From: Naegleria gruberi
Lineage: Eukaryota
Length of the DNA: 64,000 bases
Direction: 5' to 3' (one strand)
NCBI GenBank assembly: GCA_000004985.1
Contig: GG738888.1
This document shows, one piece after another, positions 1-64,000 of this stretch; position 1 is the first letter of the stretch, and the number at the start of each line of letters is the position of its first letter. The translations under genes and the position numbers were made by a program. Below the pieces are notes generated by a model. That model had not been told where the DNA came from, did not search any database, and was given only the letters and a program-made list of their open reading frames with translations.

Positions 1-325
1 GACCATTGCCAATTTTCATGAATTTTATCTCCCATAAATGTAATATTTCTTTGATTAATTAGCACCACATTTAATATCATTTTATTTCAATTGTAAAGGT
101 TTTGAAATATTAACTCTGTGACCATTTTACAAGAAAATAATCATCTTTCGAAATTATTTGACCATAAATATCATGTGACATGGTATAGCAAATGTTCCAA
201 ATATACAATATTCTCTAAAATATTTAGCTCTACTAATTTCATCATTAAATTGAATAGTTGTAATTTTTTCATGATATAAAATTAAAAATATAGCAATAGG
301 AGCAGGTACTATATATAGACCTAAT

Positions 326-393
326 AAAACTGAATAATAGTATAATTAATAAAATATATATATAAAACTGAATAATAGTATAATTAATAAAAT
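326..393. repeat. Tandem direct duplication of about 37 bp (AAACTGAATAATAGTATAATTAATAAAATA x2) overlapping the 3' end of ORF 346..702.
   Basis: Read directly. Two near-identical copies are separated by ATATATAT. Confidence 0.5.
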
Positions 394-702
394 AATAACA
401 GCATAAACAACACCATTTCCACAATCACCCATATAACAATTACCACAATTAGATGAACCACCACCAGTTCCACAACAATCAATACAACAATTACATTTAT
501 CACATAAATTATTACATGATGAACAACAATTATCACTTTTTCTAATACGTTTAGATGAATGTATTGATGGTGGTCTTATAATTCTATTATCAATTCTATT
601 AGAAATATTATTATTATTATTATTTAATTGATTGGATTGTTTATCAAATATAGTAATATGTTCAATTTGATTTACAATTGAACACCATCTAAAAAAACCC
701 AT
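346..702 (-). CDS. Hypothetical Cys-rich protein with C-terminal hydrophobic tail. Gene structure is unresolved and an N/Q-rich open frame continues upstream to about 1000.
   Basis: ORF track. C-terminal CCSSCNNLCDKCNCCIDCCGTGGG motif followed by a hydrophobic tail. A second open frame (YPPSSYLQPIDGQPIITQQ...) overlaps the 5' end in another phase. Confidence 0.3.
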   Translation of the reverse strand: MGFFRWCSIVNQIEHITIFDKQSNQLNNNNNNISNRIDNRIIRPPSIHSSKRIRKSDNCCSSCNNLCDKCNCCIDCCGTGGGSSNCGNCYMGDCGNGVVYAVIILLIILLFSFIYIFY

Positions 703-1065
703 TGAAGCACAACATAAATATTTATCAATAGTATCTTGATTTTGTAATGTATATTCATAGTGTGTTGATGATTTTTGTTTAAATCTTGAAATTTTTTACT
801 AATTATTTCAGTTTTAATCATTGGAGTAGCATTAGTAATATTGAAATGTTGATTAGTTTGATTATTAGTTTGAAATAATTGTTGTTGAATTGGATAAGAT
901 GATTGTTGTGTTATTATTGGTTGACCATCAATAGGTTGTAGATATGAAGATGGTGGATAGCTTCATTTGTATTAGAATTATTAATACAATTTATTAATTT
1001 AATATATTTAATTAAAAATTACTAAAATTAGACAATTATATTTTAAAGTACTTTTTTGAAAAAAA

Positions 1066-2645
1066 ATGAAAGGTTTGCTCTCTACATTAAATCGTTCTGT
1101 TCTTCATTCCGTCAAAGGTTTTAAGAATGTACCAATCAGAGGTTCTTCATCATTGAAACATTTATTTACTACTCCGTCATCATCATTACATGTCTCATCA
1201 TCATTAAATTTATTTATGATGAATAATAACCTAAAGCCTTGTAATTATACAACAAGTCTTATTGTTAATAATAATAATAATAATAATGAATCATCAACAA
1301 GTAAACCTTTAAATCAATTAGAACAATCCATGTTACAAGGAATTACTTCTATTATTCAAGCTAATAATGAATCTTTTTCATCAGGTGATTATATTACTAT
1401 TCAAAAAAGATATGAACAGTATGTTATTTTAATTATTTTAATTATTAATATATTTAATATTATTATTATTCATCATCATAACAATATATAATAATAACAA
1501 CATAACATCATCAAAATAATAATTCATAACAATCAACATCATTATAACATCATCATCATAAAAACATCAGAATATATAATCAATTAACAAAATCTAATCA
1601 TCCAATTCAATCAGAATTAATTAAAGAGAATGTATTAAAATTAATTTCAATTAGTATTGAACATTTAAAATTGATTGAAAAAAAAGAAGAATTAATATTA
1701 CCATTTTATAAATTAGAATGGAAGATTGCATGTGTATTACAAATAATTGGAGAATATGAACAAGCAGTTATTAAAATTACTAGTGCATTAAATTCAAAAG
1801 AAGGAATTGAAGAAATTCCACAAATGAAAATTATAAAAGCATCAATTTTAAATAGTATGGGATTAAATGATCAAGGATTTGAATTACATAATAAAGCTAT
1901 ACAAGAAATTGGACCTAAAGTAACATGGAAGAATGGATTAGAAGCATCTTTAGCATTTCATGAATTGGGTGAATATTATTTAAATAGAGGTGAAACTGGA
2001 AAGGCTGTTCAAAATTTTGAAAAATCACTTTCAATTAGTGAAGGTTTTTATGGATGGATGTCACCACAAACAACTAAAACTGCATTATTATTAAGTAGAT
2101 TATATTTAGAAACTAATAAGGTTGATTTTTCTGTTATTTTAGGTGAAAAAGCTTTAATTGGTATTGAATTATTTTTAGATTTATATGAAGCACAATTAAT
2201 TACAATTTCAGGTTCATATTTAGCAAGAGCATATGAAAGAAAAGGTTTTTATCCATTTCAACAATCAACCATTTCAAGAGTTTATAATATTTTAAGAAGA
2301 AAAAAGAATGAAACTGATACACAAACATATATGGAATGTGTTTTTAAATTAGAAAATATGATGGGTTCATGTAGATTCTTTCAAGGTCATTTAAAATTAG
2401 CTGATCAAACATTTACTAAATTAGATCAATTAGCTGAATCTGTAATGCCTGAATGGATTAAAAAAGATTCAGAAGAAGCTCAATTTGAATTAGCCTATAT
2501 GAAATATTTTAAAGGTATTTCTAAAATTGGATTAAAAGAAAATTCACAAGGTATTTCTGAACTTGAACAAGCAAGAAAAATATTTTTAAATTTACAAAGA
2601 CAAGATTGGGCATTACATTGTGATCAATATATTAATAAAAATTAA
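1066..2645 (+). CDS. TPR-like repeat protein in 2 exons (1066..1418, 1571..2645). The intron is 1419..1570 (GTATGT...CATCAG). The N-terminus resembles a mitochondrial presequence.
   Basis: ORFs 1066..1491 and 1671..2645 join in frame across a GTATGT 5' splice site. Exon 1 leaves CA and exon 2 supplies A, giving CAA. The track's start at 1671 is TTG, not ATG. TPR-like helical repeats in exon 2. Confidence 0.55.
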
Positions 2646-3165
2646 TACATTTTTTATTATTAATTATTCTTTGTCTTTATTGAAAGAATTGGCATTTTGT
2701 TACACAGCTCCCAAAACAGAACTTTATTCTTTTTTAGAGTTAATACAATTTTTCTATCATTTCTAAAATGTTTTGTAAATTTTATGTTTATTGGATATTT
2801 AATATTATTTGATAATGAATAATACCTTTAAATATTTCAAACTCTATTCCATTTAAACTATTGATACTAATGACATCATAAAATTTAATACGAAATACTT
2901 TTTGTCTTTCTTTTTACATTTCTTTCATTCTTAATAGTAGTATATTAAGATTTCGTTTCATTTTTTAAACTCAACATATTGTGAATACAGTGTTATAATA
3001 ATCATGTACTTGTTCTTTATACTAATTTATTTCAATATTTGTTTTGATTGGAGAAACACCAATACCTAGTTTTCAATAAATTAACTCTAAATCTTCCTAT
3101 TTAATATTCTATACTACTGCTACTAATAGTATTTTGATGGTAGAATGTTATGTAAATATATTAGG

Positions 3166-5271
3166 TTATAACCTATTCTCATAGGGTACACTAATAAGCA
3201 TTGTATCTTCTTCAATTCCTGATTTGAATAATTTTGAGAAGAAACCTCTCTTTTGATTATTACCACTGCCATTACCACTACTACCAATACCAATACCACC
3301 TATAGCACCATTACTATTCATCATCATTATGGAAGTTTGTTGTTGTTGATAGGGATAATCCATACTATTGGCTCTACTTCTACTACTACTATAATTACTT
3401 TGATTACTATTGGCTCTCTCTCTTTGAATTGCATTACTATTAGAACGACTATTTCTATTATTATTATTATTATTATTATGTGAATAAGGAGAGGAGGTAA
3501 TAATATATTGTTGATCATTCAATAGACCACCACCACCACTATGTAATGGTGGAGACATGATTAATGAACTTGCTTCACTCTGTTCATCCAAATCAGATTC
3601 TATACCACCTCCAATACCACCATCAATACCACCACCAATAATACACCAACACCAATATTTCCATTATGATAATTATGATAATAATAATTATTGTGTGTAC
3701 TCAAAGTTGAATCAGTGTAATGTGTTAAATCATTTTCATCTCTAACAATATCACGTATAATTTGATTAGATTTATGAAATATATAACACATTAAAAATGG
3801 TGTAAAATCTGATAGAGAATTAATAAATCCAATTACAATAATATAAGAATCATATAAAATTAAAAGTCCATTTCCATATAATGAAATATAAATTTCAGTA
3901 AATATTAATTGTGAAATTGATTGTAATAAATAAACCATTATACAAATAATCATTGAATAAAATAACCATTTGCTAGTTGATTCAATTCTATTCATTAATT
4001 TTGGACCATTTCTATAATTATATGAAGATTGTGATGATAAATTATATTCAATATTATTTTCATTCTCTTTATATCTACTATTATTATTATTATTGAATGT
4101 TGTTATTTGTTGTTGTTGTTGTTGTTGTTGTTGTGGTGGTACTGTTGTTGTTACTGCTGCTAATTGTGTGGTGGTGGTGGTGGTATTTTGTGTTATTATT
4201 TGTGTTATTATTTGTGTTGGTCTTCCATTAGTAGTGAATGAATTTCTTTTATAAATTTTTAAACCTTCAACAAATGATAAATTCCACATTGATTTTCTTT
4301 TCCAAATTGAGTAAAATAAAAACCAAATAATTAATGAAAATGATAAAAATGCATTTAAACAATGTTCAACTCTAACAATCCATGTAAACCATATTGTATT
4401 CATATTTGGTGAATATAAATCTGGATAACATTTAATAAATACTAAAATTGACATTGTAATTTCTAATCCAATCCATAAAATACTACACGTAATAAATATT
4501 AATAAATGTTTAAATTGTCTTTTTTGTATATTTGCACTTGCATATCCTCTTTGAAATGATTCTAATTCACTCCAAAAAAATGCCTTTTTTTTTAATATTA
4601 TTTAATATTTAATATTATATTGTAATAATATTTAATATTTTTGTAATAATAATAAAACTTACAATTAAAAAATAAGTATTATGTAATAAAATACCACTCA
4701 ATGTAAATGCAACTAGAAATATTTGAGAATGAGACCAATTATTTCCAATATCAAGAATATTTGTTGGTAATAATTCAAAACCAACAAGAAAATAAATTAA
4801 AAATCTAATTAAAAAATATGGAATTATTTGAATATAAAATAAATATTGTAATATTTGACTAGGTTGTGAATTTGGATATAAATTCTTTTCTCCATTTCTA
4901 AAATCTTTTAATCTTTTAAATTTTTTAATCCATTTTGAAATTTTATTAACAAGTAAATAAATTGAATAACAAAAAACTAGTGAAAATCCAAAAAAGTAAA
5001 ATACAAAAAAACAAATAAATGTTGGATGTAGATAATTATTAGAAGGTGGTTGATCATTTGTTGTTGTATTATTATTAATATATCCGAATATTTGTTCTTG
5101 TACAAGTGATGATAATGATGATAATGATGATGGTGAAGATGATGGTGATGTATTAATAATATCCGCAGCATGATTCCTAGTATCAGTCCAATCATGATGA
5201 TATGATGATGTAATGATTTTAGATAAAAGTGTACTACTCATTGTTGAATAGTGTTGAGAGGTGTCGATCAT
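3166..5271 (-). CDS. Multi-pass membrane protein. Exons are 5271..4663 and 4583..3602, separated by a 79-nt intron at 4584..4662. The low-complexity ORF 3166..3591 may be a C-terminal extension reached through a weak GTGTTG intron or a frameshift.
   Basis: GTAAGT 5' splice site (RC of acttac at 4657-4662) and a poly-A...AG acceptor join ORF 4615..5271 to ORF 3600..4454 in frame as ...FLI|AFFWSE.... Several hydrophobic helices. The N-terminus is poly-S. Confidence 0.5.
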
Positions 5272-5495
5272 TTTTTGAAAAGTTATTATTGTTGTGCTGA
5301 TGATGATTGTTTTATGATGCGCTCATTTAGATATTTTCCATTATATATATTTCTTTGGTTGGGTTTCTATTTGGGTTTATGCTTTTCCATACAGACTAGT
5401 AGTATTATCATTTCAAAAACATAATGTTGTGTAATAGCTAGCTCCTCAAATATTTTCTCACTCAGTTGATGTGTTTATATGATGAATAGTTTTAT

Positions 5496-6455
5496 TTAAA
5501 AATCAGTTTCAATAAATAGAATGTCAAACATAGACCCTGACATATCAAGGTTCCATTCAGTAATATCAGAAAGAGGAGAATCCAGTTGAGAGTTTGAAGA
5601 TATTGTTGATGATTGATCTGATAACCGTGAATTTAATTCAGGTTTTGGATCAATTCTGTTGTAATTATCAATAATAAACTCGTTACTATTCAATGGTGCC
5701 ATGGTATCTGATTGATACAGTGAACCATGTATCACCACTGAATTAAAATTAATTGGTGATGATTCATTCAAATTGTAAGTGGAAATATCTTGTTGTTGAG
5801 CAGCAGCAGGTCTATTATTGAAACTAGTAATAGAGGATTCATTGGATATTGTTGGAGAGAAAGAGTTATTGGTTGGAGTGGAGGTAGAGGCAATGGTAGT
5901 GATAGCAGTGATGGCAGGGGAGGCAATGGTAGTGGTAGTGGCAGCAGTGGAGGTAGAGGCAGTGATAGTAGTAGTAGTTGGAGTAGTAGTATTAGAATTG
6001 GATGAATTGAAATTAACTACATTATTTAAAGAGGTAGGTGTAGAGCAAGAATTAGATCTCAAAGGAGTGGAAGGAGCATGAGGAACAATGTACAACACTT
6101 GTTTGTTTAAAGACAAGTCTAAAATTTGTAAACAATCAATGTGCGGACGAGAATGTCTTCGTTGTTTTTGTGATCCATTTGAAGGACATGAAGCACTTGA
6201 AGAAAGTGCTTTAGGTCTTCTTCGTTTTGTCACTCCATTGAAGAATTGTACTCTTCTATGGTTTGAATTCATGAATGATGATGATTTACTTGTTAGCTGG
6301 TTTCTAGAACAATTATTCATTAAACTTCTACAAGTATAACAATCATTATTCATATTTGTTGGTTGTTGTTGCACATAAAAATTGTATTTACCTGTTGTGA
6401 ATCTGCAAAAGGTTTTTTCAAAGGGATTAGCGTGGCTTTTAGGGGCTATTTTCAT
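5496..6455 (-). CDS. S/T-rich low-complexity protein with an N-terminal Cys/His cluster (CRF..C..C). Function unknown.
   Basis: 319-aa ORF with eukaryotic codon bias. The antisense ORFs 5790..6005 and 5818..6081 are reading artefacts of the repetitive ACT/AGT-rich tract. Confidence 0.35.
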   Translation of the reverse strand: MKIAPKSHANPFEKTFCRFTTGKYNFYVQQQPTNMNNDCYTCRSLMNNCSRNQLTSKSSSFMNSNHRRVQFFNGVTKRRRPKALSSSASCPSNGSQKQRRHSRPHIDCLQILDLSLNKQVLYIVPHAPSTPLRSNSCSTPTSLNNVVNFNSSNSNTTTPTTTTITASTSTAATTTTIASPAITAITTIASTSTPTNNSFSPTISNESSITSFNNRPAAAQQQDISTYNLNESSPINFNSVVIHGSLYQSDTMAPLNSNEFIIDNYNRIDPKPELNSRLSDQSSTISSNSQLDSPLSDITEWNLDMSGSMFDILFIETDF

Positions 6456-6810
6456 TTGAGATATTTTTTTTTGAAGTTGTTTTTAGAAAGCCTAGTCGCT
6501 TGAATACGCTTTAAAAATGGCCACTAACACCATTTAATAATAATAAGGATACTGAATATTTTGAGAGTTTTACCAATTGTTATTGATAAATGATTTGGTG
6601 GAGTGTTGATTGTTTAGTAGTACAACATGTGTAAAAAGACAGGTCATTGAGTACGAATAATATCAAAATCTAATACTACTACTACAAGGTTACCAAGTAT
6701 TGTAAAGTAATGATTTAAAAAGTGAAGGAATTCAACCAACCAGTAGGAATACAAGGCTTGTTGGTTGAAGAAAGAGCGCAAAACAACACTACAAAAGAAT
6801 CTTCAGCAAC

Positions 6811-6824
6811 ATCTCGGCCGAGAT
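6811..6824. repeat. Perfect 14-bp GC-rich palindrome ATCTCGGCCGAGAT in the intergenic/promoter region.
   Basis: Read directly. The sequence equals its own reverse complement. It is GC-rich in an AT-rich background. Confidence 0.5.
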
Positions 6825-6855
6825 GATGACAACTTCAAGTGGCTAGCAGTAGTCG

Positions 6856-6899
6856 TTGGCGCCAAATGGTTTTACAACAACGATTACAATTTTGGCGCC
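6856..6899. promoter_or_regulatory. Pair of E2F-like GGCGCC-core elements: TTGGCGCCAAA at 6856-6866 and TTTTGGCGCC at 6889-6899. Together they form a 10-bp inverted repeat with a 22-nt spacer.
   Basis: Read directly. They match the E2F consensus TTTSGCGC. They lie about 400 bp upstream of the ATG at 6455. Confidence 0.3.
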
Positions 6900-7128
6900 T
6901 AATAGATAGTAATGTTGTGGATTATAATGAAATTATCTCTTTGAAATTGTATAATGGCTCAATGCTTTTTTTGAATTTCAATTCCAGAATGGTTTTATCT
7001 ACAAATGAACTCTAAATTGAATTTGGAACAGACTTTACAAAACACTCTACAATTTTCAAGATCCATTTCATAAACAGAGATGAAACCAAAAACTTCTAAA
7101 AGATTTATTTGGAAATTACTTGAAGTTT

Positions 7129-8265
7129 TTAAAAATTATTTTCAATAACTCTTGTAATATTTTCAATCTTATCTCCAACCTTGCTTTCAGTTTGTTCCAA
7201 ATCTTTTACAAAATTTTTCTTTGGTTGATAAGTTGATTTAGTTTTTGTAAAGGAATACTTTAAATTATCAAATTTAGATAATTTCAAATCTAAGAAATCG
7301 TATGGTTTCAATTTTTCAAAATCATTGAACATTTGATCACATGATAATTTCCAATCTAATAATTCTTTCAAATAATCCATTCTAAATTGAGATTGTTTAT
7401 CAAGTGAATATAAAACTTCACTTTCCTTCTTTTCAAGTAATTCTTTAATTTTCAAGAATTGACTTTGAATTTTTTGTTTAGTTTCTGTAGTTGAAATTTC
7501 AGTATTACCCAACTCATTTTCAAGTTGATTAACTGAAATTTTCTCTTCATTAATCCATTTATCAATATCAGATTTAAATTCAAATATTTCTTCTCTTTCA
7601 ATTCCTTCAACATCTTCAATTAAATGAATTTTATGAGTATTGTGAAGTTTACTAACAGCACAAGCAGAACACATTAATTTCTTACAAGTTTTACAAAGTG
7701 AATTAATGGAAATATTATGAGTTGGACATTTATGAATTGCACTTTGTCTATTGTAATTATAATTTAAATAAATTATAATTAAATATATAATAATTAAATA
7801 ATAATAATTAAATAAATATTAATAATAAATATAATTAAATAATAATAATAAATAAAAAACATACGATTCAGCACCACTAATTCTAACAATTCTAATAGCA
7901 ATTTCAATTTCATTCTTTTTAGGAGTATTTAAAGATAAAGTTCTCTTAACTTCTTCATTTAAATGAAATTGATTAGTATCAATTTGTAAAGAAACATTTC
8001 CAATAAATTCATCTTTGGTAATTTTGTTTTCATCCATAACAGTGAATAAAAGTGTTACATTTGGAATATTCTTCAATACCATTCCAGAGACTGGAATTAC
8101 AAATTCATTATTCCACTCTGGATTTGATGATTTTGAAATAACAAATGATTTCTTCTTTATATTGGCATCTAAATTAGTTTCAACTAGACAGTAGGCATCT
8201 TGTTTTGATGATAAATTAGCTCCAATTGTACGAACAATAATTAAATCTCCATCTAATAAACTCAT
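7129..8265 (-). CDS. C2 domain + B-box zinc finger + coiled-coil protein in 2 exons (8265..7865 and 7747..7129). The intron is 7748..7864.
   Basis: Exon 1 has a C2-like motif (NPEWNNEFVIPV). The GTATGT 5' site (RC of acatac 7859-7864) and CAATAG acceptor join in frame (..GAES|QSAIHKCPTHN...). A B-box-like C/H pattern (CPTH...CKTCKKLMCSACAVSKLHNTHKIH) is followed by a coiled coil. Confidence 0.55.
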
Positions 8266-8278
8266 GATGACTGTACTA

Positions 8279-8305
8279 CAATAATAATAATAATAATAAT
8301 AATAT
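8279..8305. repeat. (ATA)n microsatellite in the 5' flank of the C2/B-box gene.
   Basis: Read directly: aataataataataataataataat. Confidence 0.6.
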
Positions 8306-8526
8306 TCACAAGATAATGATCCTGGATAAAGTTAACTTTTTTTTTTAAATTTGTTCTCCTCCATTACAATCAAATGTGGTGAATTTATAATTGTTCACCA
8401 TGTCATGTTGACAGGAGCGACCCAAAAAAACAAAATAATAATTGATTGGTTGACCATTTAAATAATAGAGGGTCATTTGATGTGAAATGGAATGTTCTTT
8501 AAAAACAAATGTTATTTCTTTTTTTA

Positions 8527-9523
8527 TTAATTATTAGTATTAATATAAAGAGAAACAAAGAATGTAGTTAAATTTATACTAGTTGCCATACAAACAATAC
8601 CAAGTATTACAATTAATGGAATTGGTAAAAGGAATAATTCTGAATTTTTGATAAAAGTTAATTTGAGATAACCTTTAAATGTAATGTACCAATAATATGA
8701 AAATGAAAAAATGTAAAGTAAATCTGAAAGTATTATTCCCATAAATCCATCCATGCTTAATAAAGGTAAAAATATAAATTGAGCAACATAGAGTAAAATA
8801 AATAATGGAAAGAATGAATTTGTATGAATATCAAAACTATATAACCATTCAATACTTTCATTATCACTTGTTGATAGAATTTTGTTTCCAATTAACCTAA
8901 AAATCAAATATTACATTAAAATATATTTAATCCATCATTATGATCCGAATTATAAAATTCATATTAAAATGTTCATATGTATATTTTGTAATATATTCAT
9001 ATGTTTTATAATATTAATAATAAATAATTGATAAATAATTGATAATATGATAACATACCAAGTAAATGTAGAAATTACAATTCCAAGAAATATAAAATCA
9101 AAAAGTAATAAATATCCAATCAGTGAAATATAATTCGATAATGAAAGCTTATGGAAAAAGATTGAATAAATTAATCCGACAATTAACATGAAGGCTGATA
9201 ATATCATTACAAGGGAAGGATCATCTCTTGAGTATCTATCTTTAATATCTAAATGATCAGCATTTAATAATTAATATTATTAATCAGAAATCTTAACAAG
9301 ACATACATTTTCTATTCTCAGCACTTTTATATACAAGATCAGGGGATATTATTAATTGTAACATTTGTCTGAAGGCTCCTTTAAAATCCAATTGTCTCCA
9401 TTTAAACATTCTCACTATAAATTGAATAATTTGTTCTTGATCACCACCTGATTTACTAATTGATGATGATGATCCTGTTGCTGATGTTGATGAGAGTGAG
9501 GGAGATGGTCGTTGTTGCATCAT
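8527..9523 (-). CDS. unc50: UNC-50 family (GMH1-like) Golgi membrane protein in 3 exons: 9523..9307, 9248..9059 and 8896..8527. Introns are 9249..9306 and 8897..9058.
   Basis: Family signature FKWRQLDFKGAFRQMLQLIISPDLVYK...YSRDDPSLVMILSAF and 5 TM helices. Both introns begin GTATGT and all junctions are in frame with ORFs 9293..9523, 8959..9207 and 8527..8907. The product is about 258 aa, matching the family's size. Confidence 0.7.
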
Positions 9524-9837
9524 TTTTATTACTTTTATTAGAGTAATTAATAATAATATCTACATCCCAACGAATAACAATGATGACATCATATCATACG
9601 TGGAAATGTAATATTATACTATTTGATTGTTTCTACTTTCAATGGTATACTAAATTTTCGAATTGGCCAATATTCAAACAAGCCTTCTTCCTCTATTCAA
9701 TGATAGCACACTAGTAGTAGGCTTTAAGAAAAAGTTAGGCTTCCTTCACAAAAAAGCCTTCTCAAAAGATAAAATGCACATTCTTGTTGATGTTGTTTGA
9801 AAAAAGCCTTCTTCTGAATTTTCTCGGAACTAAAAAA

Positions 9838-12800
9838 ATGGATAAAACAAAATCACAACAGCAGCAACAACAATATGTAAACCATCAACATGTTGAGGAG
9901 GATGATGAAAAATCGACGAGTTATGATTTGGTTGCGGAAACAAAGAAATGGTGTGATGAATTTGATATTAAACAAATAGGAACATTATTTGAAAATAAGA
10001 AGGCTACTATTGATGTTTCATCAATGCAAAATACTCAAATACTTGATGAATTATATGAACATTTTAATGAGAGATTACTTTCTAATCAAACATTAAACGC
10101 CATGCAATATAGTGTGCACGGATTGGTTCAATCATGTTTAAAAACAGTCAAAAAACCAATATTTACAGTATTACTTAAATTAGTGAATATTTTAACATCT
10201 AAACATAAGAAAGTTTTGGATTCAATGTTATCTTCTAATTCTACTAGTTTGAAGAATGTAAATTTCCTTAGATTTTTATTCATCTTTGAAAAGATTCTTG
10301 TTGATATATATTCAAATTCAAATTCATTGAATGATGAATCAATTCAATTAATTCAACAAATATCAACAAATTTCATTGCTACTCATCAAAATTTAGAATC
10401 TAATCAATCAAATGATTTGAAAAATATCATATTTTCAGCACTTTCTATGAATGAACTATTTTCATCACTATTTTCTTCAGGTGTTGATCAAAGTACTTTA
10501 ATTTCAATGATTGATTCATTAAATAATATTGCTAATCATTTATTAACAAAGAAAGATTTAGTGAATTGGGCTAATTTAGTTTATATGAATATTACTTCAA
10601 GAGTTTTGGAAATTTCTTCACGTTCCTTATTACAATCTTCTATGAAAGTTATTTTTACTTGTAAAATTGCTTTTAAATTAATTACTTTAAAATTTAAATT
10701 TTTAAATATTATTGATAAAATTAATTCTACTACTACATCTATTAATAATATTAATAATAATAATACTATTAATAATAATACTATTAAATCTAATACTACT
10801 ATTAATAATAATACTACTACTACAAGTCTAAATGATAACTCAATTATTGAAAAGTTAAAAGAACAAGTACAAATTATCAATCAATTAATATTTGAATTTC
10901 TCAAAAATACTAATGGAGGTATTTCAGATTATTTAGATAATCCAGATGTACAATGTTATGGATTAATTAATGCTAGAAATGTTTCATTTAAAGCAGGATT
11001 TTTAAATGAATGTGTTGGAAGTAATACATTCTATTTCTTTAAAGAATTTGTTTCTATTTTAAGACAAGAACCAAAAAGTTTATTCAATTCTATTGAAAAT
11101 ATTTACAAATCATTTGAACATGAAATTAATACTTTCCAACATTTAACAGAATCTGTTTCATTATATATTAAAATTAAACAATCATTCATATTTAGTTTAA
11201 TGTGGTTAACATATTTAGAATATCAAAAGGAAAATATTAATAGAAGTGATTTTTTAAATTTAATAATTTCATATTTTAAAATTATTCAAAAATTTGATAT
11301 TTACAAAATGGCATCAGAAAATTCAGTTTCTTACAAATTTTTATTTGAATTTGTAAATAGAATTTTTAGAAATATTTTAATATTTGAAATTGATAATTCT
11401 CCAAAAGAAGAAATTTATTCCATAATTGAATGTTTAAAGTTAATAGTAACAACAGATTATCGTATTCTTGATGGTTTTTATAGTTATATTTGGAAGATTG
11501 TTTTCCAAATTGATTCAAATGATGTTGAAAAATTAAATTTGAGTCAATTCATTGGTGAAATGTTAGACATTTTTGTACATTTTGCTAAAGGAAAGAGTGC
11601 TTTTGATGACATGTTTAATGCTATTGATATGTTATCTTTATCATTATCATCCACTAAGTATACTAGTACTACTAGTACTACTAGTACTACTACTGCTAAT
11701 ACTGGTGGTAAACAATTTAAAAAGAATAGTAACAATACATCCATTAATAATAATAATACTAATAATAATAACATGATTCTGAATAATTCAATAATTCAAT
11801 TAGAATCATTCAGAAATAGTATTAAGAATTTGATTCAAAATATTGCACCAACAGATATTATAATTTATTTTAAATATTTAATTGATACAATTTCACAACG
11901 TTTAAATAATAACAATAATAATCATAATAATAATCATAATAATAATAATAACAAGTTGAAAAGTATGATAACACTTTTATTATTTCCATTGACTTCATTT
12001 GGATTTTTTGTTCAATTAAATGAATCAAATTATGAAGAAATGCAAAAACTTGCAAAACAAACATGTTCAGAAATTGTTAAAAAGTTAATGAATGAAATGT
12101 CAAATGAATCAAGTGTAATTCAACTCTATTATTCAATGAGTAATATTATTCATAGATCTGAAGAATTTTCATCAGATGTATTTTCAATGAAAGAAATTGT
12201 TAATGATAAAGATTTTATTGTTAATTTTCATGATGGTACTGGTTTAACAATGGATGAATTTACTAATAATCAATCATTTATACAAGTATTTAAAGAATTA
12301 TCATTTATGAATAAGGGTATTTACTGTTATATAATTTTTAGAAGATTAATGATAATTAATCAACAAGTTAATATTAGAAGACACAATTTAACAACTTCAA
12401 ATCAAAATTTATATTCATATGAAACTCATGAAAGTAGAAGAGAACAAAAATTATTAACAAGAAATTTTCAAACTTATTTTAATTTTATTCAAGAAGAATT
12501 ATCAATTTTATCTAACATTCATCAATTTGAAGAATTTACACTTGAAGAAATTGAAGAATTTGATTGGGGAGGTATTATTGAATCTATTAATAGTGAAAAA
12601 AAGTACATTTCAATGTTATGGTATTTAACTGCTACTAATTTTATTTATATTATTCCATATTGTGATGAAGAAGAATTATTAAAATTATGTAATTTTATTC
12701 TAACACAATCTATTAATGGTATGAGATTGAATAGATCAATGTTATTACCATTCTCACTTGAAAGAGTTACATTAGATTTATGGAATGATGATTTATTATT

Positions 12801-13569
12801 TGAACAAGAAAAAATTCAATCTTCATTTGAATCTTTCTTATTTAATTCAATTTTAAATTCTATTCAATTAATATCAAATGATATGTTTTCAAATGAAAAG
12901 AAATGGATTGAAAAAATTGAAAAATTTACATCAAGTATTTCATCTTGTAAAATTGAAAAGAAAGTTTCATCCATTTTTGAATATATTGAATCTAAAGTAT
13001 TTAAAGTAAAGGATAATAAGGAAATTGATGAAAATTTATGTTCAATTTTTAAATCAGATTTTAAATTAACAAATATTAATCCTCAACAAGGAAATTTATA
13101 TTTAAATCCATATATTAATTTAATTTTATCATTCCCACCAAAATACTTTTCACACTCATTTACATTATCAGTTTTATCATTATTAATGATTTATGATGCT
13201 TTTATTTGTTTAGATATTTTCAATAATAATAATACCAATACTACTACTCAATATAATAGTGATACAAGTAATTATCCATTATTTGGATCGAATAGAGTTA
13301 AATTTATTGAATCTTGTAGAAAAGTTCAATTATTATTATTACGTAATTTACCAGAAGAAAATATTAGAAATTTATCTCAATCTTTTATTTATAGATTTTA
13401 TATTCGTACAGTTTATTCTTTAAATTCTAAATTTACTCTTAAAAATATGAATGAAATTGTAAAGAATATTGAAAATTATACATGTGATATCATGTCCATT
13501 CTTTTCAATATGGGATTAGATAAGGAAATGAGTGAAGATAAAGAATGTTTAATCATTTCATTATTATTA

Positions 13570-13617
<48 letters not shown>

Positions 13618-15261
13618 ACAAATAATACTACAACAATAGATAATGTAGCACAAGTAAGATTTTCCAATTGTTTATTAGGAAGTATTTATTCATTTATTAA
13701 GAAATCTATTATTGAAGAGGAAGGATCTTCTATTCAAAATAGAAATTTCCAAATTGAATCCAATATTTATTCATTATTATTTACAAATGGAATGTATGGA
13801 AAGAAAAAGAATTTTTATTTTGCATTTACTGATAGAGTTAAATCCATTAAGAATGATCCTCATGTTTATCAAAGTCTTGTAATTTCATCACAAATTTTAC
13901 TTTTAATTTCAACAAGTAAATCTAAATTACCATCATCTATTGATCATAATACTATTAATGAATTATATAATGTAATGTGTGAAAAGGAAGTAACATTTAA
14001 TGTTTTGAAAGATTTAATTGAATTAGTAACAATGTTTGGTCCAAATTCTCTAGATGAAGTAAATCCACTTCCTATTCCTCCAAGTAAATTATTTAGAAAA
14101 GTTGTTAAATCAATTCAAGATGTTAAAGAAGAAAAATTATTAACTTTAATGGTTACAACATTGAGTGGTTCACATAAGATTTTCCTAATTAATATGATTA
14201 TTGATCAATTGAAAGAATTTAATCAACATCTTGCAATGCCAAATATTTCTGTACAAAATGCTTCAATTCATGTTGATCAAGTTCAAGAAAATGTAAAGAA
14301 ATTAATAGATATCATTTCAACTGTTCACATGTGCTTGATTTCAATTGACAAGTCAGAATTGAACTTTTATTTATGTTCTGTTATTGAAGCTATCAAATTG
14401 AGTACTAGATCTTATCTTTTTAACACAATTCCAATTTCAAATATTTCTTCAATTAGTTCTGATTATTGGAAGATTAATTCTTCAGTTCAAACTTTAATTA
14501 TGAGATTGTTAAAGTTTATTAATTATATTTCATTAGAAATCAAATCACCACATGTTTATACAACCAAAACAACAATGGATTTATTCCTTTCTTTAATTTC
14601 AGATATTGCTGTTTCTACAAGTATATTCACATATTCTTCAATGGATGTAGCCAGTAGAGGAAAGAATATTATCATGTTATCTAAATTATCAGCTGAAGAA
14701 TTGTTAACCATGAGATTGGATCCAAATATTATTATAACACTTTCTGAAATTTTGGGATATATTGTTCAACATTCAATTTTAAAGGTTACAAAGGTTTCTA
14801 TTGTTCAATCAACTCTTAATTCCTTAATTAATATGCTTTTTGAGAGGGTAATCATTTTTGAGTCAATTCTCGAAACAAAGGAAGTTGATAATATGAATAC
14901 TTGTGTGAGATGTACTGAATCAATCGGATCAGTTTATAATACTGTTGCAAAGATTTCTAGTTGGGATGAATTTAAGGCACATATTGTATTTGAATTTATT
15001 TCAACTTATGCTGCTGTTAGTGATATGGTAAGAATGGATGATAATACAATGGATGAAAGACTTTACATTTCCAAATTACTTGGTACTAATAAGAAGAAGA
15101 TTCTTGATACCTTTGTCAAGAGTGGAATTCATACCCTTATTCATATTCCAATTGTTAATTCAAAGATTACAAGTTGGATGCAAGATTCTACAAGCTATCA
15201 ATCCTTACAAAATCTCTTCTCACAAATTTTACAATATAACAGTAATGATCTCGGATTCTAA
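9838..15261 (+). CDS. Very large (about 1807 aa), mostly helical low-complexity protein of unknown function, encoded without introns.
   Basis: Single 5.4-kb ORF. The ATG at 9838 has an A-rich context, whereas the track start at 9784 is probably 5' leader. It contains poly-N/T tracts, for example (AAT)n at about 13569-13615. Confidence 0.5.
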
Positions 15262-15265
15262 TAAA

Positions 15266-18084
15266 TTATTTACTTATATCATAACCTGAAAGAGAAAAGA
15301 GGAACAAATTAGACATGTCATCACCAGAACATATTGTTAAATCATCTGGTGAAATTGATACGGCTGAGACTGGGAATTTCTTCTCCTCAAATGAAGTAAC
15401 AAATGGATTACCACTTGAGATTGAATAAACTTGTGTAGCATAATTATCTCCACAAGTTACCAACAGAGAAGTACCTGGTTGATTAGACCAACAACTACGT
15501 GTTGCACCTTGTTTTTGGATAAATTCTAAACTATGTCTGAAAGTAAAGAGTACTTGATTCATTCTCTGGTCTACAACTCTTACTAAACCATCATAACCTC
15601 CAGTAGCCATGTAGGTGTCATCAGCTGACCAATTTACAAATGAAACTCTATTGTGAAGTCTAGTGTTATGAATATCACCAATCAAGTTCTTTTCCTTTGT
15701 ATCATAAACATGCACAGTACCATTTTCTCCACCAATGGCAATCTTCTTTCCACAGTGTGATAGAGAAAAAGCTTCTGTTCCATTATTCTTGGTTCTTATT
15801 TTGTCCAACAATTGATAAGTATTCACATCATATAAAAATATTTCTCCATGTTTCTTATCAGAAGATAGAATACTCATTGCATAAAATACATTATCTTTTC
15901 CAAATTCCATTCCAGATATTTCAGTTTTTACCTTTTCTCTTGCCATAAGGTCAATTATCATGGATCCACTTCTAATATCCCAAAACTTTACACTCTTGTC
16001 CTTCTCTGAGCATGAAGCGATAACATGTGAATCATCTGGATGGATAGCCAGTAAGCTGACTTCATTATCGTGACCTTCTGAGTTTTCTGATTTTTTAATA
16101 GTCTTCAATAGAGTGCCATCAGAACCAAAAACTCTAATGGCTTTATCAAACGACGAGGTGACTACCTTTCCATCTTGGGTAAACTTGACATCTGTTACTG
16201 TATCTAAATGTCCTTGAAGCTTCACTCTCTTTCCTTCCTTCAAATCAAACAGGTAAGCGTTTGGCTCTGAATTGGTTGAAATTGCAGCCATTCTTTCACT
16301 TGATTTATCAAAGGCAATTTCTACAATGGAACCAGAAAAGTCTGAAAAGGAGCTTTTTGTGACGTTTGGACTTTGCCAACATTGTCTATATGTAGTATTC
16401 AAATTAAATCTATCAGAATCTGGTAAATCATTGTAAATTTTCTTAATATTGACATGCTTATTTAAAGTGAGATCGCTAGTCTTGATTTCTCTTGAAGCCA
16501 TCAACTCATTAATTGTCTTGGAACAAACAAGTGGTATTGGTTTTTCGTAGAAGGTAAATGCCTCTCCGTGTTGACCTTCTCCATTTGAAATATCATCCCA
16601 ATAATTTTTAATATCTTCACTAATTCTATTATCAAATAAGATAGCAATCTTCTTATTATTCCACTTGTTATGTTTGAGATATTTGATAATTTTAGCCTCT
16701 GCAGGTGTAAAAGGACAATGTATCAGATCACCATGAAGTAATCCTAGTTCTTTCAAATCTTCTGCCTCCATTTTGAGTAAATTTTCACATTTACGTCTCT
16801 TTAAATATGGCTTATAGTAAGAAGTAAATGGAATATCTTCTCCCTCGTTGTTTTTTCTTAAAAATAAATTAAATTGATAATCCTTTTCGAATAGAGATAA
16901 GTCATCCTTAACTACATGTCTAAGGAGACGTTGAATACGAATTTCTGGCAGAGTTGCATCAATCCTAGCTATTTGTAGAGCACTCAACTCAGCATCTGAG
17001 TCTAATAAATAATCTTTTTGTGATGGGGTTGCTTTTTTTGGGCAGTAGAGACTTTGGGCAGGAAGGAAAGGTATTCCTTGATAACAAATATTATCTGAAT
17101 TTCTATAAAAAGTTTGGACATTTTGGAGGGAGGAATTCTTTGCCATTTCACATGGATATAATAAATGTTTGAATGATAATTGTTCTTGAATATCTTCTGA
17201 TGGATAGTAATGGAAGTTTGGTGGAGCTAAATGTTTTCCTCTATTATGTTTGAATAAATGATCCAAAAGTTCAGCAGAGTTTTCTACAGCTTCACTTTCA
17301 TCATATAAATTGGTTTCTTCTTTAGGGGTTTCAGTTGTTGGGGAAGGAGATGATGGAGATGGTGGAGTGGATGGTTTTTCTTCAACTTTCTGTTTTTTTC
17401 TACTTTTTTGAGATTTCTCTTGTGTTGACTTGATTTCTTTTTTCGATTCAATTGTCGATTCTTTTAACAGTGGAGAAGAAGAGGTCGATGATTTAGAATT
17501 GTCAGTTTTAGTTTTCTTCTTGATCGTCACTTTGGGTTTCTGTTCATTTGTTTCAATTGTTTTGTTTGAATTTTCATCACATGCCGGTTTGTAATGATCA
17601 TCACTTGTCTTTAAATTAACATCACCACTTGTAGTAGTATATCATTCAAATCCTCAAACATAAAATCATCACCTCCTAAGCCACCTCCAAAATCAAAATC
17701 ATCGTCTATCATAAAATCATCAATTGTTATCTGCCTAGAATTTTCAATAGTCCCAGATGATGAACTAGTACTACTAGCACCTATTGTTGTCGCACGAGTA
17801 GTCTTTGCTGATGAAGATTGTAATTCAGCCTTTTTTGCTGATGATGTTAATTACCATGAGTCATTACAAATCCGTCATGTAGAGATGTACATTCAAACAA
17901 TCCACCATTAAATATTCATTCCGATAGGATAAACTTACCCTCTTGTATCATCCTAGTTATATTTCTACGATTTTCTGCAAGTTTAGACAAGGTTTCTGTT
18001 GCTGGTTGCATAGCAAAAAATACATTCACCTTGTTAGCATAGTAATCAATCTTTTCAACAAGAGCTTCCTCATCGTCAATCATC
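15266..18084 (-). CDS. WD40-repeat protein. The C-terminal propeller and main body are on the exon 15266..17530. Candidate upstream exons are 18084..17940 (MIDDEEALVEKIDYYANKV...) and an acidic DDFMIDDDFDF exon at about 17660-17880. The structure is unresolved.
   Basis: WD repeats are present (VTDVKFTQDGKVVTSSFD..., IAIGGENGTVHVYD). The main ORF has no in-frame ATG for its first 130 or so codons and its track start is GTG, so 5' exons are required. The upstream open frames do not join without a +1 shift near 17640-17660. Confidence 0.5.
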
Positions 18085-18147
18085 TGATTATTCAGTGAGA
18101 TTCGTTTTTATTTGACTTTTGCATTTTTTTTAATTTAATTTTTTTAA

Positions 18148-18159
18148 TTTGGCGCCAAA
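18148..18159. promoter_or_regulatory. Perfect 12-bp palindrome TTTGGCGCCAAA, a canonical E2F-type site, about 65-75 bp upstream of the WD40 gene's ATG.
   Basis: Read directly. It is the only GC-rich element in the 98-bp gap between the SKI3 stop at 18183 and the ATG at 18084. Confidence 0.4.
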
Positions 18160-18182
18160 CTTTTGTGAGCGGGAAGTTAACT

Positions 18183-21100
18183 TTATTTCTTCTTTTTGGC
18201 TTGTTGTTGTGGTTTGACTGGTTCTTTTGGTTTGAGAGCTTGTTGAATTGTATCCAAATAGTCCCAATATTTAGTATTGGATGGGTCTAATCTAATGGCT
18301 TTTTGAATGAATTTCAAAGCAGGAGCAGGCATTTCACTTTCAAAAGCAAATGAAGCAAGTGTGAAAACAACTTCTGCTTGGTTGGATGATTTGCTCTTTT
18401 CAGCCCATAAAGATTCTTCTGCTGGTCCCCAGTTTTCCTTATTGTAATGTACCCAGTACATGTTGATTGATGCAAGAGGTTGTTCTGGATCAATTCTAAT
18501 AACTTGTTGGAAGGCATTGAGTGCCTCCTCCAAATTTCCATTAAGGAATTGTAATTTACCATAAATCAAATAGACAGGAGCAGATTCATTATTGATTCTG
18601 AAAGCATTCTTGGTAAATTGAATACCATCAGTAATCATTTCCTTACTGTTATTAATGAGACTGATCATTAAACAAATATATGCCAACATGCTATTCGATA
18701 AGAATTCATTGCTCAAATCATTATTCTTCTTTGAAATGGATAAACAGCTTTCAACACAATACTTTGCCATTGTGAATTTCTTTTGATTAATCAAAATGGT
18801 TGCCAAAGTATACCAAGCGTACAAGTTAGTATTATCCTTTTTGAGAGAATTGGTAAATAATTTCATAACCTTTTCCATAGATTCTCCCTTAGCCAAAATA
18901 CATTTTCCAAGAAGTGCAAATAATGATGATTCAATAGTTGCATTATCCTTGTGCTTTTCCATTAATGACTTGATAGCACCCATACACTTTGTATACTCTC
19001 CATTATAAATATATTGTTCGAGCAAAGCAATTTGGAGTGGTAAATCAGTAACAGTATCATTAATTTCCAAGTAAGATTTAAGAAGAGTACCAGCAGCCTT
19101 ATTGTAAGAGTTTTCTTTTTCAATCAAAGAAAGTGAATGAGTACAAGAGGTAAGTAATCTGAAAATTTTCATATTGCTTGGATCTAACATGAGTGCTTTT
19201 TGAGCCATAGACATGGCATGTTTCAATGTAATTCTAGCATTATGATAAGATGGAGCTGAACCCATTGCATAGTACAAACAAGCAATATTGTACAATCTTT
19301 CAATTACAGAAGATTTGTCATTAACGAATGTTTCTGTAGAAAACTTTGAAAGAGAGTTTTGCAAGAGTTGGGTTGTGAGTTGAGAAATAGCTCCAGAGTT
19401 GGTAGAAGCAATTGGTGTTTCATCGACTTCAAATTTGGCCTTGCTCTTCTTATTCTTCTTCTTAACATCTGTTGCCATAGAAATGAATTGATAGTCAAGA
19501 GTAACTTGGGAAAGTAAATCCCACAACTTTGGTTCGGCAGGATTCATGTGAATGACCTTACAAATAGAGTTTCTAGCTTTTTCATATTCACCATAACTAC
19601 AATAAATAAGAGCTTCCAACTTGGTTGTTTCTAAACTTAAAGAAGATTGTCTTGCCTTCAACTTTCTGATTACTTCTAGAGCTGGAGTAGAATTTTTAGG
19701 CTCCGCTACAACTAATAAGGAAGTTAAACTGAGATAAGCCTCCTCATGGCTAGGGAATTCATTGATACTAATTAAAAAATTAGATTATTAGTAAAATTGA
19801 TCAATAAACTTACCATTTTTCAAAATATTCCTTTGCTTTCTTAAAATCTTTTTGTTGATAATAAACCTTGGCAATTAAATTATACAACTCAATTAATCTC
19901 TTTTCACTTTCAAGTCCTTCTTTAATTTTCTTTGAAGAGCTCTCAATGGCAGATAAGATACTCTTGATAGAGAATGAGAAATCTGAAGCAAAACAACTAG
20001 TAATGGCAGATCCCATCAAAATACCCATATCATCTGAAGAATATTGCTTGCAAAGTTCGAAAACTGAGCTGGCATCATTGAATTTAGAGAGTTTGCAAAG
20101 AACTCTTGCCTTGTTAATCCTAACTAGATATAACATATTTTCAACAGAGTATAAATCAGCTTCAGCAAAGATAATAGATTTGGTATTATGAATAAATCCT
20201 TTTTGTTGAGTATCAGCTTGGCTCTTATACTTGATTTGATAGTCAATCAAGAGGCCTTCACACTTGTTGAATGCTTCCAAAGATTTTTCATACTGTTGTT
20301 GCATTTCTAGAGCTACACCCAAAATATTCCAAGCAGCATAATCTGTAGTATTGAATTGGAAGTACTTCATAATAGATTGAATAGCATAAATAGAGTCATT
20401 GCTCAATAATGAAGTATAGGCAAGTCCAAGATAGGCAGGAGGAACATTTTCAAGAGTTGTTGAATGTTTGAAATCTTCCTTTGCTCTAATAACACCTTCT
20501 CTATTTGTAACATTTTCATTGATTAAAGCAAGACCAACCCAGGCAACACTGCTTTCAGGATAAATAGCTTGAGCTTTCAAGAATGCCTTTCTTGCCAATT
20601 TGAGGTTGAAATTCTTCAAGTATAAGGCACCTAAATTATTCCATGCAATATGATTCTTGGTATCGATTTGAGTAGCTCTAATATAACAATGTTGTTTAAC
20701 TACATCATTGTCAGAGATGATACCCATACAATTCCAATAATTACTATTATGTGGACTCAATGTAATGGCTTTTCTAATGTGTTCTAATGCCTTTCCTCTC
20801 AATTCTTTATGATCATCTCCATGAGGTCCTACCATATCAAAAAGTTGATTAATTTCAGAAACAGCCAAATCAAACCAAGTATCAGAATCATTCTCATCAA
20901 GAGAGATCAAACTTGTAAAGGATGTAGATGCTTGCTTCAAGTAATCCAACTTGGTCTTTAATTCATCTTGGAATGTTTCAATATAAATACTATTGTCATT
21001 CTTACACAATTCTCTGTATGTTGAGATGGCTTCCACAATATTTCTTTCAGGAATTTGGAAGCAATAACTTTGAATATCTCCCAATAATTTCCACAAAGTC

Positions 21101-23606
21101 TTGAGAGTAGCAAAGTGTTTCTTAATACCGTTTGTAAGAACACATTGGGCTCTAATAACTTGGTGAGCACATTGAGTGAATAAACCATCACTGTAATAGT
21201 TTTGTGCAACCTTGAACAAGACAGCAGCAATTCCTTCATAGGCAACAGAGAACTTTTCATTGAGAGCAATAACCTTCTCATAGATTTCTCTACTGTTGTC
21301 ATATTCACTCAACTGGAATTTGATAAAGGCTGATTGCACCATAGAAAATACCAAAGATGAATCTAATTCGACAGCTCTGGAGAATGCCTTGAGAGCTGCC
21401 AAGTATTTACCTTCTTGTTTATAGCTTTCTCCAAGACCTTCCCAGCAGAGAGCATGCAATGGAGAAACTCTTAAAGCGTGTTGGAATGAAAGAATGGATT
21501 CATCCAATAAATTTTGTGATTGTTGATAAAAACCAAGCTTTGCCCAAGCCCAACCAGCTCTATTGTTTCTAGAGGTGGCATCTTGGAAAAGACTGGCAGC
21601 AAGTGTTAATTGACCTTTAGAGATGTAAATATCGCCCAAATTTTCACCTGCTTCGTCCTCTAATGGATTCAAAGTAACGGCTTTCTTATAGCACTTAATA
21701 CATCTATCTTCATCTTGTTCGATATTCTTATAGAAATGACCCAAGTAAGCATAGTTACTTGAAAAGTTTGGATTCAATCTTGCAGACTTCAAAAGTAAGG
21801 AGTAACAGTACTGCTTATCTTGTCTATAACTTTCATTCCAATCCCAATAAACTTTAGACAATCTAAAGAAGTACAAGTAATTATTTGGATTAACTTCAAT
21901 GGCTGCATTGATGTACTTTACAGCTGCATCATAATCCTTGTCCAAATAACAGAACCAACCTGTTTGACAAAGAGTCAAATCGTCTTGTGGATTGATTTGA
22001 ATGGCTCTGACATAATATTCTCTTGATTTGGTCAAATTACCTCTTTGATATTCGATATCAGCAATACCCTTGATTGCATCAAGATTGTCTGCATCATTTT
22101 GCATTACCTCCTTATAAATTTCTTCAGCCTCTGCAAGAGCACCAAACTTCAACAGAGAATATGCTTGAAGAATCTTTAACTTTGCTACTTGCTTGTCCAA
22201 AGATGCTTTGGTTTGAGTTTTTCTTTCTTCAACAATTAACAAGCCCTTTCTAGCAATTTCAGAAGCATTCTTGTACTTTTCCAAACTCAAATAAAGCTCT
22301 GAAAGTAAGATCCAACCTTGAATAAAGTGAGGTATTAATTCAATACCTCTCTGTAAGAGAATCATTAATTCATCTTCAATCTTATCACTCTTAATATTTT
22401 CCTTTCTGAGCAATTCAAATAATTTAATGTAGGAAAGACCTTCATATGGGAATAAGTGTAACATTCTTCTAGTAATAACCTTTTCCTGTAAGTTCTTCTC
22501 ATCAAAAATGTCATAATTATCTTCTTCATTAATAAGGAAAAGTTGTTCAATAGCTTTGAAATAGTTCTTGTGCATGGAGAGAGCTTCCTTACAAATAGAT
22601 ACCAAACCTTGTTTTAACTATTTTAACAATTAGATAATTTCATCATATTTGAACGTACCTTTGTTTCAACTTCCTTGTCTTGGACTAGTCTGAAACGTTG
22701 TTGAGTTCTTTCTATCATCTTGTCAAAAACATGGAAATCGCAAAACATTTCATTCTTCTTACAAAATTCAACAATTTGAGCCAATAGGTTGTCGACACTT
22801 GTTTCCAAATTTTGAGAATAGTAAAATTGTGTAGTTTCTACTTTCAAAGTGACCTTCAATTCTTCTCTCTTATTCATTGGTAAGAGTTCAATATCACTTG
22901 GCATTAATTTTTCCAATTCTCTATCACTCAACTTTTTCTTTTCCTTCAAGAGTTTTTTCTTTTGTTTTTCACGAAGTTCAAGAATTTGTTCTTGAACCTT
23001 TTCATCAAGAAGTTTATCAATTTGCAATCTCTCTCTATATTGTTCAAGGAATAATGTATCGAGCATTTGTGTGTATTTTGATGATGAACTCTTCTCAGCA
23101 ATAATACTAAAATCATTGATCAATTTTTCATACTTGGAGATGAGTGCTGAAGTTAATTCACTTTCTGAAAGTGAACGAATATCCAAATTAAACCATTGAT
23201 GATACTTTCCAAGATGATTCAACCACTTTTCTTGATCTTTAGACTTGAGAAGAGGAAGTAATTTTTCGCAAACTTGTAAAGCCTTCTTCCTACACTCTGT
23301 AGCAGATGATAATTTTTGTTCATATAATTCTAACAAGCCTAATAATGGTTGTTCACTATCTTTTTGCAAACTAGCAGCCTTTTCATAGGCTTGCTCTGCT
23401 TGAGTAAAGTATTGTTCATCCTGATCAGCAACATATAATTTTCCCAGACAAAATCCACAATATAAAAACATGTTGAAATTTGTATTATCCAATTTTAAAG
23501 CCTTTTTTAATTCGACCAAGGCTCCTTTCCAATCTTGTTTTCCCATACATTCCTTGATGAGTTTGGCATGCTCCTTTAGCATCTTGGCAGAAGAAGCTTG
23601 ACTCAT
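18183..23606 (-). CDS. ski3: SKI3/TTC37-like superkiller TPR protein of about 1778 aa in 3 exons: 23606..22659, 22617..19814 and 19767..18183. Introns are 22618..22658 (41 nt) and 19768..19813 (46 nt).
   Basis: TPR repeats are present along the full spliced ORF, as expected for Ski3. The N-terminus (KEHAKLIKECMGKQDWKGALVELKKALKLDNTNFNMFLYCGF) resembles the first TPR of human TTC37. The 5' sites are GTACGT and GTAAGT with a TACTAAT branch. Splice phases agree with ORFs 22623..23606, 19810..22605 and 18183..19661. Confidence 0.6.
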
Positions 23607-23701
23607 TTTTTTTAATAAATATTAATATTATTTTAATAAATATAATATTTTACTTATTTAATAAATATATTGTTGTAAAGTGAATGATATTTATATGTTA
23701 T

Positions 23702-25069
23702 TTATTTATGTTTCTTTGTTATCCAATCTAACTCTGAATGAATATCAATAGATGCCTTTCTTTTCAGAGATGTCAAATCAGATGACCCAACAACCACAGA
23801 TGCATGACCAGCAACAGCACCAACACCACCAGTGACACTACCACTACTCATCTTTCTAGAATTTGCAACTAATGAATTGTTACTACTTCTCTGTGGTGGA
23901 GACATGTTAAAAGTTGGTGATTGTCTTTTTGTAAACTTTTTCAAACTCTCTTCAAGTTCAGCAATTGTTAAAATTTGTTCTTGTTGTCGATGGTGGTGGT
24001 GATGCTGATGCTGATGCTGGTGATCGATATGATGTGATGTTGTTGTTGATGGAGAACTATTAAAATTAAAAGGTAATGTACAATTATTTGAGGAGGGTAT
24101 TGAAGAAATAGGTAAATTCAAACTTTTAAATCCCTCTTCTAAAAGTTCTTGCATAGTTTCCTCTTTTAGTATGTATACTTGTTGGTTAATTACCATATTT
24201 GTGTTATTGTGCAATGAATTCAAAAGCATGTTATTGATATCTTCATTTCCTTGATAGGAGTTTACAAGATTCTTAGAAGTTACTAATGATGATGATGCAG
24301 TTGTTGTACTATTAATTGTATTCGAATTATTGTTGAATATATTATTCATGTTATTAGAAAGTACATTTGTCAATGTTGAATTATTGTTATTAGAATTATG
24401 ATGATTTAATTGATTGGAAAGTAAAATATTGGTTGTGTTGGTAGAAGGTTGTTGCATGATGAAATTATTCGAGTTATTATTATTATTACTTCGTTGCATT
24501 AAAAGTACATGTTGTTGTTTGATCATGTCGAGTGATTCTTGTAATTTGGCATTATTTGAATGGGTAGTAGCAGTAGTGGTATTCAATGAACTGGTTATGT
24601 CATTTGTGAAGGGATTGGTTGGAGTGGAAGAGGAATTGGAAGAATTATTCGAAACATTGTTGGTAGAAAGGTTAGTTGGAGTGCTAACAGAAGCAGTACT
24701 ACTGGACATGTTTGATGTTGGTGTTTGAATCATGTTAGTTGAAGAGTTTAAACTATTTGTTTGGGGTTGAATATTAATTGGTTGAGAGTTTGGACTCTTA
24801 TTCGAAACTTGATTTGTTCCGCTATTGGATAAAGATTGATTCAACATGAATTGTTGTTTGATTTGAATAATTTGTTGCGGACTGAGTGATGGTTGTTGTT
24901 GTAGTAGTGCTTGAACTAATTGTTGTTGAAGTTGAAATTGAGTTGCAGAATTATTCGAAATATGATTATTGTTAGGCATACCACCATGTAACTTGAATTG
25001 TTGTTGTTGTTGCGGTTGTTGTTGCTGTTGCTGTTGTTGCATGATGGTCACAAGATTGTCTTGTTGCAT
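23702..25069 (-). CDS. Poly-Q/N/S/T-rich low-complexity protein of unknown function. The start is probably the Met at 25069, and the upstream part of the track ORF is probably leader.
   Basis: A 560-aa track ORF, with the first convincing ATG at 25067-25069. It has a His-rich HQHQHQHHHHH tract. The antisense ORF 24414..24728 is an artefact. Confidence 0.35.
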   Translation of the reverse strand: MQQDNLVTIMQQQQQQQQPQQQQQFKLHGGMPNNNHISNNSATQFQLQQQLVQALLQQQPSLSPQQIIQIKQQFMLNQSLSNSGTNQVSNKSPNSQPINIQPQTNSLNSSTNMIQTPTSNMSSSTASVSTPTNLSTNNVSNNSSNSSSTPTNPFTNDITSSLNTTTATTHSNNAKLQESLDMIKQQHVLLMQRSNNNNNSNNFIMQQPSTNTTNILLSNQLNHHNSNNNNSTLTNVLSNNMNNIFNNNSNTINSTTTASSSLVTSKNLVNSYQGNEDINNMLLNSLHNNTNMVINQQVYILKEETMQELLEEGFKSLNLPISSIPSSNNCTLPFNFNSSPSTTTSHHIDHQHQHQHHHHHRQQEQILTIAELEESLKKFTKRQSPTFNMSPPQRSSNNSLVANSRKMSSGSVTGGVGAVAGHASVVVGSSDLTSLKRKASIDIHSELDWITKKHK

Positions 25070-25414
25070 TGTTTCTAATAAAACTTGGTGTTGGAGAGAT
25101 GAAATTTGGATTCTGATAACAACTCGGTGAAAGGGGCGGTTTCTAAAGTATGCTTCTATTAGAAATATGGATTTTACTGAGAGAAAGAGGTTCAACAAGA
25201 TGTGTTGACTTTTTTCTTTGATGTGTGTTGTTATTTCTTTGGAGATAATGCAGACAAAAACATTTAAAACATTGACAGATTTTTTGAAATGAAATGAAAA
25301 TTTGGGAAGTTTGTGTTCGTTTAAGGAAATGAAAAGCAAGAAATATTTTATTCGAGATAGCGTGATGTAATTTGGCATCACCACTTAAAAATAATTAACT
25401 CTTTAGATTGCTTT

Positions 25415-25456
25415 TACAATTCACATCGTTGTGGTTTGTTAAAGATGTGAATTGTA
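25415..25456. repeat. Perfect 12-13-bp inverted repeat ACAATTCACATC / GATGTGAATTGT with a 16-nt loop.
   Basis: Read directly. It is intergenic between the minus-strand genes at 23702..25069 and 25848..26860. Confidence 0.5.
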
Positions 25457-25847
25457 CAATTATAATGGTTGATGTTGTTCTTATCATCTGTGTTGTGGCT
25501 CTGGTGATTATCTATGGACAGATATAAATTGAAAGATACTACTTGTGGATTTCAATTAGTTTGGGCGATATTCTGCTAGGGAGATCGATTATGGATTGAA
25601 ATAGAATGTTGCCATTTTTGTAGAAATTGTTAGCCAATGCCAGACACTTTATAAAGATGCAAGTTTAATATTATTTTGTAATAATGGTGGTTGTATTATT
25701 GACAGTTAGTTTGTTGCTTGAAATGGTTCCTGCCACTTGTCAAGCAAGTCATGAAATATTCAATAATTGTAGTGAAACATGAAGTGACCAATAAGGAAAC
25801 GTTACATGCCTATTAACTAATTATTAGAATGAAATAAATTGGTTTTT

Positions 25848-26860
25848 TTAATTCAAAAGTTCTTTTATTGAGAATATTCTCGTTCTCGTTCCTTTTGGAC
25901 TCAATTCTTTAGGAGAAGATTCTGATTGTATTGAAATAGGTTGAAGAGTTGGCAAGGTTTCGTTTGGTTTCTTTAAATTTTCTTCATTCAATCTATTTCT
26001 CAAATCAGAAAGAGAAGTTTGATGATTATTTGAATTGGAAGTATTGAAATTTGGTTTCTTCTTTGTTACATTTGTCATATACGAAAGAGAATAATCTTTA
26101 GGTAAGCTCTCTAACTTGAATGGAACAAATTCAAACATTGATTGATTATTTACATTTGATTTGTGAGGAGGATATGAAAGTGAATCATCAAACGTTATTT
26201 TACAAGAGGAAATTGATTTGTTTGAATGTTGATGATGATGATGATGTGGTTTCTTTGAAATCTTTTTACATTCAACATGAAATAATGGACTACTATTATG
26301 AGAAAGAGGAAAGAGTAAATTATCATCCATAGTCATCTTTTGATTCTTCCAATGAAAGAAACATTTAGGATCACATCTACTTCTAATCTTTCCTGGAATC
26401 CTAGAAGTTGAGCATGTTTCATCTACTTGCCACGTTGAAACTGTAAATGGAGGTGGACTAGAGGTAACATCTTGAATATTACATTGATTTGAATTATATG
26501 GAGTGTTGTTATTAGTATTGTACATGTTGTTGATGGATTGTTGATCGGGAAGGAGAAGAAGCACATGCATTAAAAGTTGGAGGTGGATATGAGGATGAAT
26601 AGAATTGTTGTTCGTTGTTGTTGACCATTCATTGACGAGTAACAATTATTGGAATGATCATTTGCTGTAGTACAATTAGTATTCATTATTGTTTGAGAAG
26701 AAAATAATTGCTTATTCATCTGCAACTGTGTATAAGGCTGATAAGAAGAACAAGATGAATGGTTTATAGCTAAAGGAGCTACAGTAGATGGTGAGGCAAC
26801 CATTATTATTATTAGTATAATTAATATTGATATAATTGATAAAAGTATCAATAATAACAC
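25848..26860 (-). CDS. Putative secreted S/T/N-rich protein: a signal-peptide-like N-terminus (ORF 26570..26860) followed by a low-complexity body (ORF 25848..26645) in a different phase.
   Basis: The hydrophobic N-terminus LLLILLSIISILIILIIIMVASP and the two ORFs overlap out of frame at 26570-26645, which implies an unrecognised short intron or a frameshift. Confidence 0.3.
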
Positions 26861-28833
26861 AGAGAGTGTGTCGAGTTGTTTTTTTCAAAGAGAATATTCC
26901 TCTGCCAGTAGACAATATCAAAAACAAAGTCAGACAATGCTCTAGCCTACTGTCTTTAATAGGCAGGCATGAGTTCTTAAAATGTTAATATCTGGAAAAG
27001 GTAATTTTTAGAAAAATGAAAATATGTATGGCCAACAAAGATTGAGGAACCAATCTTGCCTTTCCACAGTTCATGATGAACACTTAAAGTATGGTTCAGA
27101 AAAGACTAGTAGCCATATTTGTCACTCAAGATTTAAAATAAGGAAATAAATTTTACATTGTCCAAAATAGTTTTACAACAATACAGCTCCGCAATGCCAG
27201 AATGTATCTCATTCACGCAATCATCATGTCTCTTGGATACTATTGAGGTACAAACATGTTTAATTCAAGTTCTTAACTTGAAACATTTGATTTATTGTTT
27301 TTAAGTTTCGTGCAAGAAAAAGGATGATTTTCATGAATTAATTCTGGAAATTAACTTCGCCTTGTGAAAAATCTACTGTGATGAATTGTTTCTCATTAAA
27401 ATTCTCCAGTATATCTGGTGCTTGTTAATAAGTTTTTCAAACAGAGGGAGATATTAATGGTTTTTGGTCAATTATATTCCACTTGAATCTTGCCATTGAT
27501 TTTACCAGTTAATAATTTATTGATATCTCTGCAAGAAGAGATGAGGCGTTCTCAAAAACCATAAAAGACAAGCACAAGTTTCATCACTATTGAACCTTTT
27601 TTGGAATTCGTTTTGGGGAAGTTGACTTGTTACAGACCCATACAGCGATAGTGACATTTTTATCAATTATACAACCTGTTATAATGTATCTAAAAAAAAA
27701 TGAATTTCTGAAACCTTAATCTCATTTAATTAAGTACCAATCTCATTAAGGATACTGCGAACGTCAGCTGTAGTTTGGTTACATTCAAGGAATGTTGATT
27801 GCTTATTGAGATTATCATTGAATTGTCTAGTTTCTATCTAAGGTGGTAATAGAATTTTAGTAAAACAACCATGCTCCAGCCACTTTCAATTTGTCTATGG
27901 CTCTGACTGTCTTTTGGAAATAATCAAATTCCTACATGAAGAAAAGATGAAAGTTTGTAATGGCGTTTCTCTGTTGATTATTCCCCCTCTTTCTGAATTC
28001 AACATCTTTCACTAATCTGGTATGTAAATGTTTTTCAATAATTGAGAAAGTTTGATTTCTCCTTTGGGATCTTGTTCATCACAGAATTTCTAAGAAGAAT
28101 AATATGCAATAGATAAACTTTTATCAATAGAATCTATAGTAATTTTGTTGAATAACTCATTTGGCTTGTAATTGTAACGATAGATGAGTTGTAAGGAAGC
28201 AATTTGATGATACGAATATCGTAGTAAGTGCTGGTATTATCAAGTAAAGAAATATTTGAGTAACAGCTGCCAATGCAATTTCCTATCATTTTTAAATGGA
28301 GTATCGACACAATTATTAGGATACTTTGTACTAAGTGATCATATTGTGGAGATGATTATTCACAAAGCATTGAGGTAATGTTCAAGTTTTGATATGACCC
28401 TTTCTTCTATCAAGAATTACAACAGTTTGGAAGTTCATTCCCAAGTTTCTGAAACTCTCTTTATCAAATGGTATTGGAAATAATTGGTTGAGTTCTGATA
28501 CCCACGATTAGTTAGGAACCATCGAATGATGGCGATACTACTAGTATCATTGTGTAAATTCTGCTTTCATTTCAAGTTTTACTTTACCTGAATATTTCAT
28601 TAAATTCTCAAGATTCCTGAAAATCAATTCTTAATAAACAAAGTATAAATAATTTATTTGTGTGAAATTAGATTGCTCAAAAGCACAACAGTGCAGAGCT
28701 TTGTTAGTATTATGGTCATAAGCACAATGTGCCTACTAGGGGGAAAAAGCCAGCGAGTCATCAAAGAACAGGTTATTCTTCATAACTTGTTCTTCTACCA
28801 AAATTGTAACTAAAACAAAACTTCATTGAGCAT

Positions 28834-30093
28834 TTACATAAAAGAGGTAAAATCATCATTCAAAGATTGGTTACCAATGAAATCCATAGCATCCATGGAA
28901 AAGTTGCCATCTGTCATACTTGTCTCATTCGATTCTGTTGGTTCAAAAAGGGAAGATGTATCAATAGTAATTAAATCATCAGCAGAACCAGATTGCATGA
29001 CTTCAGCAGTTTCACATTCTTGTTGTTGTTGACAGTAAGCAAGTTGTTCTGGAGTGCAACCATAAAAGTGTTGGAATAATCTATGTTGAATCAAATGGAA
29101 ACCAGTTAATTTGTCTTCTTCATCCATTTCGCTATGATGTTTGATTAAAAGGTCAAGAGTCTTCTTGAATGTTTCCATAAGTTTAACCTTCTTTGGATTT
29201 GGAGCAGCAACAACTTCTTCAGTAACTACAACTTCAGGAGCAGTTGATGTAGTTGATTGTTCAGTGGTTGTTGGTTCAGTAGATTCTGTTGCTTCAACTT
29301 CTTGTTTAACAGAAACTTCCTTGATAGATCTCTTTCTCTTTTTTTGTCCTTCGACAGCCTTCTTCTTTCTCTTTTCTTCTTTTGTTGTTGTTTGTGAAGA
29401 AGAGGCAGTAGCAGTTGAAGGATTTAATAAGCCATTGCTTGAATCTCTTTCAGAAACTTTTGGTCTTCTAGCATAAACTTGGAAAGGAGCACTTCTCATA
29501 ACAAAAACAGGAGTGTTAATATTATGATTGCTATCAGAGAATAATTGTAATAAAAGTCTCCATTTGCTCTTATTGTGGTGGAATGAAACACTACGGAATT
29601 TAACCTTATGATTAGCTTCAAAAACACCAAAGTTACCATTTGCTGTAGAAGTATTCTTGAGGGAAATAAGAGAATCATCAATAATTGGCTTGTTATCTTT
29701 CTTAATTTCCTTATCACTATCATCATCAATAACAGTGATACGACACATTAAGAGTTTAGGTAATTGTGTTACTTGTTCTGCGTTGACTGAACATTTATAG
29801 TGGAGCTTGTATCTCAGACTACTATACATCTTACATGGAGTATCGTAGATTGGCAAGGATTCATCACGAGTTGTGATACCAACACTAATGTTATAACCAC
29901 TAGCTTGGGCATTATTAGAATTATCCTTTTGCCATTGTCTGGAACCCATACCGAGACCTGCAGAGGAGTCATTAAAGGCTAGAGAATCATCTTCATGATA
30001 TTCAGATGACTCCATCATTGCCTCTTCCTCTTCTTCCAGCAAGGTATTACCTTCAAAGTTGATTTCTTCTGTCTTGATTGGATCTTGCATCAT
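28834..30093 (-). CDS. Hypothetical nuclear protein with a basic NLS-like K/R cluster (KEEKRKKKAVEGQKKRKRS) and a conserved-looking N-terminal domain.
   Basis: 419-aa ORF with the ATG at 30093 in good context. The N-terminus is acidic, followed by a central folded-domain-like region and a K/R-rich tract. No confident family assignment. Confidence 0.4.
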   Translation of the reverse strand: MMQDPIKTEEINFEGNTLLEEEEEAMMESSEYHEDDSLAFNDSSAGLGMGSRQWQKDNSNNAQASGYNISVGITTRDESLPIYDTPCKMYSSLRYKLHYKCSVNAEQVTQLPKLLMCRITVIDDDSDKEIKKDNKPIIDDSLISLKNTSTANGNFGVFEANHKVKFRSVSFHHNKSKWRLLLQLFSDSNHNINTPVFVMRSAPFQVYARRPKVSERDSSNGLLNPSTATASSSQTTTKEEKRKKKAVEGQKKRKRSIKEVSVKQEVEATESTEPTTTEQSTTSTAPEVVVTEEVVAAPNPKKVKLMETFKKTLDLLIKHHSEMDEEDKLTGFHLIQHRLFQHFYGCTPEQLAYCQQQQECETAEVMQSGSADDLITIDTSSLFEPTESNETSMTDGNFSMDAMDFIGNQSLNDDFTSFM

Positions 30094-31214
30094 CTTCGGC
30101 TTGTTGGTAATTAGCAGGAGGGAGTTTGGTATTTTTTTTAAGCGACAAATTTTTACAATAAAAACGAATAAAGGGGTTTATTGGAGCAAGAAAAACGCAT
30201 CACAAATTTTACCTCACAAAAAATGTTGAAGTAAAACTGCGAAGGTTTTTTTCATTTTTGAGTTATTTTTAGGAATTTTGATCAAGATGAATTTTCGGAT
30301 AAAGCTTTGTTATTGTTCAAAAGGCATTCAAAGAACAATAGCAAAGAGAAAGTCAAATAACTCTCTGTACAACAACAAACAACATCGATACAACACAAAA
30401 GGAAGATTGACCAATCACATTGACTGTTTCAAGAAACTGTCATATGAAAGTGCCAATACCCTCCTCTATGTTGTGTCTGGCCCGTAAGCCAGCAATTTAT
30501 TATTTGTGTAGGAAAGAATCCCTTTAAAAGGGTGTTGTATGAACAAGTGTTGGTGGAATGCCTTTGTGTTGTTGAGCATGAAGTTGCAAGTTAGGAGTTG
30601 TAAAATCTCCCATCAACAAACACTAAATTTTTAAGAGAAGATTTGTGCTTGTCGAATGCACCATTTTTTTTTGCTTGTGCAAAGCAGAAAAGGCGCTCAA
30701 AAATATTGAGCAACAACAGAGCCTGTGCAATATCCAAAATCTTGTGCACATTCTTGATGAAACTACAATTTATTAAGACATGATGAAAATATAATATCCA
30801 GATAATAAACAATGTGCTAGGAGCAAATACTTGATGCTGTCTTTCAATGGCTTGTTGTAGAACATTTCAAACCTAAACTATTTATAATCTCTTACAATGT
30901 TCGCAAGACTGCGTGAGATTTCTCTTTCCCGCCAATATTTTCAATGGCAAAATGATTGGATATTTCCAAGATATTCCCATTTGCTCAATAAGAATTTGTT
31001 GACTCATCTTTGTTTGTTTTTTGATGGGTTTGTTGAAATCGATACCTGTGGGAGAGTAGATATGTTGGTGAATGGTTGTTTGCCTTATTTCACACTCGCT
31101 GATTCAACACAATTAGGTCTTTTATTTGTTCAATTATGAAACTCCTCAAACCACCAATATTCGAATTCTACCATGAGCAATAATTATTGCAATCAACAAG
31201 TCACGAATAGAATA

Positions 31215-31613
31215 TTACTGAGACCAAACCTTATCAATCTCATGACGAATCATCTTGTTATTCTTCTTACCGTAAACATATCGAACATAAAGATGAATAT
31301 CATTTGGAGGAAGTGTTTGATCATCCTTTGGAGGAACCTGTTTAATGAGATGAACGAGGTGAGAAAATTCATCACAAGTTTCTGAATTTTCCATAAATTC
31401 CATATCAACAGTTGCTTGTTCTTTGAAATCATTTGGATAGGTTAGAATAATTGTTTCTCTTCCTTGCATTGCTAAAGATCCATTCAAAAAAACCTTCAAA
31501 TCCTCATCCAAACAATCCTTAATTCCCTCCAAATTTCTCTCATTGTAAAATTTAATATATTCTGTCAATAAATTGGAATAGAATTGAATAGAATTTTCTT
31601 GATCTAAAGACAT
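31215..31613 (-). CDS. Small NTF2-like (SnoaL-like) fold protein.
   Basis: 132-aa ORF with an A-rich context at the ATG. Size and pattern suggest the NTF2-like superfamily, with low certainty. Confidence 0.35.
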   Translation of the reverse strand: MSLDQENSIQFYSNLLTEYIKFYNERNLEGIKDCLDEDLKVFLNGSLAMQGRETIILTYPNDFKEQATVDMEFMENSETCDEFSHLVHLIKQVPPKDDQTLPPNDIHLYVRYVYGKKNNKMIRHEIDKVWSQ

Positions 31614-32192
31614 TTTTTATATTTGGTTGTGTAATTAGAAAATATTGAAATTGAAAAGCTTGGGAGAAAAATCAATTCTAGATTTGAAATTCAAACTCCA
31701 ATTTAAAAGATTAAAATCCGAATCAATTATTCATTATTAATTTATATACAATTGTTGATGTTGTTTTTACAATATTATAATACTATTTACTCGGCGATCA
31801 GCAGCCTCACAGCCAAGAATATACAAATTAAAGAAATCCATGGACTTAATCTTTCTCCAACTCGAGCACACTTCCAGAAAATTCCAGCAAAACTAAACCA
31901 TCAAATATTTTCAAAATTATATATTCCAATTTAAAAACAAGTCCGATATCATCATCAAATTAATTTCCAACTATTATTTTCAACTTGTTTTAAACACATA
32001 CCCTTGTTTCCGATCATCCAACCAACTAGCCTTGTATGCATGAACATAGGCACTTGTGCACACACACAATACTACTGTAAAAATCAAACTCTCAAAATTA
32101 AACAAGGCACTCTAAAACGATCATCAACATTAAATAACCCAAAGATGAAGAACATTAAATTCTTACCATTTTATATTTTTTTTATTTGTTTT

Positions 32193-32621
32193 TTAAACAT
32201 TTTCTGTTGCCAACTCGGAAGAGTTTTCAATAAATACCTTTACAAATACACCATCTTCATTTTGCAACGTTGGATAGACGTGTACATAACTATTTACAGA
32301 GATTGGCCTTAATCTGACCCTTTCGTCATCATCAAGGAAGGGACTAGCAAATAATTTATCAAAAAAAGAAGAAGGTGAATTATTATTACTTGATGACGAT
32401 GATGGTGATGATGAAGAATTGGAAAATAATCGAGTAAATAAATATCGGAGTGGTGATGATCGTCCCATGAAAACAAATCCACCCAATAGTGTTGCTATTA
32501 TATAGAATATTAAATTCCAAAGTGATTTAGATTCCGATGATTGTGATGACGATTCTTCCTCCTCTTCTAAATATTCGTCGTCATCTTCATCCTGTTGATT
32601 CGTTAATGATGAAGAATTCAT
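32193..32621 (-). CDS. Small acidic protein with one TM helix.
   Basis: 142-aa ORF with an acidic N-terminus, the hydrophobic segment LIFYIIATLLGGFVFMG and S-rich tracts. Confidence 0.35.
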   Translation of the reverse strand: MNSSSLTNQQDEDDDEYLEEEEESSSQSSESKSLWNLIFYIIATLLGGFVFMGRSSPLRYLFTRLFSNSSSSPSSSSSNNNSPSSFFDKLFASPFLDDDERVRLRPISVNSYVHVYPTLQNEDGVFVKVFIENSSELATENV

Positions 32622-32730
32622 TTTTTTCTCTTATTAATTTGAAATTGTTAACAACATTACAATAAATTTACAAATATCTACTATTCAATGTACAAGTTTG
32701 ATATAAACAATTTATTTGAATATGATTGAT

Positions 32731-33631
32731 TTAATAATATTCATCATCAGAGTCACGATTTGGATCATATTTACGAACATATTCTTCCTCTTCCTCTTCC
32801 TCTTCTTCTTCTGGTGCATCTTGTTGATAATTATTGTCACCATATTGAGGTTCTTCCTCAGCTTGGGTTTCCTCTTTTATTTCGAATGAAACTTTAGTTT
32901 CCTTTTCAGTTTCTTCTGGTTTCTTACGACCTTCAAGTCTTTCTTGTTTTTTCTTTTCAATCTTTTCCAATTTCTCCTTAATTTCATCTTCAGTTTTAAT
33001 AACTTCATCTGGGAATTTTTCCTTAAATTCCTTTGTAATTCTTTCAGCATCTTCCTTATCAATAATAGGTGGCTAATTTTCATAAATCATCATCAATACA
33101 CAGAATAATAATTATTATTATCAACACTATGCTTTGAATAGAAATAACATACATTTGGACCTCCTTTGTATCCTGCCTGTTGTAATTCTAATAAAAATCT
33201 TTCTTCTTCAATCCATTCTTCAGCATCTTCGAATGTCTAAAATGTTAAACATTCAAAATTGATGACAATTATTATCCATTCAGTATGATTACGATTCAAT
33301 TGTTAATGAAAACATGATAATCAGAATTTACAAAATTGTAAATTAAACATACACCAATAAATTTAGTATCAACAAATAATTGTGGTAAATCATATAAACC
33401 ACCATTGTATTTTAACATTTCATTAATCTTTTCCGGAACGGTACCCAAATCTATCACTGTATATTTAACTTGATTACTATCCAAGGTTTGAATTAATTTT
33501 TTACATTGGAGTGAACGTGATCGGATAGACTTGACTGAATTAGATTCATCAAATATTGATTCGAAACCTACAGAAATATAACTAATGTACACAAAGAGTT
33601 CTCCTCTAGTGGTACTACTTTCTTGAGACAT
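32731..33631 (-). CDS. SH3-binding glutamic-acid-rich (SH3BGR)-like thioredoxin-fold protein in 3 exons: 33631..33353, 33236..33153 and 33072..32731. Introns are 33237..33352 and 33073..33152.
   Basis: Glutaredoxin-like core (VYISYISVGFES...DLPQLFVDTKFIG) followed by an E/K-rich acidic tail ending in poly-E. Both introns begin GTATGT and the junctions are in frame with ORFs 33296..33655 and 32731..32970. The third-exon frame opens exactly at an acceptor AG. Confidence 0.6.
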
Positions 33632-33686
33632 TTTTTTGTTGTTTTTAAAACACACATTGACAAGTGATTACATGACAACCTGACTG

Positions 33687-34236
33687 TTATTTTACTTTTT
33701 TAAGAGGAGGTTCTGTATTATCTGTTGTTAATTGTTGTTGATCCTCCCGTTTTCTCTTATCTTCTGAATGATCTTGTTCTTCATTTGATAAATTAGTAGA
33801 TTCAATTATTGTTGATTTTTCTTCTTCTTGATTTTCTTCAGAAACCTGTGGTGGATGTTTAAAACACCAATCACATTGTAAAACTTTACTTCCTAATCTT
33901 TTCCCACGTAATCCCTCAAGAGCTTCCCTAGCTTGATCTAAATTTGCATATTTTACAAGAGCCAATCCGATTGGTAATCCTGTCCTTCTCGAAAGTTCAT
34001 AATGCAAACTAATAACTTGTCCAAAGTCTGATAATGTATCCGTGAGAGTTTCTGCATCAATATTTCTATCAATATTATTAATAAATAGCACATATCCTTG
34101 TACACTTTCCACTGGATGCGTTATTTGTGATTCCGATGCTGCTAAAGAATGTTTAGAATGTTGTTGCTGATGTTGTTGGGGATGATGATTTATGTTGTGA
34201 TGAGTATTGTGCTGCTGCTGATGATTGATTCTCATT
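33687..34236 (-). CDS. rbm8a: Exon-junction-complex RNA-binding protein Y14 (RBM8A), with an RRM.
   Basis: The RRM carries the Y14-specific C-terminal motif ...LRGKRLGSKVLQCDWCFKHPP (compare human ...QPISVDWCFVRGPP). The N-terminus is a poly-H/Q extension. The ATG is near 34234-34236. Confidence 0.7.
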
Positions 34237-34711
34237 TTTGTATTCTTTTTACCGTTATTTAATATTTCAATTAAAAATGTTTTGTTTTCCACAACAATGA
34301 GCCTTACCAAAAACTATCAATGAAGCATAATCGACGATATCGCACAAAAATCACTTAATCATTTGCCAAGATGTTCGTCTCAATATTGAGGTATCTTTAT
34401 CAGAATGTACACCTTCACAACAACATACCCACATAAAGTCAACTGATAGCGTTTAGGAGTTATTTTTGATCAATAATATTTTTGAGTTGTTTTTCAAATG
34501 AATTGTTGAGAGAAAATGCGTTAAAAAAAAGGGACAACACTTTAAAGTTTTTTCATGTTTTGAACACAACTGTTGGAAATATTTAATATTTTGATCATCA
34601 TCTTCAAAGAGAATACTTGTTGAAACAACATTTAATACTTTATCAATCAAAATATACCATTTACTATCAAAAGAATCAATTTCTTGTTGAGAGTATTCTT
34701 CCGAATCAAAT

Positions 34712-36913
34712 ATGAAACAATCACCAATTCATGATGAAGCCTTTACAACAACTAATCCATGTATAGAATCGACTAATCCAACAGAAGCATCATCAACACA
34801 TATGGAAGATGAAGATTCTCTATCGAGCCATTCCTCTTACACAATAATGGAACAAGAAAGTGGTATCATTGACCCAACATCCAATCAATCTTCAATTATT
34901 ATTGGTGGACAACCTAATTCAGGTGCAAGTGAAGAAGAATTACTTGCCATGATAAGTGATGATACAATTTCTTCTTCCAGTGTTGCAAGTAGTGGAGGTG
35001 GCACAATTTTCATTCCAGCTGATATTTATGATGATGATTCTGATGGTGAAATAATTGTGGCAAGCGAAGCTACTTTTATACCAGTTGTGAATCCATCAAC
35101 TGGTCATTTGAATAATTCTCTTCTTTCTGGAGTACATTTTCCAAACCAAAACTTGTATTTCACTTCTAAAAATGGTACAACCTTTAGGTTTATTCCGTTT
35201 TTAGAATTAGTTCAAGAGTTAAATAATGATAATACTTGGTCTAATGTACAATTTACAACAGAGAATCCACAAAACAATTTTGAAAAGAATAATTCTTCAA
35301 GTAGTACAACTACTACCAACACTTCTACCAGTAATAGTGATATTGCTACTCGATGTGCTAGTAGTTCTTCTACAAATCAAGATAATATTGTTGTTTCTGA
35401 TCAAACAACAGCCATAACGACTACCCAAACTGGTTCAAATTCTACATCAAACAAGAGAAAGAGAGATGAAGAAGTTGAATGTGAAAAGAAGGTGAAAATG
35501 TCTTCTCTTGAACTTGTAGACTTACCAGTCCATATCAAACTGAAAATCCTAGGTTACTTACACGTTCCATTTATGGAATGTTATAGCAATTATCAAACTT
35601 ACGAACTCAATATTTCTCGTATTTTTGGTAAATTTAAAAACGATCCTTTTTCCACAATTTATTTAATGTACACAAGCTTGGGCATGAAGTTGAAACAACA
35701 ACATGGTGGTGTTTTACCAATTGCTAAGCGTACTAAAGATTTGAGAATTCTTGTTGACCCAAAGATTGCCAATCTTGATTTTATTAGTGGGTTTACATAT
35801 TTGCAAAAGTTGAGCATTTGGCTGACAGATTCTAATTTGATGAATTTGTTCCAAAAGCAAGCTGTTTTATTCCCTAAAATAGTTTACTTGAGTTTGGTGT
35901 TATTTAATGATTTGTCTGATACACATTACAGTGAGACATTCCTTAAAATGCCAAATTTGAGAACTTTGCAGATTTTCTCTGATTTGGAGAGATGCTCCAT
36001 CAAGGCAAAGGTTAACTTGCCACCACGTTTGACAACTTTAAGATTATTGAATTATGAGTTTATTGATTTTTCATTCCTCTGTCATAATACTCAAATTACT
36101 TCATTGACAGTTGTTGATTCCTGTAACTTGTCTAATATTGACAAGATATCTTCCTTAACACAACTAAAGAGATTAAAGATCAATGAAGAAGAAACAATGG
36201 ATGGAAGAAACTTGGATTTGAACGCAATTTTCCAATTGGAAACATTAGAACGATTGTCAATTCCTTTGGTTTCATTCAAATATCGTTTGAATGGGTTGAC
36301 GAAATTGCACTCTTTACGTATTCATATTGGTGACGATTTAAATCTCACTCAAATTGAGAAATATGCTAATTACATTTTAGAATGTAAGAGCTTGAAGATA
36401 TTCAAATTTGAAATGTCTGAAGATTGTCCAGCTCAAATTCAAAACAAATTCTTAGACGTTTTATCAAAGCATTCATCTATCGAATATTTAAAGACAAGTT
36501 CACTCATTACTTCAAGCCAAGTAATCAAATACATATTCCAGAATAATAGATTCCCTGCTCTTAAAGAGATTGATTTTTCAAATGCTGAAGATTTAACCAT
36601 TGAACCTTTCAAACTCTTAATAGATACCCAATTGTTTAAGAAACAATTTAATCGAGTAATATTACCAATGAATTTTAACTCTTCAATTGAAGAATGTTTT
36701 GGAGCATTGCTTCCAAACACCAAATTCAGTGAAGATTTCAAAGACAGTTACGAATATTTTGATGTTTGTGACTTTGACGATGATGACTCTGATGATGAAG
36801 ATACACGTTCCATAATTTCTGAACTAATGTCAAATGCTGATGGAGCAAGTTATTATGATGACGATTCTGATTCTGAGGACGATCAACTTTTGGAACATTT
36901 AATCGGCCACTAA
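34712..36913 (+). CDS. F-box/LRR-repeat protein with an S/T-rich N-terminus and an acidic C-terminus.
   Basis: 733-aa ORF. An F-box-like LELVDLPVHIKLKILGYL is followed by leucine-rich repeats (LxxLxL periodicity, RNI-like). Confidence 0.45.
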   Translation: MKQSPIHDEAFTTTNPCIESTNPTEASSTHMEDEDSLSSHSSYTIMEQESGIIDPTSNQSSIIIGGQPNSGASEEELLAMISDDTISSSSVASSGGGTIFIPADIYDDDSDGEIIVASEATFIPVVNPSTGHLNNSLLSGVHFPNQNLYFTSKNGTTFRFIPFLELVQELNNDNTWSNVQFTTENPQNNFEKNNSSSSTTTTNTSTSNSDIATRCASSSSTNQDNIVVSDQTTAITTTQTGSNSTSNKRKRDEEVECEKKVKMSSLELVDLPVHIKLKILGYLHVPFMECYSNYQTYELNISRIFGKFKNDPFSTIYLMYTSLGMKLKQQHGGVLPIAKRTKDLRILVDPKIANLDFISGFTYLQKLSIWLTDSNLMNLFQKQAVLFPKIVYLSLVLFNDLSDTHYSETFLKMPNLRTLQIFSDLERCSIKAKVNLPPRLTTLRLLNYEFIDFSFLCHNTQITSLTVVDSCNLSNIDKISSLTQLKRLKINEEETMDGRNLDLNAIFQLETLERLSIPLVSFKYRLNGLTKLHSLRIHIGDDLNLTQIEKYANYILECKSLKIFKFEMSEDCPAQIQNKFLDVLSKHSSIEYLKTSSLITSSQVIKYIFQNNRFPALKEIDFSNAEDLTIEPFKLLIDTQLFKKQFNRVILPMNFNSSIEECFGALLPNTKFSEDFKDSYEYFDVCDFDDDDSDDEDTRSIISELMSNADGASYYDDDSDSEDDQLLEHLIGH

Positions 36914-37117
36914 ATCTGCAAATATTTTGCAGATTTGAGAGAAACTAGAGTTATCACACCTCTGAGTGTGAACATACGATTTTTGCAGAGTTATTTTAAA
37001 TTTTAATAGGAAATAAACAAGTAAATATCAAATGATTGGTATTACTTAATACTTTCAATACATGCATTAGTATCAGTAATATCAAAATTGAAGATGTTAA
37101 TTTTTAATAATAAAAAA

Positions 37118-37693
37118 ATGAGTGAAAGTAAAATTCGTAAAATTGAACAAGAACCATCATTGGAAGAAATGCATGACGAAGGAGAAGAAGAATGGGAATC
37201 GGAGGAAGAAGATTTTACTTCTAGAAATTCATCACAAAAAATACCTAATGAAAGCACAGTTATAAAACCATTTCCACCATGTTAGTATCATCATCATTAT
37301 CAAAGTATTTATTGAATAATAATAGTGAAATTAAAAAAGCGAGCTCCACCAAAAGTTGGAAATATTAAAAAGAATGATATATTTGTATCGAGGAAATCTA
37401 AATATCATGCATTATTAACTAGAGGAAAAATGTTATTGGAACAAGGAACGTTACAAAATAATTTTATTACAATTCATGGATTAGGAGCTGCTATTCAAAC
37501 AGCAATTGACCTAGCTTTAGATTTACAGACTTATTTTGGAGGAGAATCGAATTTAACTTTTAATATTAAGACTGATACAGTGCCACTAGTGGATGATTTT
37601 TATTCCAGTCACTTGTCGAACGATTTTTACAAAACAAGTCAAGTAAGGTTTAACTCTGCAATTCACATAATTTGTACTAGAGTCAAAAAATAG
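37118..37693 (+). CDS. RNase P/MRP protein subunit POP7/Rpp20-like (Alba-like fold) in 2 exons: 37118..37280 and 37326..37693. The 45-nt intron is 37281..37325.
   Basis: Exon 2 carries an Alba/Rpp20-like core (DIFVSRKSKYHALLTRGKMLLEQG...ITIHGLGAAIQTAIDLALDLQ). GTTAGT...AATAG joins an acidic N-terminal exon in frame (T + TG gives TTG). An alternative ATG lies at 37094. Confidence 0.5.
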
Positions 37694-37709
37694 AGAAATA
37701 ATAAATAGT

Positions 37710-39026
37710 TTATTCAACATATGGATGAATATCGCCTGGAATAGCTTGACCAATAACCAAGCCAGTGTTTGAACCCAAACAGATACCCATCAACAAGAAG
37801 AAGGTCATAATTGTACCAGCAGTTTCCTTTTCATGATCGTCAACAAGACTTGGACCATACATCATACACAATGATGAAAGATAACCATTTGTCAAAGCAA
37901 CAGCTGAGATAGCCAAAAGTGGAACAGCATCATTGAAAGCATCCAAACCAACAATGCTTGGCTTGTACATGAAAACGAATAATGGAACCAACAAGAGACG
38001 AACAAAGATTGGAGCAGCAACCCACTTACGATTGAACATGACAATCCAACGTGGAGCAGATCTACCAATAAAGTCGAAAATGTTAAAGCTAGCTCCAATC
38101 AAGATTGGCAACCAGTCCTTCATAACAGTTCCTGTATAATAAGTTGGTACTGAGACAGACAAACCTGGGAAAACTGAAAGAGTCATCCAAAATACTGTCA
38201 TGACGAGACAAGCTTGAATCCAAATCTTTTTGAAAACTGTGAAAATTCCAGATTTTTGTGGTGTACTTGTTGGAACCAATGTGGAAACTTCGTCATAGGA
38301 TTGTGATTGATCATTAATGGAGGTCTTTGGCTCAGATGCCTTTTGCAAATAATGTTGAACGAATGGAGTTCTCATAATAATAATGAAAGTAGCAATACAA
38401 GCAATGATAACCAAAGCACAGACAAAGAAATAAACAGCAGCTGAGATAGTCATAGTTTGAATTGGGACATGCTTTTTGTTTTGTTCAATGGTCAATTTGG
38501 TGACAATTCTCAAGAATGAACAAGCAACACCAGCAATACCGTTACCAGACATGACAGCTTGTGTGTAATTTGGAGGTAAAACACCAGCAAAACCAAAAAT
38601 ACCACCTTGTAATAATGAAGTACACAAAGCAGCCAAAATAATCAAAACAATTGTAACTGAAAATCCAGCAATGCCATTAACTCCTGCAAAACCTAAAATT
38701 GGAACAAGGATCAAAATGAAAAATGTTAAAACGTAAGCAGGAATCATTTTCATTCTCAATGATAATTTAGATCCGAATTTAATCATAAATAATAAACCCA
38801 ATAAATTAGGTACTGAATATGCTACACTGAAATATAACATTGTATTTGGGAAATATAAAGCACTGAAATAGTCAGGTGCTGAAATAAAAGCATTCCAAGG
38901 GAACAAAACTCCTGTTCCTTGTAATAAGAATATTAAATATACCAAGTTAAATTTATCCTTAGGCGCTTCATCTTTAGTAGCACCAATATCTTGATAGAAA
39001 ACTGGTAATTCTTCCTTTGTATCCAT
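37710..39026 (-). CDS. Equilibrative nucleoside transporter (ENT/SLC29 family).
   Basis: 438-aa ORF with about 11 TM helices. The N-terminus (LVYLIFLLQGTGVLFPWNAFISAPDYF) and overall pattern match ENTs. Confidence 0.75.
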   Translation of the reverse strand: MDTKEELPVFYQDIGATKDEAPKDKFNLVYLIFLLQGTGVLFPWNAFISAPDYFSALYFPNTMLYFSVAYSVPNLLGLLFMIKFGSKLSLRMKMIPAYVLTFFILILVPILGFAGVNGIAGFSVTIVLIILAALCTSLLQGGIFGFAGVLPPNYTQAVMSGNGIAGVACSFLRIVTKLTIEQNKKHVPIQTMTISAAVYFFVCALVIIACIATFIIIMRTPFVQHYLQKASEPKTSINDQSQSYDEVSTLVPTSTPQKSGIFTVFKKIWIQACLVMTVFWMTLSVFPGLSVSVPTYYTGTVMKDWLPILIGASFNIFDFIGRSAPRWIVMFNRKWVAAPIFVRLLLVPLFVFMYKPSIVGLDAFNDAVPLLAISAVALTNGYLSSLCMMYGPSLVDDHEKETAGTIMTFFLLMGICLGSNTGLVIGQAIPGDIHPYVE

Positions 39027-39566
39027 TGTTATTCCAAAGTAAATGTCAAAAATTGGCTCGATCTCAGCAAATTAGAGAATATAATAAATTAATAGCAACT
39101 ATTAACGGTTAGTGTGGTGATGATGGTAATAATAAAAATTGCAAAATATATTGATGATGAGATGATGATAATTCTCTCTCGCTCCGAAAATCTCGCAATT
39201 TTTTTCTTCTCGCAAAAATGCCTCAACACCAACTCTCAAATATTTTGTTGAGAAGTAAGTGGGCACCAAACGATGAAGGCTTTATTATTTGAGCGCGCTG
39301 AAAATCCCAACAAGAGCCTTGAAAAAGAGGCGACAGAAACAAGATAAGGTTCTCGGAGTTGGGAAGGAAGTACTAATGTTGCTAGCGGAGGATTAAGGAA
39401 GCAGAAAATCATGGATTAGATCATCACAAATTGAAGGTAGGGAGGAATTATACAAGTGTTTAGGAAGGTAAGAGCAGTTTGTTGGGAGACAATCCTATTT
39501 TCTTGTTTGATTCATAAAGATATTGTAAAAATATTTTAATTTTGAAACTTTTTATAGAGCTATAGT

Positions 39567-40151
39567 TTAATCTTCATCTTCAATAACAATGAAACCAAAA
39601 TATTTCAAATTCATTGCTAAAACTCCTGAATCAAAAGTTGCATTTGTTAAATTACTACTAGTTGTGTAGAGTTTTCCATGGGTAGGATTGACCTCACTAT
39701 TTGAAAAATAAATTGTTTCATTTGGAGTTTCTTCTGAACTTTCGAATATTTCAATAAAACTTGATGCCAAACTTGCTGCCTTTGAGCTAGTTTTCAAAAC
39801 AGAATTATAGGCCAAATCCTTTGTAAACATCATTTCAATAACTTTCCTTGCCTCCTCTTTAGAAACATGATTAAATTCAGATCCATCTGAAACATCTTCC
39901 TCTTCTTCATCATCATAATAATCATCATCATTTTCATCTTTTGGTTTGCTTGGATATAACAATGGAAATAGAATTTTAGGAGGTGGTAAAGTAGAAAAAT
40001 TAGTTAAATGTTTTTTCAATGTTTTAATCAAAACTGAATTATTCCAATCTGATAGCTGTTGAATAGTATCCATTGAATTAATCTCACAATGAGTTTTACC
40101 ACATTTTCTTGATGATCGGAGCGTGAGGGCAGTTGATGAATGGTGAGACAT
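39567..40151 (-). CDS. Hypothetical acidic protein.
   Basis: 194-aa ORF with a D/E-rich central tract and an ATG in A-rich context. Confidence 0.35.
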   Translation of the reverse strand: MSHHSSTALTLRSSRKCGKTHCEINSMDTIQQLSDWNNSVLIKTLKKHLTNFSTLPPPKILFPLLYPSKPKDENDDDYYDDEEEEDVSDGSEFNHVSKEEARKVIEMMFTKDLAYNSVLKTSSKAASLASSFIEIFESSEETPNETIYFSNSEVNPTHGKLYTTSSNLTNATFDSGVLAMNLKYFGFIVIEDED

Positions 40152-40366
40152 TTTTTTAATGTTGTAATGAATGCGTTTTTAGAATTGAGTGAAAAATCAA
40201 ATTAATTCACCAAGATTAAGATTTGAAAATCAGATTTGGGCTATCTTAACATTTGTAAGGATCATTGTTTTAAAATGCAAGTTGTACGGAGTTAAAGTGA
40301 TTCGGATCTTACTAAATTAATCATGTGCCAAATTTATTGTAATAAGCAATAATTAGAATTAAAAAA

Positions 40367-41215
40367 ATGCTCAAACAACTCAACCCTGCCAAGTCTCGTG
40401 TCTTCGGAATGATGAAAACTTGCAACAAGTCATCAGTATTCTTTAATAATTTGATTAAATCATCAACTGGTAGTACTACTATTGTAAATATTAGAAATTT
40501 GACAACAGCTGTTGAAGTTCCTTTTGGAGATCATTTAGCAGTGTTTAAGCCTCTCACTCAGGAATATGTAGATCAGGCAATTTTATTAACTTGTCATACA
40601 TTTTCAGAGGCTGAACCAATTAATAGAGCACTGAAAGCTACACCACTTGATATGTTTCCTACAGCCAAGCATTTTGTTACAAATGCTGCAAAGGAAGGAT
40701 TGGGACATGTTGCAATTGATAATCAAACTGGAATGGTGGTTGCTGTAGTTTATAGTGAGGATTTTGTGAAGGCTCATTCCGATAATTTTACTCATTCTGA
40801 AAAGTATGCAATTTTGAATTCTCTTTTCGAACAATTGCATTCTCAATATTTCAATTCAGAACATTCTCAATTTGATGAAGATTATTTTTCTAAGAAGGAA
40901 CATTATGGAGAAATTTTGCATGTTATTATTGCTGGTACCTATAATTTTTACAGGTCTAAGGGATTGATTCGAGAACTAGTAAAAACTCACTTGGAACATT
41001 GTAAGGCAAAAGGATTTAAACATGCGATGGCTGAGTGCAGTGGAGAATATTCGAGAAGAGCATTCGAAAAATTAGGATTTGAATCAAAGGCCAAAGTTTT
41101 TTACAATGATTTCAAAGTAAAAGATAGGGTAACAGGCCTTTTCCAAAGACCATTTCAGGATAAGATTCCACAACCTCATGTTTCAATGGACATGGTATGG
41201 AAACACAATTTGTAG
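40367..41215 (+). CDS. Putative GNAT-family N-acetyltransferase with an N-terminal organellar targeting-like sequence.
   Basis: 282-aa ORF. The C-terminal half resembles the GNAT acetyl-CoA-binding core (...HVIIAGTYNFYRSKGLIRELVKTHLEHCKAKGFKHAMAECSGEYSRRAFEKLGFE). Confidence 0.4.
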   Translation: MLKQLNPAKSRVFGMMKTCNKSSVFFNNLIKSSTGSTTIVNIRNLTTAVEVPFGDHLAVFKPLTQEYVDQAILLTCHTFSEAEPINRALKATPLDMFPTAKHFVTNAAKEGLGHVAIDNQTGMVVAVVYSEDFVKAHSDNFTHSEKYAILNSLFEQLHSQYFNSEHSQFDEDYFSKKEHYGEILHVIIAGTYNFYRSKGLIRELVKTHLEHCKAKGFKHAMAECSGEYSRRAFEKLGFESKAKVFYNDFKVKDRVTGLFQRPFQDKIPQPHVSMDMVWKHNL

Positions 41216-41377
41216 GAATTATGCCTTAGTAAATAAAGCTATAAAATTCATAAATTATTATTAATCTTCCCAAGACATTGTAAAGAATTGAGAATGTTGA
41301 GCTTCTCTGCTTAACCTTTCAAAAGTTGTTCTAAGGGTTTGATGGTTTGGTGAAGAGCACTAGCTTCTATTAATCAC

Positions 41378-44300
41378 TTATTGTTTATTTTTCTTTCTTC
41401 TTTCATTGGTGTTGGAAGTTGGTTCAGCAGAGCCAAAGAAGGAGGAAACAGCTGCTCCAATTCCACCAACTACTGTTGAAGAGTTGTTTGTTGCATTGTC
41501 ATTCAGTCTCGATGAATTAATATCATAATTGGTTGAAATTTCCACAAGCTTATCTGAAAGTAATTGAATTTGATGTTCGTAGATAACTTTAGAAGATTGT
41601 AACTCTTCAGATACACTATCCATTTGTTGTTGAATTTGAGAGATTTTCAATTTCAGTTTTTCTTCTTGGTCCTGAGCTTTTTCTAAATCCATAATTGCCT
41701 GTTGGTATTGAATTCTATATTGAACAGTCTTCAAGTCACAAACTTCAATTTGTCTCATCAAGTATTCAATTTGCTTAGTATACTTGGCTTCCAATTCCTT
41801 CTCTCTACTAATTTCTGCATGTGAGAAAATCTCTTTATCATTTGTTGGCTTTCTAATGCTAATGGCTGATGATTTAGTGTAGGTAGAGTTTGGAGTTGAT
41901 GGTTCACTAGTGGTACTACTAATTGGAGATGATTCATCAGTATCCTTGGTTTGAATAATAGATTTTTCAACAGTGGATGACCTTTCTACTTGTTTTGAAA
42001 GTTTTTCATTTAACTCATTAACCTTTCGTATCAATTCCTTGATGGATTGGTTTGTGTAATTTCTATAACTCTCAACAGGATCATTACCAGAAGCACTGTT
42101 ATTGATACTGAGATTCAATTTGGAAACCAAATTCACGGTTTGATTCAATTCTGTTGTCATTCTATCATTGACAAGCTTCAAGTTGTTTTTGTACTCTTCA
42201 TTTTGCTTCTTGAGGTTATTGATAATAATTGATTGTTCCTCCTTTTCTTTTTTCAATATTTCAATTAGAGAGTACAAATCATTCATCTTGACCTTCATGA
42301 CTTCAGCATCTCTCATTGTGAAATCACTACTAGATAGATTGAGTAGATTATTTTTCATATAGTTGGATGATTCATTTCTCAAATGGTTAATACTCTCTTG
42401 GTTATTGTAATAGAAATTAAAGACAGTATTGTTGATAGTATTGTTGTTTCCAGTGAATGAATTATTGACTTGAGTATTTGTAATATTTGTAGATTTGACC
42501 TTTGACGATAGAATAGTTTCATAATCAACAAGAGCACCTCTAGAATAATTATTTGTGAAATCCTTTTCACATTTTTGTAAGCCATTGTGAATAAGTAGGA
42601 GATTATCCAACAATCCTAACATTTGTGAAAGTGATTTGATTAGTTTGTCGTTGATATTTTTGATAAAAGGAGGAACAAAATTCTTTACATTTTCCTTCAA
42701 TAACAAATTGGACAAAATGTCACAATAATCCTTAAATCCGTCCTTAATGCTTTGCAGGACATATTTACATTCTTCTCTAATAGAGAAGTTTCCACTTGAG
42801 GAATTATTACTCTTACTATTTTTAATCTTGGAAATGAAGTCTTGTGCATTTAGTGAATCATTTGGAGGTGAGCCAGCACTAATATTCAGACTGTTAAACA
42901 CCCTCTTGATTTGACTATTGTTTAGATATGTCTCTAACACTTGGTAATCTTCAACATCCAAAATACTCAAATAAAAAGTATTAATAAACGTTTCAAATCG
43001 AGAAAATAGAGTATTTAAATATTTAAGTGCCAGAGTAGCATTGGTATTTCTCATATAAATAAAACCTTCAAATTGAGTAAAATCTTCTTCACTTTCGAGT
43101 TGGCAATCTTCCAATTGTGAGCAAATTGTCAAGTAGAGTAAACATTTACATTTGTAATTGATAATTTCTTTACAGGTCTTAAAAATACAAAAGATGATTT
43201 TCTTGTCCATTGTTTGTGCCTTTTCTTCTTCCTCTTTAGTGAGGTCAAAGCTGACTGTAATCTCATCATTTTTCAAATACTTTAAATAAAGTTCACAATA
43301 TTTGATTAATTTGGCAAATAAATTAGGGAATGTGGAAATATCTATTGTAGTATTCATCCTAGTGTTCAATAATTTGATAATATTTGCCTGTGTATTCGAT
43401 AATTTGTTCAAATGTTGAATTTTTTGTGGAATAAATAAATAGGTGCTACTAGTACATTTTGAAAGGTTTCCTAAAATTGCAATTAAATTTTCAATTAATT
43501 CAATTTCAACTGGGTTACGTTTAAAATTAGAAACATTCAATAAATTAAATTCGTGGTGTCTTGTTTCATCAAATAAAACCTTTCTATTTACATAAGTTTC
43601 AAGATTTGTTATCTCTTCATGTTGTTGATAAGTATAGTTTCTAATGAAACTTTCAGAATCCTTTAAACTCTTCATGTCTGTCTTTAAATTTCTCATCTTA
43701 TCCTTCAAGTGGTCTTTTTCGTTTTGGAATTTCTTTTGATTTTCTTCAATATTAGTTTTCAAAGAGTGAATTGCAGAATCCTTTCCATAAATTGAGTGTT
43801 GTAAATCACTGATCGTATGCTTGAATTTGGCCAAGGTTTTTTCATGTTCCTGTTTTAATTCAAATAAATGAATGTGAATGCTTTCATTCTCTTTAATTTT
43901 AGATTCTAGCTCCTCTTTGATAATTTCTACTTCGGTTTCTTTTTTTGGTTGTTGAGTTTCTGAAGATCCAAATAAGCCAGAAAAAAAGGAAGATTGACGA
44001 GTTGACTTGACCTTGTTTAACTGTTCCTCTAAATCAAACATTAACTGAGCCATTCTCTTCTCCAATCGTTGATTATTAAATTGTAAAATGTCATTCTCTT
44101 CAATTTTTGTTTTTAATTCATTTTCCTTTTTTTCTAATTCTAGTGAAATTTGTTTCCACTTTTGCTCTTCAGTATTTACAACTTTCTTCCATTTAGAATA
44201 CTTTTGTTTATATTTTTGAAATTCCTTTACAAGTTTTTCATACTTGTCCTTTGAGAGTGCAACAATTTGCAAATTATTTCCGGAATTATTGTTTGCACCA

Positions 44301-44455
44301 TTATTACTACTACCAGTACCACTATTACTACTAGATGAAGAATTATTCATACTTGTTGGAATATTGGCCAATGATGTGGGAGATGATGATGGATCCATCG
44401 CCAAATAATTAACAATCGGTGATGATGACTCTGATGAATCTAATGGTGATGACAT
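41378..44455 (-). CDS. Large coiled-coil protein of about 1025 aa of unknown function. The start is probably Met 44455, upstream of which is leader.
   Basis: Long heptad-rich segments, an S/N-rich N-terminus and no recognisable enzymatic motif. The ATG at 44453-44455 sits in good context. Confidence 0.45.
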   Translation of the reverse strand: MSSPLDSSESSSPIVNYLAMDPSSSPTSLANIPTSMNNSSSSSNSGTGSSNNGANNNSGNNLQIVALSKDKYEKLVKEFQKYKQKYSKWKKVVNTEEQKWKQISLELEKKENELKTKIEENDILQFNNQRLEKRMAQLMFDLEEQLNKVKSTRQSSFFSGLFGSSETQQPKKETEVEIIKEELESKIKENESIHIHLFELKQEHEKTLAKFKHTISDLQHSIYGKDSAIHSLKTNIEENQKKFQNEKDHLKDKMRNLKTDMKSLKDSESFIRNYTYQQHEEITNLETYVNRKVLFDETRHHEFNLLNVSNFKRNPVEIELIENLIAILGNLSKCTSSTYLFIPQKIQHLNKLSNTQANIIKLLNTRMNTTIDISTFPNLFAKLIKYCELYLKYLKNDEITVSFDLTKEEEEKAQTMDKKIIFCIFKTCKEIINYKCKCLLYLTICSQLEDCQLESEEDFTQFEGFIYMRNTNATLALKYLNTLFSRFETFINTFYLSILDVEDYQVLETYLNNSQIKRVFNSLNISAGSPPNDSLNAQDFISKIKNSKSNNSSSGNFSIREECKYVLQSIKDGFKDYCDILSNLLLKENVKNFVPPFIKNINDKLIKSLSQMLGLLDNLLLIHNGLQKCEKDFTNNYSRGALVDYETILSSKVKSTNITNTQVNNSFTGNNNTINNTVFNFYYNNQESINHLRNESSNYMKNNLLNLSSSDFTMRDAEVMKVKMNDLYSLIEILKKEKEEQSIIINNLKKQNEEYKNNLKLVNDRMTTELNQTVNLVSKLNLSINNSASGNDPVESYRNYTNQSIKELIRKVNELNEKLSKQVERSSTVEKSIIQTKDTDESSPISSTTSEPSTPNSTYTKSSAISIRKPTNDKEIFSHAEISREKELEAKYTKQIEYLMRQIEVCDLKTVQYRIQYQQAIMDLEKAQDQEEKLKLKISQIQQQMDSVSEELQSSKVIYEHQIQLLSDKLVEISTNYDINSSRLNDNATNNSSTVVGGIGAAVSSFFGSAEPTSNTNERRKKNKQ

Positions 44456-44947
44456 CACGACCGAAATGTCTTGCTTGCAGGAGTATAGGATTGCAATCAA
44501 GATATTTTTTAATTTAGCTAACCAAATAATCACGTATTCTAATGGCAAGTAGAAGAAGAGAATTATATTGATATGGAAAGGTTATTAAAATATGTTAATA
44601 ACAATAACAAAATAATTCATGATCGTAATATTCAAAAATTGAATTGATCAATGGAATGGCAGAAAAAATAGTCCATAGTACTCTTTTACATCACATTACC
44701 TCCAATTAATTTTAATAAATAATTAATAAACCACTTCAATGAGATCAAAATTAATTTTATTATTCATCATCAACTATCTATCAATGGTAAATCTTCCTCC
44801 ATACAACAACAAGTCCTCACCAACTTCACAGCCAATAATATTTTTAGCTTTAAATTGGTGGTTGTAAAATTAACGATAATTAAATTCAAAAAAAAATACT
44901 TAAAAACAAAATCCTACACAAACAACAAGAAATACTCTGCGATCACA

Positions 44948-47839
44948 ATGTCTGACAACGAATCCGACTATGAAGAAGAAAATTACGACGAGGAAGAGGA
45001 GGAAGAAGAAGAAGATAACTATGAACCTGCTCAAAAAAAATCTAAATCATCAAAAAGCATGTTTATTGATGACGCTGCTCAGGAAGATGATGAAGACGAA
45101 GAAGAAGAGGGTGAAGAAGACTTTCACCAACAATATAGAAAGACATCGGTTTCCGATCTTCCACAACCATCTGCACAAAGAAAAAACATTATGGCTGATA
45201 TCGAAAGAAGATATGCAGGTGCTGATGACGAGGATGAGGATGATGAAGTATATAACGATACTGTAAGAATTGCTCAAAAACAACAACCAAATCTTCCAAC
45301 ACCTGAGGATCCAAAATTATTTTTAGTTAAATGTAAACAAGGAAAGGAAAAGGAAGCTGTCATGACATTATTACAAAAACACTTCAGTGTGAAACATTCA
45401 CCAAACAAAAAAGATCGTCTTCTAATTACATCAGCTTTGTTTATTGAAGGTTTCAAAGGAAAGATCTATATTGAAGCTCAAAAAGAAGTTCACGTAAGAC
45501 ATGCTATTGAAGGACTTAGTCATTTGATTTATGAAAGTGGAATTAAACTTGTACCATTGAAGGAAATGCCTGATGTCTTGAATGTGAACCAACTCTCAAC
45601 AAAAATTCAAGATATTTCTGTTGGAAAATGGGTGAGAGTTAAAAGAGGTACATACAAAGGAGATATCGGAAAAGTCCATGATGTGGATAAAGCTAGAGGA
45701 TATTGTGTAGTTGTACTTGTACCAAGAATTGATTATACTGGACAAAGTTCTGGTAAACGTCCACCACAAAGACTCTTTAATAAGGAACTTCTTCCACAAA
45801 CTGAACAAGAAAAAGTTGAAGATGCAAAGGATCAAATTACTTATAGTGTTTATCAAGGAAACAAATTCCATGACGGTTACGTATATAAGCACATTCACTT
45901 AAAGTCTTTGGAAACAAAGGATATCATACCAACTAATAGTGAACTTCAAATTTATTATCAAAATGAAAGTCCAAGTACTGCTATTTCGTTATCAAGAAAA
46001 ACATATTTCAAGAGAGGTGATAATGTACGTGTTATCAAGGGTGAATTGAGAGGAATGGTTGGTCAAATTACAAATATTGATGAAGAATCTCAAGTAATTA
46101 CAATGCTTCCAAAGAGTAATGATATTAACACACCACTTCAATTTACAAGCAATCAACTTCAAAAACACTTTTCTGTAGGTCAATTCTGTAGAGTTGTAGG
46201 TACTGGTAAATGGGAAGGAGAATCTGGTTACATTGTCAGAGTTAGTGAAGATGATGATAGTATTGTCTTGTATAACGAAGTAAGAAGATGTGACATGAAT
46301 GTGTACTCGAATGAAATCCAAGAAACAACTACTGTTGCCTCAGAGAACAAACTTGGTAACTATTCATTATTCGACATGGTTCGTCTTGATTCACAAACTA
46401 TGGGTGTTATTGTAAAATTTGATTCTAATAAGAACACATCTGATGCTCAAGTTCAAGTTGTAGATAATAATGATGTACTAAGACAAGTTAAATTACAAGA
46501 ACTAGGAAGAAAGCAAAATACTAAAGCTGGATACAAAGCTCCTGATAAGAGTAAGCATCTCGTTGGTATTAGTGATACAGTTAAAGTCATTGATCCAACA
46601 TCTGTACATTTTGGAAGAGAAGGCGTTGTTAAGCAAGTTTTTAGAAAATTCCTTTTCTGTTGTTCTATTGATTTAATTCAAAATGCTGGTATTTTTGCAG
46701 TCCCAGCATCTCATTGTGAATTGAGAGGAGCAAGAAACAGACAAATACTGAACTCTCAAACATCTGGTGCTGCTGGTAATACTACAAATAAGAGAGGGTT
46801 CGTATTTACAAAGAGAAGAAGAAACCATCCATTCACAAACAAGACAGCTATTATCACTAAAGGTCCATACAAAGGATACTTGGGTATTGTTAAGGATGCC
46901 ACTGATACCACTGCTCGTATTGAACTTCACTCTCAGAATAAGATTATTAACGTTGATATTTCTTGGATTTCTTTGCAAGACGAAAAGGAAAAGAGAAAGG
47001 ATACTTATCAAACAGTTTCTACACCTTATCACAATTCTGGGGCTGCTACACCATTCATGCCACCTTCAACTCCTTGGGACAATAGAGATTCATCCAAAAC
47101 TCCAATCCATACATCCCTTGGTCATGAAACTCCAATCCATCGTCCAGAAACACCATCCCGTAGTGGTGATGCTTGGAATCCTCGTAAACCAAATACTCCA
47201 ATGCACGATTGGCAAGAAACAACAACTCCAGGAGGTGTACCATCCACTCCACATGATAATTATACAGTCAATACTCCAGGTATTGGCATGAATCCAATCA
47301 CTCCAGCTTACACTCCTGGTGTAGGTGCTCCAATCACTCCTGGAATTACCACTCCAAATACTCCACATGGAGACAACTCATACTCATACCACCCAATTAC
47401 ACCTGGTATTCAAACTCCAAATCCAGTTACACCTCACGAATCTTACAATTCAATTTCAACTCCAGGAGGTGTATTCCAAACTCCAAATCCTGACATGTAT
47501 GGTTATGGTTCAGTTGTTACACCTGGAATGGGACATTCAGTTTCCACACCTTATGGTACACCTGGTATGATGCATCACCCAACTACTCCAGGAATGATGC
47601 ACCATCCAACTACTCCTGGCTTTATTGGTTATCCTGGTATGCACCCAATGACACCTGGTCTTATGAATCCAACTACTCCAGGTATGCATCCAATGACTCC
47701 AGGTATGATGAATCCTACAACACCTGGAATGCATCCAATGACCCCTGGAATGATGCACCCATCCACTCCAGGTATGCATCCAATGACACCAGGTTCAAAT
47801 CCAATTACTCCAGGAAATCATTATGACGATGACGAGTAA
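44948..47839 (+). CDS. spt5: Transcription elongation factor SPT5 (DSIF large subunit).
   Basis: Acidic N-terminus, NGN region, multiple KOW motifs ([48 protein letters not shown]) and a C-terminal TPG-rich repeat region (CTR). The ATG at 44948 is preferred over the track start at 44855. Confidence 0.8.
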
Positions 47840-47892
47840 ACTCTCCAATTTTATTGTTCAATAACTAAGATAATCTAGAATAAATCTTTAAA

Positions 47893-48312
47893 TTAATCAT
47901 CTAATAATAAGGCAGCTTCCAAAGTGTCATATTCTATAAGAATTTCATCATCGTCCAGTTCAATATTGTTTGCTAATTTCTCATTCGTTTCCTTAATTTG
48001 GTTTGCAATTGTTCGTGTAAAAATAAAATCTTCATCTGTAAGATCTGAAATGAATGGCTTCTTTCTTTTCATTAATTCCAATTCATTTTCCACAGTTTCA
48101 TTTGATTTGGTTAATTCTTTTGATTTTTCATCCTCATCACAATCTTTAGACATTTCAAATAAATTTCTTTTATAATCCCTCTTCTCTAAATTCCAACAAT
48201 AATTGGTAGGTTTAGAATTTTGATCACTACTATTGGAAATTATCATTCTTTTAAATATTGTTTCCGAATGATTGATCGAGGCATCCTTTACATTTTGATT
48301 TTTCTTCATCAT
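47893..48312 (-). CDS. Small acidic hypothetical protein.
   Basis: About 139 aa. The first ATG is 3 nt inside the track ORF, whose own start is TTG. Confidence 0.3.
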   Translation of the reverse strand: MMKKNQNVKDASINHSETIFKRMIISNSSDQNSKPTNYCWNLEKRDYKRNLFEMSKDCDEDEKSKELTKSNETVENELELMKRKKPFISDLTDEDFIFTRTIANQIKETNEKLANNIELDDDEILIEYDTLEAALLLDD

Positions 48313-48394
48313 CAACTATGAAATTGCATTCAAAAAAGCCTTTTTATTTCATCTAGCTTTTAAATTTGTTTTTTTGAATTTTTAAAATTAAAAA

Positions 48395-49081
48395 ATGTTG
48401 CGACATAACAATAAGCGAAAGAAGAGAGTATTTATTGACTATTCAAAACGTAAAAAACAAAGATATTTCCTATTGGAATTTATACCCCTTTCTACATATC
48501 ATGATCCACAAGCTCTTGCTCGGAAACAAAAAAATAACGAATTTGAAAAATCATTTATTGGAAATATTACTCCCGATAGAGTTTTAAAACAAATACAAAT
48601 TTTAATTGAGGAATGGTTTGGATTGTATTCACTTGCTCATGCAATGTTTTCTAGGTTTTATCATAAATTTATTTATTTCAATGAAAAGACAGGCTTGGCT
48701 ATTTTGGCTTGTCCACAAAAATTATTTTCCATCATGACAACAGTACTCTCCCTGATGAAAATTTCAACAAACAATGAAGTATATATTTTGAGAACAATGG
48801 CAACAAGTGGATCGATTAAGAAATGTAAGAGAGCTGCTGCTCAATATCAATTAAAGTGGATAAACGAAAAAGGTCAACTTGTTAGTGATATTAAATCATT
48901 CGAAAATATGACACCAATTTCTTTCACTTATAATGAAATGGCAGACGATGAAGAAATAGGACCAAGCTCATCAACATTGGAAAATGAAATGGATGATGAT
49001 GATAATAGAAATAGATTTTTCACTCTCTCATCTACAGAAGCTATTTCAGAATTTATTCAATTATACACAAAGAATAAATAA
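48395..49081 (+). CDS. RNase P/MRP protein subunit POP5-like (Rpp14/Pop5 family), with an acidic C-terminal tail.
   Basis: RYFLLEF start, followed by TGLAILACPQKLFSIMTTVLSLMK and LRTMATSGSIKKCKRAAAQYQ, which are collinear with human POP5 motifs (RYLLCEL..., TGIVLLRCRKEFYQLVWSAL, LHVGGTIRTCQKFLIQYN). Confidence 0.5.
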   Translation: MLRHNNKRKKRVFIDYSKRKKQRYFLLEFIPLSTYHDPQALARKQKNNEFEKSFIGNITPDRVLKQIQILIEEWFGLYSLAHAMFSRFYHKFIYFNEKTGLAILACPQKLFSIMTTVLSLMKISTNNEVYILRTMATSGSIKKCKRAAAQYQLKWINEKGQLVSDIKSFENMTPISFTYNEMADDEEIGPSSSTLENEMDDDDNRNRFFTLSSTEAISEFIQLYTKNK

Positions 49082-49084
49082 TTA

Positions 49085-50398
49085 TTACATTACACAAAAA
49101 AGAGCAGTTCCACCTTTTTCAAATTTTGAAGAGGAAGGCACACCACTGATTGCTGTTCTGCATACAGGACATTGAGTAGCAGTCTGATTTCCAGAGCTAG
49201 CCCATTCAGTGATGCATTGTTCACAGTAAATGTGGTTACAACCCAATTTAACAGGTCTATTAAATGGCTGCAAACAAATACTACATTCAGCTTCGCCCAA
49301 CTCGGTCAATTCAGAAGCTGAAACTGGCCTTCCAAATGGGCAGGTAGGTGAAAAGAGATTCTTACAAGTAATGATCAAGTCAAACACCAATGAGATGGCT
49401 CCTCCAACCTTGAATATTCCATAAATTACAAGAACAATGATTGCAAATATTTGATTATATGAGCCTAATAAATATCTAACCCAAATATTAGGAGGAAGGG
49501 AAATTCTATACAATTGTGTGAATACCTCTACTATGGCCAAAATTCTTCCAACTTGAATTGGCTTTACAAATGAAGGTAATATCACCACTATTAAATGCTT
49601 TAAAAGCATGCCAGTAAATTTTACAATAGTATCTACAACAAAAACAAAGAATAAACAATCAAGAAAGGTAACTAAAACGTCCTTTTCATCAATAATAGTT
49701 GTTGAATATGCCATAAAATTCCAAATTTGATATTGAGAGAAGAATAAAAACATCACTCCAATTGATACTGCAAGAATAAAGCCATTCAATAAAAGAATGA
49801 AAATTTTTCTTGCAGTTTTCAAGCTCACTTGTTCCTTGAGTTTGACATCTGAGCTAATGGTTGTAATAATAACCCAAATTGAGATCAACACGCCAGTATA
49901 GTGCCAATACATTAACAAGGCAAGTGGTAACACAACCAGTGGCAGAATTCTAAACGCGAAAAATGCCAAATCTCTAAAATTGATCTCCAGTCTTCTTCCA
50001 GTAGTTGGTTGAGTATTTGTATTGTTATTTTGAGTTGCATCTCCTCCTTGATTATTACTATTATTTTGATTGGTTTGATTGTTTTGAAATTGTGCTAATA
50101 AACTTGACAAATTTTGTCCACCCAAACTCTGCATTAAAAAATCATTTCTAGAAACATTTAAATTCTGATTATTATTATTAGTGGTCAACACATTCGGCTG
50201 TACAGGATTGTCATCATCCACAACTCGATTATTTAAAGAATCGTTTCCTAATAATGAAGAATGATGCTCATCACCACCATCTGTTGAAGAAGATAAAACA
50301 GGATCGTGATGGTGAGTCATATCATCACCAAGTGCTCCATTCACCGAACGATTTTCCTGCAATTCGTGATTGTTAGCCTCATCATGATGACTACTCAT
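49085..50398 (-). CDS. Multi-pass membrane RING-HC (C3HC4) E3 ubiquitin ligase.
   Basis: C-terminal CSICLQPF...CNHIYCEQCITEW...CPVCR. Several TM helices lie upstream and the N-terminus is N/Q-rich. Confidence 0.6.
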   Translation of the reverse strand: MSSHHDEANNHELQENRSVNGALGDDMTHHHDPVLSSSTDGGDEHHSSLLGNDSLNNRVVDDDNPVQPNVLTTNNNNQNLNVSRNDFLMQSLGGQNLSSLLAQFQNNQTNQNNSNNQGGDATQNNNTNTQPTTGRRLEINFRDLAFFAFRILPLVVLPLALLMYWHYTGVLISIWVIITTISSDVKLKEQVSLKTARKIFILLLNGFILAVSIGVMFLFFSQYQIWNFMAYSTTIIDEKDVLVTFLDCLFFVFVVDTIVKFTGMLLKHLIVVILPSFVKPIQVGRILAIVEVFTQLYRISLPPNIWVRYLLGSYNQIFAIIVLVIYGIFKVGGAISLVFDLIITCKNLFSPTCPFGRPVSASELTELGEAECSICLQPFNRPVKLGCNHIYCEQCITEWASSGNQTATQCPVCRTAISGVPSSSKFEKGGTALFCVM

Positions 50399-50912
50399 TT
50401 TTTTAAATCGTGGTTTGATATTGCATTAATTTAATCACGACATAGGTTGTAAAATATTATATGGAAATGGTAATTTAGTATCATCTTTCTTATTTAATTT
50501 TCTCAATTCTTCATTTGCTTGATCCATACAGTCATTTGCTTGTTCAATATTATTTTCAAACATGTTCATTAATTCACCTTGTTCTTCTACTTTGGATTCA
50601 AAGGCTGTTGAGTAAACTCAGTACTTTTGTAAGATTGGTTAGTTTTCCATTTGAAGAATAATATAAAACCCATCAAGCTTTAAACAAAATCGCCGAAAGG
50701 AATAACCAAAGCCACTACATGGACCAATTTTCAAGCAGTAGATGCATTGGAGGGATATCAGCACAGATTTAAATTCTCCCATTCTGTTTTATAATCGGGA
50801 TTTGATGTTTTCTCTCTCAACAATGTTTTAATGATTCTTTTCTTTGGTGCTGCTAAATCATCAAATAATTTTCGAAACGGTTTTTTTAAAATTTATAATA
50901 AAACACAAAAAA

Positions 50913-52244
50913 ATGTTCAAGAGAGCCTCATCATCACTCCTCCGTTCTGCCTTCACTACCCAACAACAAAGATTCTTCTCTACTCAAAGCAGCCTTTTGC
51001 AACAAAAGATTACTGCTACCTTGTTCCCTGGACACGGTATTGGTAGGTTTACTTTTAGTTTCTAGTTGTATATACATTGTTTTTGTATTATTTGATGTTT
51101 GTGATGGTATTAATATTATAATATTGACAAAACTTGTTCCGTAAATGGATATAATATTGAATCCAAATTAATATTTACTACTATTCAACATATCTATGAA
51201 CATTCAAAATTGACGAACCTTCATCAATCAATTTATTTCAGGTCCTGAAATTTCTGCTGCTGTTGTTAAGATTCTTGATGCCGCTGGTGCTAATATTTCA
51301 TGGGAAACCCACGATATTGGTGTCCCACAACCTGGAAGTGTTGACTTGATTTCTCCAGAAGCTCTTGCCAGTGTCAGAAAGAACAAGGTTGGTTTGAAGG
51401 GTCCTTTGGCTACACCAATTGGTAAAGGATACAGATCTTTGAATATTACTTTGAGACAAGCTTTGGAACTCTATGCCAACGTTAGACCAGCTGTCAGTAT
51501 TCCAGCTATTAAGACTGGTTATCCACACGTTGATGTTGTCGTTGTCAGAGAAAACACTGAAGGTGAATACTCTGGTTTGGAACACGAAGTTGTCCCAGGT
51601 GTTGTTGAATCATTGAAGGTCATTACTCAAAAGTCATCTATGCGTATTGCTGAATATGCTTTCAGATATGCTTCTGAAAACTCTAGAAAGAAGGTCACTG
51701 CTGTCCACAAGGCCAACATGTAAGTTTTTTTTGTTTAACCTTAATTGTAAACTAACTTTAATTTAGCATGAAGATGAGTGATGGTCTCTTCTTGGAATGT
51801 TGCAGAGAAGTTGCTAAGAAATACCCAAATATTAAATACGAAGAAGTCATTGTCGATGCTTGTTGCATGAAGCTCGTTCGTTATCCACAAGAATTCGACG
51901 TCTGTGTCACACCAAACTTGTATGGTGATATTTTGTCTGATTTGTGTGCTGGTTTGATTGGTGGTTTGGGTTTGACACCTTCAGGTAACTTTGGTGAACA
52001 TGCTTCAGTTTTCGAAGCTGTCCACGGTACTGCCCCTGATATTGCTGGTCAAGATAAGGCCAACCCAACTGCTCTCTTGTTGAGTGCTTTGATGATGTTG
52101 AGACACTTGCAAATGCATGACACTGCTGCTCGTATTGAAAAGTCTGTCATGAAGGTTCTTACTGAAGGTAAGGTTTTGACTGGTGACTTGGGTGGCAAGT
52201 CTACTTGTTCTGAATATACCAACGAAATTATTAAGAATCTTTAA
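50913..52244 (+). CDS. idhA: NAD-dependent isocitrate dehydrogenase, catalytic alpha-type subunit (IDH3A-like) in 3 exons: 50913..51042, 51242..51719 and 51767..52244. Introns are 199 nt and 47 nt.
   Basis: Near-identity to IDH3A blocks ([72 protein letters not shown]). The second intron (GTAAGT...AACTAAC...TTTAG) splits the conserved Ile codon. Phases match ORFs 51346..51723 and 51768..52244. A mitochondrial presequence is present. Confidence 0.85.
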
Positions 52245-52358
52245 ATATTAAAACTAATATAATTAATTTATGTAAAAACATTTTTGCAATTATTATTATC
52301 TTACTCTGTAATTACAACAGAGAATAATTATCTCAATTCTTTTAACACAAATTAAAAA

Positions 52359-53450
52359 ATGACAAAAACAGATTTACCAACAGTCACCTCTAGAAAGGAT
52401 GCCAAAAATTCGGAGAGCAATTCCTTTTCACCATCAACACTTTTTAGTATTAGAGAAGTGGCAGAAATGACTGCCTATGGAATTTTCTTTGGAGCTGTAT
52501 ATGGAGGAACACGAGGATATTTAAATATGAGAAATATTAAAATCCCAACAGCAACCCTCGATAAGATGAGAACTAATTTATTCTACAGAAAACAAATGAA
52601 GGAAAAGCAAAATTTAAAGGAAAATCCACCATCACCAAACGAATTTAATCCAAATAAGAGCAGCCAAGATAATGTCAATACAGAATATGATCCACAATCG
52701 ACTCGAGTTGATAGAAAACATATTATTTTGGCTCACTTGTTTCATCAGGCATTTAGATTTGCCACAAATGTTGGATTATTTGCATTCTCATTTTCATCTA
52801 TTGATTTATTATTGAGAAGTAAGAATGTTTTCAATTGTTACTATTCAAACGACGATGAAAAGGACGAAAATTCGCTCAAATATCAAATTCAATCAATTTC
52901 GGGACAAATTGCCAAAGTTACACTCACAGAGGATCAATTAAAAACCATTGAGGAGAATGATTTTTTAAAGGAGAGAGTTAATCAATTGAATATTTTACAT
53001 AAACCAATTGCTGGAACTGTTTCAGGTGGAGTTTTTGGTTTACTGGCATCAGTTCCTAATTTATTTATGGGAATTGGTACAGCTTCTGGAGCTCTTTCAC
53101 TTACTATTGCCTCAATTGGATATGGATTAATATTTGGAACATTATCAGGAATGTGTTTAATACCATTGCAAAGTTTTTATATGGTTGAACGTTTTAAAGC
53201 ATATCAACAAGTTGAAACTAAAAAAGAGGATGAAGTTGAATTGGCTTTACAACAAGAAGAAGATGGTATTGAATCTGAATTATTGAAAGAGATTTCTAAA
53301 AAGTCCAAAGTCAGTCTTCAAGCTTTCATCAATGAAGAAGAAACTTTTTTGAATCAATTAGAGAAGGTTTCTGAAAAGATTAAGGATATTAAATTGAATG
53401 ATGATGAGGAAATAGATATTTCAACAAGACAACAACAAGAAAGGAAATAA
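52359..53450 (+). CDS. Hypothetical membrane protein with a Gly-zipper TM hairpin.
   Basis: 363-aa ORF. Hydrophobic G-rich segments (GTVSGGVFGLLASVPNLFMGIGTASGALSL) and an acidic C-terminus. Confidence 0.4.
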   Translation: MTKTDLPTVTSRKDAKNSESNSFSPSTLFSIREVAEMTAYGIFFGAVYGGTRGYLNMRNIKIPTATLDKMRTNLFYRKQMKEKQNLKENPPSPNEFNPNKSSQDNVNTEYDPQSTRVDRKHIILAHLFHQAFRFATNVGLFAFSFSSIDLLLRSKNVFNCYYSNDDEKDENSLKYQIQSISGQIAKVTLTEDQLKTIEENDFLKERVNQLNILHKPIAGTVSGGVFGLLASVPNLFMGIGTASGALSLTIASIGYGLIFGTLSGMCLIPLQSFYMVERFKAYQQVETKKEDEVELALQQEEDGIESELLKEISKKSKVSLQAFINEEETFLNQLEKVSEKIKDIKLNDDEEIDISTRQQQERK

Positions 53451-53502
53451 ACTTTCAATTTCTTCAACAAAGTTTTTGTAAATTTTACAGTAATTGAAAA
53501 AA

Positions 53503-53981
53503 ATGTCTTCAATTGTTGAATCTATTGCTAGTTATAAAGTAAGCTCCGTACTCAATAAGAATAATAAAGAATTCGGAAAACAATTCCTATTTGATGGAAG
53601 TGATGAAACTTGTTGGAATAGTCATCAAGGAAAACCACAATATATTTATTTGGAATTTAAAGAACCTGTTCAAATCAACAAGGTACATATGGTCTTTCAA
53701 GGTGGATTTGCTGGAAAGGATGGTCAATTCTTGATTGCTAATGGAAATGAAGAATTATCACTCCAATCCGATTTCTATCCTGATGACATTTCAACTGAAC
53801 AGGTATGTTTTGATTATTAAATCATCGGAATGAATATATTGACATGTAAATAATAATAATACATTGATTTGGAATTTAGATATTCGATTTGGGAGCCACT
53901 TGTACCAAATTGAAAATTATTTTCAATGATTCAGCAGATTTCTACGGAAGAGTGACGATTTATAAATTGGATTTTAGTTAA
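53503..53981 (+). CDS. NR2C2AP (nuclear receptor 2C2-associated protein / TRA16)-like small galactose-binding-like protein in 2 exons: 53503..53802 and 53880..53981. The intron is 77 nt.
   Basis: GTATGT...TTTAG intron. The spliced product is 133 aa with the LFDGSDETCWNS...YIYLEF pattern. Phases match ORF 53494..53820. Confidence 0.5.
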
Positions 53982-54135
53982 ATATTCTTCTTATTTTCAT
54001 ATTTATTATTCATGATGGAAATAATTGAAATTCGAATAGGCTTTGAATACGAAATTAACACTTTGATGATGGCCACGTAATTATTCTTGTTGTGGAAATT
54101 ATCTTTGTAACTGTTGGAGGATTTAAAAGAAAAAA

Positions 54136-54885
54136 ATGTCTGCAATAGTTTCCATGTTGGCCGATGTTTTGATGATTGTCGGACCATGTGCTGGTTATAT
54201 TGATCAAATTAGACAATTTGTGAATACTAAATCAAGTGGCGGATTCAGCAAATTCATCAGTTTGATTTTGCTTATTGCTAACATTCTGTATGTTTGATGA
54301 TGATATAATACTCATGTTGGAATTGTTAATATTTCGGATGATAATAGTCGTTGCTTTTTTAGATATTACAAAGAATTTGAGAATGTTCTTCTCTATCAAT
54401 CTATCTTGATGATTGCATGTCAAGTTGTTTTGATTTTCTTCTGTATTCGTTTTCGTTCAACTGAAAATGGAACAATCTTTACCAGCCCTGTCCGTAGTTT
54501 TTGGAATTGGATTAATATTTCTAGTTATTTGACATTCTTGATTCTCTTTTCATTGGTTGTTGGACTTGTTTCATTGATTTTACATCCAATTTTTGGAGAT
54601 TTTTATGGTGAATTACTTGGAGGTGCTGCTTTATTTACTGAAGCTGTTTTGGCTGTTCCACAAGTTTATAGAAATTATAGGGAAGGATCTGCTGAGGGCT
54701 TGTCATGGGTTTTACTTGGAACTTTCTTCCTTGGTGATGCTTATAAGACTGGTTACTTTTATCATAAGGGATTGCCAATTCAATTCGTATTATGTGGTTC
54801 TTTCCAACTCTTTGTTGACTTTGTTCTTGCTTTCCAAGTTTTAACTTACAGGAAAAAGCGTGGTGGAGGATTATTGAGCTATTAA
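54136..54885 (+). CDS. PQ-loop repeat membrane protein (MPDU1/PQLC-like) in 2 exons: 54136..54287 and 54363..54885. The intron is 75 nt.
   Basis: GTATGT...TTTTTAG intron with in-frame joining (CT + A). It has PQ motifs (LAVPQVYRNYREGS) and about 7 TM helices. Confidence 0.6.
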
Positions 54886-54926
54886 ACTTTCATTTATATT
54901 ATCAGTAATAATCATTGTAATCAATT

Positions 54927-56339
54927 TTAATAGAAACATAAAAATTGACCTTGTTCTGGAATGGTAACAGCACAATCAAGTGAAGCTTCCTTAAGTCCAC
55001 TTTGCAATTGTTTTTGAATGAGTACTTGGGCACTTTCACTGAATGTGCTTGTGAAAGTAGGTTTGATATGTGTCACTACAATAGTGAGAGAGCTTAATTT
55101 GTCCCCTTTCAAGTTACTCAACTCTTTCAGTATGAGAACTAAATCCTTTGGTCTCATATGACCGTACAACTCTGAATCTTGAGCTTCATTTGTAAAGCTC
55201 ACCTCAATAATAATTACCCTCAATTTACTAATGTCAACAGCGTTCCACACAGCAGTGATCTTTGATCTCCAATCACAAGAAGAATATGTGTTTGATCCAG
55301 TGTCAGAGAAGAAAATGAGTTGAACATTATCATGTTCAAATAGGAAGGCAGCTGATGGGAGAGAGTGGCAGAGTGAGAAAGATTTCACAGTTGTATCTGA
55401 AAATAAATAATTACTTCCAATAAGTTGGTGGGTATCAATTTTAGGATTAAATGAATTTGGACTCATATAAATTAAATCATTGACATAGTAATTAATATTG
55501 TGTTCAATAGGTTGATATTGATACCATGGTGTGTACTTTGGAATATCTGGCCATACCTTATCATTAAACAAGCTCGAATTAATAGCACTAATAACCTCAG
55601 TAGATGTAATTATCCTCTTACTGGATGGTATTTGATAGTCCTTGGTTGAGGTATCCATAAAGGTTCCTTCAGGTGATGAAATGACCAAGCCAGATAGATG
55701 ATCCAAATGTGCATGTCCAATAAAGTACCCCAAAATGAACTGTTTCATAATATAACCAGACAATGATAAGTAATATTGATTCTTCTCGCTTGTAGTTTTC
55801 AGACTAGACATATCCACAGATGATAACCATGATGGTAAGTTAGGGAATAACAATTTGATAAATGTTTGATTATTCGTCTCACTACTAACAAACTTGTAAA
55901 TTCCAGATAATAGAATTCCAGCATCCAAACTAATGAAATTTCCTCTACTAGAATTTGTTCTCAATAATACATTTGTCAAATCCGATTCCAACAATCCACC
56001 TTCTCTACCAGAAATCACCAATCCAAAAGTACATTTATCATTCAGGGTACTTTTAATTTCATCTTCGGAGGCTCCAGCAGCTGCAGCTGCCTCCATCCCT
56101 AGAGGAATTGCTGTAGCTAAAGTGAAGGCTATTGTAACAATGGCAATTCCTACCAAGCCTAACACCAATATTGCTTTTGATTTCTATTGAGCATAATCGA
56201 TTTGGTGGTTAAAATTATCCACATTTTGATATCAATTATAACAGTCATGATCATTAGATAATAATAACAATCATACATTTTCTTGTTTCCTTCTATTGAG
56301 TAAATGTTCTTCAAATTCCGCATCCTCCAAATCAGTCAT
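54927..56339 (-). CDS. Class II 3',5'-cyclic-nucleotide (cAMP) phosphodiesterase in 2 exons: 56339..56277 and 56183..54927. The intron is 93 nt. It has an N-terminal signal-anchor.
   Basis: Class-II PDE metal-binding signature GHAHLDHLSGLVISSPEG. A short first exon (MTDLEDAEFEEHLLNRRKQEN) is spliced in frame onto a hydrophobic segment. The main ORF lacks an ATG before that segment. Confidence 0.75.
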
Positions 56340-57135
56340 TTTTATTTATTAAATTAATTATCAATCATCAATTCAAACATTTTAATTTATAGATTTATAA
56401 TTTTGACATAACAAACATAAATAATTTTAAACACCAAAGAAAATATATTTATAATATAATATTCTCATCTTTGATCCAATAATTAATACACAATTTTAAA
56501 AAAATGATTGATATTGGTAAGTGGTGGATTTTAATTTTCAATAACTCAATTCGGAATGAGTAGTATTGGCAATTTCAGTGTGTGGTTTAATTGCCTTGAT
56601 GATCACTCCAGTCGATAAGAATACATCACGATTCAAGCATGTAGGTTTTTCAATAGTATTGTTGATTATTGATGCAAAGATTTAAAGTTTAAAAACAAAG
56701 ATCCGATGCAAATTGTCTACATGATTAAAAAGGAGGAAGAAGCTTTGGGAATGCTCACTCATGAATCAATTCCGAATGGAAATGGTAAAATTCAACAGGA
56801 AGATCATCAAATAATTTCATCAAGAATTGGAAATAATCCTTCATCGACTTGGCTTGTTTCACCATCATCAACAGTAACAACCAATATGAATCAAACAACA
56901 CCTATTAATTCTACAAATATGGTTGTTCATTTGATTTCCAATTCATTAACAGGACGATTTTTCAATTACTTTTTAACAACCTTTCAAAGAGTAAGGCAAG
57001 AGAGAAATTTAAGGAGAGGAAATAATGGAAATGAAAAACCTAGTTCATCATTAGTTTATTCTTCGTCGTAATTATATGGGATTATGGTGTGTTTTTACAA
57101 AATTTTAGTGGAATTCTCAAAGTGGAATTTACAAG

Positions 57136-57798
57136 TTAGCAGTGGTTCTTAATTTGGTCAATAATTTCTTGCTTCAATTCAGCAATGTATGGAAGATTTC
57201 TATATAATTCACCAAAGTCCAAACCGTATCCAACAACGAATTTTTCACCAATATCAAATCCAATAAAATCAGCATTGAAATTTTCAATCTTTCTCTTCTT
57301 CTTAGGGGCAGTCAACAAGACACAAGTCTTAATGGACTTGACACTTCTGGTTTGGAATAAACTGCTCAAGAAACTCAATGTATAACCAGTATCAATAATA
57401 TCTTCAATAATCAAAACATGTTTTCTGCACATTGATTTTCTAGTGTCCATGATAATCTTAACTTCACCACTTGAAGTAATACTGTCTTGATATGAGCTCA
57501 ATGCAATGAAATCAGTTGTAACTGGAACACCTATTTAATTACAATAATACAATTTGAATGATTGAAATAATTAATAAGATTGCACTGACAAATCACTAAA
57601 CTTACCAATATGTCTACTCAAATCAGCAGCAAAAATGTATGAACCCTTCAAAACTGGAACCAAGATCAATGATTCACCTTCTTCCAAAATACTCTTGTAG
57701 TGTTCTGTGATTTGGTGAGCCAATTCCTTGACACGTTGTTGGAGTTGTTCTTCAGTGTACAAGATATTGTCACAAACGTTTGGTAATGGAAGAGTCAT
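57136..57798 (-). CDS. hprt: Hypoxanthine-guanine phosphoribosyltransferase in 2 exons: 57798..57606 and 57530..57136. The intron is 75 nt.
   Basis: PRPP-binding motif VLIIEDIIDTGYTL and VGYGLDFGELYRNLPYIAEL. A GTAAGT...AAATAG intron joins ORFs 57571..57879 and 57136..57501 in frame (G + GT). Confidence 0.8.
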
Positions 57799-58133
57799 TT
57801 CGGAATTAATGTTGTTGTGTTGTTTTTTTAAATTGTATGGATTCAGTATAATCACCCTCTTTCTTCTAGGACAACACAAGACGAGGTACGTACCTCATCA
57901 CAATTACCTTCATCTCTCCCTAATAATTGTAAGGCACTTTATCAGAGGTCTGTACTCGGTCTTTTTATGCCAAATGGTAACTATTACTATTTAACAACCT
58001 AAAAATGATTATTGGTTGTTTATGATTCTTCCAGTGTGTTCGGTATTATAGCTTTGAAGAAATTAGAGGATAATAGAAATTTTCATTGATGTTGCATAAA
58101 TCATAAACTAATGATTATATTTTATTGTTCTAT

Positions 58134-58557
58134 TTAGTTGAGAGCAGACTTGATGGCCAAGATGGAAACAGTCAAGAGGGAGAAAGCAAAGAGACCAGTG
58201 TAGTTCTTTGGTTCAGCTGGCTTGGCAGCTTCAGAAGCCAAAACCTTTTCTCTGATGATAGTCATGGAAACCTTTCCTTCGCTAATCTTCAAAGTCAATG
58301 GCTTGAATGGAGTACCTTGCTTGGCGTGAGCACCATCACAATACTAGCAATTATTAAATACATTGTTAAAAAGATGACGACATTATTCCATCATCATGGA
58401 ATAAAAAATTACTTACTGGCTTGGTGGCAGACAAACCACAAGTACACAAATACTATCATAGAAAAAATTGATGAAAATGATTAAAAACTTCCGTGATGGT
58501 AGTATGACATACCTTGGTTTCTTCGAATTCAGCAACAGGGACGACGTATTCAGACAT
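58134..58557 (-). CDS. CDGSH iron-sulfur domain (mitoNEET/CISD-like) protein of about 96 aa in 3 exons: 58557..58513, 58452..58417 (a 36-nt micro-exon) and 58343..58134. It has a C-terminal hydrophobic tail.
   Basis: Only the spliced product gives a complete C-x-C-x2-S-x3-P-x-CDGAH motif. The CTC half is on the micro-exon and the CDGAH half on exon 3. Introns carry GTATGT/GTAAGT and TGATAG/TGCTAG sites. The C-terminus is LFAFSLLTVSILAIKSALN. Confidence 0.55.
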
Positions 58558-58666
58558 TTTATTTTAAATTTTACAAACAATTTAAGGGAATGTTCAAGAG
58601 AGATTCTGGAGTTATTGGTGCAAAACGCCCGAAAAAAAATTGATCCAAAGAGAGTTTGTTATTTAA

Positions 58667-60186
58667 ATGAAAAGAAAGCCATTGAGTGAGGAAGATGATC
58701 AATCAGGAAAGAGAAGAAGATCACATTTACCTTACGTAGAAATATTCAAGGATGAAACATTACTTCAATTGATTGATAAATGTAAGCGTGATGAGGGTGC
58801 AAATAGAATATTGGAATGTAATAGGCACAAAATACTATTCGGTGATATGATTAAGGAGGTAAGGTGAATGAAACTTTAGAATTCTAAATGAAAAAGAAAA
58901 TGATCAGTATCGGAGAATCAATTGGAGCTATTGAGGATGTTGTCTGTACTATAGATCATTTCTTTGTTTTGACTTCAAAAGGTTTAGTTTACTCATATAA
59001 TAGAGGTAAGATGATAATGATAAATAATTATAATTATTTATAATTTGATTTAATAGATGGGAATAAATTGGAGGGAATCATAAATAGAGAGAATGAGGAA
59101 GTATCAAGTATCAGTTTGAACAAGTACAACTCAAGTTTAATATTGCTTTATTTCTCTAGTAATCATGGTCAACGAATTTTATGCAAGAGCATTTCGATTA
59201 GGTAAGATATTTGCGATAGAGTTTCATCCTATTTAAGGTATTTAATTAGTAATATTGTACAGTGTAAATATGAATTATGTGAGCAGCTACTAACAATGGA
59301 AGATTTGTCCTTTCCTAGTTTTGTAGAAATTGATAATTTTCATCAAGTTTTGCTTTCATTCACTGCTTCTAAGAAGTAAGTAAATTTAGTATGAGATATG
59401 ATTTTAACTCATAACAAGCTCTTACAAAGTTTGGGATATGAAAGATTATACTCTAAGATTTGAAATGACAGGGAAATTCATTCAAGATGTAAAATTAAGG
59501 TAAGTTTAAATTAGTCTTGTTCAATATTAATTTATCGGGAAATTGAAGTCCAATGGGAATATGCGTTAGATTTTTGGAAAACAAGAATGTTGTACCTTTG
59601 AAAATTGTAGATTATAACTCTGGAAATGAGATTTTCTCAATGAAACTCAAAACTAAGGACAGAGGAAAGCTAACATTTCTCGAATATTTTGGAAATCACT
59701 TGTTCTTCATGCAGGAGAGAAGGAAACTTACAGTTATTGATCTAAAAAAGAATAAGATTGTTGCCGTTCAAAAAAGCTTTGAGATACCAAAAACTTTCAT
59801 CTTTCTTCACAAGTGGGGGAAAATAATAGGTGTACAGGAATCTAAAGAGATGGCAATATGGGACTTGAAAGGTTCCTTAGAGATGGAGTAAGTTCGTAAT
59901 AATCAGTTATTCTTAAATTTTAAGATTGGAAGATCACCAAGTTGTTTCAGAAAATTCTTGTTGTTTCACAGTTACAAAAGATGAGAAAGTTATAATATCT
60001 CTCTGTACGGATTCAGCATGTAAACTTTCAATTCATGCATCAGATATCAAAACTGGATCTTTATTAACTAGTGTAGAATGTAGAGATTTCGATAACATAA
60101 CTTCAATTTCGTTTTGTGAAGATAGAAAGCAATTAGTGGTTGGAAATAAGGATGGAAAAATAGCAATTTATTCTTTGAAAAATTAA
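58667..60186 (+). CDS. F-box-like/WD40-type beta-propeller protein of about 417 aa in 7 exons: 58667..58858, 58897..59005, 59057..59201, 59250..59375, 59419..59499, 59549..59887 and 59925..60186.
   Basis: A chain of GTAAG(T/A/G) introns of 37-51 nt keeps one frame continuous through ORFs 59553..59891 and 59926..60186. Exon 1 is F-box-like (LPYVEIFKDETLLQLI). A second possible 3' site at 59235/36 is also in frame. Inclusion of exon 1 (38-nt intron) is the least certain step. Confidence 0.5.
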
Positions 60187-61431
60187 TTAATCTTCATGAA
60201 GTTGCTCCTCTTCTTCTCTTACAGACCTTCTTCTTGGTTGATAAGTAGGTGCTAACGAAATGAAGAACAGATAAACGACATGCACTAGCGTACCAATAAC
60301 TCCTCTTTCTACTGTAGCATTGTCCACATTATTTTCAATAGTTGTAGTTTCTTCTGTAGATTCCTCATTAAGTCTTGCTTGCTCCTCTCTTTCTCTTCTT
60401 TCTTGATCTCTGACAACACGTCTATGTATCACATTATTGAGATACTTTAAAAGTAAGATTGCAAAAAAGAATCCTAATGTACATAAAATCCAAGTTACCC
60501 ATCCTTCCTTTGCAAAAACTACTGTCGAAACCAATAAAACTTTTCCAAAAGTATAAATATAATCATATGCATTTTCTTGTGGTTGTGGATTTTCTTCTTG
60601 AATTAATCTTTGAGGTGCTGCTACATTTTGTTGTGGAATATTTTCTTGGGCTGCAGCAGGAACTTCACGTTGAAGTTCTTGATTCTCTGGAATATCCTCA
60701 ATAATTGGACCTTCCTCTTCTTGGGATAGTGGTTTGATTTGATCATTTGTTACTGTTGAATCTGTTTTGGTTTCAGTTGCTTGAGGTTTTGGTGTGGAAA
60801 CATTTGTACTGACAGTATTGAAAACATTTTGAGAAGGTTGGAAGGCACTTGCAGAAAATGGTGAAAGTGGTGTAGATGGAACTGTTGGCGAGAAAATGTT
60901 TGAATTAAAGTTAACCCCAGCAGGTGCTGATTGAACCAGCGTTGGAGAATTTGCTAATATTAATTGATTCATCATCATTTGAGTCATTAGCATTTGTTGT
61001 TGCAAAAGCAATTGTTTTTGAAGTAATAGATAGGAATTTGGAGTTGAAGGTGTTGATGGAGTGAGTGGAGTGGTTGGTGATTTCAACTCTGCTGTAGGCT
61101 CCGATGGTTTTGATGATGTTGCTGATGGTACTTCTGGTTGAGTTTTACACAAACCACCAATCAAGTGAATTGTTGGTGTTACAGAGGTATCAATCCTCTC
61201 CAAAACTTGAGAAAATGTTTGATCATTGGTTTGAATCTTTCCCGAGAAAATCATTTTACATTGACTAATATTTTCTATAATTCCTTTACCATTCAAAACT
61301 TCTTTAAGATGGAGAACAGTATCCGATTTGTTGATCATCATATTTGTATCACGTGTCCTATTATCCACATTTGTTCTAAAATTTACACTGATTTTATCGG
61401 ATGATAAAGTTTCCTTGTTGTTGGCGATCAT
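60187..61431 (-). CDS. Ubiquitin-like-domain membrane protein (HERP/Usa1-like).
   Basis: N-terminal UBL (TVLHLKEVLNGKGIIENISQCKMIFSGKIQTNDQTFSQV), a P/S/T-rich linker and a C-terminal TM hairpin (VLLVSTVVFAKEGWVTWILCTLGFFFAILLL). Confidence 0.5.
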   Translation of the reverse strand: MIANNKETLSSDKISVNFRTNVDNRTRDTNMMINKSDTVLHLKEVLNGKGIIENISQCKMIFSGKIQTNDQTFSQVLERIDTSVTPTIHLIGGLCKTQPEVPSATSSKPSEPTAELKSPTTPLTPSTPSTPNSYLLLQKQLLLQQQMLMTQMMMNQLILANSPTLVQSAPAGVNFNSNIFSPTVPSTPLSPFSASAFQPSQNVFNTVSTNVSTPKPQATETKTDSTVTNDQIKPLSQEEEGPIIEDIPENQELQREVPAAAQENIPQQNVAAPQRLIQEENPQPQENAYDYIYTFGKVLLVSTVVFAKEGWVTWILCTLGFFFAILLLKYLNNVIHRRVVRDQERREREEQARLNEESTEETTTIENNVDNATVERGVIGTLVHVVYLFFISLAPTYQPRRRSVREEEEQLHED

Positions 61432-61974
61432 TTTTTTTTCAATATTGTTACGGAATTTATTTTAGGAACACGTGTTTGATATTCTTGTAAGAAAATTGTT
61501 GCAACAGTCAAAATTATTACAATATAGTTTCAATGCAAGCCTTAATAAAACATTTATTAAATTCTTTCAAGAATGGTCAATTAGTTATATGCTAGCTTAA
61601 AAGAGTCGTTCATACAAAATTGTAATCGAATCCTATCCACTATAGCTGTAAAACATTTGAATGTGAGGAGTGAACTAAGAAGGTTTTTGTATGAATTGTC
61701 TCAATAACTTTCTCAAAAAAAGTCACAATCTGTTTCAATCTCCTTCGATCACACTCCTGAGTTAAAAATCCAAATCCTCTCCTGAGAAACATGTTTTGCT
61801 TTTGGTGTTGTAGCACAATGATATCTCTAGCAAAATATTCAAAAAAATCTAAGGAGCAGGCACATTCTACCTATAACCGAATGCAATAAGCTCAATCATC
61901 GGAGAATCAAATCTCGAGGGGAGGGATTTGACCATTTTTATTTTTGAATAAGCTCATCCATCATAAACAAAACA

Positions 61975-64000
61975 ATGAATAAAGAACCTCCACTGCCTGG
62001 GCAAGAGGGTGTTGATACATCTGGTCATTCAAAAGATTCAAAGGATCCAACGATGAATATTATTTCAAGTCAGCAACCACAACAATTAGAAGAAGGTCAT
62101 TATTTAATGACGAAGAATAATGAACCAATTAATGAAAATAGAGAGCATTCGACGAGAATAATCACATCCTCAACTATAGGTGATAGAAGCCATCTCTCAA
62201 TTAGAAAAGAAACACCACCATACAATGGTGATGAAAATTCCAATAATCACAACATCCGATACCCACAGGATGATTACCATCATAACAACACCACATCATC
62301 CAATTTAAGAGGGCCAGAAGAATACAAATTACCACCAATAACCACAAGAAACATTAGCCAACAAAATAATATCAACAATTCGGGAGAACTTGTTATTGAT
62401 GACGGAGAGAACAATGTAATGAATAAGATCATTACTAAAGAGAGCTGCTTCAATGAACAAGAGTCTACAATAACAGAGGTTTCCGTCAGAGAGTTGGATA
62501 ATAATAATAACAATTTGGAAGCCAATGATGATGATGAGCCAACCAATGCAGATGCTTCAATGATTGTTTGGTGTGATATGTGTAACAAAGGTTAGTATAA
62601 TTATAGAGTATTGAGCTTGAAATTAATCAACCATTCCTTTTGATAACTTTTACCATATTGTGATTAATGATTCTCTTTCTCAATTATAATTGAAAACACA
62701 CATAGAGGTTAAATCATGGAGGCATCACGAGAAGACCCGACTTCATCAATCCAATTTATGGAACAACAATAGAAAGAGAAGACCCTCTCCTCCCAGATTT
62801 AAGTTTATCAATGTGGTAAAATCATCTTCAACATTACCAAATACAACTGCTCCTACTACTACTAATGGTAATGCAAATGGTGGTGGTTCAATGACATCAA
62901 ATATTATGACCACAATTGAGAATGGTGGTAATTCAAATAGTGGTGGTTCAATGACGCCAAATCAATCACCTCCAAATCAAACAAATGCTTCCTCTCTATT
63001 GAATGCAAGCAGTGGTGTTAGCAACAATCAAAGCAACACTCCTCAAAATGGTTCAACGAGTATGATCATTTCACAATCCTCCTCTTCCTCATCGTCAAAT
63101 CTCTCATCAAATTATGCTCTTGGAAACAGCAATGGATACTATAGCTCCAAATCAGACATGTTAAATGGCAGCTCTGAGAATATTGATGAAGGTGAGTAAT
63201 ATTCTATCTCTGATTATTAGTTACTAAATTTTTACTTTATTAGCACGAGCTCAAAATAGTCACAAGAGAAATTTGACCGAATACCAAAGTCAACACAAGA
63301 ATTCTCTCAGTCCTATCAATACTATGAAGAAGAGTGAAAGTTTTTCAAGAAATACACCAAGCTCTTCAGATTCTTCCACAGATACGAAAGTCAACAGTAA
63401 TGGCAGAATTCATTCACCTCCAAGTCGTCCCTCCATGAATTATACAATGAATATTCAGCTCACAGATTCAAAGACAAGACATTTATTTCTCTCATCTAGC
63501 CCTGAAGAACAGCAGCAAATGTTTGCCAATTCAGAAAGGGGATATGCCTTCATGGAACAATTGAAAAAGTTGAGAAGTTCTAATGAAAATCTTCATGAAC
63601 AACTGAGTCAACAACACGGCATTAACATTAATTCAAATAATCAATGCTATTATCAACATGCACCTCAGCATTATTCAAATAATAACAATGAAACTCATCA
63701 CACTGGCTCGACTGATAATTTACAAAATCAATCTTTCAATAGACAGATCAATAATTATTCCTCCAACCAATATCATTCATACCAAATTGAGGATAGAAGA
63801 AGTACACCTGCAACAACAATTCCAAATTCTCAAAACAATTCTCAATCGTCAACCACCAATTATCATCATGTAAATAACAGCAGAAATCATTCAATGAACA
63901 TACCTTTGAGTGAACCTAAGAATCCAACTACTACTACAGATTGGATAGATATGACAAACCAAAAAAAACAAAAAAAAGAAACAAAATCCCAATTTCAATT
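61975..64000 (+). CDS. Low-complexity N/S-rich protein with a U1/matrin-type C2H2 zinc finger split by an intron, in at least 3 exons: 61975..62590, 62706..63191 and 63244..>64000. The 3' end is beyond the window.
   Basis: WCDMCNK | EVKSWRHHEKTRLH is reconstituted across the GTTAGT...CATAG intron (62591..62705). A second intron (GTGAGT...TTACTAA...TTATTAG, 63192..63243) opens a frame with no stop to the window end. Confidence 0.5.

Follow-up and report, generated by a model that had tools for sequence, protein, structure and literature searches.

A perfect 12-nt palindrome, TTTGGCGCCAAA, at positions 18148-18159 (strandless) of the 64-kb window analyzed here (the whole stretch of Naegleria gruberi DNA) is probably a functional promoter-proximal binding site for the E2F-family proteins of Naegleria. 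TTTGGCGC can be read on each of its strands, giving two overlapping inverted E2F-type sites, and both strands match the TTTSGCGC (TTTSSCGC) sequence of E2F/DP-responsive elements. All 12 bases are identical to the JASPAR/HT-SELEX E2F1 consensus (PMC11580471, PMC5449588), which describes the in vitro preference of the human DNA-binding domain and not that of Naegleria proteins. By sequence, the palindrome is thus the canonical E2F/DP site that the first-pass annotation had taken it to be, and it is very probably an ordinary E2F-family promoter element and no new kind of element.

The palindrome occurs once in the window, where base composition predicts 0.0014 copies, and was found in none of 100 dinucleotide-preserving shuffles, which bears out earlier statements that it exists as described and is improbable by chance. 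The shorter TTTSGCGC motif was observed four times against 0.41 expected, a count reached in no shuffle, with two of the four counts being the two strands of the palindrome. All seven TTSSCGC matches in the window lie inside three ORF-free gaps, compared with 1.95 expected.

The surrounding intergenic gap (18084-18182, minus strand) is 99 nt long and has a GC content of 28%. The two genes that flank it are encoded on the minus strand; the stop codon (TAA) of a SKI3/TTC37 orthologue occupies 18185-18183 and the start codon of the WD40 gene NAEGRDRAFT_58880 occupies 18083-18081. Gap limits of 18183 and 18084 had been given previously and hold to within one base, but the length is 99 nt and not 98 bp. 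Within this short stretch the SKI3 mRNA has to end and the WD40 gene needs space for both its promoter and its 5′ leader. Along the gene strand, the elements follow one another in this way: the SKI3 stop codon in an AATAAA hexamer (18182-18187, minus strand, as read from the sequence), CTTCCCGC, 9 nt, TTTGGCGCCAAA, an A-rich stretch, an upstream ATG and the annotated ATG. The hexamer could possibly be a poly(A) signal, in which case SKI3 mRNA cleavage would take place at about the E2F-type site. The same arrangement of hexamer and stop codon is also present in Willaertia magna and in the orthologous Naegleria locus L002.

The first-pass annotation was wrong in describing the palindrome as the sole GC-rich element of the gap, since GAGCGGGAAG at 18167-18176, which on the gene strand contains CTTCCCGC (18169-18176, minus strand), is also GC-rich. 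This second E2F-like element matches TTTSSCGC at seven of eight positions and has the palindrome 9 nt away on its 3′ side and the SKI3 stop codon 6 nt away on its 5′ side; it is not conserved in L002. On the gene strand, the distance from the end of the palindrome is 23 nt to the upstream ATG and 64 nt to the annotated one, both of which lie 3′ of it. The upstream ATG opens a short ORF ending in TGA (18092-18124, minus strand; MQKSNKNESH*) in a different frame from the main ORF; at this place, the N-terminus is extended in frame in the orthologues (MSxN..TSQ). Scans of the window with Rfam and for tRNAs were empty, and its GC-rich patches without ORFs are therefore no known RNA genes. The gap packs a putative poly(A) signal, a pair of E2F-like elements and a leader into 99 nt and illustrates how compact the regulatory DNA of Naegleria can be.

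The SKI3-like and WD40 labels given earlier to the flanking genes are correct. The upstream gene (18183-23606, minus strand) has several exons, encodes a TPR protein and aligns in one piece with human TTC37/SKI3 (E = 3e-69) and with yeast Ski3. NAEGRDRAFT_58880 (15266-18083, minus strand) has three exons (18083-17939, 17837-17626 and 17539-15266) separated by GT..AG introns of 101 and 86 nt, and their translation of 876 aa is exactly XP_002673790 of N. gruberi. A Dictyostelium origin of the DNA, which its AT-richness had suggested, was rejected on this 100% identity in the protein search. The protein consists of a coiled N-terminus, a middle domain that is confined to Heterolobosea and includes a Myb/SANT-like three-helix unit, and a C-terminal WD40 propeller. 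Outside the propeller it has no homologues beyond Heterolobosea: a profile search of 1.84 billion representatives returned just heterolobosean relatives and short fragments, and Pfam found no domain in the N-terminal 500 aa. The best 60 matches of a PDB profile search were generic WD40 proteins only (WDR5 and designed repeats). In the AlphaFold model (mean pLDDT of 52), the three-helix unit alone is confidently predicted; a Foldseek search with this model gave nothing significant, and its best relevant match was a Myb-like domain, with a match probability of 0.2.

The neighbouring SKI3 gene raised the question of whether NAEGRDRAFT_58880 might be SKI8/WDR61, which is a small protein of about 300-400 aa consisting of a WD40 propeller only. 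We rejected this identity for a protein of 876 aa with a 500-aa non-propeller part, and it is further disfavoured by the lack of Ski8 chains among the best 60 PDB matches. Among about 35 ORFs of the window annotated with Pfam there was no classical S-phase gene, and NAEGRDRAFT_58880 is not named in any paper of the literature that we searched.

Conservation of the site was assessed in four orthologous loci of 9.4-15 kb each (L001-L004), which come from Naegleria lovaniensis, two further Naegleria and W. magna. Counting both strands, each locus contains exactly one copy of TTTGGCG. In all four loci this copy precedes the WD40 start codon by 5-23 nt and has an unchanged orientation, with the gene strand reading CGCCAAA. 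The half-site TTTGGCG[C/G] directly 5′ of the WD40 gene is therefore kept in 4/4 loci, so the conservation in orthologous promoters that was proposed as a check on the E2F reading was indeed found. CGCCAAA alone is invariant across the five promoters, and the promoter flanks can be aligned between N. gruberi and L002 only. The site of N. lovaniensis and of L004 is TTTGGCGG and ends just 5 nt before the ATG; the half predicted to be contacted by DP is thus degenerate in these two promoters, and the site may be transcribed there.

The gene order of SKI3 followed by the WD40 gene is maintained in L001, L002 and L003. The site starts 23-24 nt past the SKI3 stop codon in N. gruberi and L002, lies about 1 kb from this stop codon in N. 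lovaniensis, and in W. magna is separated by about 290 nt from the SKI3 stop codon and by 23 nt from the WD40 ATG. In L004, the upstream neighbour is called as a divergent Ras gene and the site still adjoins the WD40 ATG. The W. magna distances and the L004 neighbour indicate that the element tracks the 5′ end of the WD40 gene and not the 3′ end of SKI3.

N. gruberi encodes the proteins that would be needed to read such a site. NgruE2F, NgruDP, NgruDEL and NgruRB have been catalogued in this species (PMC4862756), and we located its E2F (NAEGRDRAFT_54558), DP (NAEGRDRAFT_50903), DEL/E2F7-8-type and Rb proteins in NCBI. NgruE2F and NgruDP align with chains A and B of the E2F4-DP2-DNA structure 1CF7 (E = 7e-25 and 8e-28, respectively), and their recognition helices are nearly identical to those in the structure, with RRIYD (E2F) and RRRVYD (DP) intact. 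The host therefore encodes both partners with the RRXYD motif preserved. E2F orthologues with PF02319 and PF16421 were also found in N. lovaniensis, Naegleria fowleri, W. magna and Acrasis, and thus in other species that retain the site. A homology search with a 2106-aa concatenate of the N. gruberi Rb, E2F, DP, DEL and cyclin sequences yielded a Planoprotostelium Rb only.

We also searched for the motif at four candidate E2F target genes (DEL, E2F, cyclin A-b and CDK1) in a small set of related strains and species, with mixed results. In animals and plants, the E2F7/8 and DEL1 genes, respectively, are themselves E2F targets, and E2F control of these atypical E2F genes forms a negative-feedback loop. 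In L008, which stems from a metagenome strain of the N. gruberi complex rather than from the reference genome, the DEL gene carries TTTGGCGCC 46 nt 5′ of its ATG, the sole TTTGGCG in 8.1 kb, as well as CTTCCCGCC at -161, which is the same variant as the second E2F-like element of the WD40 gap. Both motif variants of the gap are thus found at this gene; the likeness to the E2F7/E2F8/DEL1 loop in Naegleria consists of these motifs, on a metagenome-strain contig. E2F itself was positive in one of three species: the W. magna gene has TTTGGCGC at its 5′ end, within the annotated first exon, and the E2F genes of N. lovaniensis and Acrasis had no site upstream, so that we rejected E2F autoregulation as a general rule. 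Cyclin A-b of an N. gruberi-complex strain and CDK1 of N. fowleri both lacked an upstream site. Across the approximately 205 kb of heterolobosean DNA examined, all eight copies of TTTGGCGC are in non-coding DNA or at the 5′ ends of genes.

A close known counterpart of the Naegleria site is in the mammalian DHFR promoter, in which the E2F site adjoins the major transcription start. The DHFR promoter contains overlapping inverted E2F sites (ATTTCGCGCCAAA; Transfac R01928), and the plus strand of the window (AATTTGGCGCCAAACTT) is identical at 16 of 17 bases to the EMSA probe made from it (AATTTCGCGCCAAACTT; PMC3205837). Both are 12-nt, palindrome-like pairs of E2F half-sites with T/A tracts on either side, and the Naegleria site, like that of DHFR, is probably promoter-proximal. 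They differ in the central base pair, which is G/C in Naegleria and C/G in DHFR, and it is because of this difference that the Naegleria site is a perfect palindrome. The Naegleria site also differs in belonging to a discoban amoeba and to a gene that is not involved in nucleotide metabolism, and its position is given relative to the ATG only. The CDE/CHR elements of the DREAM complex are likewise cell-cycle promoter elements near the transcription start that involve E2F4-type proteins; however, the gap sequence has no CHR (TTYGAA) 4 nt past either GC element, so the palindrome is not of this type and we rejected that assignment.

An unlikely alternative is that the element is a conserved promoter site for a non-E2F factor, such as a lineage-specific reader of GGCGCC or CGCCAAA, and that its match to E2F is coincidental. 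The restriction of invariance to CGCCAAA across the five promoters and the mixed outcome at the candidate targets would be consistent with such a factor. On the other hand, the entire 12-mer in N. gruberi equals the E2F1 consensus, the invariant TTTGGCG comprises the T-tract and core that define E2F sites, E2F and DP have kept their recognition helices, and the same motif is present 46 nt upstream of a DEL/E2F7-8-type gene.

It is very improbable that the element instead belongs to SKI3, as a signal for 3′-end formation or transcription termination or as a barrier between tandem genes. Its position in N. gruberi and L002, 23-24 nt past a stop codon embedded in AATAAA, is where cleavage would be expected, but the distances in W. 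magna and N. lovaniensis, the Ras neighbour in L004 and the similar sites upstream of DEL, where SKI3 is absent, are all at odds with this role, and we rejected a SKI3 terminator on synteny. Just as doubtful is a general core-promoter, initiator or mRNA-leader element of Naegleria without a specific regulon. The orthologous sites are so near the ATG (5-23 nt) that they may be at or downstream of the transcription start; however, the motif is rare, with TTSSCGC-type matches confined to three ORF-free gaps of the window and strict TTTGGCGC to five distinct places in about 205 kb, and the empty Rfam scan also speaks against a leader element. The general core-promoter role was rejected on this rarity, and an RNA hairpin was rejected as well, since the palindrome itself is not conserved and no hairpin is maintained. 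Least likely of all is a functionless chance match: scanning many gaps for any known motif yields some matches, and about one copy of the 12-mer would be expected from composition, by extrapolation, in the N. gruberi genome of some 40 Mb, but at least three independent lineages with non-aligning flanks share the half-site in position as well as in orientation, and TTTGGCG within 30 nt of an ATG has a chance of about 1e-3 per lineage, a positional statistic based on few independent loci.

If the palindrome is an E2F-family site, it would be bound by an E2F-DP heterodimer and possibly also by a two-domain DEL/E2F7-8-type protein. By analogy with animal and plant E2F promoters, we infer that Rb-bound E2F-DP (or DEL) would repress NAEGRDRAFT_58880 outside late G1/S, and that free E2F-DP would activate it. 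Such E2F/Rb control would tie the gene to the proliferative cell cycle. The homology searches gave no independent support to the role in replication, repair or the cell cycle that the first-pass annotation suggested for the WD40 protein.

In the literature searched, we found neither an E2F cis-element nor an E2F target gene described for a heterolobosean. The site described here could provide, for the first time, cis-regulatory evidence that the canonical E2F code (TTTGGCGC) and E2F-to-DEL feedback wiring operate in Heterolobosea (Discoba), a suggestion to which we give slightly less than even weight. The footprinted E2F-type site provides a concrete sequence for tests with recombinant NgruE2F-DP, and it offers a first candidate E2F target in an otherwise unannotatable WD40 protein that is conserved from Naegleria to Willaertia. 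The DEL motifs hint at an ancient origin of the E2F-to-DEL loop that is known from animals and plants. If these readings are correct, the last eukaryotic common ancestor would already have had this site specificity and some of the network wiring, and a lineage-specific Myb/SANT-like WD40 protein would be among the most constrained E2F targets. NAEGRDRAFT_58880 would then be a candidate for a new factor of the cell cycle or of chromatin in these amoebae, among which are the relatives of the pathogen N. fowleri.

The 12-nt palindrome TTTGGCGCCAAA (18148-18159) occurs once in the window, where 0.0014 copies are expected from base composition and no shuffle produced any; this confirms both the position and the improbability by chance proposed in the first-pass annotation. 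The window, from a heterolobosean amoeba (Discoba), is AT-rich (21 to 38% GC in 2-kb bins). The intergenic gap that holds the palindrome separates the stop codon of the upstream SKI3 gene (TAA, 18185-18183, minus strand) from the ATG of the WD40 gene NAEGRDRAFT_58880; its boundaries had been placed correctly to within one base, the exact gap being 18084-18182 (99 nt, 28% GC). The palindrome had also been described as the only GC-rich element there, which does not hold, as the gap contains a second patch, GAGCGGGAAG (18167-18176), whose gene-strand form (minus strand of the window), CTTCCCGC, matches TTTSSCGC at 7/8 positions. Along the gene strand, the SKI3 stop lies inside an AATAAA, and CTTCCCGC comes 6 nt after this stop; a further 9 nt separate it from TTTGGCGCCAAA. 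An A-rich stretch of 23 nt leads to an upstream ORF of 10 codons (MQKSNKNESH-stop; 18092-18124, minus strand; in a different frame from the main ORF), and the main ATG lies 8 nt beyond that ORF. Orthologues begin translation at the position of this upstream ORF, with an in-frame extension (MSxN..TSQ), and the N. gruberi arrangement reflects either loss of the ancestral start or an assembly indel at that spot. The AATAAA (18182-18187, minus strand) embeds the SKI3 stop in the same way in a metagenomic Naegleria (L002) and in Willaertia magna (L003); if the hexamer acts as a poly(A) signal, cleavage of SKI3 mRNA would fall roughly where the next gene has its E2F-type site.

The proposed identity as a canonical E2F site is supported by the E2F1 binding sequence in JASPAR, which is the same 12-mer (PMC11580471), and the 12-mer is also paired in a table with the HT-SELEX E2F1 motif ATTGGCGCCAAA (PMC5449588). 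The mammalian DHFR E2F element, as used in an EMSA probe (PMC3205837) and catalogued as Transfac R01928 (PMC2784457), differs at 1 of 17 bases from the plus strand of the window (AATTTGGCGCCAAACTT). N. gruberi E2F, DP, DEL and RB proteins (NgruE2F, NgruDP, NgruDEL, NgruRB) are included in the supplementary FASTA of Medina et al. 2016 (PMC4862756), and the first three have exact NCBI matches (E2F, NAEGRDRAFT_54558; DP, NAEGRDRAFT_50903; DEL, NAEGRDRAFT_71591). NgruDEL carries two winged-helix domains and is of the E2F7/8 type, and E2F orthologues with PF02319 and PF16421 occur in N. lovaniensis, N. fowleri, W. magna and Acrasis kona. The DNA-binding domains match the E2F4-DP2-DNA crystal structure 1CF7 (E2F to chain A, 7e-25; DP to chain B, 8e-28), and the recognition helices are nearly unaltered (a 24-residue stretch in E2F; KNIRRRVYDALNVLMA.NIISK in DP). 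By this established structural model, Naegleria E2F and DP should read the canonical site. A factor outside the E2F family that reads GGCGCC or CGCCAAA is an unlikely alternative.

The E2F-type motif is over-represented in the window and confined to gaps. TTTSGCGC occurs four times against 0.41 expected, a count reached in no shuffle; the palindrome accounts for two of the four matches, one on each strand, and the other two lie in tandem at 6859 and 6891. For the looser TTSSCGC there are seven matches where 1.95 are expected (1/100 shuffles reached that number), all of them within three ORF-free gaps (6456-7128, 18084-18182 and 30178-31214), the stop-to-stop ORF mask covering 78% of the window and being slightly higher in GC. 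Every GGCGCC copy of the window sits inside TTGGCGCC. The tandem pair, TTGGCGCCAAA (6856-6866) and TTTTGGCGCC (6890-6899), has a spacing of 24 nt and lies 33 nt to the right of a 12-nt palindrome, TCTCGGCCGAGA (6812-6823). All three lie in the 100 nt of highest GC (47%) within a 670-nt gap that is free of ORFs, has no Rfam match and is bounded by minus-strand ORFs at 5496-6455 and 7129-7674. These elements precede the ATG at 6455 by ~400 nt; the low-complexity product of that ORF lacks a Pfam match and ends in ...DMSGSMFDILFIETDF, a tail with a faint likeness to the acidic Rb-binding tail of Naegleria E2F (DDFMFEMESGEGVSDLFL) that is too weak to interpret. An E2F7/8-like variant, TTTCCCGCCAAT (30925-30936), sits in an ORF-free gap of ~1 kb (30178-31214); a gene on the minus strand, without a Pfam match, has its ATG (30093) ~830 nt downstream of it.

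We located four orthologues of the WD40 protein (41-61% identity), in N. lovaniensis (L001), the metagenomic Naegleria, W. magna and a Logan assembly (L004) close to N. lovaniensis (78% BLASTP identity overall, higher across the collinear part). On the gene strand, the sequence just 5' of the start codon is aaaatcTTGGCGCCAAAAAatcaaacaaaATG in the metagenomic Naegleria, gttacGCGCCAAAAttaagtttaaaaaaaaataaagATG in W. magna, aaactaCCGCCAAAAAAAATG in N. lovaniensis and gaaaaCCGCCAAAAAAATG in the Logan assembly; the N. gruberi counterpart is caaaagTTTGGCGCCAAAttaaaaaaattaaattaaaaaaaATG, in which the ATG is that of the short upstream ORF. CGCCAAA (TTTGGCG on the opposite strand) is common to all five promoters in the same orientation; absence of the site from orthologous promoters had been named as a refuting outcome for the E2F reading, and this half-site is kept in 4/4 orthologous loci. 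In each of these loci (9.4-15 kb) the promoter copy is the only TTTGGCG on either strand. Flanking promoter sequence can be aligned only between N. gruberi and the metagenomic Naegleria, and the upstream sequences of N. lovaniensis and the Logan assembly have little in common beyond the motif. With the window as background (6 copies in 128,000 strand positions, a count that takes in functional ones), the chance of TTTGGCG within 30 nt of the ATG, given orientation, is ~1e-3 per lineage, and W. magna and the lovaniensis clade are at least two lineages independent of N. gruberi.

The same loci bear on the remaining alternatives. That the palindrome serves the 3' end of SKI3 is very improbable and is contradicted by synteny: the site is ~290 nt from the SKI3 stop in W. 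magna and ~1 kb in N. lovaniensis, and the upstream neighbour called in the Logan assembly is a divergent Ras-family gene (L004, 1443-1952). The element tracks the WD40 gene, not SKI3. SKI3 and the WD40 gene are ~1 kb apart in the lovaniensis clade; the N. lovaniensis stretch (L001, 4940-6000) that corresponds to the Ras region has no called gene and may contain an unannotated Ras gene. There is similarly little likelihood of a general core-promoter or leader element; the motif is rare, and the full palindrome is lost in the orthologues. Chance occurrence, the least probable explanation, is contradicted by the conservation. The palindrome is a real feature and is very probably a functional E2F-family site.

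Candidate E2F targets, picked ahead of inspecting their DNA and examined in related strains and species, gave mixed results that we take as moderate support for an E2F regulon. The E2F gene has no site at its locus in N. lovaniensis or Acrasis, and in W. magna TTTGGCGC occurs 45 nt into the annotated first exon (L006, 10046-10053), which encodes an N-terminal extension missing from the other species, Naegleria included. The DEL gene was examined on an 8.1-kb metagenomic contig from an N. gruberi-complex strain (L008; protein at least 90% identical), where TTTGGCGCC (3725-3733), containing the sole TTTGGCG of the contig, lies 46 nt 5' of the ATG (3771) and CTTCCCGCC (3609-3617) lies at position -161; the WD40 gap has this same pair of variants. 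Cyclin A-b (L009) lacks a strict site and has TTCGCGCCATTAA ~600 nt upstream, and the N. fowleri CDK1 locus (L010) has no site, its one TTTCCCGC, within a 5'-nucleotidase coding sequence, being an example of background. In W. magna, TTTGCCGC (L006, 15210-15217) was also observed in a divergent promoter, 46 nt upstream of an MGMT-like (PF01035) DNA-repair gene. Across ~205 kb of heterolobosean DNA, each of the eight TTTGGCGC copies falls in non-coding sequence or at the 5' end of a gene; the 7-mer TTTGGCG that lacks a C or G at the eighth position is found within ORFs or called genes too. In a crude positional test, the 150-nt stretches preceding start codons, 6.2% of the DNA, contained four of seven strict loci (binomial P = 4e-4); the independent positional evidence is thin because three of these four are the same orthologous promoter.

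Both genes flanking the palindrome had been labelled correctly. The upstream gene is a genuine SKI3/TTC37 orthologue (human TTC37 in a single alignment, residues 77-894, E = 3e-69; yeast Ski3 also matches). The three exons of the WD40 gene (18083-17939, 17837-17626 and 17539-15266, minus strand; GT..AG introns of 101 and 86 nt) translate to the 876-aa database protein, the large exon being 100% identical to 'predicted protein [Naegleria gruberi]' (XP_002673790 / D2VQ56 / NAEGRDRAFT_58880, exact match). The N-terminus of this protein is short, coiled and conserved; a conserved middle region (residues about 215-500; invariant motifs include CYQGIPFLPAQSLYCPKK and HGDLIHCPF) follows, and the C-terminal part is a WD40 propeller. 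Pfam gave no match across the first 500 residues, and a profile of the middle region recovered only heterolobosean orthologues and four weak fragments among 1.84 billion representative proteins. A PDB profile search returned generic propellers only, and identity with Ski8, despite the SKI3 neighbour, was rejected. An AlphaFold model from a five-sequence alignment (mean pLDDT 52) was confident only at residues about 184-223 of the modelled segment, which form three helices with Myb/SANT-repeat spacing; Foldseek found nothing significant, the best relevant match being a Myb-like domain (probability 0.2). A replication, repair or cell-cycle role, suggested in the first-pass annotation, is neither supported nor contradicted, and a chromatin-associated role would be a guess. 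The WD40 gene converges with an 1825-aa ORF (9784-15261, plus strand; about 21% GC, no Pfam match), with 4 nt between the end of this ORF and the WD40 stop (15266, minus strand), and the 3' ends must therefore overlap or abut.

In the mechanism we propose, the palindrome is bound by E2F-DP or by DEL (which prefers CCCGCCAAAA-like sites) at or beside the transcription start, as at DHFR, and this binding would couple the WD40 gene to the Rb-E2F cycle. The analysis establishes the sequence of the site, its statistics, its conservation and that intact factors are encoded; whether the site is occupied, in which direction and when the gene is regulated, and where transcription starts are inferred. 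The E2F7/8 genes of animals and DEL1 of plants are E2F targets; the motifs in the Naegleria DEL promoter fit this wiring and suggest an E2F-to-atypical-E2F feedback loop. If true, this would give heteroloboseans their first footprinted E2F element, the palindrome, and a first candidate target, the WD40 gene. Together with the DEL promoter, it hints at an ancient origin for both the E2F site code and the E2F-to-atypical-E2F loop.

What the first reader, a model, noticed from the sequence alone, without database searches (positions are those of the whole stretch)
17531..18100. WD40 gene N-terminus does not assemble in frame, suggesting a frameshift, cryptic splicing or a sequencing error
The 754-codon WD40 ORF (15266..17530) has no in-frame ATG for about 130 codons. 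Its frame opens right after a TGA at about 17655. Upstream there is a convincing first exon (ATG at 18084, MIDDEEALVEKIDYYANKVNVFFAMQ..., GTAAGT at about 17939). There is also an acidic exon in another phase (AKKAELQSS...DDFMIDDDFDFGGGLGGDDFMFEDLNDI). The acidic frame and the main frame overlap for only about 25 nt and differ by +1 near 17640-17660. Either a single-base indel is present (an assembly error or a recent pseudogenising frameshift), or a non-canonical micro-intron is used.
Basis: seen in the sequence. Interest (0 to 1): 0.5.

Follow-up and report, generated by a model that had tools for sequence, protein, structure and literature searches.

The report
Frame break patched by doubtful intron
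The start of a Naegleria gruberi WD40 gene really is split between two reading frames, and the most likely reason is a one-base error or recent indel in the deposited sequence that the reference annotation hid behind an unconvincing 86-base "intron", which is an ordinary annotation problem and not new biology.

Summary
The window is Naegleria gruberi, and the gene is NAEGRDRAFT_58880 (XP_002673790.1, 876 aa) on the minus strand. Exon 1 (18083..17939) joins an acidic exon (from 17837) through a textbook 101-nt GTAAGT intron. The acidic frame stops at TAA 17613-11. The 792-codon WD40 frame opens only after TGA 17644-42. Both frames are open together for 28 nt (17641..17614).

Splicing it reproduces the reference protein exactly. 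That "intron" looks spurious for four reasons:
- Its donor is GTGATG, whereas 13 of 13 clear introns in the window have GTNNGT.
- It is A-rich and T-poor, unlike those introns.
- It is open throughout in the downstream frame and has normal coding codon usage.
- Three orthologous Naegleria-type loci have one continuous exon there.

Its 3n+2 length is what a single base missing from an assembly produces. Best reading: a sequencing or assembly indel (about 0.55). Rivals are a genuine recent frameshift (about 0.2) and a genuine weak intron (about 0.18). A micro-intron and ribosomal frameshifting are rejected. Only reads or RNA can settle it. Interest is low.

The parts
17939..18083 (-). Exon 1 (ATG 18083; MIDDEEALVEKIDYYANKVNVFFAMQPATETLSKLAENRRNITRMIQE plus the first base of an Ala codon)
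   Evidence: tblastn gives 64-69% identity to exon 1 of N. lovaniensis and of L003.
17838..17938 (-). Intron 1: 101 nt, GTAAGT...TTAAC...CAG, phase 1. It has consensus signals and is conserved in position and phase in the orthologues.
   Evidence: The orthologous introns have donors GTATGT, GTATGT and GTACGT and split the same Ala codon.
17642..17837 (-). Exon 2, the part that is unambiguously in the acidic frame (AKKAELQSS...DDFMIDDDFDFGGGLGGDDFMFEDLND). The conserved D/F-rich GG-DD-F-E patch lies here.
   Evidence: codon-usage log-likelihood ratio, LLR, +0.24 bits per codon, typical of coding. The acidic patch is also present in P0002, P0003 and L003.
17614..17641 (-). The 28-nt window where both frames are open (TATACTACTACAAGTGGTGATGTTAATT). 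The inferred indel must lie here. The best guess is at 17641/17640, in GAT^ATA.
   Evidence: frames. In one search, MAFFT places a single 1-nt gap at this spot against both N. lovaniensis and L003. One search gives the repaired products (905 or 904 aa).
17611..17613 (-). TAA that ends the acidic frame. If nothing is spliced or repaired, the product is a 123-aa peptide.
17642..17644 (-). TGA that closes the main (WD40) frame on its upstream side
17540..17625 (-). The 86-nt "intron 2" of the reference model (GTGATG...AACAG, 3n+2). I judge it to be probable coding sequence (SGDVNLKTSDDHYKPACDENSNKTIETNEQ in the main frame).
   Evidence: the reference protein is reproduced only with this intron; donor score -0.8, against 2.9 or more for every real intron left out in turn; acceptor at the 52nd percentile of random exonic AG sites; T 0.23, A 0.47; codon-usage likelihood ratio of about 32-240 in favour of coding.
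15266..17539 (-). Body of the gene in the main frame: the KPKVTIKKKT motif, a low-complexity S/T/P/K linker, a conserved middle region and a C-terminal WD40 beta-propeller. The stop TAA is at 15268-15266.
   Evidence: WD40 and beta-propeller Pfam hits at residues about 510-875.

Best explanation
Exon 2 of NAEGRDRAFT_58880 is really one continuous exon. It runs from the intron-1 acceptor (17837) through the acidic patch into the WD40 body, as it does in the other Naegleria species examined.

The deposited N. gruberi sequence carries an indel equivalent to one missing base inside 17641..17614, probably at GAT^ATA, 17641/17640. The most likely cause is a consensus or assembly error in the draft Sanger assembly, or the choice of one indel-bearing allele.

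The break separates the acidic frame from the main frame. The automatic gene modeller compensated by calling the nearest frame-restoring GT...AG pair (17625..17540, 86 nt = 3n+2) an intron. That deleted about 29 real codons from the predicted protein. The true product would be about 905 aa and would read ...GGDDFMFEDLND(x)TTTSGDVNLKTSDDHYKPACDENSNKTIETNEQKPKVTIKKKT...

Shown: the frame geometry, the poor splice signals, the coding-like nature of the 86 nt, and the continuous exon in the orthologues. Inferred: that the cause is an error in the sequence and not a real mutation.
For: 1. **Orthologues.** N. lovaniensis (L001), a metagenomic Naegleria-type contig (L002) and a Logan-assembled contig (L003) all share exon 1 and intron 1. 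After that, each has a single ORF running from the acidic patch into K.TVTIKKKT and the body.
2. **Donor.** No GTNNGT hexamer occurs between 17837 and 17500. All 13 clear introns in the window have GT[ATGC][ATC]GT, as do the three orthologous copies of intron 1. On a position weight matrix built from those introns, the annotated donor GTGATG scores -0.8. Real introns, each left out in turn, score 2.9-14.2. The annotated donor sits at the 79th percentile of random GT sites inside exons, and the acceptor at the 52nd percentile of random AG sites.
3. **Composition.** The 86 nt are T 0.23 and A 0.47. Real introns are T 0.37-0.60.
4. **Coding character.** The 86 nt have no stop in the downstream frame. 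Their codon-usage score lies at the 58th-75th percentile of true coding windows. It is reached by only 3-4% of real stop-free non-coding windows and by 0-0.3% of simulated ones. The approximate likelihood ratio is 32-240 in favour of coding.
5. **Alignments.** tblastn matches from all three orthologues run 60-110 nt upstream of the annotated acceptor in the main frame. MAFFT puts a 1-nt gap at 17641/17640. The repaired linker is 33 aa, against 31 and 28 aa in N. lovaniensis and L003.
6. **Easy to patch.** Nine frame-restoring GT..AG pairs exist around the break, so a modeller will always find one.
[quoted passage not shown] The intron here is 3n+2.
Against: - No reads, ESTs or RNA-seq for N. 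gruberi could be reached. The reference protein and the 754-aa ORF are not on record on any other contig, and two metagenome scans found nothing. So neither the error nor the absence of splicing is directly shown.
- The peptide encoded inside the 86 nt is not significantly similar to the orthologue linkers (shuffle p 0.08-0.35). This is a fast-evolving, low-complexity region.
- The break lies in no homopolymer run, which is where indel errors are commonest.
- My set of 13 "true" introns was partly chosen by preferring consensus-like donors, so the donor argument is partly circular.
- The annotated intron has legal GT-AG ends and a length (86 nt) within the normal range. The JGI model may have had EST support that I cannot see.
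Confidence: 0.55

Rival explanations
1. Genuine frameshift mutation in strain NEG-M. It would be either a recent loss-of-function in a long-cultured axenic lab strain or one indel-bearing allele of a heterozygous or polyploid genome. The locus as sequenced would then encode only a 123-aa N-terminal peptide, and the WD40 body would not be translated from this allele.
For: The same evidence that the 86 nt are ancestral coding sequence and that the annotated intron is a patch. The break is not in a homopolymer run, which somewhat disfavours a base-calling error. The context GATATAC and ACTACTAC is slippage-prone. From my own knowledge: the N. gruberi genome paper reported allelic heterozygosity in NEG-M.
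Against: Exon 1, intron 1, the acidic exon and the 792-codon body are all intact and conserved. There is no second lesion in 2.4 kb of a 31% GC sequence. Any mutation must therefore be very recent or sheltered by another allele. From my own rough estimate, draft assemblies are likely to contain far more consensus indels than real frameshifts in conserved genes.
Confidence: 0.2
2. The reference annotation is right: a genuine 86-nt spliceosomal intron (17625..17540, GTGATG...AACAG) specific to N. gruberi. It would have arisen either by insertion or by "intronisation" of former coding sequence after a frameshift. The product would be the 876-aa protein XP_002673790.1.
For: The ends are canonical GT-AG. 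The length lies within the 41-280-nt range of clear introns in the window. Splicing restores the frame exactly and keeps the conserved KPKVTIKKKT motif. The linker is length-variable among species: about 45 aa in N. lovaniensis and about 90 aa in L002. Intron positions commonly differ between species this diverged (50-60% amino-acid identity).
Against: The donor lacks G at +5 and T at +6, which all 13 clear introns in the window and all 3 orthologous copies of intron 1 have. Donor and acceptor score like random exonic GT and AG sites. No YTRAY branch-point-like motif occurs in the last 45 nt. The sequence is A-rich and T-poor, unlike real introns. It is stop-free and coding-like in the downstream frame. 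It is absent from the three orthologues.
Confidence: 0.18
3. A non-canonical micro-intron of 17-20 nt (17628 or 17625 to 17609, GTGGTG/GTGATG...TTTAAAG) restores the frame.
For: GT...AG pairs with a length of 3n+2 exist at those coordinates.
Against: The shortest clear intron in the window is 41 nt. N. fowleri workers used a 30-bp minimum intron length (PMC8296547). The donor scores at the 9th percentile and the acceptor at the 48th percentile of random exonic sites. Orthologues have no intron here.
Confidence: 0.02
4. Programmed -1 (or +2) ribosomal frameshifting from the acidic frame into the WD40 frame within 17641..17614.
For: The two frames overlap, and the shift needed is -1.
Against: None of the in-phase heptamers in the overlap (T ATA CTA ... 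A ATT TAA) fits the X XXY YYZ slippery pattern (read directly). The TTTAAAG heptamer is in phase with the wrong frame. Orthologues need no frameshift. I know of no precedent for this gene family.
Confidence: 0.01

Closest known systems
Assembly-indel frameshifts compensated by predicted introns (Entamoeba histolytica case, Roy & Penny 2007, Nucleic Acids Res 35:4737, PMC1950532)
   Same: The predicted intron is 3n+2. Inserting one base makes the ORF run straight through the "intron". The genome is a draft Sanger assembly of an AT-rich protist annotated automatically.
   Different: In that study the missing base was demonstrated against individual reads. Here no reads could be consulted, so the error is inferred from splice-signal quality, codon usage and orthologue structure.
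Ordinary Naegleria spliceosomal introns (for example intron 1 of this same gene)
   Same: The annotated intron 2 has GT-AG ends and a typical length (86 nt).
   Different: It lacks the GTNNGT donor, the T-richness and in-frame stops. It is also absent from orthologues, whereas intron 1 is conserved in position and phase in all four loci.
Intronisation: creation of an intron from exonic sequence (own knowledge; not verified in the papers read here)
   Same: If the annotated intron were real, it would consist of former coding sequence that is still open in frame.
   Different: There is no evidence of splicing, and the weak splice sites argue against efficient use.

Membership tests
Spliceosomal intron of Naegleria type (claim: 17625..17540 is an intron) | GT...AG termini | tested here: met
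   GTGATG...AACAG. Splicing reproduces XP_002673790.1 exactly.
Spliceosomal intron of Naegleria type (claim: 17625..17540 is an intron) | Donor consensus GTNNGT (GTAAGT, GTATGT, GTGAGT, GTTAGT or GTACGT) | tested here: not met
   13 of 13 clear introns in the window and 3 of 3 orthologous copies of intron 1 have G at +5 and T at +6. This donor has T at +5 and G at +6. Its matrix score is -0.8, against 2.9 or more for real introns left out in turn. There is no GTNNGT anywhere in 17837..17500.
Spliceosomal intron of Naegleria type (claim: 17625..17540 is an intron) | Non-coding character: T-rich, with stops in the flanking frames and no codon bias | tested here: not met
   T 0.23 and A 0.47, against T 0.37-0.60 in real introns. 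It is open in the downstream frame, and its codon-usage score lies at the 58th-75th percentile of real coding windows.
Spliceosomal intron of Naegleria type (claim: 17625..17540 is an intron) | Removed from mRNA (spliced cDNA or RNA-seq junction) | not testable with these tools
   No N. gruberi transcript or read data could be reached.
Assembly-indel frameshift compensated by a predicted intron (Roy & Penny 2007) | Predicted intron length is 3n+2, and adding one base extends the ORF through the intron | tested here: met
   86 = 3x28+2. Inserting one base at 17641/17640 gives an uninterrupted 905-aa ORF.
Assembly-indel frameshift compensated by a predicted intron (Roy & Penny 2007) | Orthologues have uninterrupted coding sequence at that position | tested here: met
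   L001, L002 and L003 each have a continuous exon.
Assembly-indel frameshift compensated by a predicted intron (Roy & Penny 2007) | Individual sequencing reads contain the base that is missing from the assembly | not testable with these tools
Programmed -1 ribosomal frameshift site | In-phase slippery heptamer X XXY YYZ in the overlap of the two frames | tested here: not met
   None of the in-phase heptamers of 17641..17611 fits (read directly).
Ultra-short (micro-) intron | The organism uses introns of about 20 nt, and the splice signals stand above background | tested here: not met
   The shortest clear intron in the window is 41 nt. The micro-intron's donor is at the 9th percentile and its acceptor at the 48th percentile of random exonic sites.

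The most novel reading that the evidence does not exclude
The frameshift is real, and N. gruberi rescues the gene by splicing out 86 nt of former coding sequence from a non-consensus GTGATG donor. This would be a caught-in-the-act example of intron birth by intronisation in a heterolobosean whose other introns have strong consensus donors.
Probability: 0.08. Interest if true: 0.5.

Novelty: already known. Interest (0 to 1): 0.1.

Why it matters
This matters mainly for annotation quality. If I am right, XP_002673790.1 / D2VQ56_NAEGR lacks about 29 residues and contains a false intron. The same kind of patch may affect other N. gruberi models, for example those with non-GTNNGT donors, 3n+2 length and an open downstream frame. 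Such a filter could be run genome-wide, and it would also clean up intron gain and loss studies that use N. gruberi. The finding has no bearing on any open biological question unless the weak intron turns out to be real.

Tried and rejected
- **Independent N. gruberi sequence.** An exact-protein look-up of XP_002673790.1 and of the 754-aa ORF on other contigs found nothing on record. Two metagenome scans both gave 0 hits. One used a junction pattern with a variable gap; the other used a degenerate back-translation of YANKVNVFFAMQPA.
- **Protein similarity of the in-"intron" peptide to orthologue linkers.** Not significant by shuffle test (p 0.08-0.35), so I do not lean on it.
- **Splicing exon 1 directly to the main frame, skipping the acidic exon.** None of the four AG sites I read by eye in 17643..17539 is in the right phase for the phase-1 donor. 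This was not a computed scan. The acidic patch is also conserved in the orthologues, so I rejected this.
- **Alternative 56-nt intron (17659..17604, GTTTGA...ACAAG).** The donor is at the 29th percentile of random exonic sites. Rejected.
- **Micro-intron and ribosomal frameshifting.** Rejected; see the rival explanations.
- **A second suspicious junction (34313-33690 / 33667-33299).** It turned out to be an ordinary gene boundary, a stop followed about 60 nt later by an ATG.
- **Pfam.** It finds only WD40 and beta-propeller families in the C-terminal half and says nothing about the N-terminus.

Full report
**Identity of the locus.** The window is AT-rich (30.7% GC). A conceptual translation of the gene retrieves a single near-identical database protein. 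It is "predicted protein [Naegleria gruberi]", listed as XP_002673790.1, EFC41046.1, NAEGRDRAFT_58880 and UniProt D2VQ56, 876 aa. Orthologues at 50-61% identity are N. lovaniensis C9374_002681 (P0003), a protein from an ENA metagenome contig (P0002) and one from a Logan assembly (P0004). Pfam recognises only WD40 and beta-propeller families, in the C-terminal roughly 360 residues.

**Checking the observation.**
- Exon 1 starts at ATG 18083 and ends at 17939.
- The donor is G|GTAAGT at 17938 and the acceptor AG is at 17839-38. This 101-nt intron joins exon 1 in phase, splitting an Ala codon, to the acidic frame (AKKAELQSS...DDFMIDDDFDFGGGLGGDDFMFEDLNDI).
- The acidic frame continues ...LLQVVMLI and stops at TAA 17613-11.
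- The WD40 frame is closed upstream by TGA 17644-42. It then stays open for 792 codons to TAA 15268-66.
- The first ATG in that frame is 166 codons from where the frame opens, or residue 129 of the GTG-started 754-aa ORF.
- Both frames are open only in 17641..17614. Passing from one to the other needs one added base, two removed bases, or removal of 3n+2 bases.

Splicing 18083..17939 + 17837..17626 + 17539..15266 reproduces XP_002673790.1 residue for residue. The reference annotation therefore bridges the frames with a canonical GT-AG intron of 86 nt (17625..17540; GTGATG...AACAG). It reads ...FEDLNDILLQV|KPKVTIKKK.... So the N-terminus does assemble in frame with legal splice sites. The real question is whether that intron exists.

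**Orthologue gene structure.** I fetched the DNA of the three orthologues and translated it in three frames.
- All three have the same exon 1. All three also have intron 1 at the same position and phase, with donors GTATGT, GTATGT and GTACGT.
- In all three, a single open frame then runs from the intron-1 acceptor through the acidic patch (D-F-D-GG-DD-F-E) and a variable linker into K.TVTIKKKT and the body.
- None has an intron or a frame change where N. gruberi does.

**Splice-signal quality.** I collected 13 clear introns from the window. These are junctions between long same-strand ORF segments, each with a frame-restoring GT..AG pair.
- Donors are GTAAGT (6), GTATGT (4), and GTGAGT, GTTAGT and GTACGT (one each). 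All have G at +5 and T at +6.
- Lengths are 41-280 nt, T content is 0.37-0.60 and GC content is 0.03-0.33.
- The annotated intron 2 has donor GTGATG, T 0.23 and A 0.47. It has no YTRAY motif in its last 45 nt.
- On a position weight matrix built from the 13 introns, its donor scores -0.8. Real introns, each left out in turn, score 2.9-14.2. The value is at the 79th percentile of 1,281 random GT sites inside exons.
- Its acceptor scores -3.3, at the 52nd percentile of 1,749 random AG sites inside exons.
- No GTNNGT hexamer exists between 17837 and 17500.
- Nine different GT..AG pairs could restore the frame, so finding one is not evidence of an intron.
- Caveat: where a junction offered several candidates I picked the consensus-like one, so the donor statistic is partly circular. 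The enrichment of GTNNGT at junctions is nevertheless far above chance.

**Coding potential.** I trained a codon-usage log-likelihood ratio (LLR) on 19 long ORFs (31 kb) against 12.6 kb of uncovered sequence in the window.
- The stretch 17641..17540 in the main frame scores +9.3. In-frame coding windows average 5.8 with SD 5.1, so this is the 75th percentile.
- Only 3% of real stop-free non-coding windows reach this value, and 0 of 3,000 simulated ones do.
- For the 84 nt strictly inside the "intron", the figures are 58th percentile, 4.3% and 0.3%.
- The approximate likelihood ratios are 240 and 32 in favour of coding.
- Intron 1 scores -0.5 to -1.3 bits per codon in all three frames. The 86 nt score +0.32, and coding sequence averages +0.28.

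**Homology inside the 86 nt.**
- A shuffle test of the encoded peptide (YTTTSGDVNLKTSDDHYKPACDENSNKTIETNEQ) against the orthologue linkers is not significant (p 0.08-0.35).
- tblastn matches from all three orthologues do extend in the main frame 60-110 nt upstream of the annotated acceptor. One example is CTTSQNKDFN---HHKP aligned with TTTSGDVNLKTSDDHYKP.
- A frame-blind MAFFT DNA alignment places a single 1-nt gap in N. gruberi at GAT-ATA (17641/17640) against both N. lovaniensis and L003.
- The repaired linker is 33 aa, close to the 31 and 28 aa of those species.
- I treat all of this as supportive only.

**Interpretation.** The pattern matches a documented artefact. It combines a 3n+2 predicted intron, an ORF that runs through it once one base is added, weak splice signals and no orthologous intron. 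Roy & Penny (2007, PMC1950532) showed for E. histolytica that single bases missing from the assembly caused frameshifts "compensated for by prediction of an intron", which produced an excess of 3n+2 introns. I therefore rank the explanations as follows:
- (a) A sequencing or assembly indel, or selection of an indel-bearing allele, with the annotated intron as a patch: 0.55.
- (b) A genuine recent or heterozygous frameshift in NEG-M: 0.20.
- (c) A genuine weak intron as annotated: 0.18.
- (d) A 17-20-nt micro-intron: 0.02.
- (e) Programmed frameshifting: 0.01. No in-phase X XXY YYZ heptamer is present.

Exon 1, intron 1, the acidic exon and the 2.4-kb body are all intact. Any real lesion must therefore be very recent.

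**Limits.** No N. gruberi reads or transcripts could be reached. The exact look-ups failed, the protein cluster has a single member, and two metagenome scans were empty. Options (a), (b) and (c) can only be separated by read-level or RNA evidence.

**Verdict.** The finding is an ordinary annotation or assembly problem of a known kind, and interest is low.

Noticed in passing
window 15259-15268: The 1825-aa plus-strand ORF (9784..15261, stop TAA 15259-61) and the WD40 gene (minus strand, stop TAA 15268-66) converge with only 4 nt between their stop codons. Their 3' UTRs must therefore overlap each other's coding sequence.
   Followed up: no
L003:~3030 (Logan SRR29240419_6098): This lovaniensis/fowleri-like orthologue has its own frame break, between ...VPTAPNSNMS and LDGDLEKDTNAILESAFKH. 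That explains why P0004 is truncated at its N-terminus. It is probably an assembly error in the Logan contig.
   Followed up: partly
L001:3001-5969 (N. lovaniensis C9374_002681, P0003): The annotated model appears to skip part of the WD40 propeller (...ITKLVQGTMEMKHLHFLIAVIRHNLEFIHKQ...) when compared with N. gruberi and L002. This suggests a mis-modelled intron in that annotation as well.
   Followed up: no
window 1-14000 versus 14001-64000: GC content is 0.21-0.27 in the first 14 kb. That stretch includes the Asn/Thr-repeat-rich 1825-aa ORF. GC content is 0.29-0.38 in the rest of the window.
   Followed up: no
window 17838-17938; L001:3203-3353; L003:2296-2444; L002:~2917-3017: Intron 1 of the gene is conserved in position and phase (phase 1, split Ala codon G|CN) in all four loci, with donors GTAAGT, GTATGT, GTATGT and GTACGT. 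The upstream TPR-repeat gene is also syntenic in the N. gruberi window, L001 and L002.
   Followed up: partly
window 33560-33800 (minus strand): Two adjacent ORFs lie in different frames, with only 22 nt between the two open frames and no usable GT-AG pair. This looked like a second frame break, but it is an ordinary gene boundary...PPLKKVK*, then about 60 nt, then ATG MSQESSTTRGE.
   Followed up: yes

Follow-up and report, generated by a model that had tools for sequence, protein, structure and literature searches.

A single-motif CDGSH iron-sulfur protein gene with a 36-nt micro-exon and a predicted C-terminal membrane anchor in Naegleria gruberi

We detected a genuine three-exon protein-coding gene of Naegleria gruberi on the minus strand of the window (the whole 64-kb stretch of DNA that was analysed), encoding a 96-aa spliced product with a single CDGSH iron-sulfur motif near the N-terminus and a predicted membrane anchor at the C-terminus. 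For N. gruberi the gene is newly recorded, and its architecture combines known elements in a new way. By analogy with mitoNEET, and with about even confidence, we suggest that the product may be a paired single-motif [2Fe-2S] protein, tail-anchored in the outer mitochondrial membrane and serving as a mitoNEET-like relay.

Gene structure and annotation status

The exons are separated by two GT..AG introns (60 and 73 nt), and the locus has the following features.

58558-58666, between the genes: intergenic gap of 109 bp to the DUF7899-family gene, head-to-head, with the ATG of the neighbour at 58667 on the plus strand
58557-58513, minus strand: exon 1, 45 nt, ATG and 14 codons, MSEYVVPVAEFEETK, N-terminal strand of the CDGSH domain
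58512-58453, minus strand: intron 1, 60 nt, phase 0, GTATGT...TGATAG
58452-58417, minus strand: micro-exon, 36 nt, 12 codons, YLCTCGLSATKP, bearing Cys18, Cys20, Ser23 and Pro27
58417-58446, minus strand: first half of the CDGSH motif (CTCGLSATKP), translation verified
58416-58344, minus strand: intron 2, 73 nt, phase 0, GTAAGT...TGCTAG, dividing the CDGSH motif between Pro27 and Tyr28
58343-58134, minus strand: exon 3, 210 nt, 69 codons and TAA (58136-58134), encoding YCDGAH (Cys29, His33), the beta-hairpin, a charged helical linker and the C-terminal hydrophobic helix
58326-58343, minus strand: second half of the CDGSH motif (YCDGAH), translation verified
58152-58202, minus strand: predicted C-terminal transmembrane (TM) anchor, residues 75-91, YTGLFAFSLLTVSILAI, followed by a 5-residue tail, KSALN
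58121-58126, minus strand: AATAAA, candidate polyadenylation signal by its sequence, 8 nt past the stop codon

The full 96-residue translation is MSEYVVPVAEFEETKYLCTCGLSATKPYCDGAHAKQGTPFKPLTLKISEGKVSMTIIREKVLASEAAKPAEPKNYTGLFAFSLLTVSILAIKSALN, with the C-terminal end ...YTGLFAFSLLTVSILAIKSALN. A TAA is found in frame 9 nt 5' of the ATG, and the 109-bp gap between the CDGSH gene and the DUF7899-family gene is presumed to be a bidirectional promoter. The motif, C18-x-C20-x2-S23-x3-P27-x-C29-D-G-A-H33 (in full C18-T-C20-G-L-S23-A-T-K-P27-Y-C29-D-G-A-H33), agrees with the consensus C-X-C-X2-(S/T)-X3-P-X-C-D-G-(S/A/T)-H and supplies its three Cys and one His. The exon coordinates and sequences given in the original prediction were all correct.

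Six-frame translation of all 64 kb was searched with the half-motif patterns CxCxx[ST]xxxP and xC[DN]G[STA]H. Each half-motif occurs once in the window, both on the minus strand and with exactly the 73-nt GT..AG intron between them, and the uninterrupted CDGSH motif has zero occurrences in the same translation. The spliced protein matches the Pfam zf-CDGSH profile (PF09360), which had been proposed as a check, with 36.0 bits (E 8.4e-9) against a gathering cutoff of 29.5. Skipping of the micro-exon keeps the frame (84-aa product) and removes Cys18 and Cys20, two of the three Cys ligands, and the profile finds no match in the exon-skipped version, so that the motif is indeed complete only with the micro-exon, as had been predicted. 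Retention of intron 1 or intron 2 leads to in-frame stops. The unique half-motifs at the spacing of an intron, together with a Pfam score obtained only in the presence of the micro-exon, confirm the gene beyond chance. A 119-aa open reading frame (ORF) on the plus strand, antisense to the gene, is without a Pfam match and was regarded as a mechanical ORF; no Rfam or tRNA match was obtained in scans of the 64-kb window.

The gene is apparently absent from the public N. gruberi protein set. Two adjacent single-exon ORFs are identical to the N. gruberi proteins XP_002673803.1 and XP_002673739.1, and both the exact 96-aa product and the exon-skipped 84-aa product are absent from a collection of 15 billion proteins that holds these N. 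gruberi neighbours. This collection includes assemblies of public sequencing runs, so that no assembled spliced transcript for the 96-aa product is on record. A profile search, with the N. gruberi sequence included in the query alignment, returned no N. gruberi protein among the best matches. The 2011 PHI-BLAST census of CDGSH proteins has a single N. gruberi entry, XP_002676522.1, which is soluble and of type 6, with two motifs and a presequence at the N-terminus (PMC3174974). The expectation that predictors would easily miss such a gene thus holds for N. gruberi as far as the protein collection, the profile search and the census go; a fragmentary N. gruberi gene model without the motif may exist at the locus.

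Orthologues, intron conservation and selection

Exhaustive HMMER search detected the N. fowleri protein XP_044562173.1 (FDP41_003452; 104 aa, 62% identity over the full length), with N. lovaniensis XP_044550212.1 as its cluster mate, and profile search detected Willaertia magna ABK040_001123 (47-51% identity; 47% at 97% coverage in the profile search). The word-indexed single-protein homology search gave no match, though the 62%-identical orthologue is in the same collection, from which the HMMER and profile searches recovered it. All three orthologues have been deposited already as uncharacterised hypothetical proteins, and a literature search on the locus tag FDP41_003452 found no paper. The original prediction had looked to amoebozoan relatives for comparison; the orthologues exist and belong to Heterolobosea, N. 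gruberi itself being a member of Heterolobosea (Discoba) and not an amoebozoan. The product of exon 1 can be aligned with the N-terminal ends of all three orthologues.

The window shares with N. fowleri and N. lovaniensis the gene order ubiquitin-like gene, CDGSH, phosphoribosyltransferase, PDEase_II and PQ-loop, with a DUF7899 gene additionally called between the ubiquitin-like gene and CDGSH in N. lovaniensis. The head-to-head pair of DUF7899 and CDGSH genes is found in N. lovaniensis and also in Willaertia, where DUF7899 is the only neighbour in common with the window.

Intron positions in the relatives were obtained by mapping the annotated proteins back onto genomic DNA. The 36-nt middle exon recurs in N. 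fowleri and N. lovaniensis, unchanged in position, length and phase. Intron 1 equivalents at the same position and in phase 0 are 96 nt long in N. fowleri and 78 nt in N. lovaniensis, and intron 2 equivalents, with position and phase kept, are 78 nt in N. fowleri, 56 nt in N. lovaniensis and 58 nt in Willaertia magna. The identical position and phase in Willaertia indicate that the motif-splitting intron predates the Naegleria-Willaertia split. The upstream intron of Willaertia is located elsewhere (phase 1, after nt 28), giving a middle exon of 65 nt, and the 36-nt micro-exon is, judging from these mapped positions, a Naegleria feature. The CDGSH motif is unbroken by introns in four more distant family members (L004, L005, L075 and L076), one of which (L004) has a differently placed upstream intron that was overlooked by the automatic gene call. 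For the uS5 protein associated with L004, the best plausible named match is Acrasis kona (70%), fungi reaching 66-68%, which is a weak hint to its affiliation.

Nucleotide identity between N. gruberi and N. fowleri is 78% for the micro-exon, and exon 3 is 63-66% identical to the N. fowleri and N. lovaniensis exons, while the introns are 30-44% identical (intron 1 alone 30-41%) and differ in length. The GC content is 25-28% in the introns (28% in intron 1) versus 44-45% in the exons. Nei-Gojobori dN/dS values are 0.09-0.24 in all species pairs, and these comparisons indicate that the exons are under purifying selection and the introns are not conserved. Between N. gruberi and N. fowleri the micro-exon carries 6.5 synonymous versus 1.5 non-synonymous differences (pS 0.78, pN 0.05), a pattern that reads as the signature of a translated exon and is the strongest evidence here short of RNA data.

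We consider it very improbable that the locus is no functional gene, in the form of either chance motif fragments or a decaying pseudogene. Such a reading would fit the record, on which no N. gruberi protein model or assembled transcript of the product is found, but it is effectively refuted by the comparative data: the Pfam score over the gathering cutoff, intact annotated syntenic orthologues in three species, the low dN/dS, and intron positions that are conserved while the intron sequence has diverged.

The CDGSH module, the C-terminal segment and their precedents

The family alignment (n = 8, full-length members at 24-61% identity) combines the N. gruberi product with the N. fowleri and Willaertia proteins and with five eukaryotic sequences that are environmental or unnamed. 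The invariant positions are C, C, G, S, P, C-D-G and H, and a Pro nine residues past the His; zf-CDGSH scores of the orthologues and family members are 32.8-38.6 bits. The N. gruberi protein has no second CDGSH motif and no Cys in residues 34-96.

We compared the family profile with all solved structures. The best match is the type 6 MmCISD 3tbn (2.7e-13), followed by human CISD3/MiNT 6avj (6e-10), in both cases with the first motif aligned, then by the Tetrahymena mitoribosomal CDGSH protein 6z1p_AV (1e-8), type 3 3tbo (4e-8), type 4 3tbm (2.5e-7) and the Tetrahymena Complex IV subunit COXFS 7w5z_FS (9e-7). MitoNEET, which had served as the comparison type in the original prediction, is not the closest relative by sequence, matching together with NAF-1 at about 1e-6 and weaker. 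The type 6 first-motif signature CxCGxS...PFCDGxH is conserved in the single-motif family. The type 1 interface residues Arg 3, Trp 5 and aromatic 10 of the motif (PMC3174974) are replaced by Thr19, Gly21 and Lys26, and the NEET tetrapeptide of type 1 CISDs is absent, the similarity to this type being weaker than to type 6.

In the AlphaFold2 model, built on the family alignment (mean pLDDT 75.6), a strand runs into the motif and a short helix lies at the His; then come a beta-hairpin (43-56), a charged helix (57-67) and, at the C-terminus, a long helix (76-95, pLDDT about 80). Superposition of the monomer model and type 1 subunits covers about 52 residues, at about 2 A, and the predicted fold is that of the CISD cluster-binding module. 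The module is a bona fide CISD, with a subtype that leans to type 6 by sequence. None of the published CISD type definitions fits the protein entirely, because of its one motif, eukaryotic distribution and C-terminal hydrophobic helix. Type 6 proteins (CISD3/MiNT, MmCISD 3tbn) are soluble, with two tandem motifs about 20 residues apart and a presequence in eukaryotes, whereas the protein described here has one motif; it is a distinct second CISD of N. gruberi beside XP_002676522.1, with one motif and a C-terminal anchor. The prokaryotic single-motif CISDs (type 3 3tbo, type 4 3tbm) likewise have one motif and are obligate homodimers, but they are soluble and have no TM segment.

A metagenome scan with the N. 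gruberi protein gave 69 loci; the 11 with the longest matches were translated, yielding no new family members and no spliced transcripts. All 11 were rejected as CISDs of the tandem-motif or actinobacterial type that the 'ATKPYCDG' pattern had picked up. A prokaryotic origin of the P0167 subgroup was considered on account of the 4-nt gene overlap in L075 and judged unlikely: among the neighbours are a weak match to a CCCH zinc finger and a cyclophilin, NCBIfam gives no matches, and AATAAA is present after the stop.

At the C-terminus, residues 75-91 form a 17-aa uncharged stretch (GRAVY 1.94) with net positive flanks, the sole hydrophobic window of the protein. The same layout, an N-terminal domain and one C-terminal hydrophobic segment, was proposed originally and is conserved in the family: all eight full-length members have their sole hydrophobic window at the extreme C-terminus, with 14-19 uncharged residues, GRAVY 1.8-2.7 and 0-6 residues after it. 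Net positive charge precedes the segment in all full-length members and follows it in all but one. Outside Naegleria the sequence identity of the segment is low, with its character and position constant. Its summed Hessa-scale insertion energy is near zero, so that insertion is borderline. The N. gruberi protein has no MitoNEET_N Pfam match and a polar N-terminus (maximal Kyte-Doolittle 15-residue window outside the tail 0.83), and since the motif begins at residue 18, there is no N-terminal extension for a signal peptide or presequence; such an extension is likewise lacking in the other full-length members. Operationally, a tail anchor is defined by a single TM domain (TMD) not more than about 30 residues from the C-terminus, with neither a signal peptide nor a further TMD, and the N. 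gruberi protein and all other full-length members show this predicted layout.

A C-terminal anchor on a CDGSH protein has precedent in ApiCox13 and COXFS, and the anchor is on these grounds well supported. Toxoplasma TgApiCox13, a CISD3 homologue and integral cytochrome c oxidase subunit, carries two CDGSH motifs, lacks a presequence and has a C-terminal TMD that is necessary and sufficient for mitochondrial localisation; Tetrahymena COXFS is found at the matrix face of Complex IV, where its C-terminal helix holds it, and a C-terminal TMD is predicted in dinoflagellate, Dictyostelium and chytrid homologues (PMC10263302). ApiCox13/COXFS (7w5z chain FS) and Perkinsus Cox13 (9fq7 chain 4T) share with the N. 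gruberi protein the CDGSH domain first and the single C-terminal TM helix last, the length of about 100-120 aa, CxCGxS in the first motif and, in the apicomplexan form, the absence of a presequence. They differ in having two CDGSH motifs per chain and two clusters as monomers; in the single-motif family nothing is left of a second motif. For ApiCox13/COXFS, it is established that they associate with Complex IV and that they are oriented towards the matrix.

Three two-motif proteins with a like C-terminal tail were present among our search matches (P0028, P0116 and P0088). P0088 closely matches Dictyostelium discoideum DDB_G0267712 (Lin et al. File S5) and is, by this similarity, a probable dictyostelid homologue. 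In their TMD features, tandem-motif TMD-bearing CISDs cannot be told apart from the single-motif family, and profile-profile comparison of the two groups (hhalign) gave 98.9% probability over motif 1 and the next strand only. With the alignment limited to this region, descent of the single-motif family by loss of the second motif is no more than possible. No description of a single-motif CDGSH protein with a C-terminal anchor was found in the literature and phylogenetic surveys searched. The arrangement had been called uncommon; this stands for the single-motif version, which is the new part as far as the literature search shows, and not for the order of CDGSH domain first and anchor last, which is not unprecedented given ApiCox13/COXFS.

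Proposed membrane, topology and role

Cys18, Cys20, Cys29 and His33 would bind one [2Fe-2S] cluster. As the protein has only one motif, we propose that two chains may pair and so build the canonical two-cluster CISD fold, which would yield a doubly anchored dimer such as mitoNEET and NAF-1 form; to our knowledge, all solved single-motif CISDs pair in this way. The short, moderately hydrophobic C-terminal helix would be inserted post-translationally into a mitochondrial membrane, most likely the outer one, leaving the cluster-binding domain in the cytosol. The protein would then serve as a relay, for labile clusters or in redox reactions, and would correspond in function to mitoNEET, but with the anchor at the other chain end.

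In the single-motif homodimers of mitoNEET and of NAF-1, each protomer has one TM helix (PMC10263302). Both mitoNEET/CISD1 and NAF-1/CISD2 thus resemble the N. gruberi protein in having one CDGSH motif and one TM helix per chain and, if the latter is tail-anchored, in the domain facing the cytosol; the order is reversed, with an N-terminal signal anchor (MitoNEET_N) and a C-terminal domain in mitoNEET/NAF-1. A two-anchor homodimer of the mitoNEET/NAF-1 build fits poorly with a single-helix, two-cluster Complex IV subunit, and this favours the outer membrane. The short, moderately hydrophobic segment with mostly basic flanks points the same way, such a segment being the classical signature of outer-membrane tail anchors by rules that come from outside Heterolobosea. 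Further support is the fact that N. gruberi already has a matrix CISD3 homologue, while no type 1 CISD of Naegleria is on record in the literature searched. We favour the outer mitochondrial membrane with the domain in the cytosol at a confidence close to even or slightly under it.

The original prediction of a tail-anchored CISD holds in the operational sense; a cytosol-facing topology does not follow from the C-terminal TMD alone, because the COXFS domain faces the matrix. The most serious alternative is an inner-membrane protein of the ApiCox13/COXFS type, in which a CISD3-type protein with a degenerated second motif would have its helix in or next to cytochrome c oxidase and its domain towards the matrix. 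The best-characterised CDGSH proteins with a C-terminal TMD, ApiCox13 and COXFS, are located in the inner membrane, the TMD features are the same in tandem-motif CISDs and the single-motif family, and the domain is nearer by sequence to type 6/CISD3 than to mitoNEET. Nevertheless, there is no trace of a second motif in the Cys-free remainder of the chain, and the hhalign homology extends only to the end of the strand after motif 1; a one-motif chain would need a two-helix homodimer or a half-domain, neither being like the single-helix, two-cluster COXFS. ApiCox13-type Complex IV subunits are documented in alveolates only, and the CISD3 homologue that N. gruberi already has bears a presequence for the matrix. 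We regard the inner-membrane location as unlikely, with an appreciable chance of being correct.

The tail anchor could also reside in the ER or another endomembrane, analogous to NAF-1/CISD2, which we find improbable: the length (14-19 aa) and GRAVY (1.8-2.7) of the segment, its mostly basic flanks and the very short tail favour the outer mitochondrial membrane. It is more improbable still that the segment is not an anchor and the protein is soluble, with the helix used for oligomerisation or partner binding. The near-zero summed Hessa-scale energy (borderline insertion) and the partial carbonate extractability of TgApiCox13 (PMC10263302) are in agreement with a soluble protein, but the segment is uniformly apolar, with character and position conserved while the sequence drifts, it has mostly basic flanks, and it is modelled as a 20-residue helix with a charged linker between the helix and the domain.

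Heterolobosean amoebae may have independently made a homodimeric, cytosol-facing [2Fe-2S] NEET relay of the mitochondrial outer membrane by adding a tail anchor to a single module derived from type 6/CISD3, convergent in function with mitoNEET but of reversed chain order; we consider this scenario tentative and somewhat doubtful. The micro-exon is in frame and bears two of the three Cys ligands, so that its skipping would give a cluster-less anchored isoform, and a splicing switch between a cluster-binding and a non-binding form is possible.

Taken together, the gene fills a gap among the iron-sulfur proteins known from a model free-living amoeba and shows that a 36-nt exon can hide a member of a domain family from annotation and motif-based censuses. 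The architecture of one motif with a C-terminal anchor fits neither the seven published CISD types nor the class I-III scheme; it stands between that of mitoNEET, with one motif and an N-terminal anchor, and that of ApiCox13/COXFS, with two motifs and a C-terminal anchor. It represents a third solution to NEET membrane tethering and a test case for the evolution of tethering, and it bears on the question of whether Fe-S accessory subunits of Complex IV extend past alveolates. In other systems, drugs bind to NEET proteins, and these proteins are linked with iron handling; as N. fowleri is a pathogen, the location and role of its orthologue FDP41_003452 may therefore matter practically.

Gene neighbourhood of the CDGSH gene

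The CDGSH gene is flanked by two genes, located as follows together with the related features of the orthologue loci of N. lovaniensis (L002) and Willaertia magna (L003).

Features around the CDGSH gene
Window 58667 onward, plus strand: DUF7899-family gene, head-to-head with the CDGSH gene
Window 58558-58666: gap between the ATGs of these two genes, 109 bp
Window 57145-57797, minus strand: HPRT-like phosphoribosyltransferase gene, just downstream of the CDGSH gene (ORFs and tblastn)
L002 4211-5805: DUF7899-family gene of N. lovaniensis
L003 4398-5543: DUF7899-family gene of Willaertia magna

The divergent DUF7899/CDGSH pair was also found in N. lovaniensis and Willaertia magna, and this recurrence suggests that one bidirectional promoter may serve both genes. 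At the equivalent place in N. fowleri (L001), a gap of 1.9 kb (4077-6000) contains no called gene; the DUF7899-family gene may therefore be unannotated in this species.

The N. gruberi phosphoribosyltransferase corresponds to two minus-strand ORFs (57571-57879 and 57136-57501), and tblastn spread its 191 aligned residues over 648 nt of the window, so the gene appears to contain one intron of ~70 nt. Its orthologues in N. fowleri and N. lovaniensis lack introns (194 aa from 585 nt), and the intron would be a presence/absence difference inside the genus Naegleria.

Elsewhere in the window, positions 1-14000 are clearly richer in AT (GC 0.21-0.27, against 0.29-0.38 in the remainder) and carry AT-rich short tandem repeats at 1471-1549, 4603-4651, 7770-7852, 10720-10819, and 13570-13627. 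A tandem repeat at 47632-47814 has a 45-nt unit (4.1 copies, 75% matches; a 21-nt period was scored too), and its consensus, if in a coding region, would encode a Pro/Gly/Met-rich peptide repeat.

Family members and search sensitivity

The automatic gene call for P0128/P0155, a more distant family member encoded at locus L004, begins within an intron.

Parts of the P0128/P0155 gene
L004 5688-5777: upstream exon
L004 6026-6300: downstream part

The upstream exon starts with the ATG at 5688 and encodes MSLVDVNNNKIEDPNDPKGFYSAPVDSFK..., and a splice that joins a GT donor near 5777 with the AG acceptor at 6025 regains the conserved N-terminal strand of the single-motif family. The position of this intron differs from that of the Naegleria and Willaertia introns.

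The two-motif (CISD3-like) proteins P0028, P0088 (a close match of Dictyostelium discoideum DDB_G0267712), and P0116 have a C-terminal hydrophobic tail with the features seen in the single-motif family. These tails are consistent with the suggestion in the literature that, outside animals, CISD3 homologues widely carry C-terminal transmembrane segments.

With the 96-aa protein alone as query, the word-indexed protein search gave no match, though P0004, a full-length orthologue (62% identical), was in the same collection and was recovered by exhaustive search and by the profile query. When the query is a very short protein, negative results of the word-indexed search are not reliable.

Reading frame of the micro-exon

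The length of the micro-exon (58417-58452) is divisible by three, and therefore its skipping would keep the frame. Such a hypothetical isoform would be an in-frame, anchored protein of 84 aa that lacks two of the three Cys ligands.
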